This document shows positions 1-45,138 of a stretch of 45,138 bases of DNA, in pieces (the stretch's first letter is position 1; each line of letters opens with the position of its first letter). The stretch lies in the IMG/VR virus record IMGVR_UViG_3300000976_000010; one strand, given 5' to 3'. The position numbers were made by a program, and so were the translations under genes. The DNA is from a virus. The notes under the pieces are model-generated. The model was not told where the DNA came from and ran no database searches. It saw only the letters and a list, made by a program, of their open reading frames with translations.

Positions 1-790
1 CTTTTCTACGAGCCTCAAATTCGACACCATGCCCATCTTTGCCTGAAACTATACCCCTATGCTGCAAAAGTTCTATATGAATCATCTCATGGACTAATAT
101 GCCCATAAATACATCCATAGGCAATTCATAAACTTTACTAAATTCTAGACTTTTTATTAAATATGTTCCGTCAATAAGGGGGGTGGGGTCAGCATAAACG
201 GTCGCAATAAATCTTTTGCTTTTACTAAATTTTAACGGTGGGATTACTAGTACTCCACCAAAAAGATCGCTGTTTAGTGCATTAAACCACTTAGTTATAA
301 ATGGTTTATTTAATGGTACGTTATTATTACCCTCTTCTGATAATTTATTTTCTTGGAAATATTTTTTTATATAACTTCTCTCCAAGACCTCTTTTTCAGT
401 ATTATCCGACATGCCCATTTCTGAATCTTCTATTTCTTTCAGTTCTTCGTCTTCACTATTTGCATCTTTGTTAGTGATAAATTCGTCAAAAAATGATAGT
501 GGAAATGTGGCCGAAAACTTCAAGCCGATTTCAAGACTTCCCGATAGATCAAAGTCCAACGCTTCGGAAAGAACCTTTTCCATATTCTTGTATGACAAAT
601 CATACACATTGCCAACAATAGATAATTTATCGTCAAAAAAATTTATAGAAACGGTGCTTATTATGTTCTTCTCTTTGTAAGCATCTATCATTTCGTTTAG
701 CCTACTCTCTAACCAATTCCCATAGGCTTCAGAATAGAGAGTAGGCTCTTCGGCTTGTGTTGTTGATATTTCATTTTTCTCAATATTCAT
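1..790 (-). CDS. SprT-like zinc metalloprotease with acidic N-terminal extension (runs off window start)
   Basis: Not in the ORF track; my translation from ATG 790 is open to position 2: ...WFNALNSDLFGGVL...ILVHEMIHIELLQHRGIVSGKDGHGVEFEARRK (HExxH plus HGxxF, SprT pattern). Confidence 0.8.
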   Translation of the reverse strand, partial: MNIEKNEISTTQAEEPTLYSEAYGNWLESRLNEMIDAYKEKNIISTVSINFFDDKLSIVGNVYDLSYKNMEKVLSEALDFDLSGSLEIGLKFSATFPLSFFDEFITNKDANSEDEELKEIEDSEMGMSDNTEKEVLERSYIKKYFQENKLSEEGNNNVPLNKPFITKWFNALNSDLFGGVLVIPPLKFSKSKRFIATVYADPTPLIDGTYLIKSLEFSKVYELPMDVFMGILVHEMIHIELLQHRGIVSGKDGHGVEFEARRK

Positions 791-795
791 TAACA

Positions 796-1212
796 TTACT
801 TTAAATAGCCTTCTTCAAAAAGTCTAAAAACCTCTTTTAAATGGGGGTTTCTTGATTCATTAACAGATCTGAAATTAATATAACTTTTATAATTGTTGCG
901 TATATGTTCCCAAATATCATATAGTGCAGAATTCCCACTTCCGTGTTTTTTGAAATTTTTATCTCCATTAACGCCCGAACCATCAACATCCAAAATCCAT
1001 TCGTAGTAGTCAACGCCTTGTGGGATTCCAAAAGCCTTGGATGTATATTTTCCAACCATCGTCCCGTGATTAAGCATTGAATCCTTGAATACAGAAGCAA
1101 AATCATCACCGTCCCAATTATACGGATTCTTACTTCTATATTCAGGAAAGTATTTTCCATTTACAATTTTATTTAAAAAATCTCGCAGTGTGTTTGGATC
1201 TATAGATACCAT
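796..1212 (-). CDS. hypothetical protein
   Basis: 138-aa ORF co-directional with neighbours. Confidence 0.7.
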   Translation of the reverse strand: MVSIDPNTLRDFLNKIVNGKYFPEYRSKNPYNWDGDDFASVFKDSMLNHGTMVGKYTSKAFGIPQGVDYYEWILDVDGSGVNGDKNFKKHGSGNSALYDIWEHIRNNYKSYINFRSVNESRNPHLKEVFRLFEEGYLK

Positions 1213-1228
1213 TCTTGTCTTATTTTTA

Positions 1229-1271
1229 TTATTAATGTTGATTACTTACTAATGTTGATTACTTATTAATG
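1229..1271. repeat. 17-bp tandem repeat x2.5 (TTAYTAATGTTGATTAC)
   Basis: Units at 1229-1245, 1246-1262, partial 1263-1271. Confidence 0.85.
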
Positions 1272-1537
1272 CCGTTTTTTATTTCTGCATTTTTGTATAT
1301 CCCCATCAGGGTTAGCTGATGAGCCATAGCCAATCCAAGCGTTGTTATGATTTGTGAAGATACGTTATATGGTTCTCCATTCCGCCAAGCCTTAACAGCA
1401 TTGCCCAACTCAACCCCTGTTATGCTTAATAAAATGAACATGATAGTGACCATTAAAGCGTAGCTGAATATTCTAGAAGAGGATGGTTTGTTATCCTTAT
1501 ATAAAGATTCTTTTATTATGCTAACGATTTTTTTCAT
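1259..1537 (-). CDS. small two-TM membrane protein, putative holin
   Basis: Two hydrophobic segments after KPSSSRI; GTACATA 11 nt upstream. Confidence 0.5.
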   Translation of the reverse strand: MKKIVSIIKESLYKDNKPSSSRIFSYALMVTIMFILLSITGVELGNAVKAWRNGEPYNVSSQIITTLGLAMAHQLTLMGIYKNAEIKNGINK

Positions 1538-1548
1538 CTTTTTTAGGG

Positions 1549-1555
1549 TATGTAC
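1549..1555 (-). promoter_or_regulatory. GTACATA candidate late promoter
   Basis: Recurrent motif upstream of structural/late genes. Confidence 0.65.
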
Positions 1556-1830
1556 TATTTCTTTATTAGCAATAATTATTTTTTTTGTTTATATAGTAAA
1601 CACCTAATTATTGAATTCCTAAACCACAACCTAATATATTGAATGATAGCTGTTTAAAAAATATATTGCTGTTAACCTTTTTCTTAAAAACCTCGCTTTT
1701 AATTTTTTACTCGCGCAATATCTCAATAAAGTAGTTGATTCACCCAAAAAACCCACAATTTAATCGCTTTTTGGAGGTATAAAGGCGTTATTTTTCAACA
1801 AAAAAAAACCTTCAAAACGCCTATGAATAA

Positions 1831-1902
1831 AGAGATACAGCACTTTTGCTGTAATAGACTTTTTTGCTAAATATGCTATTACAGCAAAAGTGCTGTATCT
1901 CT
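1831..1902. repeat. 27-bp perfect inverted repeat with 18-nt spacer; each arm contains the palindrome TACAGCA-N4-TGCTGTA
   Basis: AGAGATACAGCACTTTTGCTGTAATAG (1831-1857) / CTATTACAGCAAAAGTGCTGTATCTCT (1876-1902). Confidence 0.95.
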
Positions 1903-1914
1903 AAGTTTGCTTAA

Positions 1915-1921
1915 GTACATA
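1915..1921 (+). promoter_or_regulatory. GTACATA candidate late promoter
   Basis: About 25 nt upstream of ATG 1946. Confidence 0.65.
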
Positions 1922-1945
1922 CTTAAATTAAAAGCAGCTCAAAAC

Positions 1946-2533
1946 ATGAAATACCTAACACCCCCACCATCAGATCTAGTAGATTTAAAATTTAAAGAAG
2001 AGTGGTTTGAAGAAAGTTTAATTAGCAAGTACAATACTTACATGAATGATACAGAGGATGCCCATATAAAGGACATAATCAGTTTGCTTAATGTAACTAT
2101 TAAAAGAATTGTTATAGCAGGATATACAGGTGATACGGTTAACCAACAACAGGGAGGAGGAGTGAATCATGTTACACAACCTTTTTTGGGGAGCAAGTCT
2201 TGGGTACAAGCACTATCTTCAAAGACTGTTACAATTACCATGCACCATACCGACTCTTATATGACGTGGCTTTTTTTATGGGAGTCTTACCAAAGACAGT
2301 ATTCCGCTTCTAATAAAAATACAAAGCACGATAGTCTTCAATTAAATATACTTAACACTAAGAGACAGCATGTATTTTCTTTCACCTTTAGAGATTTTAT
2401 ATTTTCCAATTTAGATGATATAGAGCTAGATGCTGAAACGCAAAACAATAGCTTTGGAACATTCGATATTGTTTTGGAATTTGCAACAGGAAATGTTATT
2501 GTAGATATGCCCACCAATCAAAAAATACATTAA
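1946..2533 (+). CDS. tail tube / tube-initiator-like protein (T4 gp19/gp54-type)
   Basis: Size and C-terminal pattern (LQLNILN...FSFTFRDFIFSNLDDIELD...FDIVLEF); start moved to ATG 1946, downstream of GTACATA. Confidence 0.55.
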   Translation: MKYLTPPPSDLVDLKFKEEWFEESLISKYNTYMNDTEDAHIKDIISLLNVTIKRIVIAGYTGDTVNQQQGGGVNHVTQPFLGSKSWVQALSSKTVTITMHHTDSYMTWLFLWESYQRQYSASNKNTKHDSLQLNILNTKRQHVFSFTFRDFIFSNLDDIELDAETQNNSFGTFDIVLEFATGNVIVDMPTNQKIH

Positions 2534-2599
2534 TTAATTTACCAATACAAAAAAAAATAGTTATATTAGTAATCATGGGTATAAAGTTTTATTAAAATT

Positions 2600-3130
2600 T
2601 TAATCCAATCTTTTTCTAGTGCTAATAAATTCACTTTTTGACAGACCTTTAATCATACTTCTCATCTTATCAACATTTTCAATTTCCTCCTTTGTAAGCT
2701 CAGTCTCATTCTTTTCGGAATCGGGGATAGAATAAAGATTGTGCTTAAATTTGTATGCTGCTAAAAAAAGATCCAACTCCTTTTGGTAATTTAATTTATG
2801 GTACTCAAACAATGCGAATAGCTCGGCATAGGTTAGAGCATCTGTGTTAAAGGATAGCTCCTTTATCATCCTCCCACTTTTAACGTTTCGGACTGAATAC
2901 GTTGCCAATCCCAACGAAGAAGCACAAGAGTGAAGTATTGTCTTTTCCCAATCGTGTTTATATCTTATATAATATTCGCTTTCCTCGTTAATACGTAAAT
3001 CTTCTATAGTAAGTCCATATCGCTTCAATTGTAGGTATAATAAGCGTTCAGCAGCAATTGCCTCTCCATCCTCTCCGCCATCCATCAATGCTTTGATCTT
3101 TAAAAGTTTTTCTATTATCTTGGTGTCCAT
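2600..3130 (-). CDS. DUF2786-domain protein
   Basis: N-terminal KIIEKLLKIKALM...GEAIAAERLL...KRYGL. Confidence 0.7.
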   Translation of the reverse strand: MDTKIIEKLLKIKALMDGGEDGEAIAAERLLYLQLKRYGLTIEDLRINEESEYYIRYKHDWEKTILHSCASSLGLATYSVRNVKSGRMIKELSFNTDALTYAELFALFEYHKLNYQKELDLFLAAYKFKHNLYSIPDSEKNETELTKEEIENVDKMRSMIKGLSKSEFISTRKRLD

Positions 3131-3157
3131 GATTTATTATTTGGTTAATTGTTAATA

Positions 3158-3218
3158 CAAATATACCACTTAATTTATAAAAATGGCTTAACTCATCCAT
3201 TTTAACATTTCCTTAACA
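3158..3218 (-). promoter_or_regulatory. host-type promoter: TATATTTG -7 box plus upstream TGTTAAGGAAATGTTAAAAT box
   Basis: Matches Bacteroidota TAnnTTTG; same upstream box and 33-nt spacing as the 14504/14949 repeats. Confidence 0.7.
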
Positions 3219-3314
3219 AATTGTTGTTATTCATTATATCATAAAAGATAAGGCGCATTATAAAAATGAAGTGGAAGGACGTTTCGTGGAATAAGTAAAT
3301 CTATTGCCTTAAAA

Positions 3315-3347
3315 AACAAAAGAGTGGATTTGTACCACTCTTTTGTT
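3315..3347. terminator. intrinsic terminator hairpin, possibly bidirectional
   Basis: AACAAAAGAGTGG-N7-CCACTCTTTTGTT. Confidence 0.7.
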
Positions 3348-3362
3348 AATCGAATATATAAT

Positions 3363-3614
3363 TTATTCGTACCATTTATTACCATTCAATATTTGGCAAT
3401 CGGCATCCTCAATATTGGAATCTAAATCAAAATGATTCACAGGATTGTGATGTAAAAAATCTTCCAATTTACTACTTGCTTTTTACCACTTCTTTAATGC
3501 TTTAGTCTCCTCCTTAGTACCATCAGGCGAGAAGTCGTAAGCCAATCTTGTTACTCGTTCTTTTTCCTCTAAATAAGACAGTCTTTTCTTCAGTCTTTTC
3601 CATTCTCTAATCAT
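3363..3614 (-). pseudogene. ORF interrupted by one in-frame TAA
   Basis: MIREWKRLKK...ALKKW*KASSKLEDF...KWYE*. Confidence 0.5.
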
Positions 3615-3892
3615 GGATCTGTATGTTATTCCTATAAGCTTTCCTATTTTTTTTTAATTTAGTTGATAATCGTTTAAAAATATTGTTTATTTAATATTTG
3701 GCACATCAGTATGTATTCCTGTTATTTTTATGTTCATTAAAGTCATACCAATCCGCCAATCGATTCATAAATTTACGAATAATTTTTAACAAATTAAAAT
3801 TTATGTGTTTAATAATTAAAAAATTTTCGCAACTTTTAGTTGGTACATAAAACAAAACATTAGGTTTATATATATCACCCAATACTTAAAAA

Positions 3893-4303
3893 ATGTACAA
3901 CAACATAAAAACTCTACTTAATAATAGCTTTGAAATAAAAATTAAAACTATTACCCCCATATCTAATCTAGGACGATTGGAGTTAGCAGAAATTTTGTGT
4001 TCAGATTACTTTGGCGATTTTTTATTAGAAGACGGTCTTGGGGGGTCAGAATATATTATAACAACCTTTACCAACGAACGAATTATTTTTATATGTGCAT
4101 GGAATAATTTTGAATCATGCTCAAATAATTATTCTGACTTTTATACTATTTATGATTGGTTGGAATTCAATGGAGTATACAGCCTGTTAAACGATGATTT
4201 GGGATGTAGTGTATCCGATTCGGGGGACGTAGTATTCACCAACCATTCCTATGGTACAGTTGTGATAGGTGACAATCAGATGCCATTGAGAGAATTCCCT
4301 TAA
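3893..4303 (+). CDS. hypothetical late protein
   Basis: ORF; GTACATA at 3843-3849. Confidence 0.65.
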   Translation: MYNNIKTLLNNSFEIKIKTITPISNLGRLELAEILCSDYFGDFLLEDGLGGSEYIITTFTNERIIFICAWNNFESCSNNYSDFYTIYDWLEFNGVYSLLNDDLGCSVSDSGDVVFTNHSYGTVVIGDNQMPLREFP

Positions 4304-4413
4304 TAAAAGCACTCAACCTTAAATCGCCCAAATCGCCATATTTCAATATAGAATTATACAAATCAAAAATAAGAGATAATCAGGATAAAATATTTGAGAG
4401 GAAATGGGAAGAA

Positions 4414-4722
4414 ATGGGTGAATATCAATTCGTTAAAACTTTTTTTAGGGATGAACTAAACTCGCTAGAGTGGGACAACTCAAATGGATTGGTATTATCC
4501 GACTACAAGGATAAGTTTAAAAAGATGTACATAGAACTATTCCCTGACACAAATTATCAACAATCATTATTGAATGCTATTTCGAGATCATCCGATTTAA
4601 TCAATTGGAGTAAAATCCTAAATTCAATAAATGTCACAGAACTTCTTAAAATTTTAGGCAGGTCTGTTGATAAACTTTCTAATGATTTATTTATACTCAC
4701 CCAAAGCCCAATTTCATGCTAA
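4414..4722 (+). CDS. hypothetical protein
   Basis: ORF overlapping the start of the gp53-like gene. Confidence 0.6.
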   Translation: MGEYQFVKTFFRDELNSLEWDNSNGLVLSDYKDKFKKMYIELFPDTNYQQSLLNAISRSSDLINWSKILNSINVTELLKILGRSVDKLSNDLFILTQSPISC

Positions 4723-5168
4723 TATTGGCTAATTTAGAATCAATTCACGAAAACATTTCGTCAATAGATGATATTGATTTTCTATCTCAAGCTTCTTTCA
4801 TTGACCGTAGCAGAGTTGTTTTGCTAGGTTATCTTAGAATAACAGAAAAAGAAGAGAAGCGTTTGGATTGGGTATCAAAGCAGCTCTATGGACGGTTTGG
4901 TTTCATGGAGCAGATCATGGAGTATAATGGGATACTTAATGCCGATAATGTTCTTGAGGGTGATGTTATAGCTCTCCCCGATTTGGGAAGTCTATTGGAT
5001 AGTATGGACATACAAAACTTCCAAGATAAGTTTATAGAGGATAATATCACCGCTTTTAACTTAAGAGGGAATTTGGATGTAAACGGCCAAAGCAAATTGC
5101 CAAATCGAAAAATAAGCACGAATAAAAAAGTGAACGTTGATACTAAAAATGGGATTTTGGTCTTTTGA
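4716..5168 (+). CDS. baseplate wedge protein, T4 gp53-like (LysM-like)
   Basis: RLDWVSKQLYG...IMEYNGI...EGDVIALP. Confidence 0.7.
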   Translation: MLILANLESIHENISSIDDIDFLSQASFIDRSRVVLLGYLRITEKEEKRLDWVSKQLYGRFGFMEQIMEYNGILNADNVLEGDVIALPDLGSLLDSMDIQNFQDKFIEDNITAFNLRGNLDVNGQSKLPNRKISTNKKVNVDTKNGILVF

Positions 5169-5198
5169 TTGTGCATTTATAGCACCAACACACACCTT

Positions 5199-5714
5199 TT
5201 ACTTAAGCGATTTTCTATATTCATACGCAGCCTCCAAATCCTTTTCTGTATGAATTGAACCACTTGTATTCATCCCCAAATACCAATCAACAACTTCTAC
5301 TTTGGATGGTAGATTGTTTATGTGGAATTTAAAACGTGCGTTTTGTCTATTTGGTCTATCTTCAAAATCTGAAAATAAATTTCCACCAAATATAGGCAAT
5401 TTGTCCTCCAAGAACATCTGAACAGCATTTAATCGCTGTTTTCCATCGACTAGTTCTAATATACCCATTTCACCTTCCCCTTGCCAATTTTTAGCATTCC
5501 AAAAAATGTCTCTACCCGAAACACCACCCTTTAAGATATATTCTATATATTCTACTCTCTGCTTTTCATTCCAAACATACCCTCTCTGATAATCGGGTGA
5601 AGTATCCATACCGCCAATTTCGGATAAGATTTCAAGCGTTTTATCTAGGTAACTCCATTCAACGTCAATGCTATAATTGGAATGAGGAAACAATTTAATG
5701 TCTCTGAATTTCAT
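5199..5714 (-). CDS. stand-alone DUF262 (ParB/Srx-like) protein
   Basis: PDYQRGYVWN and VDGKQRL motifs; TATATTTG box at 5769-5776. Confidence 0.85.
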   Translation of the reverse strand: MKFRDIKLFPHSNYSIDVEWSYLDKTLEILSEIGGMDTSPDYQRGYVWNEKQRVEYIEYILKGGVSGRDIFWNAKNWQGEGEMGILELVDGKQRLNAVQMFLEDKLPIFGGNLFSDFEDRPNRQNARFKFHINNLPSKVEVVDWYLGMNTSGSIHTEKDLEAAYEYRKSLK

Positions 5715-5814
5715 TTTGTTTAATTTTTATGTTCTTCAATTAATCTTTATTTGGTTTTTGTTGTGTAACAAATATACCACTAGTTTTTTTATTAACAAAA
5801 TTTAGAGCAAAAAT

Positions 5815-6175
5815 TAAGGTTTACTCGTATTAAACAAGCACGGGTTTCTCAATGGCGAAAGTATAATATTATCGAATCGCACATCTTAAACGTCATCCCA
5901 AAACCCAAATAGGGTGTAAGAGTTTTGGCTAGTATATCCAAAATCCGTTTTTCCTCTATATCCCGAACCACATCTTCTCCAATCTATACACTTTTTCTCA
6001 CGCATCTTTCTAAGTCTGTATTGTATTTTATTTTTATTACTTTTGTAAAACTTTGGATTGCTGTCATTGAGACTAAGCTGTTTGCAACATAATTCATAGA
6101 AACCGCTAAAAAGGTTTAGTTCTACTATTTTTTTCTAGAAATGTATTCTGTTACTGCTTTTTCAAAATAATTCAT
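5815..6175 (-). pseudogene. probable decayed ORF
   Basis: MNYFEKAVTEYISRKK* with the stop following an A-run, then coding-like fragments. Confidence 0.35.
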
Positions 6176-6258
6176 TATATTGTGGTTTTATTATATGAGT
6201 ATCACGAACAGCTCATAGACACGATATATTCGATTATTAAGCGTTATTAAATAAAATT

Positions 6259-6567
6259 ATGAGAAAATACACAGAAAATTCATCAGGATTAACCATAGAC
6301 CTTGACGATGAGTCTAATTTTGCCCATCTTCCAAATACTATAAAGGAATTGGAATCATTCATTTTTAAGACTTACGGATTTGCTAATGCTTATATTAAAC
6401 ATATTAGAGGAAATGTAAGGGAATTATTTAATAATCAGAAGATTGAAATTGAATCGTTTATAGAAAATTTTGTAAAAAATCAAGCTCAACGACTCGATGA
6501 TAAAGATTTGACTTGGTTTAAGGAGCAGGCTTTCCTAATCGAAGATATGTGTGAGAATCTTTGCTAA
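6259..6567 (+). CDS. hypothetical protein
   Basis: ORF with leader MRKYTENS. Confidence 0.65.
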   Translation: MRKYTENSSGLTIDLDDESNFAHLPNTIKELESFIFKTYGFANAYIKHIRGNVRELFNNQKIEIESFIENFVKNQAQRLDDKDLTWFKEQAFLIEDMCENLC

Positions 6568-6568
6568 T

Positions 6569-8548
6569 TTACAACTCACTTTCGAGTTCACCCAAAGCCT
6601 GTTCAACAACAGGAAGGTAGAAGTTTAGAATATTCATCATCAAATCCTTTGCGTGGTATCTACCATCTGTCTGTCTTGTCCAAATTGTTCTTAGAGCACC
6701 ATCCTTTGCCCCATCATAAACATTATTATTGAATGATATTCTATGACCCAAATCATACGTTTCTTTCCATAACTTATCGAATGCTTGTTTCGCGTTTTCT
6801 TCCCCTTCTATCCGTTCCATTATATTGTACAAAAATATTTCTTTAGAGCAACCTAAGCCACGCCCTGAGCTAGGGTACAATGATCTCATATCCAAAAAAG
6901 CAGCATATATAATTTTCATCAATCTAGGAGGCACTACATAAGCACCTTCAAAGGGGTTGGTCTTTTTGGACGGGGCTAGTACATGTTTATAGCTTCTTCT
7001 TGGCTGACCTATAATATTACTTGTGTAATGGTATCCAACTTTTACGGTTGGCTTTTTGTTGGAGTAACCCTCTTGGACAATATCTTCTTCTGACAAGTCT
7101 TCATCAATTGAATCCTCTAACTTTTTGAACTTTTCAAAGTCGGAAGCGGTAACTAACCCACTCTCACACCAAAAAAGATCATGGAACACAGCCGATGATT
7201 TTCTAGTGATGTAAAAGGCATCGTAAACAGGAACTTTTGAGGTGTAGGCAGATATTAAAATCTGATTGAGGTATTTTTTTACTAAATGTATTAACATAAG
7301 TGTAACTGTGTCAATACAGCCGTAAAAGAAGAAAGTTTCAGTTGAACCTTTTATCAAGTCCTCAAATTTACCATTAAACGATACCTTACCAACACCCAAA
7401 AGTTCTTTAGATACCACATCCAACTTCAACGATTTAGAATCCCTGCTTCTAGCAAATTTTTCAAAAATTACCATATAATCTAATTCTAAGCGGTGTGCAG
7501 GCTTGTAATTAGAAGGCTTATCCTTTCCATATTTTGCTGCCATAGCATCCGATAGAATTGCACTTGATTTTATTACATGAACACTATCAAATGTGGGAGT
7601 TGCCACCTGTCTTAAGTGTCCAAATTTTTCTCTATGGCCTCCTATTGTTTTGATGGGCATGTTATAAATCTTGCCACGTGTCTTGAAGTTGTTTATATGT
7701 TTAGTTTGTTCACTAGGTTTTAATCCAAAAGCCAATGAGGCTCTGTTTGATGTTTGGTTTTTCTCCCACTCTAACACCAACGATCTACTATGTAAGTATA
7801 AGCTATCAAACGTTTCATTATTCCACCAAATAGTTGTATGGAGACTCTCTCGCTGTGCCTTGAAAAATCTTTGTATTAGCGCGTATTCAGAATCATACCA
7901 ATAAATTTTAACCCTTGGTGGATTCTCTTTGTTTATTCCTAGACCTTGTAACGCAGAGAAGCGCAGCTTTTTAGCTTTCACCGAACTCTTCTCATCTTCG
8001 CTCATTTCACTTTCACTCTTTCTAAGAAGTGGATCATCAAAGTCATCATACAAATGGTCGTAAATTCTTTTTTCTATCCTGTGTCTAAGTCTTTCTGTTT
8101 CCTTTTTTTTATACCCCTCCTCAAACTCAAATTTTCTATGGTCGTCTTCTAATGCAAGTACAACAGTATCTAGTGTATCCGTTGTTATAGTAATTAAATT
8201 AATTGGAGCTTTAGCTTCTAATGGTTCAGGGAAAGGATCGGTTATTTTAGTTATATCAACCTCAATATCACAAGCCCAAACCTTTGGTAGATTGTATCTA
8301 AAAATTAAATCTTGTTCAGCCTTCGGAAGTGTATATAAAAATTGTCTAATCTCATACATTCCAAATTTATTTACTCCTTGTGTCACTTTAGTCGCGCGGA
8401 ATCCATCCCACGTTTTATAATCACCGTTTGGATTCTTTTCGTATCTCCAATAATTTACACCCTTCTTTCTTAGAATAGAAATGCTTCCCTTTTCATTGAT
8501 ATACGAGATGTCTACTATGTTCTTTGATTGAGTTATATTTACTATCAT
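6569..8548 (-). CDS. polB: family B DNA polymerase, N-terminal subunit (3'-5' exonuclease plus motif A) of a split enzyme
   Basis: ExoI CDIEVD, ExoII WNNETFDSLYL, ExoIII YGCIDT, FEGAYV, motif A DMRSLYPS; ends after GRYHAK with no KxxxNSxYG or YGDTDS. Confidence 0.85.
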   Translation of the reverse strand: MIVNITQSKNIVDISYINEKGSISILRKKGVNYWRYEKNPNGDYKTWDGFRATKVTQGVNKFGMYEIRQFLYTLPKAEQDLIFRYNLPKVWACDIEVDITKITDPFPEPLEAKAPINLITITTDTLDTVVLALEDDHRKFEFEEGYKKKETERLRHRIEKRIYDHLYDDFDDPLLRKSESEMSEDEKSSVKAKKLRFSALQGLGINKENPPRVKIYWYDSEYALIQRFFKAQRESLHTTIWWNNETFDSLYLHSRSLVLEWEKNQTSNRASLAFGLKPSEQTKHINNFKTRGKIYNMPIKTIGGHREKFGHLRQVATPTFDSVHVIKSSAILSDAMAAKYGKDKPSNYKPAHRLELDYMVIFEKFARSRDSKSLKLDVVSKELLGVGKVSFNGKFEDLIKGSTETFFFYGCIDTVTLMLIHLVKKYLNQILISAYTSKVPVYDAFYITRKSSAVFHDLFWCESGLVTASDFEKFKKLEDSIDEDLSEEDIVQEGYSNKKPTVKVGYHYTSNIIGQPRRSYKHVLAPSKKTNPFEGAYVVPPRLMKIIYAAFLDMRSLYPSSGRGLGCSKEIFLYNIMERIEGEENAKQAFDKLWKETYDLGHRISFNNNVYDGAKDGALRTIWTRQTDGRYHAKDLMMNILNFYLPVVEQALGELESEL

Positions 8549-9261
8549 TTATATAGTTTTTCTATAGGCATGTTCCAAAATAGCTCACTCTCTTTTTTAC
8601 CAATTATATATTCACCCTGTACAAAATCACTTCTGACCCATTTACCTAAAAACTTCACCTCACCATTCACCTCAGACCTATAAACAATGCCTTCGGGTTT
8701 TTTATATGAACTTATAGCATTTGTCCTTTTATTTAGAATAGGCAATAGTTTATTCACCGAAATAGCGTCCCCTCTGTGCAAAAGCCTTGGCGTGTTGAAT
8801 TCATAACGATGAGATAAATCACTCAAAAAATTAAACGAACTTCTTTTGTTATTTGTAGTGAAGTGGTCAAAAATCACCAATGGTTCTGTATTAATTCGAT
8901 ATTTTAGACCATGTGCGATTAATAGCCATTCCCCCACCAATCTTTCACCCTCATTTAATAAGGAATGCCATCTACCTTCTGTTTTTAAAACCCAATCACT
9001 AAATATTTTATGCTGCACAAACGAACTACTTTTAGCCATGTAACCCCCTTTGGTTAATCCTATTATTTGATTATTTATTTTGCATATACCAACGTTTGAA
9101 CCATCGTATTTTTCAAATGCAAATATCTCTTCGTGTTTGTTACTTTTTTTATCGGTCAATATTTTCTCCTGTCCCCAATCTATTCGGCTATCCGAAATAC
9201 CCAATTTGCTATTGGATAAATGGGGTATTCTACCATAATTTTTAACTTTGAGAGGTTTCAT
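8545..9261 (-). CDS. ATP-dependent RNA ligase, Rnl2-like
   Basis: Motif I EKYDGSN, LVGEW, motif IV PEGIVYR, motif V KWV; ATG 9261 avoids overlap with the upstream ORF. Confidence 0.8.
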   Translation of the reverse strand: MKPLKVKNYGRIPHLSNSKLGISDSRIDWGQEKILTDKKSNKHEEIFAFEKYDGSNVGICKINNQIIGLTKGGYMAKSSSFVQHKIFSDWVLKTEGRWHSLLNEGERLVGEWLLIAHGLKYRINTEPLVIFDHFTTNNKRSSFNFLSDLSHRYEFNTPRLLHRGDAISVNKLLPILNKRTNAISSYKKPEGIVYRSEVNGEVKFLGKWVRSDFVQGEYIIGKKESELFWNMPIEKLYK

Positions 9262-9274
9262 TTCTAAATATATT

Positions 9275-9499
9275 TTAAAATCCTTCAAAATCGGGCAAAT
9301 TCTCAAAATCTTCTTCGGATAGCCATATTGGTTCAATGACCACAGGACTTTTATATAAATGCTTATTTAGGCTTACATCGAAAGTATATTTTTCTCGGAA
9401 GTCATCATAAACAAAATCTTCTATACCATTTAGGGTGGTAATATGAAATTTACCATCCATCTCACTTCTGCTATTGTAAACTTTGTAATATACAGGCAT
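9275..9499 (-). CDS. hypothetical protein
   Basis: ORF in a co-directional run. Confidence 0.65.
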   Translation of the reverse strand: MPVYYKVYNSRSEMDGKFHITTLNGIEDFVYDDFREKYTFDVSLNKHLYKSPVVIEPIWLSEEDFENLPDFEGF

Positions 9500-9521
9500 C
9501 GTTTTATTTTTAGATTAGTTG

Positions 9522-9887
9522 TTAATTATACGGTTGTAAAGTATAGTCCTGTAGCATCATCGCGTCATATGCTTCATCCTCTCCAAGATCGAACCAAGCC
9601 CCACCAAAGGGATACTGCCTAGCAACAAATTTCCACCCCAAAAAACCAATTCTTAATAGCACGCCTTCGTGTATAATAATATCATGCTCCCAAAGCATAT
9701 CCCCTTCGTGTGTTTTTAAATTTGTACACACCGATCTATTTAGAATATCATACATTTCAACAGGGAATAGATCCGCTAGATTGTTTTTTTCTAGGGTTAA
9801 AATGCTGTAATATTTCATATCAATCACACCTGTTTGTTTGTTCTTAACTGTGTATCTTATAACCCCGTTTTGATCTTCTTGGCTCAT
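9522..9887 (-). CDS. YopX-like protein
   Basis: TNLKTHEGDMLWEHDII resembles YopX TGLKDKNGxEIYEGDI. Confidence 0.5.
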   Translation of the reverse strand: MSQEDQNGVIRYTVKNKQTGVIDMKYYSILTLEKNNLADLFPVEMYDILNRSVCTNLKTHEGDMLWEHDIIIHEGVLLRIGFLGWKFVARQYPFGGAWFDLGEDEAYDAMMLQDYTLQPYN

Positions 9888-9891
9888 CTTT

Positions 9892-10224
9892 CTATTTGAA
9901 TTCGTTATAAAAAATGTCTATGTCTTGAATAGTTTTACGTATTAGCGAGTCCAACTTAAATAAATGATCTAGTGTCTTTTTCAATTTATTTAAATCGGTA
10001 ATATAGTGAGTATACAATATAAATCCTTCCTCGTTACAAAGAATAAATTCACACCTATCACACTCATGCTGTATAGAATACTTCCCATCTAAAAATTCCA
10101 ATGAAATATAATACTCAGTGTCGTTTTCGTGGTAAAATCTTTTTTCTAATCCTGCTTCTAGTGCATCTTTTTCGCTAATCATAATATTTTTTACAAATCT
10201 AACTCTTTGAATCCTATTTTCCAA
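9892..10224 (-). CDS. hypothetical protein
   Basis: ORF track. Confidence 0.6.
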   Translation of the reverse strand: MENRIQRVRFVKNIMISEKDALEAGLEKRFYHENDTEYYISLEFLDGKYSIQHECDRCEFILCNEEGFILYTHYITDLNKLKKTLDHLFKLDSLIRKTIQDIDIFYNEFK

Positions 10225-10251
10225 ATAAAAACCATTTATTTTAAAATGTTT

Positions 10252-10659
10252 TTATAAATTTCCTGTATCAGTTATTGAATAATTGGACATTACACTCTTC
10301 CAAGAAGAGGTCGTGAAGTCGTTTACGATTTGTGTTTTGTGTGTGTCGTCAAATGATGTTATATCTATTATAGTGTAAAGAGAAGATTCCTTTTTACTAC
10401 CAATACATCGGTAAATTTCAGCAGAACACCCCCACTTTATTGGAGTTGGTACATTTCCTTCCAATTTTAATAGTACTGACATTTTGTATATACTACCATG
10501 ATACACATGTGCTTTTTGGTGCGAATTATATTGGTAATGGTGAGTCATTACGCCATCCGATATAAAAAAGCTATCCATATCGGCATTAATTTCTTGTGGA
10601 GGCCAAGTTATGTTGGTTCTTTCCGATGTACATTGTAAAAAATCCTGTACTGTTTGCAT
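10252..10659 (-). CDS. hypothetical protein
   Basis: ORF track. Confidence 0.6.
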   Translation of the reverse strand: MQTVQDFLQCTSERTNITWPPQEINADMDSFFISDGVMTHHYQYNSHQKAHVYHGSIYKMSVLLKLEGNVPTPIKWGCSAEIYRCIGSKKESSLYTIIDITSFDDTHKTQIVNDFTTSSWKSVMSNYSITDTGNL

Positions 10660-10713
10660 TGTTATAATTTTTGCTTTTGTATTACTATTTGTACATAAAA
10701 TTAAACGTCAAAA

Positions 10714-11664
10714 ATGCCTATAAATCACATCCATCAACAACAATTAGACAATATAACACAGAATATTAGCACCACCCAATTCAAATCCGCATCAGAAGAA
10801 TTGAGAAGGTTTATGGATGAAAAAGGGGGAGCGTTGAACGGCTTTTATACATTACCCGACCCTCACGTAGTAGGTTTCAAGGTTTTCTTTCATTTCCACG
10901 ATGAGGTGGGTCTATTGGCTAATGGTGATTTGAGGGGGAGTGCGGAGGCGTACTTAAACAGAATAGGAGAAACCAAAAGAGCCAATGTTTTATCTAAATT
11001 TAAACTTTTGCTAGAAGAGATTCAAACGGAGTACTCACATCAAATGACCACATTAGAAGGTGTTGGTGAGGGATATACAGAGGGATATGGAATAATTGAT
11101 AGAGAGGAGAGGGCTAGTATTACCATAAAATTTTTTGAGACATTAGATAATAAAATACAATCGCTTATTGGCATGTATCGACATATAGTTTATGACAAAA
11201 ATAGAGATGTTTGGGTTTTACCAATGAATATGAGAGAGTTTAATATAAGTATATACTTTTTTGATGCTATGTTTTATACAACCACACTAAACTTTTTGCC
11301 CACCTTTGAGAACCAAGACCTCTTAAAGATAAACCATACAATGCTGAATTATCATAAGTGTACAATCGGAGAAAAAAGTGGGGGGGCGTATTTTGAAAAC
11401 ATAACGAGGGGGAATGCTGAACCTAGCATGAACAATTTAATTATCGAATATAATAAATCAGATGTTTCTTATTTATTTAGGAACATTTCGGGAGACACTT
11501 CCATTAATTCACAAACAATTAGTATTGCCACAGCAGTATTAACGGAAGAGTTAAATCTTGATAATATTTCGGTAGAGACGGGATTTATAGGAAATCCCAA
11601 CGAAACACGTAAGGTGAATGAATTGGAAATTAAGTATGCAAAGCCCGATAGCCTCGTAGAATAA
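10714..11664 (+). CDS. putative virion structural protein (tube/baseplate-related)
   Basis: GTACATA 10691-10697; ITIKFFETLD resembles tube-fold proteins. Confidence 0.45.
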   Translation: MPINHIHQQQLDNITQNISTTQFKSASEELRRFMDEKGGALNGFYTLPDPHVVGFKVFFHFHDEVGLLANGDLRGSAEAYLNRIGETKRANVLSKFKLLLEEIQTEYSHQMTTLEGVGEGYTEGYGIIDREERASITIKFFETLDNKIQSLIGMYRHIVYDKNRDVWVLPMNMREFNISIYFFDAMFYTTTLNFLPTFENQDLLKINHTMLNYHKCTIGEKSGGAYFENITRGNAEPSMNNLIIEYNKSDVSYLFRNISGDTSINSQTISIATAVLTEELNLDNISVETGFIGNPNETRKVNELEIKYAKPDSLVE

Positions 11665-11737
11665 GTATATAAAAAATACTATAGAACCAAATTAAACGGT
11701 ACATAATACAATTACTAACCAACCAAAGTAAAAAAAA

Positions 11738-12097
11738 ATGAAAAGAGGTAGCAGAAAAGCTAGAATAGACGAATCACGGGTGTTAAAGTTTGTGCAAACA
11801 CTAATTAGTAACGGCTCAATAGACAAGGAAGACGCACCGTTGGTCATGAACGCCTTATCAAATGGTGCTAATAGTGGAAATATTAAATTTATAAAGAACA
11901 CAAAAAGGGGCGGTTTTGAAACAGACTTGTATGGAAAGGTGGAATTTGACGTTAAAAGTGGAAAGGTTTTGGTTAAGGTGGATAACAATTACGCCACCTT
12001 TTCAGTATCGGAAATAGAGGGGATGACTGCCGTTAATGGAGCTATTGAATTCCTTACAAGTGATGGCTTTCGTATTCAATTCTTTGCTTACTCTTAA
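11738..12097 (+). CDS. late hypothetical protein, probable paralog of 31228-31593
   Basis: GTACATA 11699-11705; similar C-terminus (IEFLTSD vs IKFLTED). Confidence 0.7.
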   Translation: MKRGSRKARIDESRVLKFVQTLISNGSIDKEDAPLVMNALSNGANSGNIKFIKNTKRGGFETDLYGKVEFDVKSGKVLVKVDNNYATFSVSEIEGMTAVNGAIEFLTSDGFRIQFFAYS

Positions 12098-12260
12098 ACA
12101 TATAAATTGAGCATTTATTATTATGATATAGTTCCTTTAAGTGTGTTATACAAGGTTAGAAAAGGTGGATAACAAAAAGATGTATTCAATTCCATAATAG
12201 CTATTCATTTTTTCTGCCCTTTTAATTCACTAAAAACTTGCAAATATCAAAAGCTTGTTG

Positions 12261-12268
12261 TATCTTTG
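12261..12268 (+). promoter_or_regulatory. Bacteroidota-type -7 box TATCTTTG with TTG near -33
   Basis: CTTG at 12237-12240 followed by TATCTTTG. Confidence 0.7.
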
Positions 12269-12321
12269 TAAAATTGTACAGAAGTATTAAATTGATTATT
12301 AGTTATTAAATAAAAACGGTA

Positions 12322-12504
12322 ATGAAGAAGGTTTACGAAATTGAATGCGAGTGGGAAATGCCATTAGCGAATGGGCTATTTGAATCAAGAGAGAAAGCGC
12401 AGGAAGCAATTAATAATGAAGATTGGGAATCCTATGTAGAATATACATTGGAAGAAGTACAAAACGGCCGCTTTGTTTATATAATTGAAAGAGAAGTTAA
12501 ATAG
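12322..12504 (+). CDS. small hypothetical protein
   Basis: ORF downstream of promoter. Confidence 0.65.
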   Translation: MKKVYEIECEWEMPLANGLFESREKAQEAINNEDWESYVEYTLEEVQNGRFVYIIEREVK

Positions 12505-12554
12505 GATTAATTGCATACAGCGCATTGTATAAGATGTGTTGTATGCAATTAATC
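12505..12554. repeat. 22-bp hairpin (15 bp perfect, plus G.T-containing extension)
   Basis: GATTAATTGCATACA...TGTATGCAATTAATC. Confidence 0.85.
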
Positions 12555-12654
12555 GTTTAGAATTGATTGAATAAAGTAGCAATGAATTCTACACGTTGTT
12601 ATGCACTTTTAAACGGTGGAAAACTAAGTAAGATGAGTATAAAAAAGATTAAAC

Positions 12655-13014
12655 ATGCTTTCACTCAATAGTGTAGAAGAGTTACACGAACGTATTATAG
12701 ATACACATACCGAACTTACAGGCTACCAAAAAACAACATTAAAGGCGTTTTTTAAACAGTTTCTAGTTATTCAAGAAACGATTGACCCTACACGAATTAA
12801 TGATTTTGAATGGCATTATAACAGTAATGATGAAGAATTTTTGTTATATAGAAAAAACGAAAAAGGATTAATTAATATTGTAATTCATGAAGAAGAAATG
12901 TTTGCTTTTTCGTACATTGATAATCTTGATAAATCAAATAGCTATTTGGATTTTTATGAAGAAGTGGATAGTGCTATTGATTATGAAAAAATTGCTTTAA
13001 AATTCTTTTCTTAG
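12655..13014 (+). CDS. hypothetical protein
   Basis: ORF track. Confidence 0.7.
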   Translation: MLSLNSVEELHERIIDTHTELTGYQKTTLKAFFKQFLVIQETIDPTRINDFEWHYNSNDEEFLLYRKNEKGLINIVIHEEEMFAFSYIDNLDKSNSYLDFYEEVDSAIDYEKIALKFFS

Positions 13015-13042
13015 TATATCCGATTTTTAAAATAAATTAACC

Positions 13043-13144
13043 ATGAAATTAACCAAAGAATTAAAGGAACGTATAGACGCATATTTTGACAGTAAAACAC
13101 CCGAGGAGTTGTGGGAAATTTGGTGCAAATATCTAAAGGAATAG
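13043..13144 (+). CDS. 33-aa hypothetical protein
   Basis: MKLTKELKERIDAYFDSKTPEELWEIWCKYLKE*, A-rich leader; below the ORF-track cutoff. Confidence 0.5.
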   Translation: MKLTKELKERIDAYFDSKTPEELWEIWCKYLKE

Positions 13145-13152
13145 GCTTTCAC

Positions 13153-14445
13153 CTACTGTCTAAGACCTGTTCCTGTTATATACATAGGCGAATTTCTTTT
13201 ATATACGTATTGCAGGTCTAGTATGTGAAACTTTCCACTGAGCTTTAGCTTTATTATGCCACTCTGAGGGGTTGACTTATCTACTGCCTCACCTGTCCCT
13301 ATCTCTTCCTTTTGGTTGTTTGTGGTACTATTACGCATTGAATGCTCAATATAAAAATCGAAATTCCCCCCAATAAAAATGTTTGGATTGTAGCGATCAA
13401 GTTTAAAATTTATTCGTGTTCCTTGTGTTAGTGTATCTCGAATTTGCCTGTTTTTTTCTTCTATAAATCCATATTCAGAATGTAGACTATCTCTATCATA
13501 TCTACCGTTGTCTAATTTATGAACCCCCTCAACAGATAAAGACGTATTTATTTCCGTTTCCTGTATTGATATTTCTTTAAATTTTTCGCCATTATTATCA
13601 CTATAGACACCTAATGTATAGTTTTTTAAATATTTTTCCATATTGCTATTAGATGTCCAAGAATTTAAAGGGATGGAATCGTCAATACCCTCCTCCTTTT
13701 CCGATTTGTTAGATATTACCAACTTTATCGGATTCACTTTTTTTCCTGATGGATCGTTTTCAATAAAGTATTGTGTAGTGTCTTCTATGGCAACGGATAA
13801 CTGTAATACGGTTAAGTTAGCAAATGCGTCAACATATATAATTATGCAATCATTTTCGATACTAGAACGCTTCTCTATCACTCTTAAAAGGTCAATAAGA
13901 CTAGTATTGGTCAACCATAAAGAATTGTCAGTAGGGTTTTGTGTTATGTTAGTAGTAAAGCCCAAATCGCTAAATTTAGCTATTTCCTTTATCGCATTGA
14001 GGCTATTCCCATTATATCCCCACTGTCTCTTAGCTGCCATTTTTGGAACATAAAGAACGGCATTGAATGTTATATTTTTGCTTCCTGAAATGCCACTAAT
14101 GCTAGTTATTTTATAGTCGTTTTTAATTTTTTCATTGGAACTGTCTGCTGTTATTGATATATAAACAGTCAACATCGAATCTCCCTTTACAAATTCGTCT
14201 GTTAGTTGATTCCCCCTAAAATTCATATCACTATCATCTATAGTCAAACTGATTGTGGGTAATAAACTCTCTCCCACATTTAACCTAAATGACTTAATCT
14301 CGTCTTTTTCAAAGGTGACATCACCTATTCGTATGAGTGGGAATAAATACCCCACCTCATCCAAGTTCCTTTCATCATTGCCCTTGTCTTGGCGTACTAT
14401 TATTTTTTGGGTTGGTAGCTTGTGTTGAAATTTATTATCTAACAT
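13153..14445 (-). CDS. putative baseplate hub / tail protein (gp27-like)
   Basis: GTACATA 14456-14462; size and beta-rich pattern (LPTISLTIDDS; C-terminal LSGKFHILDLQYVY). Confidence 0.5.
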   Translation of the reverse strand: MLDNKFQHKLPTQKIIVRQDKGNDERNLDEVGYLFPLIRIGDVTFEKDEIKSFRLNVGESLLPTISLTIDDSDMNFRGNQLTDEFVKGDSMLTVYISITADSSNEKIKNDYKITSISGISGSKNITFNAVLYVPKMAAKRQWGYNGNSLNAIKEIAKFSDLGFTTNITQNPTDNSLWLTNTSLIDLLRVIEKRSSIENDCIIIYVDAFANLTVLQLSVAIEDTTQYFIENDPSGKKVNPIKLVISNKSEKEEGIDDSIPLNSWTSNSNMEKYLKNYTLGVYSDNNGEKFKEISIQETEINTSLSVEGVHKLDNGRYDRDSLHSEYGFIEEKNRQIRDTLTQGTRINFKLDRYNPNIFIGGNFDFYIEHSMRNSTTNNQKEEIGTGEAVDKSTPQSGIIKLKLSGKFHILDLQYVYKRNSPMYITGTGLRQ

Positions 14446-14503
14446 ATTTTTAAATTATGTACTTAGGTTAAAGAAAATATGAAATGAACTATTATAAAAA
14501 GGT

Positions 14504-14581
14504 TTTAATATGTTAAGAAAACGTTAAAATTACGTATAGTTAGGAATAACAGAATTAATGTACTATATTTGTATCAACAAG
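14504..14581 (+). repeat. 78-bp promoter/start repeat, copy 1
   Basis: Two mismatches to 14949-15026; contains GTTAA-N6-GTTAA, ATG 14558 and TATATTTG 14564-14571. Confidence 0.95.
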
Positions 14582-14953
14582 TATATCAGAAAAGAACTTG
14601 ATGAAGAGATTCGTAAAGTAGGACTTGAAGGGCGAAGTGAGTACCTTTATAATTTGAAAAAAGGGGATTCCGAACTCAAAGCATTTACCAACGGAATTAA
14701 GATGGTTCACAGCCATGATTTCAAATCTTTTTCCATCGTTTTTTCTATCCACGGTGAACACAGGAGATTATTCATAACACACACATGCAGCTCGGATAAT
14801 AGTGAAATTTATGAAGGTGAGAAAATAATATTCGACTTGGGCTGTCACGGCCACAGCAAAGAGATAATGAAAGTTGTTATTGAAGCTGTAAGAGATTTTG
14901 GTGATGTTTATTATACGCCTAATGATGCGGAGCAAGAATACAAAAAGATTTAA
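14558..14953 (+). CDS. hypothetical protein flanked by the 78-bp repeats
   Basis: Starts MYYICINK inside repeat 1; stop TAA inside repeat 2. Confidence 0.6.
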   Translation: MYYICINKYIRKELDEEIRKVGLEGRSEYLYNLKKGDSELKAFTNGIKMVHSHDFKSFSIVFSIHGEHRRLFITHTCSSDNSEIYEGEKIIFDLGCHGHSKEIMKVVIEAVRDFGDVYYTPNDAEQEYKKI

Positions 14954-15026
14954 TATGTTAAGGAAACGTTAAAATTTCGTATAGTTAGGAATAACAGAAT
15001 TAATGTACTATATTTGTATCAACAAG
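14949..15026 (+). repeat. 78-bp promoter/start repeat, copy 2
   Basis: 445 bp downstream of copy 1. Confidence 0.95.
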
Positions 15027-15389
15027 GAAAATACATACCCCCAATTAGACATTAAAAAGGTAGAAGAATACTTAGAGAATAGAGGGTATGTAGAACTAGT
15101 AGTGGACGGCATCATTAATATTTACTACGAAGAATCGGATGTTTATCAAATGCTTTTGGAATCATCTCAATCCAATGTCTCCGTTGTGCTTAGACACAAG
15201 CATCTTTCAAAATGGGAATTGGAAGAAACGTACTTGGAAAGGTATCAACACGACATTAATCGCTTAAAGTCGGTTCGTGCTAAACTGCTTAAATCGCATT
15301 ATCGTGTTAATTACGAGGACGAAAAGTTATTATTTTTGAAGCAAAATAAAAGAAAACTGCAAGACCTCCTAGACCGATTGGAAGATTAG
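15003..15389 (+). CDS. hypothetical protein
   Basis: Starts MYYICINK inside repeat 2; remainder unrelated to the previous ORF. Confidence 0.6.
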   Translation: MYYICINKENTYPQLDIKKVEEYLENRGYVELVVDGIINIYYEESDVYQMLLESSQSNVSVVLRHKHLSKWELEETYLERYQHDINRLKSVRAKLLKSHYRVNYEDEKLLFLKQNKRKLQDLLDRLED

Positions 15390-15460
15390 AAAAAGAAGGC
15401 CAAAAGGTTATCGACTATTGCAACCAAAATCAAATACTTTGATTATTTACATACAACAAT

Positions 15461-15591
15461 GAAGCTGTAGCTCAGTTGGTAGAGTGTTTCACGATAAGTC
15501 TAGGGAGGGGTTCGAGTCCCAAATGTCTCAAAGGCATTCAAGGGTAAACCTAGCATGGAACGGGTCGGTGGTTCAAATCCACCTAGCTTCT
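15461..15591 (+). ncRNA. tRNA-like RNA with a 64-nt structured insert replacing the anticodon loop
   Basis: Acceptor GAAGCTG/TAGCTTC, D arm GCTC-AGTTGGTA-GAGT, stem (G)TTTCA/TGGAA(C), T arm GGTGG-TTCAAAT-CCACC; insert 15492-15555; no CCA encoded. Confidence 0.85.
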
Positions 15592-15592
15592 T

Positions 15593-15629
15593 GGGAATCT
15601 AAAGCTTTGAGCTTAGATTCCCTTTGTTT
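15593..15629 (+). terminator. intrinsic terminator directly after the tRNA-like RNA
   Basis: GGGAATCTAAAGC-TTTGA-GCTTAGATTCCC followed by TTTGTTT. Confidence 0.8.
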
Positions 15630-15631
15630 AT

Positions 15632-15638
15632 GTACATA
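15632..15638 (+). promoter_or_regulatory. GTACATA candidate late promoter of the gp6-like gene
   Basis: 13 nt upstream of ATG 15652. Confidence 0.7.
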
Positions 15639-15651
15639 GAATAAAGTAAAT

Positions 15652-17328
15652 ATGGCATTAAAAATATTCGACCAATTATCAATAAGAATGAGCAGAATGA
15701 GAACTCAAATAGACGAGTTCTTATCTACTAAATTGGGCTTAAATGATTCAGGAGAAGCGAGAATTTACAAGACAATTCTAGATGTTATTCAGGATATGAA
15801 TAGCTTATCCATGTTATACCAAGCTCAATCCCATAAGCAACTAGCTAAACAAACTGCCACAAAAGCAACATCAATAAGGGGTTTAGCGGCAATATCAGGT
15901 CATAATGCAACACGTCCCATATCCGCTAGGGGAACTGTATTACTAAGGAAGAATGAATCATTTTCTGTAGGTAGCTACTTGAATGTTTCGCCTTCTTCTA
16001 GTCTAATTTGCCAAACTAACAACCTGCCTTATATCGTTAATATTGACACGGAAAAGAAGTATTCCCTATCGACAAATTCACTTGAAATCCCGTTAATACA
16101 AGGTAAAATAAAAACACAGAGTTTTGTTATAGATGCGACTAGTGAAGACACAACACTTTACACAATACGATTGGATGATGAGGAGTATATAGAAAATTAT
16201 TCGATTAAAGTAAAGGTTAACAATGTAATTTGGAAAAAGGCCGATTCTTTATTAGACATGGCCTTTGGTGATTATGAGTACATTATAAAAAACGGTTGGC
16301 AATCTCAGGTAGATCTTATGTTTGGAGATTCTACACACGGAACAGAACTCAAACACGGTGATTTAGTAGAAGTAGAATACTTAGTAACAAACGGAGAGTT
16401 GGGGATATTAACAGCAAGTGACACATTTACAATTGTGGAAGGATTCACCAATTCAAATGGAGACGAATTGACCGATTTCATAATTACTAGAAATAGTGGG
16501 TTTATGTTGGCATCCAATGGGGAGAGAAGTGAGGTAACACGAAATTTAATCGGGTTTAGCTCAAGGTCTTTAACATTTGCGACTCCTCAAAATTTAAAGG
16601 CGTACCTAAGTAGACTTAGTATTTTATCACACATTTCCGTATACTCGGAAAAAAATAACGACCTAATAACCCATGTATTAGCTTTGCCATCGCTCAATTT
16701 CCTTAATAGCAGAGACTATCTAAATACTAGCGAATCATTCTTTAGGTTGAGCACAATACAGAAGAATGCTATAAAGGACATGATTAACAATTCTAGGAGA
16801 CAGTTTCCCTCTTCTGAAATCGTATTGGATGATCCAATCCTTAAAAGATACTCTATGTTGGTGTACATAAGAGGAGAATTTGATGATGATGCTCAAATAA
16901 AAAATGGTATATTGGATAACATATCTGAAATAATGTTGTCAGCAACCTTCAAAAGTATTGACATGAATTTTGATAACAGGATAGTCAATTCTGAATTTGT
17001 TAATTCAATATTCAATATGGATGAAATAGAATCGGTTAAAGTGAACATTTTTTCAGAGGATAATGAACAAGCCAAATATAATGGTTTTTATTTTGTAGAC
17101 GAGACTGTTGTTGAGGGAGCTAGTCGATTAGTAACGTCTGTCAGAAAAGAATTGCGCGATGGTGAAAATCCAAACATAGGTCTAAACAATCTGAATAGTA
17201 TAGTTGTGAGCGATGGCCAAGTTCCAATTTTGAGACCAATTGAACTTTATAGCAATGGAACTCTGAGAAGAGTTAATGATGCTGTTACTGTATTTGTGGA
17301 GCGAAACGGAATATTTAAGCAACTTTAG
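15652..17328 (+). CDS. baseplate wedge subunit, T4 gp6-like
   Basis: TATKATSIRGLAAISGHNATRPISA; LMFGDSTHG...VEVEYLVTNGELG. Confidence 0.85.
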   Translation: MALKIFDQLSIRMSRMRTQIDEFLSTKLGLNDSGEARIYKTILDVIQDMNSLSMLYQAQSHKQLAKQTATKATSIRGLAAISGHNATRPISARGTVLLRKNESFSVGSYLNVSPSSSLICQTNNLPYIVNIDTEKKYSLSTNSLEIPLIQGKIKTQSFVIDATSEDTTLYTIRLDDEEYIENYSIKVKVNNVIWKKADSLLDMAFGDYEYIIKNGWQSQVDLMFGDSTHGTELKHGDLVEVEYLVTNGELGILTASDTFTIVEGFTNSNGDELTDFIITRNSGFMLASNGERSEVTRNLIGFSSRSLTFATPQNLKAYLSRLSILSHISVYSEKNNDLITHVLALPSLNFLNSRDYLNTSESFFRLSTIQKNAIKDMINNSRRQFPSSEIVLDDPILKRYSMLVYIRGEFDDDAQIKNGILDNISEIMLSATFKSIDMNFDNRIVNSEFVNSIFNMDEIESVKVNIFSEDNEQAKYNGFYFVDETVVEGASRLVTSVRKELRDGENPNIGLNNLNSIVVSDGQVPILRPIELYSNGTLRRVNDAVTVFVERNGIFKQL

Positions 17329-17344
17329 AATAATAACTTTAATA

Positions 17345-18277
17345 ATGAGAAACTATTTAAGAAAAATTAGTGAAGAGAGTGGAGCAAAATCTGCTATCAT
17401 GAATTTATTAAAATCGGGAAAAGCAAAAGACATACGCCTAGGATTCAAATTGGATGAAGGCCAAAAAATAGGCGTAGCAAAAGAGCTAAAGCGAAGCTTT
17501 AAAGGCTTACTTAAAACATTGAGGGTAGACATTGAAGAACTTTTTTTGATGAAACGCATGATAATAGATAGAAAGGTTATATCGGATCTGCCCGATGATA
17601 TAGTACTGCTACAGACTTTGGAAGTTATTAAAATAACAAATTGTGAATTAACACATATTCCAAAAAGCATAGGAAAAATGACTAATTTGGTTGAATTGGA
17701 TTTAAGAAACAATGAAATAGAGAAGCTGTCTCAATCCATCGGTAAATTGGAAAATCTACTGACGCTAAATATTAGCGGAAACAGAATTACTAGAATACCA
17801 AAGAGTATAGGCAAACTAAATAAGTTAACGAAAATTGATCTATCTGAGAATAACATAAGAACATTACCCGACTCCCTTGAGGGATTAATTTCACTAGAAG
17901 AATTTTATGCTACCAAAAACAGGCTCTCAAGTCTCCCACAATCCTTCTGCTTAATGCCAAAATTAAAAGTTGTTGGATTGGGTTATAATCAATTAAAGGG
18001 GCTTCCTGATAGCATGGAGGGATTGAAGAAGTTGGAAGTTTTATGGTTGAATCAAAATAAAATTAACTCCTTGCCTGATTCCGTATGTACACTTAAAAGA
18101 CTCAAGGATTTGGATATTCAGGATAACCCAATACCATCTCTTCCTACTAATTTCACTAGACTCGCCAATTTGATAATGTTACAAATAAGTGGCACTAATA
18201 TTGTAATCGCCATGAGCAACATAAAAGAAAAGATGAAAAAATTGCGAATCACTCAAGATAAATCCAATTCAATTTAG
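17345..18277 (+). CDS. leucine-rich repeat protein (about nine 23-aa LRRs)
   Basis: IPKSIGKMTNLVELDLRNNEI-type repeats; ATG 17345 follows the gp6 stop. Confidence 0.9.
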   Translation: MRNYLRKISEESGAKSAIMNLLKSGKAKDIRLGFKLDEGQKIGVAKELKRSFKGLLKTLRVDIEELFLMKRMIIDRKVISDLPDDIVLLQTLEVIKITNCELTHIPKSIGKMTNLVELDLRNNEIEKLSQSIGKLENLLTLNISGNRITRIPKSIGKLNKLTKIDLSENNIRTLPDSLEGLISLEEFYATKNRLSSLPQSFCLMPKLKVVGLGYNQLKGLPDSMEGLKKLEVLWLNQNKINSLPDSVCTLKRLKDLDIQDNPIPSLPTNFTRLANLIMLQISGTNIVIAMSNIKEKMKKLRITQDKSNSI

Positions 18278-18324
18278 TGAGGATAATGTATAAAATGGGT
18301 GCATTATGGTTTATTTAGGCGCAT

Positions 18325-18360
18325 ATATAACCACCCCGATGAAAATGGGGGTGGTTATAT
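18325..18360. terminator. hairpin between convergent genes
   Basis: ATATAACCACCCC-N10-GGGGTGGTTATAT. Confidence 0.7.
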
Positions 18361-18365
18361 TAAAA

Positions 18366-18734
18366 TTACCCCCTATTCCCAATATCATTTTGTCTAGCAT
18401 TATATATGCCGCGTGTGAATCTATTAACCTCGCTGAATACGTCATAACTGCAACCACCGAAAGTGTAACGCGGAAACCAAGTGGAAACCCCTCCTCCTTC
18501 ATCAATATAAAGTTTCAGATCGTCAATCTCTTCATCTGTGTAACTAACATCAAATTTAATTTTTTCATCCTTCCAAGATGGGTTTAATTTGAAATAGTAC
18601 CCACTGCTATAGTTGGATATTAGCCATAATCTGAATTCAAGAGACTGTAGATGACTCATTGTATCTATCCAAATACCATCTTTGTACAAATCAAGCTTAA
18701 AGTTTGGAAAATTGCTCCTTTTGAATTTTTTCAT
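18366..18734 (-). CDS. hypothetical early protein
   Basis: TATATTTG box at 18763-18770. Confidence 0.65.
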   Translation of the reverse strand: MKKFKRSNFPNFKLDLYKDGIWIDTMSHLQSLEFRLWLISNYSSGYYFKLNPSWKDEKIKFDVSYTDEEIDDLKLYIDEGGGVSTWFPRYTFGGCSYDVFSEVNRFTRGIYNARQNDIGNRG

Positions 18735-18862
18735 TTTTAATAGCTTATTTAATAGTTTGGCACAAATATAATACTATTTAACTTAAAAGCCAAGATTTTG
18801 GCACTTTTAACACAGAACAGGTCAACAATAATACGCACTCAATTCAAATTATTACGGTTTTA

Positions 18863-19486
18863 TTATCGTTTGTTTAAACTCTTCTTCAATAAGTTGATAT
18901 AATCGCTGCTTTGTGGAGTTCCGAAATCATTTATAGCCAAAAACCAATCAATTTTATCCTCCTCGACTATCTTCAAATTGTGATCCTCTTGCACCTCAAA
19001 ACACCTAGGAGTGAAATTTGAAATAACGGTTTGATATTCTTTGGGCAGTTCATTAAAAAAGTAATCATCACCGCCAATATTAATCCTAAAATCACCTTCA
19101 AAAAATTTTAAAAGTGTTAACAGACGTTGCTTCCCATCAATCACCTGACGAATATCTCCATCTCCTTGACTGTTTTTTATTCTGACAACAGATATATAAG
19201 GGATGAAAAAACTAGTTAGCACACTTTCAATTAGTCTAGACCTTTGCTGCTTGTTCCAAACATAAGCACGCTGCAAATTAAGACCTAAAGATGGTAAAAA
19301 TACCTCAAAATCCAATAGACCCTTGTTATATAACTGATACAACATTTTAACATTAGGCATCTGACCCTCCATTCTGTACTTCCATATTCCACTGTCATTA
19401 CGCAAATCTCTAACACTCTTAAGCATAGTCCATGTTTTAAGGCGATTATATAAATTTTCTACACTAGAGTATATCGTTATGTCCAA
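18863..19486 (-). CDS. second stand-alone DUF262 protein
   Basis: NLQRAYVWN and IDGKQRL motifs. Confidence 0.85.
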   Translation of the reverse strand: MDITIYSSVENLYNRLKTWTMLKSVRDLRNDSGIWKYRMEGQMPNVKMLYQLYNKGLLDFEVFLPSLGLNLQRAYVWNKQQRSRLIESVLTSFFIPYISVVRIKNSQGDGDIRQVIDGKQRLLTLLKFFEGDFRINIGGDDYFFNELPKEYQTVISNFTPRCFEVQEDHNLKIVEEDKIDWFLAINDFGTPQSSDYINLLKKSLNKR

Positions 19487-19511
19487 TGTATATCTTAAAA
19501 TTTATAATGGG

Positions 19512-19766
19512 TTATTGTTCTGTAAAATAAGCAAGTGCCATCGTTTCAATGTTGTCTACTATCTGCTTAAGTAGGGATAGTCGTTGCCTTTGCTCTTCTG
19601 AGTGGCTGAAAAACCCTCTTAACTTTTCATCAGTAATTTTTCTTGACAAATCAGCACATTTGTATGTGAATTCTTTAGTTGTTGTTTCCTTTGTCAAAAA
19701 AGTTGCTTGAAGTGATAAATCACTTACATCCCTTTGTAAATCTCCTATTGTTGGATGAACTTTCAT
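19512..19766 (-). CDS. hypothetical protein
   Basis: ORF track. Confidence 0.6.
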   Translation of the reverse strand: MKVHPTIGDLQRDVSDLSLQATFLTKETTTKEFTYKCADLSRKITDEKLRGFFSHSEEQRQRLSLLKQIVDNIETMALAYFTEQ

Positions 19767-19954
19767 CGTCTTTATTTTAGTTAATTATTAATAGCTATGG
19801 TGTAAATGTAATACATACTTTTTACCTTTCAAAATTATTTATAGAATGTCTTTTAAATAAAATTTTACATCTGTACCTAAATTCATTAAGTATTACCTGT
19901 ACACTTTAAAATTGTGCATATTAACCTTTCATATTAATTACTTTCAAATCACTT

Positions 19955-20896
19955 TTAGAAGTTGTATTCAAAATAAACGCTCTTGCTCCCCCCGTAACTT
20001 ACAATTTTTGAATCCCACTTATCACCATACTTGATATAATAACTATTAACAACATCAGTCACATCTTTTCTTAGCAGAAATTTAATCATTACAAAGGAAT
20101 GATATAATCGTGCTTGGCGCATTTTTTCGGTAGCCCCCCTTTTTTCTATTTTTTTTGTAGGCCAACCACAAGCTGCATAAGCCATTTCAGACTTTTTTAA
20201 ATCTTTACTAGGATGTGCCTGCATGGCTAATAACCAATAATACCACTGAGGTTGCTTTCCTCTTGTATTGACCAAAGGAAAGTGATGCTTATTACCCTCT
20301 TCATCAATAGCAGTATATTTTTTTAGTTGTTTATTGCTCAATTCAGACCAAGCCTTAAATCTTTCTCTGTATATCCTAGAAGAATAGCCAACACCCCCAC
20401 CTACTAACTTTATGAAGTCACGGATTGATGCTGCCCTATTAACGTAAGATTTGTATTGGACTTTTTCTTTATCGACATTATCATACCCCTTGATACCATT
20501 TTTACCCTTAAATCCAAATAATGCTGTTGGGTCTTTTTTTGCCACTCCATCTAGTCCACCACCCGTTTCAAACCACATTTTTACGGCCACTAATTCGGGA
20601 GGAATTGGAACTTTGCAGCTACGGATGACCCTACCCAAACCATCGTTTCCTATTAGCCAATATTTAAGGAATGCAATATATTCGTCCCGTTTATATGGTT
20701 TATGATTATCCCAAACTCTTGTCATGTCTTGTGCTAAATCACCCGAAACTAAGCCTTTCCCATTTTTATTGGTTAGCCCCTTTCTTTTTTTTATTTCAAG
20801 CACCTCCCCAATCGTTTTAGAGTTTGGTATAGATGAATAGGCTAAAAAGGCATATATTAAATATATACCAATCATTAGTAAACTTATCTTTCTCAT
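19955..20896 (-). CDS. GH73/glucosaminidase-like peptidoglycan hydrolase with N-terminal signal or anchor
   Basis: WFETGGG, ALFGFKG, YKSYVNRAASIRDF; hydrophobic N-terminus. Confidence 0.6.
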   Translation of the reverse strand: MRKISLLMIGIYLIYAFLAYSSIPNSKTIGEVLEIKKRKGLTNKNGKGLVSGDLAQDMTRVWDNHKPYKRDEYIAFLKYWLIGNDGLGRVIRSCKVPIPPELVAVKMWFETGGGLDGVAKKDPTALFGFKGKNGIKGYDNVDKEKVQYKSYVNRAASIRDFIKLVGGGVGYSSRIYRERFKAWSELSNKQLKKYTAIDEEGNKHHFPLVNTRGKQPQWYYWLLAMQAHPSKDLKKSEMAYAACGWPTKKIEKRGATEKMRQARLYHSFVMIKFLLRKDVTDVVNSYYIKYGDKWDSKIVSYGGSKSVYFEYNF

Positions 20897-20992
20897 TGGA
20901 ATACTTTTGTCTTACTTAATGCTGTCTGTCAAAACATGTCTATATTAGATACGGACAAACCTCCAATTTTGATACAAAAATATATAGATTTT

Positions 20993-21400
20993 TTATGAAA
21001 AAGTATATTGAAACCCTATAACCCCTCCAAATAATGCTGAATCTTCACTTGTTTCTATGTCAATATCAACCACGGCCATGTCTCTGCTAGACCCTTTCAT
21101 GAATTTAACATCAATTCTAAACCTGTAATCGTTTGATTTATCACAATACTGCTTTATTTCTCGTGTCAATGTTTCTGAAACAGTTTGTTCTGAAACATTT
21201 TGTCTCCATATCATTTTACGAGCTTCACTTCCAAAATCAGATCCGAATACATCCCCCTTCTCTGTGTCAAAAAGGTATTGAATTTCTTGAATAAAAAGGT
21301 GGTATCCTTGTTTTATATTGATACCGTTATTAAAACCATATTCATCGGGGGCGTAAATATTGAAATCCATTTCCCCGATTTTTTGATTAAAATTGCTCAT
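20993..21400 (-). CDS. baseplate wedge protein, T4 gp25-like
   Basis: IQYLFDTEKGDVFGSDFGS; GTACATA 21411-21417. Confidence 0.8.
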   Translation of the reverse strand: MSNFNQKIGEMDFNIYAPDEYGFNNGINIKQGYHLFIQEIQYLFDTEKGDVFGSDFGSEARKMIWRQNVSEQTVSETLTREIKQYCDKSNDYRFRIDVKFMKGSSRDMAVVDIDIETSEDSALFGGVIGFQYTFS

Positions 21401-21500
21401 GTTTTATTTTTATGTACCAAGAAAAATAACGAAGAGCCTTTTTACACGTTTTACTTAAAAGCCCTTAAAATAACCTTCATTTTAATAAATACAATCAAAT

Positions 21501-21977
21501 ATGAGATTCGAGAACCAAGAAGACCTAAATAGAGAAGAAAGGGCTGTTCAGCTATTTGTCAAAGCCATGACCAAAATTGATAAAAGGTATAAAGATGTTA
21601 CTGTTATAAAGTTGGGGGATACTGAACTCGACTTTTTAATTGATTTTAATGGTCAGAAAGAAGAGGGGAATATCAATGTTCGTGTTAAGTCGCATACTGT
21701 AGAAATTAAGGGAGTTAGGGGGCTTAGTTTAGATGATAATCATACACCCATAGTTAGTATGCTAAAAGGAGGAAAAATGGTTAAATCAGTCAATTCTAAT
21801 AGATTTGGTGAGTCGCATATTGTTTTCGCATATACCGATGGCATAAAGTTTCAGGAGCTAAGAAACCTTAAGGGCTATTTTCAATGGGGCGGTAGAAAAA
21901 GCAGAATTGGAGCAGCTAATGACCAAGAATTAATACTTAAATTTTCTTCTACGGACTTCCATTCAGCAAAATATTAG
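21501..21977 (+). CDS. PD-(D/E)XK-like nuclease
   Basis: REE...LDFLID...VEIKG. Confidence 0.55.
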   Translation: MRFENQEDLNREERAVQLFVKAMTKIDKRYKDVTVIKLGDTELDFLIDFNGQKEEGNINVRVKSHTVEIKGVRGLSLDDNHTPIVSMLKGGKMVKSVNSNRFGESHIVFAYTDGIKFQELRNLKGYFQWGGRKSRIGAANDQELILKFSSTDFHSAKY

Positions 21978-22031
21978 ATGTGGTGCTATGGTACATAAAA
22001 TAAAATCAATAACAGTTTATTTAAAGGAGCG

Positions 22032-22487
22032 ATGGGTTATAATTTAGATTCCATAGAATTAATAAAGTTATCTTTGAAAGAAGACGTGGCTACCCTCAAT
22101 AATGCACATAGTATTAATATGGATGTTATTGAAAGGTTTGTAGTATCGCTTATTGGTTGTTTGGACAATATTGAACAAGATATTATAAACGTAACGCCCA
22201 CCACACAACCATTAAAGCGGTATGTTTATACATTGGATATTTCGCTAGTTGATGGTGTAACATCGACACTAAGCGATGGCACTACCGTAACAAAAACGGG
22301 CTTGGTATTCACAATTGTTCATTTCACCGATTTGACTAATGTGTTGCACCCAACCATAATGGATGAAAATGGTGGACTGATTACAAGTGACATTAACATT
22401 TCTGTAAACCTAACCAATCCTAATGTAATAACAATCACGCTGCCTGTTACACTCCCTTCTAATATTAAATTGGTATTCATTAACTAA
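22032..22487 (+). CDS. putative virion structural protein
   Basis: GTACATA 21991-21997; Thr/Val-rich beta C-terminus. Confidence 0.55.
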   Translation: MGYNLDSIELIKLSLKEDVATLNNAHSINMDVIERFVVSLIGCLDNIEQDIINVTPTTQPLKRYVYTLDISLVDGVTSTLSDGTTVTKTGLVFTIVHFTDLTNVLHPTIMDENGGLITSDINISVNLTNPNVITITLPVTLPSNIKLVFIN

Positions 22488-22492
22488 ATTTC

Positions 22493-23962
22493 ATGAGAAA
22501 TACACCATTACTTTCAAATCTTAGAACAAAGGGGGGAACGCTGCATACCCTTGCAACCACCACCAATGACTTTGCTTACCTGTTTTCCAACAGCACGGTT
22601 AATATTGTACCATCACACTTCGCCTTGGTTAAGCTCCCAACATGGGAAGATACCACAGACCAATCAATGTACTTTGATGGCACTTTTTTTACTCCTGCTG
22701 TAACAGACCCAAATCTTGTATTCCCAAAAGTCATTCAGAACTACACGGAGAATATGTTGTCCAATAGCGATTTTGAAAGAAATGATAATTCTCTAGGGAC
22801 ATACTCGGAACAGGCCATTTTTAAAACACTCCGCCTTTTGGGTGCTATGGATTTTATTGCAGATGGCAGCACTATTATAGATGGTAATAGTTATACTTTA
22901 TATAAAGAAAATACTTCCGCCCCCAATTACGAACAAGTGGTTAAGTATGTTGGACAGACCAATCTAATCAATCATAGAAAGGATGATGACGGAAATGAGT
23001 TTGTCTCTATTCATCTACACGTCCCAACAGAGGATGGACTTATGACGGACATACAGTTTACACCAAAACCACATATTACCCACAATAGCGGCCTTATTCC
23101 ACAAGGGGGAGGGGGAACATATTCTAATGGCCTAGACCCATTTGCGACAACCAATCAAGTAGAGGCCATATACGACACAGGAGGGAATGAATATGAAGTA
23201 GGCAACGACTTAACAGATATTGGAATAGATTTTGAAAATGTTCTTAATGATGTTAATAACCACAAGCAAGGAGATTTTGAATTCAACGCGATTATATTAT
23301 ACTACACGGCCACAGATAGTTCAGGGAATAATACAGATAGAATAAACGCTTGGGGGATACATTTATTGGAGGATTTTGATACTGCTATAGGTGGGGTATC
23401 CTCGATACCGACTATAACAAAATACCAACCCGACAATTTACAATCAGGGAATTCATTTAACTTTAAAATGAATATCGCGTTCTCGGCAGGTACGTTCAAT
23501 ATATCAGCAACAACAACAGATGATTTTGCGTATAACCAATTCCTTGACTTATTAGATGTGGTTAACAAGACCAATAGAGAAGTTGCAAAGGTTCGTAAAG
23601 AGTGGGCAGATATGCAGAAAACTATATTAAATTTCAGTGCAGCCATTGGGAATTATCAAAGAATACAGGATTCGATAGAGCAGATAGAACAAAATAGCAC
23701 TGATATAAATTCGTTGAAATCGTGGCAAAGTGGGGGGAACGGTCAACGAATAACCAACGAGGAACTATTTGCATTATGGCAGCAAGTTAACAACAGCATT
23801 AGCAATGCTACGGGGGCGGTTAGTATATACCCTATATTAAGCTCAAGGACATTCCTTCCGAATGTTATAGACCCCTCTAATATGATTGTAGAGTATAATG
23901 GGACGTACTACCAATGGGATGTATCGCAAAATGGATGGAATGTGGTACAATTACCGTTGTGA
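22493..23962 (+). CDS. putative virion structural protein with C-terminal coiled coil
   Basis: Directly follows the previous late gene; G/T/N-rich. Confidence 0.6.
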   Translation: MRNTPLLSNLRTKGGTLHTLATTTNDFAYLFSNSTVNIVPSHFALVKLPTWEDTTDQSMYFDGTFFTPAVTDPNLVFPKVIQNYTENMLSNSDFERNDNSLGTYSEQAIFKTLRLLGAMDFIADGSTIIDGNSYTLYKENTSAPNYEQVVKYVGQTNLINHRKDDDGNEFVSIHLHVPTEDGLMTDIQFTPKPHITHNSGLIPQGGGGTYSNGLDPFATTNQVEAIYDTGGNEYEVGNDLTDIGIDFENVLNDVNNHKQGDFEFNAIILYYTATDSSGNNTDRINAWGIHLLEDFDTAIGGVSSIPTITKYQPDNLQSGNSFNFKMNIAFSAGTFNISATTTDDFAYNQFLDLLDVVNKTNREVAKVRKEWADMQKTILNFSAAIGNYQRIQDSIEQIEQNSTDINSLKSWQSGGNGQRITNEELFALWQQVNNSISNATGAVSIYPILSSRTFLPNVIDPSNMIVEYNGTYYQWDVSQNGWNVVQLPL

Positions 23963-24097
23963 TTTTACTAAGGATGGGTTGCTTAATCCATTATATTTTA
24001 ATATTGTATCAAAATCAAGTGTTTGTCTTTAGCTTTGATTTGGTTTTGGGAAGCCCTAATACTTGGTGCGTTTATTTTTTTTGAGTATTTATATAAT

Positions 24098-24127
24098 AAA
24101 ATGACCGAGTTTAGAGTCGGTCATTTT
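24098..24127. terminator. bidirectional terminator
   Basis: AAAATGACCGA-N8-TCGGTCATTTT between convergent genes. Confidence 0.75.
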
Positions 24128-24177
24128 GTATCACCTTTCATGTCTTGTAGAAAGTCAATCAATTTCATTAGAGGAGA

Positions 24178-24837
24178 TTAATAATCTACAAGTCCAACAA
24201 AATACCTGCCGTCTCCCGTTTTTTGAATACTATCATACCCAAACATTAAATCAGCAGCTTGAAGGAGATTGTTTCTAACCCAACTATCATCTTTAAGCAA
24301 TCTGCTCTCATAATTACCTCTTGACAATACCCCTTTTATGTTTGCATACAAATCCCTTTCATTACCCACAAATGCATCTTTTATGTTACTTGCCGTAACC
24401 AAAACATCTTTTACTGAAATGTCTTGGGGAAATTCTATATTAAAAAAGTAGGCAGGATTTCCTAAATACTTTGACAATTCCCTCTCTGCGCCTGATTGAA
24501 GACCTTCAATAAAGCGTAATACAATGCGTCTTGTTTTTGTATCTGTTAAAATGAAATGTCTGTGTAATTTATGGGGGTTATCATTTTCAAAAAATTCAAA
24601 ATAAATACCTTCAAAAGATTCTTTCTTGATGTCGTACAACTTGTATATGTTGAAATATAAAGCAACAATCATTTTTTGACGCTCTTCATCCAAGTCTCCA
24701 TAGTACTTCAACACATTGATATGAATATTAAATTCGTCTTTTAAGTATTTGATTGCTTTAGATTGAGGGCTTTCAAATATATTATGCCCACTTCTTTTAT
24801 AACGCAATCTTTTATTATTTTCGTTAAACTTAATCAT
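24178..24837 (-). CDS. late hypothetical protein
   Basis: Start moved to ATG 24837 (MIKFNEN...IFES), downstream of GTACATA 24870-24876. Confidence 0.65.
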   Translation of the reverse strand: MIKFNENNKRLRYKRSGHNIFESPQSKAIKYLKDEFNIHINVLKYYGDLDEERQKMIVALYFNIYKLYDIKKESFEGIYFEFFENDNPHKLHRHFILTDTKTRRIVLRFIEGLQSGAERELSKYLGNPAYFFNIEFPQDISVKDVLVTASNIKDAFVGNERDLYANIKGVLSRGNYESRLLKDDSWVRNNLLQAADLMFGYDSIQKTGDGRYFVGLVDY

Positions 24838-24963
24838 GCTAATTTTTATTTTAAAAAAAAATGTCGTTGTATGTACTACATTGCTCGTGTCAAAGGAGGT
24901 TTTGCCTTGACTTCCCCGTTTGCTACTCATCTTGTATTTTAATGCCTAAATTGTCTGTTCATT

Positions 24964-25518
24964 TTATCGTTCGATGAACTTTACCTTTCCTAAAGTGAGA
25001 GCCTTGGCATAATCATACCCACCCTCATCTTCTAGTATATCTGAAATCTCTGCATTATTTTTAATTGATTCTTTGATCTGTTTTTGGGTAACTCCTTTTG
25101 GTGATAGTGAAAGTTTCTCTGCAACTTCTTTGCGAATTTCCTCCATCAATCTTAGCTTAGTAGCATAAGACATAAAAAATACCTTAAATAGTTTAGGTAA
25201 ACCGTTTAAACTAGTTTGATTTTGGGTTGCCTCTTTAATTCTTATGTATAATCCTTTTAAATTATCATAATCTGATTCCGTTTTGACCTCCACTTCTTTA
25301 ATAGCACTTAAGTACTTTTTCAATTTTCTATTATAAATGAAAGTGGGAATATAAAAGGCTATTGATTGAACTGTTAGCAATAATAAAAGCGCAAGGAGTA
25401 GAATGGGAACTAATAAAATTGTAACAGCATTTTGTGCCATTTTAAAACACAAATCACTAATTTCTTTGATTGCGTTTAAAGCACCTGCGTTAGTTTCTTC
25501 TTTAATGGTAAAATCCAT
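24964..25518 (-). CDS. single-TM membrane protein
   Basis: Long hydrophobic segment; GTACATA 25554-25560. Confidence 0.65.
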   Translation of the reverse strand: MDFTIKEETNAGALNAIKEISDLCFKMAQNAVTILLVPILLLALLLLLTVQSIAFYIPTFIYNRKLKKYLSAIKEVEVKTESDYDNLKGLYIRIKEATQNQTSLNGLPKLFKVFFMSYATKLRLMEEIRKEVAEKLSLSPKGVTQKQIKESIKNNAEISDILEDEGGYDYAKALTLGKVKFIER

Positions 25519-25563
25519 ATTATGTTATTTTATTATGTATTTTGTTTAAACCTTATGTACCTC

Positions 25564-25749
25564 TCATCCATTAATGAACAAATACGCTTTCAATTGATTA
25601 CCTAAAGTATTTAGCAAAACGATAACGATTATTAGCACAATAGCATATTTAAAGGATTCTTTAGCAGACTTTAAAAGTGCTGCTCTCTTAGCGGATTTAT
25701 AGCGCGAATAAAAACCTTCCGATTCATCATTCAAATAATTTTTACTCAC
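25564..25749 (-). CDS. small membrane protein
   Basis: AIVLIIVIVLL segment. Confidence 0.55.
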   Translation of the reverse strand: MSKNYLNDESEGFYSRYKSAKRAALLKSAKESFKYAIVLIIVIVLLNTLGNQLKAYLFING

Positions 25750-25920
25750 TTCGTTTAATAAATGCTCTGATATTAAAACAAAACATAATTAGATAGCATA
25801 AACTAAAGAGGAATCCAATGGCTGCAATATACATTGTTTAAGTTGTTAAGTTGTTAAATAAATAATATGTTACGCAATATAACTCTATTAGACCTAATAA
25901 GCAATTTTGCGGAACATTTT

Positions 25921-26573
25921 TTAAATAAAAGTTGATTTAATGATTTCTTCGCAGAGTTGTTGGGGTATCTTGCTTCTTTTATAAGAGTTCTTTTTGCCTT
26001 GAGTTCCCGTTTTTGCTCCGCGCCTAGCACTTTCATGGTGACAATGCCTGTTTATTATATTACCTTCCTTGTCGTACTTAAAATTTTTGCACTGCTTTCT
26101 AGGAATCCACGAATCCGAGTTAGTCCAAATATCCGTGGGCTTTGCTCTGTCGTCTCCATACCTACAATACCAAACCGTGTGTCGTTTTATATCTTTCATC
26201 CAAGGCATGTGTCTCATCAATCCTCTAGGATTTTCAATAAAAAAACCAAATTTGGGTTCATTATCATCCAACTCCTTATTAATTGCATACAGTGCATATT
26301 AACGGAATCACATTTTTTAGCGTATTCAGATTTCGCCTCTTTTAACTTAGTTCTATGAGTTCTGCACCCTGCAATGCTATAAGTAGTACAGTCAGGACTT
26401 GACCAAATAATATCAGGAACAAATGGGACATCTTCTGTTTTTAAATCACCTATGACAATTACTAAATCAATATTTTCGTATGCAGTCCAATCAACACTAA
26501 ATACCTCTAGTCCCTGATTATACGCCTCTTTACCAACACTCCTTGATCCTGCGTGTAATTCTAATAATTTCAT
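25921..26573 (-). CDS. C5-cytosine DNA methyltransferase split by a -1 frameshift at a T7 run
   Basis: LELHAGSRSVG (motif I) and SPDC (IV) in 26573-26217; IENPRG (VI) and YCRYG...KPTDIW in 26271-25921; join at 26238-26245. Confidence 0.8.
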
Positions 26574-26587
26574 GTATATGTTTTTAA

Positions 26588-27043
26588 TTAAATTAATTTC
26601 TTGTATAACTTGTATTCTTTCTCACACCATTTCAAGAAGTTTTTATCGACATTACACTTCAAAATGTCATTATATAGTTCATTTTTTCCTATACACCGCA
26701 TTCCAAACTTAAGTGCTTCATGATTAATAACACGCTCCTTTATTTTAGGTTGGAAGGATAACCAATTAATGTGATACCTATTCTTCTTATTAGTCACAAA
26801 CCTGTCTCTATACTTATCTAGTAAGTACGCTCTGTTACCATCCCAAGAAAGACCTATGGGAACACTCTGAGACTTCATTATTATATCGGATACTAGACTT
26901 AAGGCATTGGGTTTGCTTATGCAAATAGACATTATGTAATTAAACATTTTTGCTTTGTCAATGTCAGGAATTTCTTCCCATTGTAAGGTTCTACACTTTA
27001 ATAGGTAAGCATCAACAAATTCCATTGGACTTATTTCAGACAT
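26588..27043 (-). CDS. hypothetical protein
   Basis: ORF track. Confidence 0.65.
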   Translation of the reverse strand: MSEISPMEFVDAYLLKCRTLQWEEIPDIDKAKMFNYIMSICISKPNALSLVSDIIMKSQSVPIGLSWDGNRAYLLDKYRDRFVTNKKNRYHINWLSFQPKIKERVINHEALKFGMRCIGKNELYNDILKCNVDKNFLKWCEKEYKLYKKLI

Positions 27044-27059
27044 ATCTTATATTGATTTA

Positions 27060-27653
27060 TTATATATTATAATTCTTAACAGGAAACGACCAACCAAGAG
27101 AGGGATGTTGATTGAATCCCACACACTTAAACTTGCCGTTTTTTGGATTTTTAATCACACACCAATGGTAAATATTTTTATGTTTGAAAATATGACTCTT
27201 CATTTCATTGAAAGGGGTGCTTGAATTTCTTTCCACAACTTCCCAATGTCCATATTTCAAAACTTTTCCGTCCTCACCATTTTCGCATTTAGGTAGCCAA
27301 TCTTTTAAAGGAAAGGGTTTGCAAAAATCTCTCCAAGAGTCGTAGTCGTAAATCAATACAGGGTGAACCAAAATTCTATGCCCACACTCGTCAAACCCTC
27401 TAGTTAATGTTAATGGTGTGGTATAATTAAGGTTCATGAATGAGTAACCCCTTTGTTTGGCAAATAGCTCAACGTTGCTAGAGTAGGTGGCAAAAATGTT
27501 GGTTGGTCTATATTTCTTAAAGTAGGCTATACACGCATCATGCCAATCCTTGATAGGTCTATCCGATTTAAAAATAAATTCTCCCTCTCTAACCTTTAGT
27601 TTTACTCCGTTATATACATCCTCTTTGAGTAGTATATCAAAAATATAATCCAT
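27060..27653 (-). CDS. hypothetical protein
   Basis: ORF track. Confidence 0.65.
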   Translation of the reverse strand: MDYIFDILLKEDVYNGVKLKVREGEFIFKSDRPIKDWHDACIAYFKKYRPTNIFATYSSNVELFAKQRGYSFMNLNYTTPLTLTRGFDECGHRILVHPVLIYDYDSWRDFCKPFPLKDWLPKCENGEDGKVLKYGHWEVVERNSSTPFNEMKSHIFKHKNIYHWCVIKNPKNGKFKCVGFNQHPSLGWSFPVKNYNI

Positions 27654-27687
27654 GCGCTATTATTGAAATTTTGTTAAATAAAAATGT

Positions 27688-28038
27688 TTATTCTTCTGAA
27701 CGGTTTCTAGGTCTATAAACTTTATTTGACTTATGAAAATTATTAAGCATTGGGATATATTCATTTGGTAGCTTCCACATTGTCAACAATTTCCAATCTG
27801 TAGTATTGTTCGCTACAAAAATATATACAAACTCACCATATATTTTAATACTAGGCTTAGATTCTTCCGCGTTATAAAGTTCATCCAAATACCTACTAAG
27901 TGTTCCCTTCGTTTGGTGTCTACATAGGCCAAGGTCGAAAACTTTCTTTACCATCTTTCTAAGAACTTTTTTATTCCACCCCAACCTTTCCTTACCGCGC
28001 CTATAGGCGTGTTCGGTTATTTCAATTAAATAGTCCAT
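27688..28038 (-). CDS. hypothetical protein, possible RelE/BECR-fold RNase
   Basis: ITEHAYRRGKER N-terminus and LLTMW C-terminal strand. Confidence 0.4.
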   Translation of the reverse strand: MDYLIEITEHAYRRGKERLGWNKKVLRKMVKKVFDLGLCRHQTKGTLSRYLDELYNAEESKPSIKIYGEFVYIFVANNTTDWKLLTMWKLPNEYIPMLNNFHKSNKVYRPRNRSEE

Positions 28039-28166
28039 TCTAGTTTTAGTTTTAAATTTTTATGTGCTTAAATCTTCATAATAATACAAATAATTTGTTA
28101 TTAAACCAAAAAAAAAGACAAACAAAAATAAATTTGCTTGTCTTTTACATAAAAATATATTGTAAC

Positions 28167-29060
28167 CTAAACCAAATCGACCTCTACTAAATATCGCCTA
28201 TTACCATCCGTGCGTTTTGGAATAGATCCAAAAACATGCTCACAGGCACTTTGTAAATTCTCGTCTACCCAATTTTTCCAATTGATAACTTTAGAATAAA
28301 ACTCCCCATTAAAAAACAGATTGGAATCTGCTATATTTTCAAAAAAATAATAAAGTGCATGATCCTTCAAAAATTTAGCTCTATATAAATCCTTAATTTT
28401 AGAAAGATTCATCTTTTCTCCATACTTTTCTAACAAAATTTCATAGTCCTCGTTGTAGTATGTCTTCATGAAAAGGGTACTATCCGTATCCCAAATTTTA
28501 TTAAATTCATTATCGGCCTCCTCATTTTTAATAGCATTCAATTTTTCCCTATCCAAGAAGCCGTTTTCATATTCATCCAATCCATACATTTTAACCAAAT
28601 CCCTAAGCATAGAAAAGTCATCATTCGTCAGTTCTGTTTGAATTATTTCTTTGAGTTGTTTATCATTACATATCAAAACGCTATAATCCCAATTAGGAGA
28701 AGTGTAATAAAATTTTTCGCTGACAGAAATATCATTGGGTATGAATACTAAATATTCAGTTTTATTGGCGAACTGCTCTAAATTATTAGATGATCCGTAA
28801 ACGTCTGTTTCAATAAATAGCTCGTCAACAAATTCTTCTAGTGTAGTGTTTATTTGAAAATAGAACTTAACCTCCATATCTTCAACATAGCCTTCCAATA
28901 AGTAAGAAGTTTTTGGAGGTTTATTTATTACCACTGAGTTTTGATAGTTGGATGTTGCTATGATTTTTCCACGATCATTTTCGATCAATTTATTATATTC
29001 AGTTATTTTTAAACTATCAAAGGAAAGATATTCCTTTATTTTTTCTATGTTCCCTTCCAT
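28167..29060 (-). CDS. late hypothetical protein
   Basis: Start moved to ATG 29060, downstream of GTACATA 29086-29092. Confidence 0.65.
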   Translation of the reverse strand: MEGNIEKIKEYLSFDSLKITEYNKLIENDRGKIIATSNYQNSVVINKPPKTSYLLEGYVEDMEVKFYFQINTTLEEFVDELFIETDVYGSSNNLEQFANKTEYLVFIPNDISVSEKFYYTSPNWDYSVLICNDKQLKEIIQTELTNDDFSMLRDLVKMYGLDEYENGFLDREKLNAIKNEEADNEFNKIWDTDSTLFMKTYYNEDYEILLEKYGEKMNLSKIKDLYRAKFLKDHALYYFFENIADSNLFFNGEFYSKVINWKNWVDENLQSACEHVFGSIPKRTDGNRRYLVEVDLV

Positions 29061-29094
29061 TTTTATGTTTTTTTTAGATTTAGAGTATGTACAT

Positions 29095-29493
29095 TCACTC
29101 TTCCAATGCCTTATTGAGCAATTCAATTACGCTGTTTGATCCGCGCTTCCAAAAGAGATCGTTCAGCAAGCGTTTGACTTCTTCTATATCGTCCTCTAAA
29201 TTTTCTATATCAGATTTCAGTTTGACTATAATTCCATCGAATTTATCTTCAATATCACTCTCTTCTTCAAATCTGTTTTCATGATATTCCGCCCTACTGA
29301 AAAGGCTGATGTTTTGCTCTTATATAAATCTTGTATATTTTAAGACGGTTTTCTTAAATTCAGCAATATCCTCTACACTAGTTCCATTGTCTACATCGAA
29401 TTTTTCTATTCTATTCTTTAAATCGAGCATATCCTCAAGTTATTAATTTTTAATTCTAATCATTCTTTATCGTAATCTAAATTTTTCATTCAT
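29095..29493 (-). pseudogene. decayed coiled-coil gene
   Basis: Coding fragments MLDLKNRIEKFDVDNG... and EYHENRFEEE...NKALEE* separated by stops and a frameshift. Confidence 0.55.
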
Positions 29494-29549
29494 GCTCTAC
29501 CTTGGCTACAAATTCATCGGGGACACATTTAATGCAATTATCCGCTTAT

Positions 29550-29769
29550 TTAAAAATATCTAAGGTGGCAAGGGGGACGCATTTTATTATAAGGATGGAT
29601 GATTGTTTCCTCTGCAAAAAGAATGTCTCCCATTTCCAAATTTTTTTCACTTTGCTTTTCGGTTGAAACGCCTCTATTTATCTTGTATTCTTCTGCCAAT
29701 CGTGTGAAACTTAAAACTACTTTATTAAATTCAGAAGCATCCGTTAGACTATTCTTTTAAATCGAACAT
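29550..29769 (-). pseudogene. chimeric pseudogene, partly paralogous to 38294-38518
   Basis: RLAEEYKINRGVSTEKQSEK...FAEETI vs RLTEEYKIDRGVSTEKQTEK...FAEETI; frameshift near the start. Confidence 0.7.
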
Positions 29770-29799
29770 ATTTATTTTTTTTAATTATTAATAAGCAAT

Positions 29800-30090
29800 T
29801 TAATTGTGCTTTGCAACGTCCATAGATTCCCAATCGCTTGGTTTTGAATAATCGCATATAAGCGACCAAAGCAAAGAGGGGTCGTTATGTATCCACCCCA
29901 ACAAACCCTCTTCGTTCAATCTAGAAAGGCACGCTCCAAGTGGCTCAAGAACTTGGAGGGCTATGTGTTCTTTTTTCGAGGGTCGTGTCGCTTGGAAATG
30001 GAATCCGTTAAGTGTGTTAATTAACACCAAGTCTAAAATATAGTACATTACCACAAAAATAGAATGAAGCGTATCTAATACAATTTTCAA
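29800..30090 (-). CDS. hypothetical protein (start uncertain)
   Basis: ORF track. Confidence 0.4.
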   Translation of the reverse strand: MKIVLDTLHSIFVVMYYILDLVLINTLNGFHFQATRPSKKEHIALQVLEPLGACLSRLNEEGLLGWIHNDPSLLWSLICDYSKPSDWESMDVAKHN

Positions 30091-30142
30091 TTTCGCAACT
30101 ATGCGCGTATGTCATCAATTCTCCCATTTCGTGTTTTATGAA

Positions 30143-30730
30143 TTATCGTTGGGTGTAATACCCCCACATGCTTTTATCATTGAGGTATGTTTTAGTGGAC
30201 TCTGTTTTATCAGGATGGGAATTATTCACGTATTCATCATTCTTTAAATAGAAGTCATTACAGAACGCTTCTATCTCATTGTTAGGTATATAGTCACACA
30301 GCGTTTCTAATTTTATTTTGCCCCTCTCAAAAGCAACTACAGCGTACCTTTGTGAAGTATAGTCGCAAAGGTGTCCACGCAATACCAAAAAATCAAAAAC
30401 TAGAAAACCGCTAAAGGGTGTATTGTATTTTGCCGCTATACTTTGCTCCAAATCTAAAGGGGATTCTAGTGGATTTTTTTTGTAATGGGTAGTAAAGCAA
30501 AAATCCAAATCAACTTTATCTCCTTTGAGTGTGTGTATTACAAAATCGTTATTGGAACTTGATAGAAATTTATCGAATCCCAAATTTAACTCAATTACCA
30601 ATTCCAAAGCTTCTGTATCCATTTCCGATAATTGCTCAATGACAGCTATTAATTGTTGGGGAGAGCCAATCACCAAATTATTTTCTTCTGTATAACGCTT
30701 TATCTTTTTAGCTATCTTTTTTACATACAT
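30143..30730 (-). CDS. hypothetical protein with basic leader
   Basis: Likely start ATG 30730: MYVKKIAKKIKRYTEE. Confidence 0.65.
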   Translation of the reverse strand: MYVKKIAKKIKRYTEENNLVIGSPQQLIAVIEQLSEMDTEALELVIELNLGFDKFLSSSNNDFVIHTLKGDKVDLDFCFTTHYKKNPLESPLDLEQSIAAKYNTPFSGFLVFDFLVLRGHLCDYTSQRYAVVAFERGKIKLETLCDYIPNNEIEAFCNDFYLKNDEYVNNSHPDKTESTKTYLNDKSMWGYYTQR

Positions 30731-30752
30731 GGATGGATTTTTTTTGTGTAAA

Positions 30753-30788
30753 AACAACACCCCTCTTTTTTTTGGAGGGGGTGTTGTT
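30753..30788 (-). terminator. intrinsic terminator
   Basis: AACAACACCCCTC-loop-GAGGGGGTGTTGTT, T-run on the minus strand. Confidence 0.7.
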
Positions 30789-30927
30789 GAGGTTTGGTAG
30801 GTAAATATACCTAATTAAAATTCAGTATAAAATTCAACACGATAAACTTTGCAATAAAAGACCAATTGATTTGCATTTTCTAATGTTGATTTGGTGACAT
30901 CAAAATAGTTCTCTATCTTATTTTTGT

Positions 30928-31212
30928 TTATAAATAATATATTAACGATGTTTTGTTTAACCAAAGATCATTATCTTCATAATAAAAGGAAATGTTCATA
31001 CCGCTATTCCCCTTGTCTAAATGTAGAATTATATGTTTTCTGTCGAAAGAAAAGCCTGTGACTGATCCTTTATTATCTTTGTTTACGTCTTTGACAAAAT
31101 TGATAAACTTTCGTGATTTGGACAGTTTATCAATTGAAGATACTCCAAACCAATCTAGTATTACCTTCCATTCTGCCATGCGCTCATTAAACTTGTGACT
31201 TATCATTGCCAT
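30928..31212 (-). CDS. hypothetical protein
   Basis: ORF directly after 31228-31593. Confidence 0.6.
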   Translation of the reverse strand: MAMISHKFNERMAEWKVILDWFGVSSIDKLSKSRKFINFVKDVNKDNKGSVTGFSFDRKHIILHLDKGNSGMNISFYYEDNDLWLNKTSLIYYL

Positions 31213-31227
31213 TTTTTTTAATTTGTT

Positions 31228-31593
31228 TTATAATAAAATTTCAACACCCACGTCCTCAGTCAAGAATTTGATAGAATGTTCATCACCAAAAATCTTTTCA
31301 ATTTTTCTAAAGGGCATACGAATAAAAATTCCGACATCTAATGAAATTTCAACTACATTATTTTTAACCATCAGGCGAGCGTTCATATTATCACTCGAAT
31401 TTAATAAATTGTAGCCACCGCTGTTCATGGAAATCATTCCAACAAAGGGGGATCGTTCCAAACGCATAAGTGCGTCCAAAGTCATTTGATCCATACTTGT
31501 GCGACTGACTAAATTTCCATATTTGGCTTCTTCACGCCTGTCTTGAAAAACTAGACTCTCATTCATTTTTCTTGAACCTGTGTAACGTTTCAT
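31228..31593 (-). CDS. late hypothetical protein, probable paralog of 11738-12097
   Basis: GTACATA 31623-31629; leader MKRYTGSRKMNES. Confidence 0.7.
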   Translation of the reverse strand: MKRYTGSRKMNESLVFQDRREEAKYGNLVSRTSMDQMTLDALMRLERSPFVGMISMNSGGYNLLNSSDNMNARLMVKNNVVEISLDVGIFIRMPFRKIEKIFGDEHSIKFLTEDVGVEILL

Positions 31594-31629
31594 TGTTATA
31601 TTGTTTATTAAAATAATTGTATTATGTAC

Positions 31630-32448
31630 CTAATTTGTATAATATGTAGATGTTGCTACCGTTTTCATTCTGTCGGTATCGAGCATAGAAAAATCTAGCC
31701 TCTGCCCCATGAAAAAATTGACCACACCTCCATGACAATACCCTAATATTCTTCGCGCCTCTTTCATTCCCATTTTTTCCAACTTTTCAACAGAGTTGTA
31801 TATGCTATTCCAAACAGCGCAAAGTCCAACAATTTGCTTTAGTCTTTTTTTAGTTCTAGCATTCATGCCATAAGAAAATGATTTATATGACTTGTGTATG
31901 GATGCACAATATTGTTTAGATGTGAAAAGGGATTGGTATGTCCCCTCTTCGTACAATTCCTTCATATAATTTTTGCAGAATGTGGTTGGGTACATCGAGT
32001 CAACTCTTAGCCTGTTGTCCATGGATGCGGATATTATCAATGCCTCGTTATAGCTCTTTTTGTAATCTCTTAGTATTGATCCACCCAATTCTGCTGCTAT
32101 CATAGAAAATTTGGCTGCTGTGTCGTTATTGTATTTTACAAGACCGCCACTCAAGGATTCGTTATCCATTGACAAGAATGTTGTATCCAAATCGTTGCTT
32201 ATTACTCTAATTCTATTATTATACTTTTCATAATCAACATTGACGTTTGACAAAATGTGATACCCCTTAACCTCAACAACATGCTCATAAGCAGCAAGTT
32301 TTTTATTTATTACCCATACATGTGGAGCAGATTTATCCAATTTAGTTATTTTCTGTTCTATGCTTAAGTTTTGTGCAACTGTCACACTTGATATAAATGT
32401 TGGGAGTAACAAAAATAATAAAGTAATACTCGTTTTTGCTTGTATCAT
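31630..32448 (-). CDS. secreted/periplasmic protein
   Basis: Sec signal MIQAKTSITLLFLLLPTFISSVTVA|Q. Confidence 0.7.
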   Translation of the reverse strand: MIQAKTSITLLFLLLPTFISSVTVAQNLSIEQKITKLDKSAPHVWVINKKLAAYEHVVEVKGYHILSNVNVDYEKYNNRIRVISNDLDTTFLSMDNESLSGGLVKYNNDTAAKFSMIAAELGGSILRDYKKSYNEALIISASMDNRLRVDSMYPTTFCKNYMKELYEEGTYQSLFTSKQYCASIHKSYKSFSYGMNARTKKRLKQIVGLCAVWNSIYNSVEKLEKMGMKEARRILGYCHGGVVNFFMGQRLDFSMLDTDRMKTVATSTYYTN

Positions 32449-32559
32449 TAGTACTTAATTGGTTAATAATATCACCAAAGATAGACTATTATTTTTAATA
32501 ACCCAACTTTTGATAGATTTATGTACTACTAAAACGACTTATTCTATTATACATACATT

Positions 32560-33078
32560 ATGATAGACCAATATGGAAATAAAATCGTAATAGGAGAGAT
32601 AACAAGGAGTGATGGTTCAAGGATGCGCCAAAATAAACCAAGTCCAAAGTCTAGATTTGATGAAGGTTGGTATCCACTGTCTGATAAAAACAAATACGTT
32701 GGATTGCAGCCCCCTATACACCGATCATCACTAGAGCGAAGGTTTATGACATGGTGCGAATCTTCCCCTGAAATAAAGGGGTGGGATGCTGAACCTTTTG
32801 CTATTGGATACGCCAAACCCCTAAAGGCAAGCAAGAAAGGCGTTGTGGAGCAAAAGGTTTTTAAGCAGGGGAACTATTATATAGATTTTGTTATATATTG
32901 GAAGAGTGGCGAAACTTGGTTAGTTGAAGTAAAGCCATATTCACAAACAACAAAGGGGAGCAGAGATTTTCCTATAAACAAAATGAAATGGAACTCTGCC
33001 AAAGTATTTTCAAAAAAAAGCGGGTTTAAGTTTATTATAATAACAGAAAATTTTAAGCCCTTAAAGTGGATTAAATAA
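32560..33078 (+). CDS. head completion nuclease, T4 gp4-like (TnsA-like fold)
   Basis: KYVG...RSSLERRFMTWC...YYIDF...VEVKPYSQT...NKMKW. Confidence 0.88.
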   Translation: MIDQYGNKIVIGEITRSDGSRMRQNKPSPKSRFDEGWYPLSDKNKYVGLQPPIHRSSLERRFMTWCESSPEIKGWDAEPFAIGYAKPLKASKKGVVEQKVFKQGNYYIDFVIYWKSGETWLVEVKPYSQTTKGSRDFPINKMKWNSAKVFSKKSGFKFIIITENFKPLKWIK

Positions 33079-33093
33079 GTCCCCTAGTATTTA

Positions 33094-33351
33094 TCAATAT
33101 ATACAAAATTCTATTTTCCTTATATTACATAAATTAAAATCTTCTAAAATTTCATTGAGCGCATACTTATCCTTCCAATGTATAGGATTTAAAAAATCAG
33201 CTATTTCTTTTGGGGATGCTAGGGTTATGTAGCCCTTTTTATCTGAATCGGTTAATAGTATTAAAGCCATACTATTAACCGATTTAGTCAATGTGTAACA
33301 CACCTTTCTGTTGGTTTGATCTTGGTGATAAACTTCTACTTCTAAGTCCAT
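33094..33351 (-). CDS. hypothetical protein
   Basis: ORF track. Confidence 0.6.
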   Translation of the reverse strand: MDLEVEVYHQDQTNRKVCYTLTKSVNSMALILLTDSDKKGYITLASPKEIADFLNPIHWKDKYALNEILEDFNLCNIRKIEFCIY

Positions 33352-33659
33352 GATTTATTATTAAGGCTAAAACTTGATCCTTTTGTGTTCTTAACTCTTC
33401 CCAATTTTGATTTTGTCACGACATTCACATACTCAACAAATTGACTATTTTTGGTCAAAGACCACCCCCTAAAAATTTTTCTACCAATATCAAATGTATC
33501 ATTAGTTGGAAGACTTAGCAGTATTGATATAAAAAGCTTGTCTTCGTAAATTTCAAAATCCAAATCATATTCGCCCACGACTGACTTAATATGTGCATGA
33601 ATTTCTTCAATGATAGGACTCAAATTATTATTTATGATAAATTGCTCTATGTTGTTCAT
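33342..33659 (-). CDS. hypothetical protein
   Basis: ORF overlapping the end of the LRR gene. Confidence 0.6.
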   Translation of the reverse strand: MNNIEQFIINNNLSPIIEEIHAHIKSVVGEYDLDFEIYEDKLFISILLSLPTNDTFDIGRKIFRGWSLTKNSQFVEYVNVVTKSKLGRVKNTKGSSFSLNNKSWT

Positions 33660-34245
33660 GTTGATTGGTAGGATAATTTTTTACAATTTTATTTAGGTTT
33701 TTAAGTGTGCTGTCTGATTGGGGAATATTATTCCCCTCTGCATAAAAATAACCCAAATATTTTAGCTTATCTAGGTCAGGAGGCAGAATTGATATATTGT
33801 TATTGCTCAAATTTAAAATACCAAGTTTGCTTAAATTGCATATTGAATTGGGCAGTTCTTTTATTCTGTTATGATTCAATCTCAATCTAACAAGGTTTCT
33901 CAATTCACCCAATTCTTTGGGAATCGTCTCAATGCTGTTGTACGACAAATCCAAATCTGTTAAATTTTTTAGCTTGAATAATGAGGGGGGAATATATGAA
34001 ATATCTTTAAAATTAATTCTAAGTATTGTCTTTTCAAAACATTTTCTTATTCCTGTTTTCACTCTTATTCCACTAAACTCTTCACGGTAATCTCCCAACC
34101 ACCTTATCAATTCCTTCCACTCCTGATAACTCTTTAGTTTGTTGAATGCTATTCCCTGACTCTTACAAAGCGCGGAGGCCAACTCCACATTTTCGGCCTT
34201 TCCTGAGTTTACTAGATTGTTAAGGCGTTCTAAAGTTTCGTTCAT
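33628..34245 (-). CDS. leucine-rich repeat protein
   Basis: IPKELGELRNLVRLRLNHNRI-type repeats; N-cap LNNLVNSGKAENVELA. Confidence 0.9.
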   Translation of the reverse strand: MNETLERLNNLVNSGKAENVELASALCKSQGIAFNKLKSYQEWKELIRWLGDYREEFSGIRVKTGIRKCFEKTILRINFKDISYIPPSLFKLKNLTDLDLSYNSIETIPKELGELRNLVRLRLNHNRIKELPNSICNLSKLGILNLSNNNISILPPDLDKLKYLGYFYAEGNNIPQSDSTLKNLNKIVKNYPTNQHEQHRAIYHK

Positions 34246-34248
34246 GAT

Positions 34249-34926
34249 TTATAGAATTCGGGTGTTTATTTGTCTATCGACATTAACGCCCATATTTTTT
34301 AATTCATCTAGTACCTCTGCTGTTGTTGGGTCTGTTAGGTCTAGAGGATTCTCTTCAACACCAATCCAAGTTAAGTTTTTCAATTTTCCAATTGATTTGG
34401 GCAGAACTTTTATTTGGTTGTTGTTTAAGTAAATCCACCCTAGATTTACTAAGTTTCCAATTGAATCGGGAAGGTGTTCTAATCGGTTGCTGTCTAGTTT
34501 AAGAATTTTTAAATTAATCAATTTTCCAATTGAATCGGGCAAAAGTTTTAATTTGTTTTCTCTTAACCAAATCGCTTCTAAATTTACCAAATTACCAATT
34601 GAATCAGGCAAAAGGCTTAGTCGATTGTTACTTAAATTGATTTCTTTTAATTTTATCAATTTACCAATTTCTTCGGGAAGTGATTTTATTTTTTCACCGT
34701 GCAAAGCAAGATAGTCTATATTGATAGCCTTCACCAATCCCTCTTTAATATCATCATAACCATCTAGATAATTGCTCAACCACTTAATGATAAGAGCGTA
34801 ATGCTGTACACGCTCAAGATCTTCAAAATTTATCCCTCGACTCTCACAGAGCATAAAGGCCAAATCTATATTTTCGTCTGTTCCCGACTTTACTAAGTCG
34901 TTTAGTTTTTCTAATGTTTCTTCCAT
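34249..34926 (-). CDS. leucine-rich repeat protein
   Basis: LPDSIGNLVNL repeats; N-cap LNDLVKSGTDENIDLA. Confidence 0.92.
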   Translation of the reverse strand: MEETLEKLNDLVKSGTDENIDLAFMLCESRGINFEDLERVQHYALIIKWLSNYLDGYDDIKEGLVKAINIDYLALHGEKIKSLPEEIGKLIKLKEINLSNNRLSLLPDSIGNLVNLEAIWLRENKLKLLPDSIGKLINLKILKLDSNRLEHLPDSIGNLVNLGWIYLNNNQIKVLPKSIGKLKNLTWIGVEENPLDLTDPTTAEVLDELKNMGVNVDRQINTRIL

Positions 34927-35334
34927 AATGCTTGAGTAAATAATCTAAAAGTTATAAATTGGGCTATTATTCGGATAATCCAAATTAGTGTCCAATACGA
35001 AAAATTTCCCATCGTATCCATAAGGGTGTGCATTTTCAAAGCTCTGCACCTCATCGCCAAGTAGTATTTGAATGTCCACACTTTCCAAATCCTCCCTACT
35101 TTAAATTCCCTATAACAGTCAAAGTCTGTATCCCTTTCCATTAACAGAGTTCTTTTTTGTTGAAATAGTAAGTAACGAGAAAACAGCATGGATTTTATGG
35201 CATACTGCATTTTTTTTTCTGTCTTCAAAAAGCATGAAATCGACCCCCTTCTTACCTTTAAATACTTGAAAAAGCGTGCCCAATACACCCATCCATGTTT
35301 TATGATAAAAACCATCGTTTACAATAATTCCCAA
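34911..35334 (-). pseudogene. gene split by a frameshift in an A9 run
   Basis: MGIIVND...FEDRKK joins MQYAIKS... if the run at 35210-35218 is one base shorter. Confidence 0.55.
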
Positions 35335-35364
35335 TTTTACATTTTGATTATTATTTATCTTTTT

Positions 35365-36006
35365 TTAGATTAATATGTTAACTCCCCTTTCTTTTAGAAT
35401 TTTAATTGAATAACAGCGATTAGAAATATCAGTATATTGTAAATCCAACACCGCAAGACAATTCATATTACACAAACCGTTCGGGAGATAACTTATACTA
35501 TTAAAACTAATATCAATGTGTTCTAAATTGCGTAGAATCCCCAATTCATCAGGAATAAAGGTTAGATTATTACTCGTTAACACCAAGTCTGTTAGTTTTT
35601 GTAATAGACCAATTTCCTTTGGGATTTCCGTTATCTGATTGTTATACAAATCGAGCACCTCAAGATTGAGTAGTTTTGATATATCCTTTGGAATTTTATC
35701 TATATCAGTGTTGATTATAAATAGTGACCTTAAATTTCTTAAATTAAATAAAGCTTGGGGCATTTTTTTAATAGCGTAATTACTATTCCAAAGTACTTTA
35801 ATTCTCATAAAATGATTTACTGAATTTTGAAAATTTATCAGACCCGATCCACTTTCATACTCACACATTTCAAACAGTTCAAACCAATCCATAACAGACT
35901 CCAAAGCCCAAAAATTTAACCCACCCTTCACACATTCATCATGTGCCTTTTTAATGTTATCAACACATCCCGTGCTTACTAATAAATTCAGTTCTTTGTT
36001 TTCCAT
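35365..36006 (-). CDS. leucine-rich repeat protein
   Basis: IPKEIGLLQKLTDLVLTSNNL-type repeats; N-cap LNLLVSTGCVDNIKKA. Confidence 0.9.
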   Translation of the reverse strand: MENKELNLLVSTGCVDNIKKAHDECVKGGLNFWALESVMDWFELFEMCEYESGSGLINFQNSVNHFMRIKVLWNSNYAIKKMPQALFNLRNLRSLFIINTDIDKIPKDISKLLNLEVLDLYNNQITEIPKEIGLLQKLTDLVLTSNNLTFIPDELGILRNLEHIDISFNSISYLPNGLCNMNCLAVLDLQYTDISNRCYSIKILKERGVNILI

Positions 36007-36126
36007 GAAATTTTTACTTTTTTTAATTTATTTACAATGACTTATCCACTCTTCATTTTCCACAAACCCAATATACAACAAATAAACGAGTAAACCAAAA
36101 GTACATAGCATATATAATCAAAAACC

Positions 36127-36675
36127 ATGAAATTTAGTAAAATAATAAAGAACAAAGCTTTCAGAGAAAGCGTGTTCCCCAATCTAATTGAACACCACTT
36201 AAAGAATGAAATTGCTATAAGTAATAGCCCACTTAGGTTGGGCAGTTCTTCATTCAATGAGTATGTGTATGTTGTCAGAAGGCTGCATGAGGAAGGATTG
36301 TATACGCCCATTAATTCGGAGGATATGTTTATCTTGGAAAAACTTGACACAGGAAAAGTCGGTTTTTATAAAGGGGAGAAGGTTATTTTAGATACACCAT
36401 TCTTACTAAAGAATGAGCGCAAAGAATTCGGAGTATATAGGGCTAATAAAGAGGGGAAGAAGGATAAGGGCGGAAATATAAAGGCGGTGGTTGTTAAGTG
36501 GGGAGATCCGAAATTGCGTGTTAAAAACGAGGACAAAGACGCGAGTGAATCTTTTTGGGCTAGACATCGCTGCGATCTAAAGACGGATAAATATAAAGCA
36601 GGGTGGTGGGCTTGCTACGCACCTCAATATTTTGGAGACTTATTAAAATTGGTGGGAGGGAAATCAAAATGGTAA
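36127..36675 (+). CDS. late phage protein (WGDP...SFWARHRC...AGWWAC)
   Basis: GTACATA 36101-36107; distinctive His/Cys/Trp motif. Confidence 0.7.
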   Translation: MKFSKIIKNKAFRESVFPNLIEHHLKNEIAISNSPLRLGSSSFNEYVYVVRRLHEEGLYTPINSEDMFILEKLDTGKVGFYKGEKVILDTPFLLKNERKEFGVYRANKEGKKDKGGNIKAVVVKWGDPKLRVKNEDKDASESFWARHRCDLKTDKYKAGWWACYAPQYFGDLLKLVGGKSKW

Positions 36676-36980
36676 GTCTACAGGATTTATTTGAAAGCTC
36701 TGAATTGATTGATGGTCTATATCAAGAAATTTTGATTGGTGGTGTTAAGGTTAGAAAGTTTTCAAAATTAACAGAAATTTCATCATTGGTTTGGCATACA
36801 GATGAAAGTGACAGGTATATAAGTGTGCTACACTCGGATGGTTGGTTGTTTCAATATGATAACGAATTGCCATTTGTACTAGGGAAGGGTGATTTATTTA
36901 TGGTAGGTGAGGGAACGTATCACAGAGTCTTGAGTGGGGATAGCGATGGGGATTTGATTGTGGGAATTTTTGAGGGGTAG
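36669..36980 (+). CDS. small cupin-like protein
   Basis: WHTDESDR...GW...LGKGDLFMVGEGTYHRV; start ATG 36669 overlaps the previous stop. Confidence 0.65.
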   Translation: MVSLQDLFESSELIDGLYQEILIGGVKVRKFSKLTEISSLVWHTDESDRYISVLHSDGWLFQYDNELPFVLGKGDLFMVGEGTYHRVLSGDSDGDLIVGIFEG

Positions 36981-36999
36981 TAGCCCATCTTTAATAGCG

Positions 37000-37029
37000 A
37001 AGCGATATGTATTTCACCATATCGCTTTT
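37000..37029 (+). terminator. intrinsic terminator
   Basis: AAGCGATATG-N8-CATATCGCTT plus TT. Confidence 0.65.
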
Positions 37030-37106
37030 GAAAATGATTAATTTTTCGGAAATTCTAATGCTATTTTTACAACTCTATTTTGACATAATTCAAAGAGGTG
37101 TTAATT

Positions 37107-37394
37107 TTATTTCCAAGGATTCTTAATGCGATATTTTTTAAGGATGTAATCAATTTCTGCATTGACAGGATTGGTGTATAAATTTTTAATTTTAGCCAAC
37201 TCATCTTTTAAATCTGCTATTTTTACTACATCATCATCGGATAACTTATCGGCTATTTTCTTGCCTCCAACATACCCTGCCATGAAATTTCTAATATTAC
37301 TAGCCTTTTTTTGTATTTCGGAATGACTCATTTCGTCATACAATTTAGATTCATTGATACCATTCTTGCCACGCGTTCTTCGTACTATGCTCAT
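37107..37394 (-). CDS. late hypothetical protein
   Basis: GTACATA 37449-37455; leader MSIVRRTRGKNGINES. Confidence 0.7.
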   Translation of the reverse strand: MSIVRRTRGKNGINESKLYDEMSHSEIQKKASNIRNFMAGYVGGKKIADKLSDDDVVKIADLKDELAKIKNLYTNPVNAEIDYILKKYRIKNPWK

Positions 37395-37492
37395 TTCTTG
37401 GGTTTTTTGTTATATTTATTTTTAAATAAAAGTAAAATGTTAATACATTATGTACTATTGCAACCACCTTTTGAATACAAATATTTATACAC

Positions 37493-37876
37493 TCACCTAA
37501 ATTTAACACTAAATCTATTCTCCAAGCACTCGATTTCTTCTTCGGTTAGAATTTTCCAATCATCTTCCCTGTAACAATGTGGCGATACCTCAACACCAAA
37601 ACAACACGTTTTTTGGAAAGTGCCACCCTTAAAGGTTGTTATGGTTAATGTACTATGAATATATGATTCTAATACATCACCTTCTTCAATAGTCCTTCCT
37701 GTCCTATCTTTAAATTCCATTGATTTTTTGTTTAATATTTCTGCCTCTTTCTTAACTTTTTCCTGCCTTAATAAGCGATTTTTGCTTCTGCTTTCATCCC
37801 ATTTTGTCCAATCAGGTTTAGTCATTGCTGCAAGGCTTTCTTTCAATTCCTTATTCAATTTGTCCCACTTTCCCAT
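37493..37876 (-). CDS. hypothetical protein with YopX-like C-terminal motif
   Basis: FKDRTGRTIEEGDVL. Confidence 0.55.
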   Translation of the reverse strand: MGKWDKLNKELKESLAAMTKPDWTKWDESRSKNRLLRQEKVKKEAEILNKKSMEFKDRTGRTIEEGDVLESYIHSTLTITTFKGGTFQKTCCFGVEVSPHCYREDDWKILTEEEIECLENRFSVKFR

Positions 37877-37923
37877 AGCTGCTGCATTGTGTGTATCAAA
37901 AATTTTAATTAGTTGTTATGGTA

Positions 37924-38169
37924 TTATTCAAACAAATTATATAGTTCAAATTCATTAAAGCACACCCGATCCATGTTTGATTCTAATACGCCCAAAAGGC
38001 CATTTAATAGAAAAGTGTAATTGGGAGTCTGTAAGACAATTCCTGAATTATGATGAAAAGTAAATTCGTAATCAAATTGTAGCTGACGTGAACATTTAGA
38101 CTTTAATTCTTCTAGGCATTCATCTATCTGTGATTTAATATTATAAATCTTTTGCTGTAACTCTGTCAT
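37924..38169 (-). CDS. hypothetical protein
   Basis: ORF track. Confidence 0.6.
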   Translation of the reverse strand: MTELQQKIYNIKSQIDECLEELKSKCSRQLQFDYEFTFHHNSGIVLQTPNYTFLLNGLLGVLESNMDRVCFNEFELYNLFE

Positions 38170-38293
38170 GTTTATGTATTTTGGCTATTTATTTAAAAAC
38201 TTGTACGTATAAATACATTTTTTATACAGCACTGTTTATGTGATATTGAAAGAAAGTATTTTAAAGCTGAATTTTGGTTTCAGTCTTTTAATT

Positions 38294-38518
38294 TTATGAC
38301 TGAGATACTTGCGAAATAACCTCTTGTTTAAGATTGTCTAACCATTGGTAAAAAATGGGAATAGTTTCCTCTGCAAAAAGTCTAGCCTCTAATTCCAAAA
38401 GCTTTTCGGTTTGCTTTTCGGTTGAAACACCTCTATCTATTTTGTATTCTTCTGTCAATCTTTTCTTGGAGTTAATTATGGCATTAGTTAACTCCTTGAG
38501 CATTTCTTGTTGATTCAT
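38294..38518 (-). CDS. hypothetical protein
   Basis: Has a decayed partial paralog at 29550-29769. Confidence 0.7.
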   Translation of the reverse strand: MNQQEMLKELTNAIINSKKRLTEEYKIDRGVSTEKQTEKLLELEARLFAEETIPIFYQWLDNLKQEVISQVSQS

Positions 38519-38524
38519 TTTTGA

Positions 38525-38758
38525 CTACAAGTTTTTGATAAGCTGAATAATTTCGCCTGTCGTCTTATGGGAAATATTGACTGTTTTTATTTCGTTGTCA
38601 TCACCAAACCTATTAATGATCTCTATGCTATGATTTGTAATATTTAGAACATCGTAGTCTGTATCAGATTCAATGTTATAAATAACACCGTCCATTTTTT
38701 CGGCAGGGCTTATCTTACTGTTCTTCTTTGAATCTTGGTATGTATTCCACTTTCTCAT
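38525..38758 (-). CDS. hypothetical protein
   Basis: ORF track. Confidence 0.6.
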   Translation of the reverse strand: MRKWNTYQDSKKNSKISPAEKMDGVIYNIESDTDYDVLNITNHSIEIINRFGDDNEIKTVNISHKTTGEIIQLIKNL

Positions 38759-38806
38759 GCGTATGCTTTTTTATTGTGTTTAAAATTAAAAGATTTTATG
38801 CACCCA

Positions 38807-39019
38807 TTAAAAAGTTTTTAACTGTCTCTCCAATTTGTAAATATTAGTCCTTGTTTCTGCCATTGTATTCTTTACGTTTGCCAACCTTTTGGCTAAAATT
38901 GAAAGGGTATTATATTCTTTTGCGGATAAGAAGTTGATATTGCTTAGTTCCGATACACGCTGCTCAATATTTTTCTTTAGATTTTTTAACTTAGCTAGTT
39001 TACTGTTTAAATTTTCCAT
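38807..39019 (-). CDS. small coiled-coil early protein
   Basis: TATATTTG box at 39062-39069. Confidence 0.65.
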   Translation of the reverse strand: MENLNSKLAKLKNLKKNIEQRVSELSNINFLSAKEYNTLSILAKRLANVKNTMAETRTNIYKLERQLKTF

Positions 39020-39169
39020 AATGCGTTATGTTTTTAGTTGTTGTTAGTGTTGTTGTTAATACAAATATAAGACAAAAATTCTTAAGTTTCTAAAATTTAA
39101 TGAAAGAAATTGAAAAATGAATTAAGGACTCAATTAAGCATAATCTGAATAGGTTTTCCAAGCTATTAG

Positions 39170-39592
39170 TTATTTACATTGGTGCAAATTTTTTGAATGG
39201 TATCCTAGCCTTTTTTGATTGCTTAGTATGTTTTGTGTGTACTCTTCAATATCGCATTGACATTCGACTAATTCAACTCGGTGTAACTTAACCCTTTCCT
39301 CAATATCATCCAAAATTTTTGCTTCTAGTATCTCTTTAAAATCATTTTCAGATCCTTTAGATAAATAAAAGGCGTTTAAAAGCGTTGACGGGGACTGTAC
39401 CCCATCTATAGAGTTATCAGATAGCGGAGATTTTTTGTACTCGTTAAGCCTTTCAAAAGTGGAGTACAGTTGCTCCTCTTTTAGCTTTGCATCACGAAGT
39501 TTTAATGATGCCTCCTTTATATTTCTTATAGCGTTTTCGCATAAGTATAATTCGGTTAATGTTTGTTGGTATTCTTTCTCTATTTTGTTCAT
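39170..39592 (-). CDS. coiled-coil hypothetical protein
   Basis: ORF track. Confidence 0.6.
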   Translation of the reverse strand: MNKIEKEYQQTLTELYLCENAIRNIKEASLKLRDAKLKEEQLYSTFERLNEYKKSPLSDNSIDGVQSPSTLLNAFYLSKGSENDFKEILEAKILDDIEERVKLHRVELVECQCDIEEYTQNILSNQKRLGYHSKNLHQCK

Positions 39593-39651
39593 GATGATAG
39601 TTCATTTCTTATAATGCTTAAAAATAGGCATAAATATATCTAAACGGTAGA

Positions 39652-39945
39652 TCACCCACCTCCTATTGCGCTTTTAACACTTTCCATTTCTTCTACACTA
39701 TGCACCTCAAGTATTAACTTTAGCATTTCTTCATAGCTCAACGAAAAATGTGAATGTGGATTGCCCCCCTTTTTTTCAATTTTATCTATAACATCACCAA
39801 CATATTTTTCAATTCGACACCTTTCTTCTTTAACCAATATTTCTACAATATGTTCTTTGTTCAAATTGTAGTGGGTTATGTTATCTGCAATACTACTAAA
39901 TATGCAATATCTTCCATTGGGCTGTTTAATTATTTGCTGTGCCAT
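39652..39945 (-). CDS. hypothetical phage protein
   Basis: IIKQPNGRYCIFSSIADNITHYN N-terminus. Confidence 0.7.
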   Translation of the reverse strand: MAQQIIKQPNGRYCIFSSIADNITHYNLNKEHIVEILVKEERCRIEKYVGDVIDKIEKKGGNPHSHFSLSYEEMLKLILEVHSVEEMESVKSAIGGG

Positions 39946-40020
39946 TTTTGTTATCTATTTTTTATGTTATATTACAAAATATACTATAAACAAAAAGTGA
40001 AAGTATAAAATAATAATTTG

Positions 40021-40338
40021 TTAAGATCCATACACTACGTATTTGGGCAGTTCGTCAATCAATTCTTCACTATCCCACTTCTTAGAACGGTCTTTTAGCA
40101 GCGTGTGTATTACATCACCGAAAAGGAAGTGCTTGTCGCCAATAATAAGATAAAGCCCTTCAAAGCTACTAAAGTAGATTTCATGATCGAAGGCTAGTTG
40201 ATGGGAATACCCAATTTTAAAAGCATTTACTAAAAGCTTTCTCCTGTGCCTTATTTTATCGCCCAAAATTTCAAAACCACTTTTACTTCTATTCATCATA
40301 AATTTGTATGAATGCCCCATTAAAAGGATTTTAACCAT
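40021..40338 (-). CDS. hypothetical protein
   Basis: ORF track. Confidence 0.55.
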   Translation of the reverse strand: MVKILLMGHSYKFMMNRSKSGFEILGDKIRHRRKLLVNAFKIGYSHQLAFDHEIYFSSFEGLYLIIGDKHFLFGDVIHTLLKDRSKKWDSEELIDELPKYVVYGS

Positions 40339-40505
40339 TCTAAATTATCACTATGATATTTCACAGCTTCTGCAATTGTTAAATTATGAGCCTTTTGAGT
40401 CATAAATATTTCTTTAGCATCATTTACCGAATAGCCCATATTTATGATAGGAGTCAATTGGCAAATAAGAGAAGGCGATATTACACCTGATTCTTCTCTG
40501 CTCAT
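40320..40505 (-). CDS. small hypothetical protein
   Basis: TATCTTTG box at 40577-40584. Confidence 0.55.
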   Translation of the reverse strand: MSREESGVISPSLICQLTPIINMGYSVNDAKEIFMTQKAHNLTIAEAVKYHSDNLEWLKSF

Positions 40506-40640
40506 TAATGCAATTTAACTTCCGTACTTTGATGTCCATGTTTTCATGATTTCTACCTTTTATGTTTAACAATAATCAAAGATACTAATTAATTTTAAAA
40601 GCGAAGAAAACTTTATTTTGTTTTCAAAAAAACGTCCACA

Positions 40641-41210
40641 TCATAAATGTCTAGACAAGGCTTTTCTGACCAATACTCGCTTATTTTCGTCCTTCTTATC
40701 TAAATTATTAATAAGCCAAGGGATTAAAAAACTGTGCTTATAGCTAGGGTCTGCCTTACTAGCGGAAACGCAAGATTTCAAAGGGGATGAATGTATATGA
40801 CAAACGGAATATGCTGCATGGTATGATTTATCACCACAGCCACCACTTTTATAAAGTCCGTTCGCGCAATCAAGTGCTACTTGAGTAGACTTAAGGAGTT
40901 TATATTTGTCTATAAGTCCATATTGATATTTGTCGCTCAATACCAAAGAATTTGCTAGTAATTTGTCGTTGGGCAACTCGGCCTGCCAAATCGACAACAC
41001 GTGTACAGAAGAATCAAAGGCTAATTCTATAGCCTGAGGCTTGGACAGGAAGGCGTTTACTAAAAATTCTATGAATGCTTGTGTAGGAAGAAATTTAATC
41101 AATTTAGCTAATGTAGTCGTATCTCCTCTAGTACCCAAATTCTTGAACGTGCCTTCTAATCTAGAAAATGTAACCTCTTTATTACTTAAATATTTAATTG
41201 TTTTACACAA
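40641..41210 (-). CDS. hypothetical protein, weak Imm5-like resemblance
   Basis: AFDSSVHVLSIWQAELPND. Confidence 0.45.
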   Translation of the reverse strand: MCKTIKYLSNKEVTFSRLEGTFKNLGTRGDTTTLAKLIKFLPTQAFIEFLVNAFLSKPQAIELAFDSSVHVLSIWQAELPNDKLLANSLVLSDKYQYGLIDKYKLLKSTQVALDCANGLYKSGGCGDKSYHAAYSVCHIHSSPLKSCVSASKADPSYKHSFLIPWLINNLDKKDENKRVLVRKALSRHL

Positions 41211-41225
41211 ACCTTTGTTTGATTT

Positions 41226-41474
41226 TTAGTTTCCGAAAATTGTATTCTTTACGTTTGCTAGGAATAGTTCTAAGCCATCTTTTAGAGTTTCTATCTCGAA
41301 TTCACAGCTATCCCATGTATTTTGCAATTCCATTTCATCAATAGATAAATCATCAAAGGATAAATTATCTAGAATAGCTTCATTTGCTTTAATAATCCCT
41401 TTAATATCATCAAGTTGATTTTGTAAATTGTACATTTCTTGCTCTAGTTCGATCATTCTTTCCTTTTGATTCAT
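41226..41474 (-). CDS. acidic coiled-coil protein
   Basis: Decayed paralog at 42423-42633. Confidence 0.7.
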   Translation of the reverse strand: MNQKERMIELEQEMYNLQNQLDDIKGIIKANEAILDNLSFDDLSIDEMELQNTWDSCEFEIETLKDGLELFLANVKNTIFGN

Positions 41475-41505
41475 TAAGATTGGTTGTGGTTTTATTGGTA
41501 TTGAT

Positions 41506-41880
41506 TTACAATCTCAATAAGCTATTTTTTCTTATTACGTTAAATAGATTCTCTTTGCTGCTTTGCTCAAGTTTATAATTTGTAAACAGAGTAACACCAT
41601 TCTGTTTAGTAGAAACAGACACACACAAGTCATCTGAAAAAATTACATAAGCTTTATCATCTATATAGTATACCATTTGACCATCCTGATTCCTTTTAAA
41701 ACCAAACGGCCTAAGTGTGTCACAGAGTGTACTAAAATCGCTTTCAGATCCAAACTCGATTGGCTTAATTTCATACCCCAATTCTTTCAGTTTTCCCATT
41801 ATGTCAAAAAGGTCTGACTCGTGGCAGGTAAATCCACCATATAATATGGACTTCCAAAATGCTACTGTTGATTCTCTCAT
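41506..41880 (-). CDS. hypothetical protein
   Basis: ORF track. Confidence 0.6.
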   Translation of the reverse strand: MRESTVAFWKSILYGGFTCHESDLFDIMGKLKELGYEIKPIEFGSESDFSTLCDTLRPFGFKRNQDGQMVYYIDDKAYVIFSDDLCVSVSTKQNGVTLFTNYKLEQSSKENLFNVIRKNSLLRL

Positions 41881-42047
41881 GTTTATTTATGTTGTAAACT
41901 AGTAGTTTAATATGATTTTTTTTTGTATTTATATTTAATATGTCAATTAAAATTATTCATAAAAGCTATCCGCATAATCATCCGCTTCTGCCTTAGCATT
42001 TTTTAGTCTATAGAAGTTTCCTAAAACTAAATTATGTTGTGTGTCGA

Positions 42048-42239
42048 TTAAGAAATATAGATCAGTGAAGCCGAACCATCATGCTCCATAGTTCTTTTCT
42101 CGATATGAAAACAATGACTTTCCCATGTATCACTAGATACTTTCTTGAATGGGATAGCCCTTTCAATATCCAAATAGTATTCATTCTCCAATTGAATCTC
42201 ATAATCCCTTCCTCCTGATGATCTCTGTACGTTTGCCAT
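42048..42239 (-). CDS. small hypothetical early protein
   Basis: TATATTTG box at 42294-42301. Confidence 0.5.
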   Translation of the reverse strand: MANVQRSSGGRDYEIQLENEYYLDIERAIPFKKVSSDTWESHCFHIEKRTMEHDGSASLIYIS

Positions 42240-42422
42240 GTGGTTCTGTTTTTGATTGATTAAATATGGAGCATTAGCCCCATTTGTCTGTTACAAATAT
42301 AAGACAAATTTTTTAAACTGCTAAATATTTTTATCAAGAGTTTTAAAATTGATTGATATTTTTTAGTGAATACTCTATTTTTAGCGAGTAAAAAATTCGT
42401 TATATATTATAAAAGTTAATAA

Positions 42423-42633
42423 TCAAGGAATTATAAACAAGCCCAAAGCCTCATTAATGGTCACAATTTGATCTTTATATTCGTCCCATTCGTTTGCAAT
42501 ATCATTTTATCAATAGATAAATCATCTACTATAACTTGGCGTTCGTCAATAGTAGCCTGTATCTCTTCCATCTGATTTTTGAGATCACTCATTTTTTCTG
42601 TTCTAACTCGATTATTCCTTTCTTGTAATCCAA
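42423..42633 (-). pseudogene. frameshifted paralog of 41226-41474
   Basis: IIELEQK / MSDLKNQ...DDLSIDKMILQ / EWDEY...LGLF, with two indels in A-runs. Confidence 0.7.
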
Positions 42634-42638
42634 TGCAA

Positions 42639-42821
42639 TTATTTTTTAAGATTGATTAATGATTTATCTATGGCACTATGACCACATTCCACACACTTGG
42701 TACAAGGCAATAAAGCTGTGCTTATATTATCTCTGCCTACCCAATTGTAATGTGGTAAATTTACTAATACAGTACCCCTTTCTAATTTTCCCTCACAATT
42801 GGGGCAATTGGTTTTACTCAC
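42639..42821 (-). CDS. zinc-ribbon protein
   Basis: CPNC...CVECG. Confidence 0.65.
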   Translation of the reverse strand: MSKTNCPNCEGKLERGTVLVNLPHYNWVGRDNISTALLPCTKCVECGHSAIDKSLINLKK

Positions 42822-42823
42822 GA

Positions 42824-43297
42824 TTAAAATTTTACTAAATTATCTAAGGCTGTCATATATGCCTGTAGCATTCCTTCTGCATTACTTAGATCTTCAATTA
42901 AATTATTTCTGTCCCCCTCATTTTCTGCGTATTCTAATAATGCTTTAAAGTATTCAATCTTGCGATTCCAACTCACTATACTTTCATTAATAAAAACACG
43001 CCTTTTAAATGGAAAAAAATCTTCAATTTTATAGTAAACAAGAGCAAGCCTCAATTCTTCAATAGAACGCTGTATAGATGAATAATTAAACTTCCCCTTA
43101 TCATCACCATTCCAATGAATTATATTACCCAATCTTAAAAGCTCCAAAACATCAGGATGTTCTTTAGTAAAAACCTCTCCTTTATTACGTCTAGATTTTA
43201 GGCGTAAGTCCAAAAAGGTAAAATCCTGTGCTGTTTTAGATAGATATTCCTGCTCCTGCTTTAGTTCTGCTATTCTTTGGTTGATGTAGGTTTCCAT
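42824..43297 (-). CDS. hypothetical protein
   Basis: ORF track. Confidence 0.65.
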   Translation of the reverse strand: METYINQRIAELKQEQEYLSKTAQDFTFLDLRLKSRRNKGEVFTKEHPDVLELLRLGNIIHWNGDDKGKFNYSSIQRSIEELRLALVYYKIEDFFPFKRRVFINESIVSWNRKIEYFKALLEYAENEGDRNNLIEDLSNAEGMLQAYMTALDNLVKF

Positions 43298-43307
43298 GCT
43301 GTGCTAA

Positions 43308-43511
43308 TTAGATTAATCCTTTTAATGATTCTATAATGTCCTGCAATCTCCCCCTTTGTGCATCTATACTGCTCGTTTCCCTCGTGTATTCTTGGCCTTT
43401 ATCTGAATGCTCCCATCTTTCGCTCCTATCATAGAAATGGGTCTCTCTTTATCTGCGAGCATTGAAAAATTTTTACAAGTTGATTTCTAGAGATTTGATA
43501 ATTTGTTTCAT
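43308..43511 (-). pseudogene. ORF with two in-frame TAA stops
   Basis: MKQIIKSLEINL*KFFNARR*RETHFYDRSERWEHSDKGQEY...LKGLI*. Confidence 0.6.
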
Positions 43512-43826
43512 GTTAATGTTATTTCGTCAGCCTAAAACCACATAGGGTTTATAGATTCATCAATTAAAAATTTTATGCCTACTAATGTTTTTTGCTTTTA
43601 GGTTTGTACCTCTTACAAAGAAGCCCTCTGTTGGAACGCTCTCCAATCCGTTTAACACACCTTGCTCTATTTCATAGCCTTTGTATATGGTGTTACATTT
43701 TTTATTTAATTCAGTTGCTTTTTTCATAATTATTGTTCACTAAGTTGGAATGTTACCATTTGTTTGAAAATAATGTATCGTTATCGTTGTGTTACAAATA
43801 TAAGGATAATAATTTAAACAACAAAA

Positions 43827-44285
43827 TTATTCAGAATCCGAATTAAAAAGATGGGCATAAGCCATACCAATTCCCTGTAAAATTCCCTCCCTTTTTGAAT
43901 CATCATAATTAGATAAATCAACGGCCATAGCTAATTTATGCAAGTTTTGTAATATTGATGCCGTGTTATGATCTGTAATAAGATTGTGCTTAGGGCACGT
44001 CATTATTGTAATAGGTGAACAATAGGTAATTAAATCAGAAGTTAGAACTGCACTTAATGCGTCTGTTTCCAAATCAACAACCAAATAGAAACTATTTGCA
44101 CATAAGCGTTCATTTGAAGCTCCTATTCTAATATCATAGAAGTTTGAGTATGATATTATTTCTATATCGGCCTCATGCTTGAAGTGTGAGCGTACTTGGT
44201 CTATGTTGCCATTGGCCACTAAGTAAAATCGCGAATGTCTGCCTAAATAATACCCGTGTACTGCTTCTATGTTATTATTGTTCAT
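43827..44285 (-). CDS. hypothetical protein
   Basis: ORF track. Confidence 0.65.
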   Translation of the reverse strand: MNNNNIEAVHGYYLGRHSRFYLVANGNIDQVRSHFKHEADIEIISYSNFYDIRIGASNERLCANSFYLVVDLETDALSAVLTSDLITYCSPITIMTCPKHNLITDHNTASILQNLHKLAMAVDLSNYDDSKREGILQGIGMAYAHLFNSDSE

Positions 44286-44288
44286 TAT

Positions 44289-44987
44289 CTATGGGTTTAT
44301 AATTTGGTCTGTGAAGGCGAAGTATTCTTCTAATAATTTGATGTTCTCTGTATGCTTATAGAAGGCTTCAAGGGCTTCTTCTGATACAAGATGCACTAAT
44401 GGGTTTATATTATCCTCATTATCATCCCAAAGTATTCTAGTGCCATTGGTGTATATTATAGGATGATAAACAGCAGTATTTTTAGAGTTTGGAAATTCCC
44501 TATTAAGCACATCACAAATAACCATTAGTCTAGTTTGTGCTAACATCTGCGTTGACTGTTTTTCTTTAGGGATATGATTATACATTTGTAATAAATCATC
44601 AGAATCTATTGATTGGTGTGGATAGGGCTTCAAATCACCATTTTTATCCAAGTAGTAACTCCTATCCAAGCGTTCCATACAAGCCTCCCATGTGTATTCG
44701 GCATTGAATTGATTATCACCCAATTCAAGTCCTGAATATTCCTTTACTAGTTTTAGTATCTCTTCAATTGAAAACGTGGGTCTTGAAAAAGTGGTAGTTT
44801 GAATTCCCCCCTCTACATTTTTAGCTACTTCTAATATAGAGTCTCCATCGGTGTCATCGGATAACTTTAATATAATATGAGCAGTAGGATTAATATACTC
44901 TACTATAGTCAATGCTATGCAGATTTCGGGATGTATTGTTTTAAAGCCCAAATTCTTAAGTGTGCCTAGTAGGTCTTGGTTTTTCAT
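44289..44987 (-). CDS. hypothetical protein
   Basis: ORF track. Confidence 0.65.
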   Translation of the reverse strand: MKNQDLLGTLKNLGFKTIHPEICIALTIVEYINPTAHIILKLSDDTDGDSILEVAKNVEGGIQTTTFSRPTFSIEEILKLVKEYSGLELGDNQFNAEYTWEACMERLDRSYYLDKNGDLKPYPHQSIDSDDLLQMYNHIPKEKQSTQMLAQTRLMVICDVLNREFPNSKNTAVYHPIIYTNGTRILWDDNEDNINPLVHLVSEEALEAFYKHTENIKLLEEYFAFTDQIINP

Positions 44988-45138
44988 GGTTGATTATTCA
45001 CGTTTTAAATAATACTGCTCATTTGATCTACAAAACGACAGTTCGCTAAGACTATCCTTACAATTTCTATCGTAGATTCCGAAAATTGGTTGTGCTTCAA
45101 ATCTAGCCACTTCAATGCAACTAAATTGCCTATGCTTG

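Follow-up and report, generated by a model that had tools for sequence, protein, structure and literature searches.

The window analysed here, a stretch of 45,138 nucleotides, is part of a 137-kb IMG/VR record (IMGVR_UViG_3300000976_000010) that derives from a very large phage and is about 37% complete according to CheckV. Its baseplate wedge protein (gp6 in T4 terms, encoded at 15652-17328) shares 39-40% identity with its counterparts in the Tenacibaculum jumbo phages pT24 and PTm1; the gp6 proteins of the Lak megaphages are more distant relatives of it than these two. Between gp6 and an upstream ORFan, with all three on the same strand, lies an element of 131 nt (15461-15591, plus strand), which is directly followed by a terminator-like hairpin. 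The coordinates of the features, together with those of four analogs from other phages that are discussed below, are collected in Table 1.

The ORFan had no homologs among 5.8 billion proteins, PHROGs and Pfam family searches returned nothing for it, and the ESM Atlas gave no meaningful match. Its AlphaFold model, with a pLDDT of 51, is too poor for use, and ThiI/THUMP-like rows in the ESM Atlas output were discounted as faint hits (TM of about 0.4) obtained with a poor model. Just upstream of the element there is an 85-bp direct repeat, the two copies of which (14497-14581 and 14942-15026) are 95% identical; because the ORFan starts inside the second copy, the ORFan, the RNA and the terminator look like one inserted cassette. 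The insert sequence described below has no second copy elsewhere in the 137-kb record, and a candidate double T-loop at record positions 10038-10123 was rejected, since no tRNA-like gene is found there.

An earlier note on this DNA, written from the sequence alone, had compared the TTACATA in front of the element with the late motif of the phage. The comparison proved weak: the GTACATA form, which is conserved in front of gp6 among relatives, has an ORF start 10-71 nt downstream of it at 16 of its 20 occurrences, whereas TTACATA precedes an ORF in this way in only one case out of eight. It is more likely that the RNA is transcribed together with the upstream ORFan, via read-through, than from a promoter of its own.

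Table 1. Features of the tRNA-like element and its surroundings in the window, and positions of four permuted analogs in other phage sequences
Feature	Position	Strand	Observation
Upstream ORFan, 128 aa	15003-15389	+	Start within second copy of 85-bp direct repeat
TTACATA, variant of the phage GTACATA promoter-like motif	15447-15453	+	7 nt 5' of the first base of the RNA
Outer acceptor stem, 5' strand, GAAGCTG	15461-15467	+	Pairs 7/7 with 15584-15590, one G-U; base-pair probability 0.77-1.0
Outer D arm, GCTC-AGTTGGTA-GAGT	15470-15485	+	Canonical AGTTGGTA loop; agrees with Rfam tRNA consensus
Outer anticodon-type stem, 5' strand, GTTTCA	15486-15491	+	6/6 paired with 15556-15561
Internal-loop strand CGATAAGT, 8 nt	15492-15499	+	No U33, no usable anticodon context
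Inner stem, 5' strand, CTAGG	15500-15504	+	5/5 paired with 15549-15553; retained in constrained optimum
Inner T arm, GGG-TTCGAGT-CCC	15508-15520	+	3-bp stem plus possible G.A layer; aligned as T arm by the Rfam tRNA model
Inner closed acceptor-like hairpin, AATGTCT-CAA-AGGCATT	15522-15538	+	7/7 bp, one G-U; abuts T stem
D-loop-like single strand CAAGGGTAAA	15539-15548	+	Read from sequence, compared with outer D loop AGTTGGTA
Inner stem, 3' strand, CCTAG	15549-15553	+	Partner of 15500-15504
Outer anticodon-type stem, 3' strand, TGGAAC	15556-15561	+	Partner of 15486-15491
Outer T arm, GGTGG-TTCAAAT-CCACC	15567-15583	+	Canonical; ARAGORN, Rfam alignment
Outer acceptor stem, 3' strand, TAGCTTC, and discriminator T15591	15584-15591	+	CCA not encoded
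Intrinsic-terminator-like hairpin (15593-15622), then TTTGTTT	15593-15629	+	-16.9 kcal/mol, z = -3.9
Permuted analog	L064:5932-6065		All helices paired, same order
Permuted analog	L287:7691-7813 (identical to L347)		All helices paired, same order
Permuted analog	L340:11734-11856		All helices paired, same order
Permuted analog	L004:4857-4978 (identical to L043)		All helices paired, same order

The outer part of the element has the features of a canonical tRNA (RF00005), namely, a 7-bp acceptor stem and D and T arms with conserved loop residues, and in all three of these parts the base-pair probabilities lie between 0.77 and 1.0. In the place of the 7-nt anticodon loop stands an insert of 64 nt (15492-15555), the parts of which follow one another as a stem, a second T arm, a closed hairpin and a GG-containing strand. 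CTAGG, with which the inner body begins, corresponds to the 3' strand of the anticodon-type stem of the inner module; GAG joins it to the inner T arm, and a single A lies between this arm and the hairpin. The hairpin itself, in which the G.U pair (G15534.T15526) is the third from the loop end, has base-pair probabilities of 0.8-1.0 and is also present in the minimum free energy (MFE) fold. Within the D-loop-like strand, AGGGTA preserves the D-loop order A14, R15, G18, G19, A21 with no D stem around it, and the 3' strand of the internal loop consists of CA alone (2 nt), opposite the 8-nt 5' strand. The outer cloverleaf with its stems and terminator (acceptor 7/7, outer stem 6/6), as well as the inner stem, second T arm, closed 7-bp hairpin and GG strand, were all found where the earlier note had placed them, and the weak points that it had itself named, an inner T stem of three Watson-Crick pairs and a missing inner D stem, were borne out as well.

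The inner module falls short of a real tRNA in its 3-bp T stem, its lack of a D stem and its variable strand of 3 nt. The parts of a tRNA elbow that are retained in the insert are a canonical T loop, a hairpin stacked on the T stem and the D-loop-like strand AGGGTA. These observations support an anatomy consisting of a tRNA shell and a circularly permuted tRNA-like top half, the whole without a usable anticodon.

In its default mode ARAGORN made no call at the element; with introns allowed, it called a tRNA at exactly 15461-15591 with a 59-nt insert. The Rfam tRNA model aligned end to end with 15461-15530, by way of the inner T arm, but scored only 16.2 bits where the gathering score is 29. 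The YrlA model (RF02553) had no match at E <= 10 either in the region or in the whole 137-kb record, and a tmRNA was detected at the element neither by ARAGORN (-m option) nor by Rfam. The earlier note had proposed ARAGORN and Rfam as a check on its claim; the intron-mode call speaks for the tRNA frame, and the tRNA, YrlA and tmRNA models all stayed below threshold. Default tRNA finders and Rfam miss genes of this kind.

In 64 nt, about 0.003 occurrences of the inner T-loop motif would be expected, and the outer shell and this motif clearly derive from tRNA rather than from chance. The two inner stems by themselves are only moderately unusual: among dinucleotide shuffles of the insert, 16% contained a hairpin of at least 7 bp, 22% a closing stem of at least 5 bp and 2.8% both. 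A chance origin of the inner hairpin is less likely still because the hairpin abuts the T stem.

Folding energies give the nested arrangement little credit. The proposed fold has an energy of -33.8 kcal/mol and the MFE fold, which is 2.9 kcal/mol lower, one of -36.7 kcal/mol; the ensemble probability of the nested fold is 0.05-0.1, and within it the inner closing stem reaches 0.05 and the inner T arm 0.01. The MFE of the whole element (z = -0.94) is no better than that of shuffled sequence. When the acceptor and both T arms are enforced, the proposed fold is the optimum, at -34.4 kcal/mol. T arms are stabilised by tertiary contacts, for which nearest-neighbour energy models give no credit.

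The search for relatives of this copy was negative throughout. BLAST against GenBank phages returned generic tRNA pieces only and no homolog: 15468-15519 matches genes for tRNA-Ile and tRNA-Asn colinearly (77-80% identity), as 15549-15583 does the 3' halves of tRNA-Pro. An exact 19-mer of the element is absent from IMG/VR, patterns built on the T loop, the D arm and their spacing found no relative in IMG/VR or the JGI metagenomes, and two insert-specific patterns found none in GTDB genomes; most matches to the double T-loop pattern were discarded as ordinary tRNAs accompanied by a partial copy or a neighbouring tRNA. In the contigs of five gp6 homologs (58-100% identical), the element is absent or the contig begins just past its site. 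Where gp6 is 58-71% identical, the upstream spacer is different and shorter, and the contig with an identical gp6 begins just after the element. A complete relative genome of 368 kb contains neither a BLAST match nor a pair of T loops 30-60 nt apart.

The design of the element, as distinct from its sequence, was found again in other phages. The sample consisted of about 3 Mb of phage DNA returned by T-loop pattern scans and is biased towards such loci; because the loci were fetched by these patterns, we make no statement on the frequency of the design. ARAGORN in intron mode called 2,964 tRNAs in this sample, including 102 distinct ones with inserts of at least 25 nt. Some of these conform to the published Lak type, which is discussed below. 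The permuted nested order, that is, a shell, a T arm, a closed acceptor-like hairpin and a D arm or GG strand, is present in eight other unrelated families. The most complete example is a perfect double cloverleaf of 150 nt (L194:7682-7831) situated within a phage tRNA array, in which eight helices are fully paired: the outer acceptor, outer D arm, outer stem, inner stem, inner T arm, inner acceptor, inner D arm and outer T arm. Its inner acceptor is 7 bp long and closed by GTAT, its inner D arm is complete, and its anticodon-type stems are joined by an internal loop of 4 nt and 7 nt, compared with 8 nt and 2 nt in the window element. In another analog (L325:11287-11405) one stem is common to both bodies, and the constrained fold lies within 0.2 kcal/mol of the MFE; in three more (L096, L353 and L354) a T arm and a 9-bp hairpin within a closing stem make up the MFE fold itself.

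In a GC-rich trio (L120, L333 and L337), the outer acceptor, anticodon-type stem and inner hairpin vary in sequence and are always complementary, and the single strand CGAATGGCCCC is invariant across the three. MAFFT misaligns members that are not homologous, and in the alignment of the trio the 3' end is already shifted by one column. The analog families have no sequence similarity to one another, and the grouping of phage "double cloverleaf" elements, the window element included, rests on shared architecture and not on sequence homology. Since the same order of modules recurs in eight unrelated phage families, the architecture with two elbows and no anticodon is counted as supported; it is upheld by compensatory change in at least one family, the trio. 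In open-access text we found no description of the permuted form with a closed acceptor.

Our preferred reading is that the locus encodes a non-decoding RNA derived from tRNA, in which two tRNA elbows are joined via their anticodon-type stems and which serves as a bivalent mimic; we give it a probability of about 0.45. Several observations count against it. No homolog of this copy was found, and the closest relatives of the phage, including the complete 368-kb genome, are without the element; the nested fold is energetically disfavoured, its inner T stem is short and an inner D stem is missing; two parent tRNAs brought together by a recent rearrangement could have passed on the intact helices; and no partner protein (Ro60/TROVE, RtcB, T4-type RNA ligase or CCA-adding enzyme) was found in the 137-kb record, which covers about 37% of the genome.

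The strongest competitor takes up that last but one point. According to it, the element is a dead tRNA gene, formed when a recent rearrangement placed the junction between the 3' half and the 5' half of one tRNA into the anticodon loop of another; the product would be under no selection, and its helices would pair only since the halves still match their original partners. The absence of relatives, the shortened T stem and the missing D stem make this a serious rival, if one that we consider somewhat unlikely. The element is an orphan among all sampled relatives, its pieces are colinear with tRNA-Ile/tRNA-Asn and tRNA-Pro as expected of a tRNA chimera, its inner module is degraded in the T stem, the D stem and the variable strand, its folding energy is no better than that of shuffled sequence, and the direct repeat just upstream points to recombinogenic surroundings. 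Against this stands the distribution of the losses, since none of the 25 pairs in the four inter-half helices is broken and what has been lost is in the D stem, with the D-loop residues spared. A dead gene also fits poorly with the recurrence of the architecture in many unrelated phages, one family of which keeps it through compensatory changes, and with the tidy unit made up of the ORF, the RNA and the terminator.

A second alternative, which we regard as improbable, is that the locus is an intron-containing tRNA gene, from which the insert is excised and the halves rejoined into a working tRNA by a route undemonstrated in bacteria or phages. Such a route has been proposed for the Lak megaphages and their "enigmatic introns" (Devoto et al. 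2019, PMC6784885), and part of the evidence is in keeping with it: the tRNA frame is otherwise intact, and the insert occupies precisely its anticodon loop; short inserts other than group I introns have been published for Lak phage tRNAs (PMC6784885), and we confirmed two of them in Lak-A1; Lak phages infect Bacteroidota, as do the nearest cultured relatives of this phage; and the sample of phage DNA contains the 102 distinct tRNA-like genes with inserts mentioned above. Excision of 15498-15555 would leave ACGATAT, with the anticodon GAT and A37, which fits the weak similarity to tRNA-Ile.

The same sequence reveals the difficulty. With the insert placed between positions 37 and 38, the remaining ACGATAT presents GAU together with C33, not U33, and no register of the loop strands yields a canonical anticodon loop in a normal tRNA frame; the claim of the earlier note that there is no usable anticodon holds in that no splice register combines U33 with such a frame. 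The best guess of ARAGORN, AGC, lacks nucleotide 26, and the G3:U70 pair that identifies alanine tRNAs is absent from the outer stem. Removal of the inner body from L325 and L194 likewise leaves strands of 5 nt and 11 nt rather than a loop of 7 nt. There is no bulge-helix-bulge motif (two 3-nt bulges and a 4-bp helix) at the junction, which is an internal loop with strands of 8 nt and 2 nt. The insert is too small for a group I intron, with 64 nt compared with about 200 nt or more for a group I core, and has no Rfam match. No RNA ligase, whether RtcB or of the T4 type (T4 RNA ligase 1), was found in the 137-kb record. In inserts of the Lak type the ends pair as an acceptor stem, from which tRNA-trimming enzymes could release them; here, trimming enzymes would open the closed acceptor loop and not excise the insert, because the ends of the insert lie in an internal helix. 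We favour the non-decoding RNA with two elbows over a spliced tRNA because there is no normal anticodon register and no bulge-helix-bulge, and because the insert is too small for a group I intron and its ends are internal. Were the locus an intron after all, it would represent a tRNA-splicing route new to bacteria.

Very improbable is a role in mRNA punctuation, in which the element would only give RNase P a place to cut the ORFan transcript or shield the 3' end of that transcript: its position on the same strand between the ORFan stop (15389) and the terminator, with an unconvincing promoter of its own, would suit this, but a plain tRNA or hairpin would suffice for the purpose, and the second body and its recurrence in phage tRNA arrays (L194) would be left unexplained.

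If the two-elbow reading is correct, the life of the RNA can be sketched as follows. It and the upstream ORFan would be transcribed together, as one small cassette. Its outer body has the frame of an ordinary tRNA, both ends of which are open; the host RNase P would trim it at G15461 and the 3' processing enzymes of the host at the other end, after which CCA would be added. The inner body is arranged in permuted order as a stem, a short variable strand, the T arm, an acceptor-like helix closed by CAA, the GG strand and the stem again. By analogy with the Mycobacterium smegmatis YrlA, RNase P may also open the 7-bp inner helix, with a cut between 15531 and 15532; the RNA would then consist of two pieces, one of about 70 nt and one of about 60 nt, with four helices keeping them in a complex. 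As a mimic of tRNA with two binding sides, such an RNA would occupy or bridge proteins by which the elbow of tRNA, or the minihelix of acceptor and T arm, is recognised, and would take no part in decoding. The more specific roles suggested for it, as a decoy, as a scaffold or bridge, or as the precursor for a ligase, are speculation.

A wider and more doubtful proposal is that many phage lineages encode a class of double cloverleaf RNAs with a permuted inner body, which mature via host enzymes and function as bivalent mimics. Members of such a class would consist of two tRNA bodies joined anticodon stem to anticodon stem, with the inner acceptor closed by a small loop, and maturation by the host could turn them into two-piece complexes with two CCA tails. 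Their conceivable targets, to be sequestered or bridged, are tRNA-binding host factors such as defence nucleases and enzymes that process or modify tRNA; the window element lacks an inner D stem and would thus represent a reduced form within the class. Viruses and cells repeatedly use mimicry of tRNA to engage the machinery that handles tRNA; YrlA, tmRNA and certain plant-virus RNA structures are examples. If our reading is true, a phage RNA that displays two tRNA elbows while lacking an anticodon would constitute a new geometry of mimicry, and the convergence of unrelated phages on one layout suggests a common host target.

Among known systems, the canonical tRNA (RF00005) is like the element in its outer acceptor, D arm, T arm and anticodon-type stem, and differs from it in the 7-nt anticodon loop, which is absent here. 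Permuted tRNA genes, in which the 3' half, with the T arm and the 3' strand of the acceptor, comes before the 5' half, with the 5' strand of the acceptor and the D region, occur in the red alga Cyanidioschyzon merolae and in some archaea. Such genes stand alone, and their maturation involves a bulge-helix-bulge, passes through a circular intermediate and depends on a protein splicing endonuclease. The inner module of the window element also places the 3' half before the 5' half; it differs from these genes in that the permuted unit is embedded in another tRNA, has no anticodon loop and no bulge-helix-bulge, and belongs to a bacterial host. The T4 RNAs rnaC (species 1) and rnaD (species 2) are stable tRNA-like RNAs of tRNA size or larger from a phage tRNA cluster, but they have no sequence similarity to the element; rnaC ends with a canonical T arm, its only one, and has neither a nested body nor an ARAGORN tRNA frame.

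The Lak megaphages provide a close parallel in setting: there, too, a short tRNA-like insert lies in the anticodon loop of a tRNA of a very large Bacteroidota phage (PMC6784885). The two Lak-A1 inserts are unpermuted tRNA shapes, with ends that pair as an acceptor stem and a T arm beside the 3' strand, whereas the window insert is permuted, with the T arm beside the 5' strand and a closed acceptor-like stem; moreover, its removal does not restore a canonical anticodon loop.

A close parallel in layout is YrlA, whose modules are arranged as T arm, closed acceptor-like stem and D region (Chen et al. 2014, PMC4201824) and whose closed 7-bp stem is cut by RNase P in M. smegmatis, followed by addition of CCA (PMC4201824). 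The earlier note had identified the inner module with this permutation, and the shared order and the 7-bp closed stem agree with it; the absence of any RF02553 match and the stemless D region do not. The search for Ro60/Rsr that it had proposed leaves the link to Ro60 unsupported, as no TROVE gene was found in the 137-kb record (about 37% of the genome). The element further differs from YrlA in lacking the helix or motif bound by Ro60 and an inner D stem and in having a 3-bp T stem. Where YrlA has its Ro-binding stem, the window element has a second whole tRNA body, and its ends are those of a tRNA acceptor stem.

Together, the ORFan at 15003-15389, the tRNA-like RNA and the terminator that follows it look like an inserted cassette. 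This ORF is the second of a pair that begins in an 85-bp direct repeat: the ORFs at 14558-14953 and at 15003-15389 each take their start and the same first eight residues (MYYICINK) from one copy of it and are unrelated beyond that. On the other side of the tRNA-like element, a GTACATA motif precedes the gene for the baseplate wedge protein gp6, and it is kept at this place in relatives with just 58-71% identity (L003, L126, L127 and L128). Within the window, 16 of the 20 occurrences of the motif lie 10-71 nt 5' of an ORF start; GTACATA is probably a promoter element of the phage group to which the window phage belongs. A Logan contig from a phage with an identical gp6 (L129:1-100) starts inside the terminator hairpin directly 3' of the tRNA-like element; its match to the window runs from about 15600, and the assembly break lies at or near the tRNA-like gene.

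The inner 7-bp helix of the insert has a single G.U pair, G15534.T15526, at the third position counted from the loop end. Were the loop opened, this pair would equal G3:U70, the alanine identity pair, a correspondence that may be coincidental; a matching G.U pair is absent from the other members of the double-cloverleaf class. In the GC-rich family (L120, L333 and L337), a self-complementary GGCC occurs both in the invariant inner strand CGAATGGCCCC and in the outer D loop AGCGGCCTA, so that the two bodies could touch each other through a loop-loop contact.

Coordinates of the repeat and of tRNA-like RNAs in other sequences.
Feature	Location	Remark
85-bp direct repeat	window 14497-14581 and 14942-15026	copies 95% identical
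GC-rich family members	L120:10109-10230, L333:1214-1335, L337:5644-5757	
Perfect double cloverleaf	L194:7682-7831	in phage tRNA array
tRNA-like gene	L194:8133-8244	37-nt hairpin insert at canonical 37/38 position
tRNA-like gene, 126 nt	L194:9101-9226	insert begins with T-loop
Phage T4 rnaC (species 1 RNA)	L147:2909-3047	

Three adjacent tRNA-like genes with inserts were seen in one phage tRNA array (L194:6816-9226). Four further sequences (L308, L313, L322 and L346) carry a conserved family of tRNA-shaped RNAs of about 140 nt, each closed by a 7-bp acceptor-like stem and containing three motifs that resemble T-loops; the stretch GAAATGNTAATGGTTGTAGAAAA is invariant in the family. As for known systems, the species 1 RNA of phage T4 drew no tRNA call from ARAGORN, even with introns allowed, and carries at its end a canonical T arm, CCGGG-TTCGAAT-CCCGG; it is an old case of an unexplained phage RNA with tRNA-like character.

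Follow-up and report, generated by a model that had tools for sequence, protein, structure and literature searches.

A lineage-specific family of leucine-rich repeat proteins in an uncultured T4-like jumbo phage

Leucine-rich repeat (LRR) proteins are general-purpose binding scaffolds. What, then, would a tailed phage do with several of them side by side? We addressed this question in a window of 45,138 nt from virus record IMGVR_UViG_3300000976_000010, whose parent contig of 137 kb comes from an uncultured T4-like jumbo phage. The nearest cultured kin of this phage infect Flavobacteriia, and a megablast of 10 kb against a phage collection found no close DNA relative. A complete relative of 368 kb served for comparison; its DNA polymerase shares 59% identity with that of the studied phage. 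The original prediction, made from the letters of the window, was that it holds four LRR genes, and all four open reading frames are present and are LRR genes by Pfam. Three lie on the minus strand and are hereafter called the trio: gene 1 (33628-34245, 205 aa), gene 2 (34249-34926, 225 aa), and gene 3 (35365-36006, 213 aa). Gene 4 (17345-18277, 310 aa, ~8-9 LRRs) lies on the plus strand.

The trio had been described as three tandem genes, which was accurate for only one of the two junctions. Gene 1 starts 3 nt past the stop of gene 2, but genes 2 and 3 are split by a unique 438-nt spacer (34927-35364, minus strand), where tblastx against both phage genomes returned self-hits only and no LRR remnant. 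A possible 47-aa ORF lies inside this spacer (34945-35088). At the other end, the ORF list includes a 105-aa frame (33342-33659, minus strand) that overlaps the end of gene 1 and has no relative, with no Pfam or PHROG match and only a self-hit in tblastn. This ORF is probably the last gene in the trio's transcription unit. The end of the unit is probably marked by a perfect hairpin 58 nt further on (33246-33284; 16 bp, 7-nt loop, fold energy -15.6 kcal/mol, z -6.1), one of only ~9 perfect hairpins of at least 12 bp in the 137-kb contig.

Membership of the LRR superfamily was judged by Pfam LRR_8, LRR_14, and LRR_4, that is, by tandem 20-30-residue units with an LxxLxLxxN/CxL core scoring above the gathering cut-offs. 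All four proteins passed the LRR_8 and LRR_14 cut-offs at E values of 1e-16 to 1e-30 (8.9e-18 for gene 3 with LRR_8). The repeat is 23 residues long, as predicted, with the consensus xxLxxLxLxxNxLxxLPxSIGxL across 50 repeats from the contig's eight LRR genes, and the DNA of gene 2 shows a 69-nt period. Positions 3, 6, 8, 11, 13, 16, 17, and 23 were almost invariant, partly owing to the regular expression used to pick the repeats, which fixes the hydrophobic, Asn, and Pro framework; positions 1, 5, 7, 9, 14, and 15 were the most variable. The proposed common C-cap is also real: the ending NPLD..T....L+..GVN recurs in copies beyond the window, with gene 3 finishing in LKERGVNI and gene 1 carrying a variant C-terminal tail.

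Beyond the repeats, the four proteins offer little that would suggest an enzyme or an exported protein, in line with the original prediction. The maximum Kyte-Doolittle mean over 19-residue windows stayed below 1.5, with no membrane segment and no hydrophobic run at the N-terminus that would indicate a signal peptide. Pfam gave LRR families alone, and PADLOC-DB defence profiles gave no match at E <= 0.01. No F-box family (PF00646 or PF12937) was found at E <= 0.01 in Pfam, nor any specific structural match to the N-domain, and remote likeness can escape such searches. An internalin, YopM, or IpaH-type identity was rejected on the repeat length of 23 rather than 20 or 22 residues and on the lack of a signal peptide; internalins matched the gene 2 model as generic LRR proteins (Z ~19).

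All four proteins had also been said to share an N-terminal helix motif. Within the trio this likeness is beyond chance and extends over a domain of ~70 residues, more than a single helix (gene 2 vs. gene 1, E 3e-20; gene 2 vs. gene 3, E 1e-5). In gene 3 it occupies 35791-36006 and is followed by ~5 LRRs. By contrast, the N-terminus of gene 4 did not match the trio type significantly, either pairwise (E 0.77) or against trio-type profiles (E 0.84 and E 0.0036). However, a profile of the gene 4 orthogroup did match the family profile in hhalign (probability 94%, E 1.1e-7, 44 columns), and gene 4 is therefore best described as a divergent homologue.

This N-domain is rare and is missing from domain catalogues. 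When 1.84 billion representative proteins were searched exhaustively by HMM, 19 matched at E <= 1e-3, most of them small N-domain-plus-LRR proteins. All 10 of the matches that were looked up come from metagenome contigs, and one 27.5-kb metagenome contig holds five family members, four of them within the 19 matches. Viral contigs scanned with the N-domain, gene 2, and P0024 gave no match, nor did metagenome contigs scanned with P0024, in collections that may lack the window's near relatives. A word-index search with the N-domain returned only 2 proteins, and the same kind of search with a broad 21-sequence alignment returned no longer proteins, which is weak evidence.

The AlphaFold2 model of gene 2 (pLDDT 96, pTM 0.89) places a four-helix N-domain (residues 2-69) ahead of six LRR strands and a C-cap made of a helix (200-211) and a strand (215-217). 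The predicted strands recur every 23 residues and form a curved solenoid that resembles solved LRR domains at Z 20-24.5. Residues 66-225 align with human SHOC2 at Z 24.5 (rmsd 2.2 Å, 154 residues) and the model aligns with LIC11098 of Leptospira at Z 23.6; across these two, rmsd is ~2.2 Å over 154-158 aligned residues at 32-35% identity. The N-domain reaches a pLDDT of ~98 within the whole model, but residues 51-70 reach only ~60 when the domain is folded alone, which fits packing on the repeats. The helical N-domain probably caps the first repeat and may in addition bind a partner common to the family. L11, N19, and I20 are invariant in the wider N-domain alignment and look structural, so a docking role for the cap is speculation. 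Foldseek against the PDB gave no match to the N-domain at E <= 0.001. Hits from VIA-align wide (best Z 4.7, to assorted helical proteins) and from the ESM Atlas (TM ~0.5 to clamp-loader domain III and the AraC HTH) were set aside as generic helical likeness.

The solenoid and the helix-strand C-cap are held in common with the LRR domains of SHOC2, Rsu1, SDS22, and LRRC8 and with Leptospira LIC/LSS proteins (PDB 9btn, 4u08, 4tzh, 7lt9), and all of these are, like the phage proteins, non-enzymatic protein-binding scaffolds. However, none of these structures covers model residues 1-65, and the four-helix N-domain is thus absent there. The Leptospira proteins are secreted proteins or lipoproteins and SHOC2 has ~20 repeats, whereas the phage proteins are virus-encoded, cytoplasmic-type, and built of 5-9 repeats.

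Among viruses, the best structural matches were LRR proteins of giant viruses (Foldseek E 1e-12 to 1e-8), and the top 50 viral matches included a single tailed phage. Giant eukaryotic viruses such as Klosneuvirus, Bodo saltans virus, Tupanvirus, and Bathycoccus viruses likewise own large paralogue families of small LRR proteins. These viruses infect eukaryotes, and some of their LRR copies have F-box domains that connect them to the ubiquitin ligases of the host; the family described here differs in belonging to a tailed phage and in an N-terminal module without a Pfam match. A tblastn search matched 3 of 50,697 phage records. LRR segments are shared with the "leucine rich repeat protein" of the Leptospira phage LE1 type, with PHROG families 6688 (E 1e-24 to 1e-45) and 21719, and with the huge phage LR756500, and in each case only the repeats are covered. 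LR756500 has ~11 LRR places and no N-domain match. PHROG families 6688 and 21719 have no assigned function.

The four genes of the window belong to a large, fast-diverging paralogue family. The 137-kb contig holds eight intact LRR genes (4.9% of its DNA) plus a copy truncated at the end of the contig and several degraded fragments, and the 368-kb relative holds 28 LRR frames. Paralogues are 30-50% identical to one another. When gene 2 is compared with eight close relatives, identity reaches 54% in the N-domain and 61% at scaffold positions, but only 17% at concave and 25% at convex positions. The predicted pattern of a constant cap and a variable binding face is therefore present as a difference between cap or scaffold (54-61%) and exposed repeat positions (17-25%). 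Variability on the concave face exceeds that on the convex face only slightly, which is normal for LRR families.

The phylogeny separates the trio from gene 4. The trio groups with one further contig copy and six metagenome proteins in a clade (support 98/99) that has no member from the 368-kb relative. Gene 4 instead joins two genes of that relative, G1_212904 and G1_213865 (support 87/92), and these orthologues sit behind the same baseplate wedge gene that precedes gene 4. As a family copy, gene 4 thus holds up as a homologue but belongs to a separate orthogroup, conserved in position in both phages. No partner gene conserved beside the LRR family was seen in the contig or the relative.

These patterns bear on whether the genes were recently captured from hosts and mimic host LRR proteins. 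The LRR part does resemble bacterial "SHOC2-like" proteins, mostly at ~35-55% identity. However, no cellular match was near-identical, and the best ones cover the LRR part alone, leaving roughly a third to a half of the query unmatched. They also come from mixed taxa (cyanobacteria, Asgard archaea, and animals), as consensus-like repeats would be expected to produce, and none of the 10 N-domain matches looked up came from a named bacterial genome. Moreover, Leptospira LIC proteins and internalins are secreted or surface proteins, unlike the phage proteins with their missing signal peptide. We therefore consider recent host capture very improbable, and the suggested mimicry of host LRR proteins found no support; what the data support is a phage-specific expansion.

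A phage-specific expansion could still be a passive one, in which the N-domain is a mere structural end-cap and the copies are selfish or near-neutral cassettes turning over in accessory regions rather than a coordinated repertoire. Decayed copies with several stops at 37.7-38.6 kb of the contig are what such turnover would leave, as are the lineage-specific expansions with long branches, the differing insertion points within otherwise syntenic regions, and the structural look of the invariant N-domain residues. Yet most copies have intact frames, and the family accounts for ~5% or more of the DNA of both phages, although they are only ~60-70% identical in their core proteins. Within the trio's clade, the N-domain is also conserved along its full length (54%), beyond its core positions. 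This passive scenario thus appears quite unlikely.

To place the genes in the infection cycle, we considered their promoters. The most enriched upstream 7-mer was GTACATA (71 seen vs. 4.9 expected), which we took as the phage's late-promoter word. It occurred within 150 nt upstream of none of the 33 LRR genes, and several LRR genes of the 368-kb relative lie 0.5-2 kb downstream of one. The trio's unit has no GTACATA: in the divergent intergenic region upstream of gene 3 (36007-36126), the sole copy (36101) faces the opposite gene at 36127. Lack of one promoter word is no proof of early expression. A scan for sigma-70 promoters found sites no commoner than in shuffled sequence, and the Bacteroidota -7 word TAnnTTTG lies upstream of only a few LRR genes. 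Judging from these sequence features, the trio probably forms a single transcription unit outside the late class. Gene 4 starts 16 nt past the baseplate wedge gene (15652-17328, plus strand, phrog_219 at 6.7e-17), which has a GTACATA ahead of it (15632), and no terminator-like site was found between the two. This arrangement suggests that gene 4 is probably a late gene, and its product may be part of the virion.

The position of gene 4 raises the prospect that the whole family is virion-borne. The proteins would either sit on the baseplate or fibres, serving to bind receptors or to decorate the particle, or be packed in the head for injection. In that case the constant N-domain would act as a docking or loading module and the LRR part as the variable binding end. 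Gene 4 and its two orthologues speak for this, as they lie directly behind the wedge gene in a GTACATA-headed unit in both phages. Receptor-binding proteins of phages usually pair a conserved N-terminal module with a C-terminal binding domain that varies. In phage Goslar, N-terminal DUF7941 modules followed by LRR or beta-helix domains have been proposed for host recognition (bioRxiv 10.64898/2026.04.21.720040). The trio, however, fits poorly, as its unit lacks the late word. The family's proteins are also short (205-242 aa), and no oligomerisation or fibre-like segment is present. T4 internal proteins (IPI-III and Alt) are likewise small, variable phage proteins thought to target host proteins, and they carry a leader that targets them to the capsid and ends in an (L/I)xE site for the prohead protease. 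Trio proteins begin M-x-E-T-L-E or M-E-N-K-E-L, residues that the model places inside helix 1 of a tightly packed domain (pLDDT 90-98). Read directly, the sequences have T-L-E in place of (L/I)xE and no separable leader of ~10 residues, which speaks against the trio being T4-type internal or injected head proteins. A conserved I-x-E in the first 6-10 residues was found in the gene 4 orthogroup alone. A virion-borne role for the family is thus a tentative alternative that we think unlikely.

Our preferred reading, to which we give a probability of about 0.5, is a lineage-specific multigene family of soluble LRR binders in which the trio acts in the host cytoplasm and gene 4 is a separate late gene. 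Each protein would follow one plan: a four-helix N-domain of ~70 residues, 5-9 SHOC2/Leptospira-type 23-residue repeats, and a helix-strand C-cap. Because exposed repeat residues differ between copies, each copy probably has its own protein partner. The trio's products would act in the cytoplasm of the infected cell on proteins of the host or of rival elements, helping the phage to take over its host or to counter defences. Both intracellular action and the neutralisation of defences are suggested by the joint absence of a signal peptide and the late-promoter word, which makes an intracellular anti-host binder a plausible reading of the trio. The LRR family itself is real, and its size, architecture, conservation pattern, synteny, and promoter-word distribution, together with the rarity of the N-domain, are observed; timing, location, binding targets, and the capping role are what we infer.

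Large virus-owned LRR families are on record for giant eukaryotic viruses, and our literature search found none described in tailed phages. Spending ~5% or more of a genome on LRR proteins, with continual replacement of copies, suggests that selection to recognise many shifting targets is strong. We also entertain, as a long shot, that the four-helix domain is a docking handle through which exchangeable LRR receptors are joined to a single phage machine, for example the baseplate or an effector or protease common to them all. If true, the phage would have a modular and rapidly evolving repertoire for target recognition, the counterpart in a bacterial virus of F-box/LRR substrate receptors or variable lymphocyte receptors. 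The compact cap-plus-LRR design, predicted at very high confidence, is also a ready-made natural scaffold for binders. The targets of this family could reveal new mechanisms of host takeover or counter-defence, or new modes of virion-surface recognition.

The 137,393-bp IMG/VR record (34% G+C, estimated completeness 37%), of which the window covers the final 45 kb, comes from a tailed phage with a gene for a baseplate wedge protein (phrog_219, E 6.7e-17). The best matches of its DNA polymerase in the phage collection were the jumbo Tenacibaculum phages pT24, PTm1, and PTm5, a Flavobacterium phage, and several "huge phage" assemblies. As a comparison genome, we used the whole of a complete relative with terminal repeats (IMGVR_UViG_3300005056_000001, 368,109 bp), whose polymerase is 59% identical.

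In line with the original prediction, the window holds four leucine-rich repeat (LRR) ORFs, all above Pfam LRR cut-offs: a trio on the minus strand (gene 1, 33628-34245; gene 2, 34249-34926; gene 3, 35365-36006) and gene 4 on the plus strand (17345-18277). The predicted 23-residue repeat was also borne out, as 50 repeats drawn from the contig's eight LRR genes by a regular expression fixing the hydrophobic/Asn/Pro framework gave the unit xxLxxLxLxxNxLxxLPxSIGxL, with positions 1, 5, 7, 9, 14, and 15 the most variable. As expected of proteins described as lacking a signal peptide and catalytic domain, none of the four has a hydrophobic N-terminus or membrane segment, and none matched a catalytic Pfam family; PADLOC models likewise returned no match to any of them. 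The trio had been called tandem, which holds for genes 1 and 2, only 3 nt apart, but genes 2 and 3 are split by a unique 438-nt spacer. This spacer contains a 47-aa ORF (34945-35088, minus strand) of protein-like composition, with no relatives in either phage genome.

The 16-residue helix motif originally described at the N-termini proved to be the opening of a ~70-residue domain. This N-domain is clearly homologous within the trio (gene 2 vs. gene 1, E 3e-20; gene 2 vs. gene 3, E 1e-5), whereas gene 4, also predicted to share the motif, does so only as a distant member. Its N-terminus was not significantly similar to gene 2 in pairwise comparison (E 0.77) and did not match a trio-type profile (E 0.84, or 0.0036 after iteration). 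Still, a profile of gene 4 and its two orthologues matched the 21-sequence family profile with 94% probability (E 1.1e-7, 44 columns), indicating that the motif is common to gene 4 too.

AlphaFold2, run on gene 2 with a 22-sequence family alignment, returned a model (pLDDT 96, pTM 0.89) with four N-domain helices (residues 2-14, 17-29, 38-50, and 60-69), six LRR strands at 23-residue spacing after helix 4, and a C-cap made of a helix (200-211) and a strand (215-217). When the N-domain was modelled alone, the four helices were kept and residues 51-70 dropped to ~pLDDT 60, which would fit a domain that packs against the first repeat. In superposition, residues 66-225 of the model matched human SHOC2 at its C-terminal end (Z 24.5, rmsd 2.2 A over 154 residues) as well as Leptospira LIC11098 (Z 23.6), and no solved LRR protein in the structure comparison covered residues 1-65. 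Searches with the isolated N-domain in Foldseek, VIA-align, and the ESM Atlas showed nothing beyond generic helical likeness. We note that P0007, a 1242-aa protein from a 167-kb metagenome contig, carries ~14 tandem ~33-residue repeats (..DNLPLAE.LCTDKELDF..) matching no Pfam family and resembling N-domain helix 2 and its following loop, Cys included.

With the register taken from the model, identity between gene 2 and eight close relatives was 61% at scaffold positions, 54% in the N-domain, 26% in the C-cap, 25% at convex exposed positions, and 17% at concave exposed positions. The predicted "constant cap, variable face" thus describes this pattern fairly, even though the gap between concave and convex positions is small. 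The concave face of gene 2 bears Y72, W120, W164, Y166, and W187; aromatic-rich concave faces are common at LRR ligand-binding surfaces.

Across the contig, we counted eight intact LRR genes (4.9% of its DNA), a further copy truncated by the contig end, and decayed fragments. Outside the window, an intact copy is directly followed by decayed ones, in which several stops (TAA, TAG, and TGA) occur, and by a stray fragment of the N-domain (G000:C1:37737-38625; loci L012, L017, and L019). Also outside the window, an 83-aa LRR-like piece lies, in another frame, ahead of a 217-aa LRR gene that lacks the N-domain (G000:C1:81842-82658; L006 and L018), and the two are possibly one frameshifted gene. 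In the 368-kb relative, we found 28 LRR frames and ~17 ORFs with the N-terminal motif. A subfamily of its LRR genes is built on 22-residue repeats (G001 65-71 kb and 99-110 kb; L033, L034, and L035), and several of these genes retain no more than the first ~30 residues of the motif. Beyond these two phages, an exhaustive search of 1.84 billion representative proteins with an N-domain HMM gave 19 matches at E <= 1e-3, mostly small N-domain-plus-LRR proteins; all 10 that we looked up were singletons from metagenome contigs, with 4 of the 10 on one 27.5-kb contig. The published huge phage LR756500 has ~11 LRR places but gave no N-domain match, and only 3 of 50,697 phage records matched the LRR protein used as the query at all.

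The suggestion that these proteins mimic host LRR proteins found no support. The best cellular matches covered the repeats only, mostly at ~35-55% identity and in very mixed taxa, as expected of consensus-like repeats rather than recent capture. In a maximum-likelihood tree with long branches (~one change per site) and a bootstrap not fully settled, from which we used only starred or near-starred groupings, the trio, the copy at contig position 36,972, and six metagenome proteins formed one clade (support 98/99) with no member from the relative, which has well-supported LRR expansions of its own. On either side of the trio, the sequence is syntenic with the relative at 185-190 kb, a region that also has LRR genes, from other clades and at different insertion points. 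This pattern and the decayed copies show that the family undergoes birth-and-death turnover. Next to the trio, a TnsA-like/PDDEXK endonuclease gene (32560-33078, plus strand; E 5e-13) is kept at the syntenic place in the relative (54% identity).

The main rival explanation, in which the virion carries the LRR proteins, has its best case in gene 4. This gene starts 16 nt past the wedge gene (15652-17328, plus strand), with no terminator-like site found between them; the relative keeps the arrangement with two LRR genes behind its wedge gene, and these group with gene 4 in the tree (support 87/92). All three proteins have I-x-E (ISE, ITE, or IVE) within their first 6-10 residues (window 17345-17375; L040:13576-13845 and 14300-14569), the same shape as the T4 prohead-protease site, although this may be chance. 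Also close to the baseplate operon is a 207-aa protein (18863-19486, minus strand) with a GmrSD_N (DUF262) domain (E 1.2e-16), the N-terminal half of a type IV restriction-like enzyme.

For the trio, by contrast, a virion role is opposed by the lack of both a separable leader and a putative late word, GTACATA. No other 7-mer upstream of genes in the two phages was nearly as enriched as this word (71 seen vs. 4.9 expected), which lies 10-25 nt ahead of the wedge gene and many other start codons (in the window at 15632, 10691, and 36101 on the plus strand and 14462, 21417, and 31629 on the minus strand, among others). It occurred within 150 nt of 0 of 33 LRR genes and nowhere on the strand of the trio's unit, which extends from a divergent region (36007-36126) as far as a perfect 16-bp hairpin (33246-33284; z -6.1). 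From this distribution and the wedge-gene linkage, we infer that the trio is probably not late and gene 4 probably is. The hairpin sits inside a doubtful 85-aa ORF (33094-33351) and adjoins a plus-strand terminator-like site (33221-33245); this region looks like convergent transcription ends.

The literature searched describes families of LRR proteins in giant viruses of eukaryotes, and fibre-like phage proteins with single LRR domains, such as those of Goslar (bioRxiv 10.64898/2026.04.21.720040) and a vibriophage; it yielded no account of an LRR family that is expanded in tailed phages. Of the readings considered, the best supported is that these are soluble binding proteins, produced as a repertoire inside the infected cell. 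Each would recognize a different protein via its repeat surface, while the helical domain would serve as an N-terminal cap and possibly also as a common handle. Counter-defence or host takeover would be a reasonable purpose for such a repertoire.
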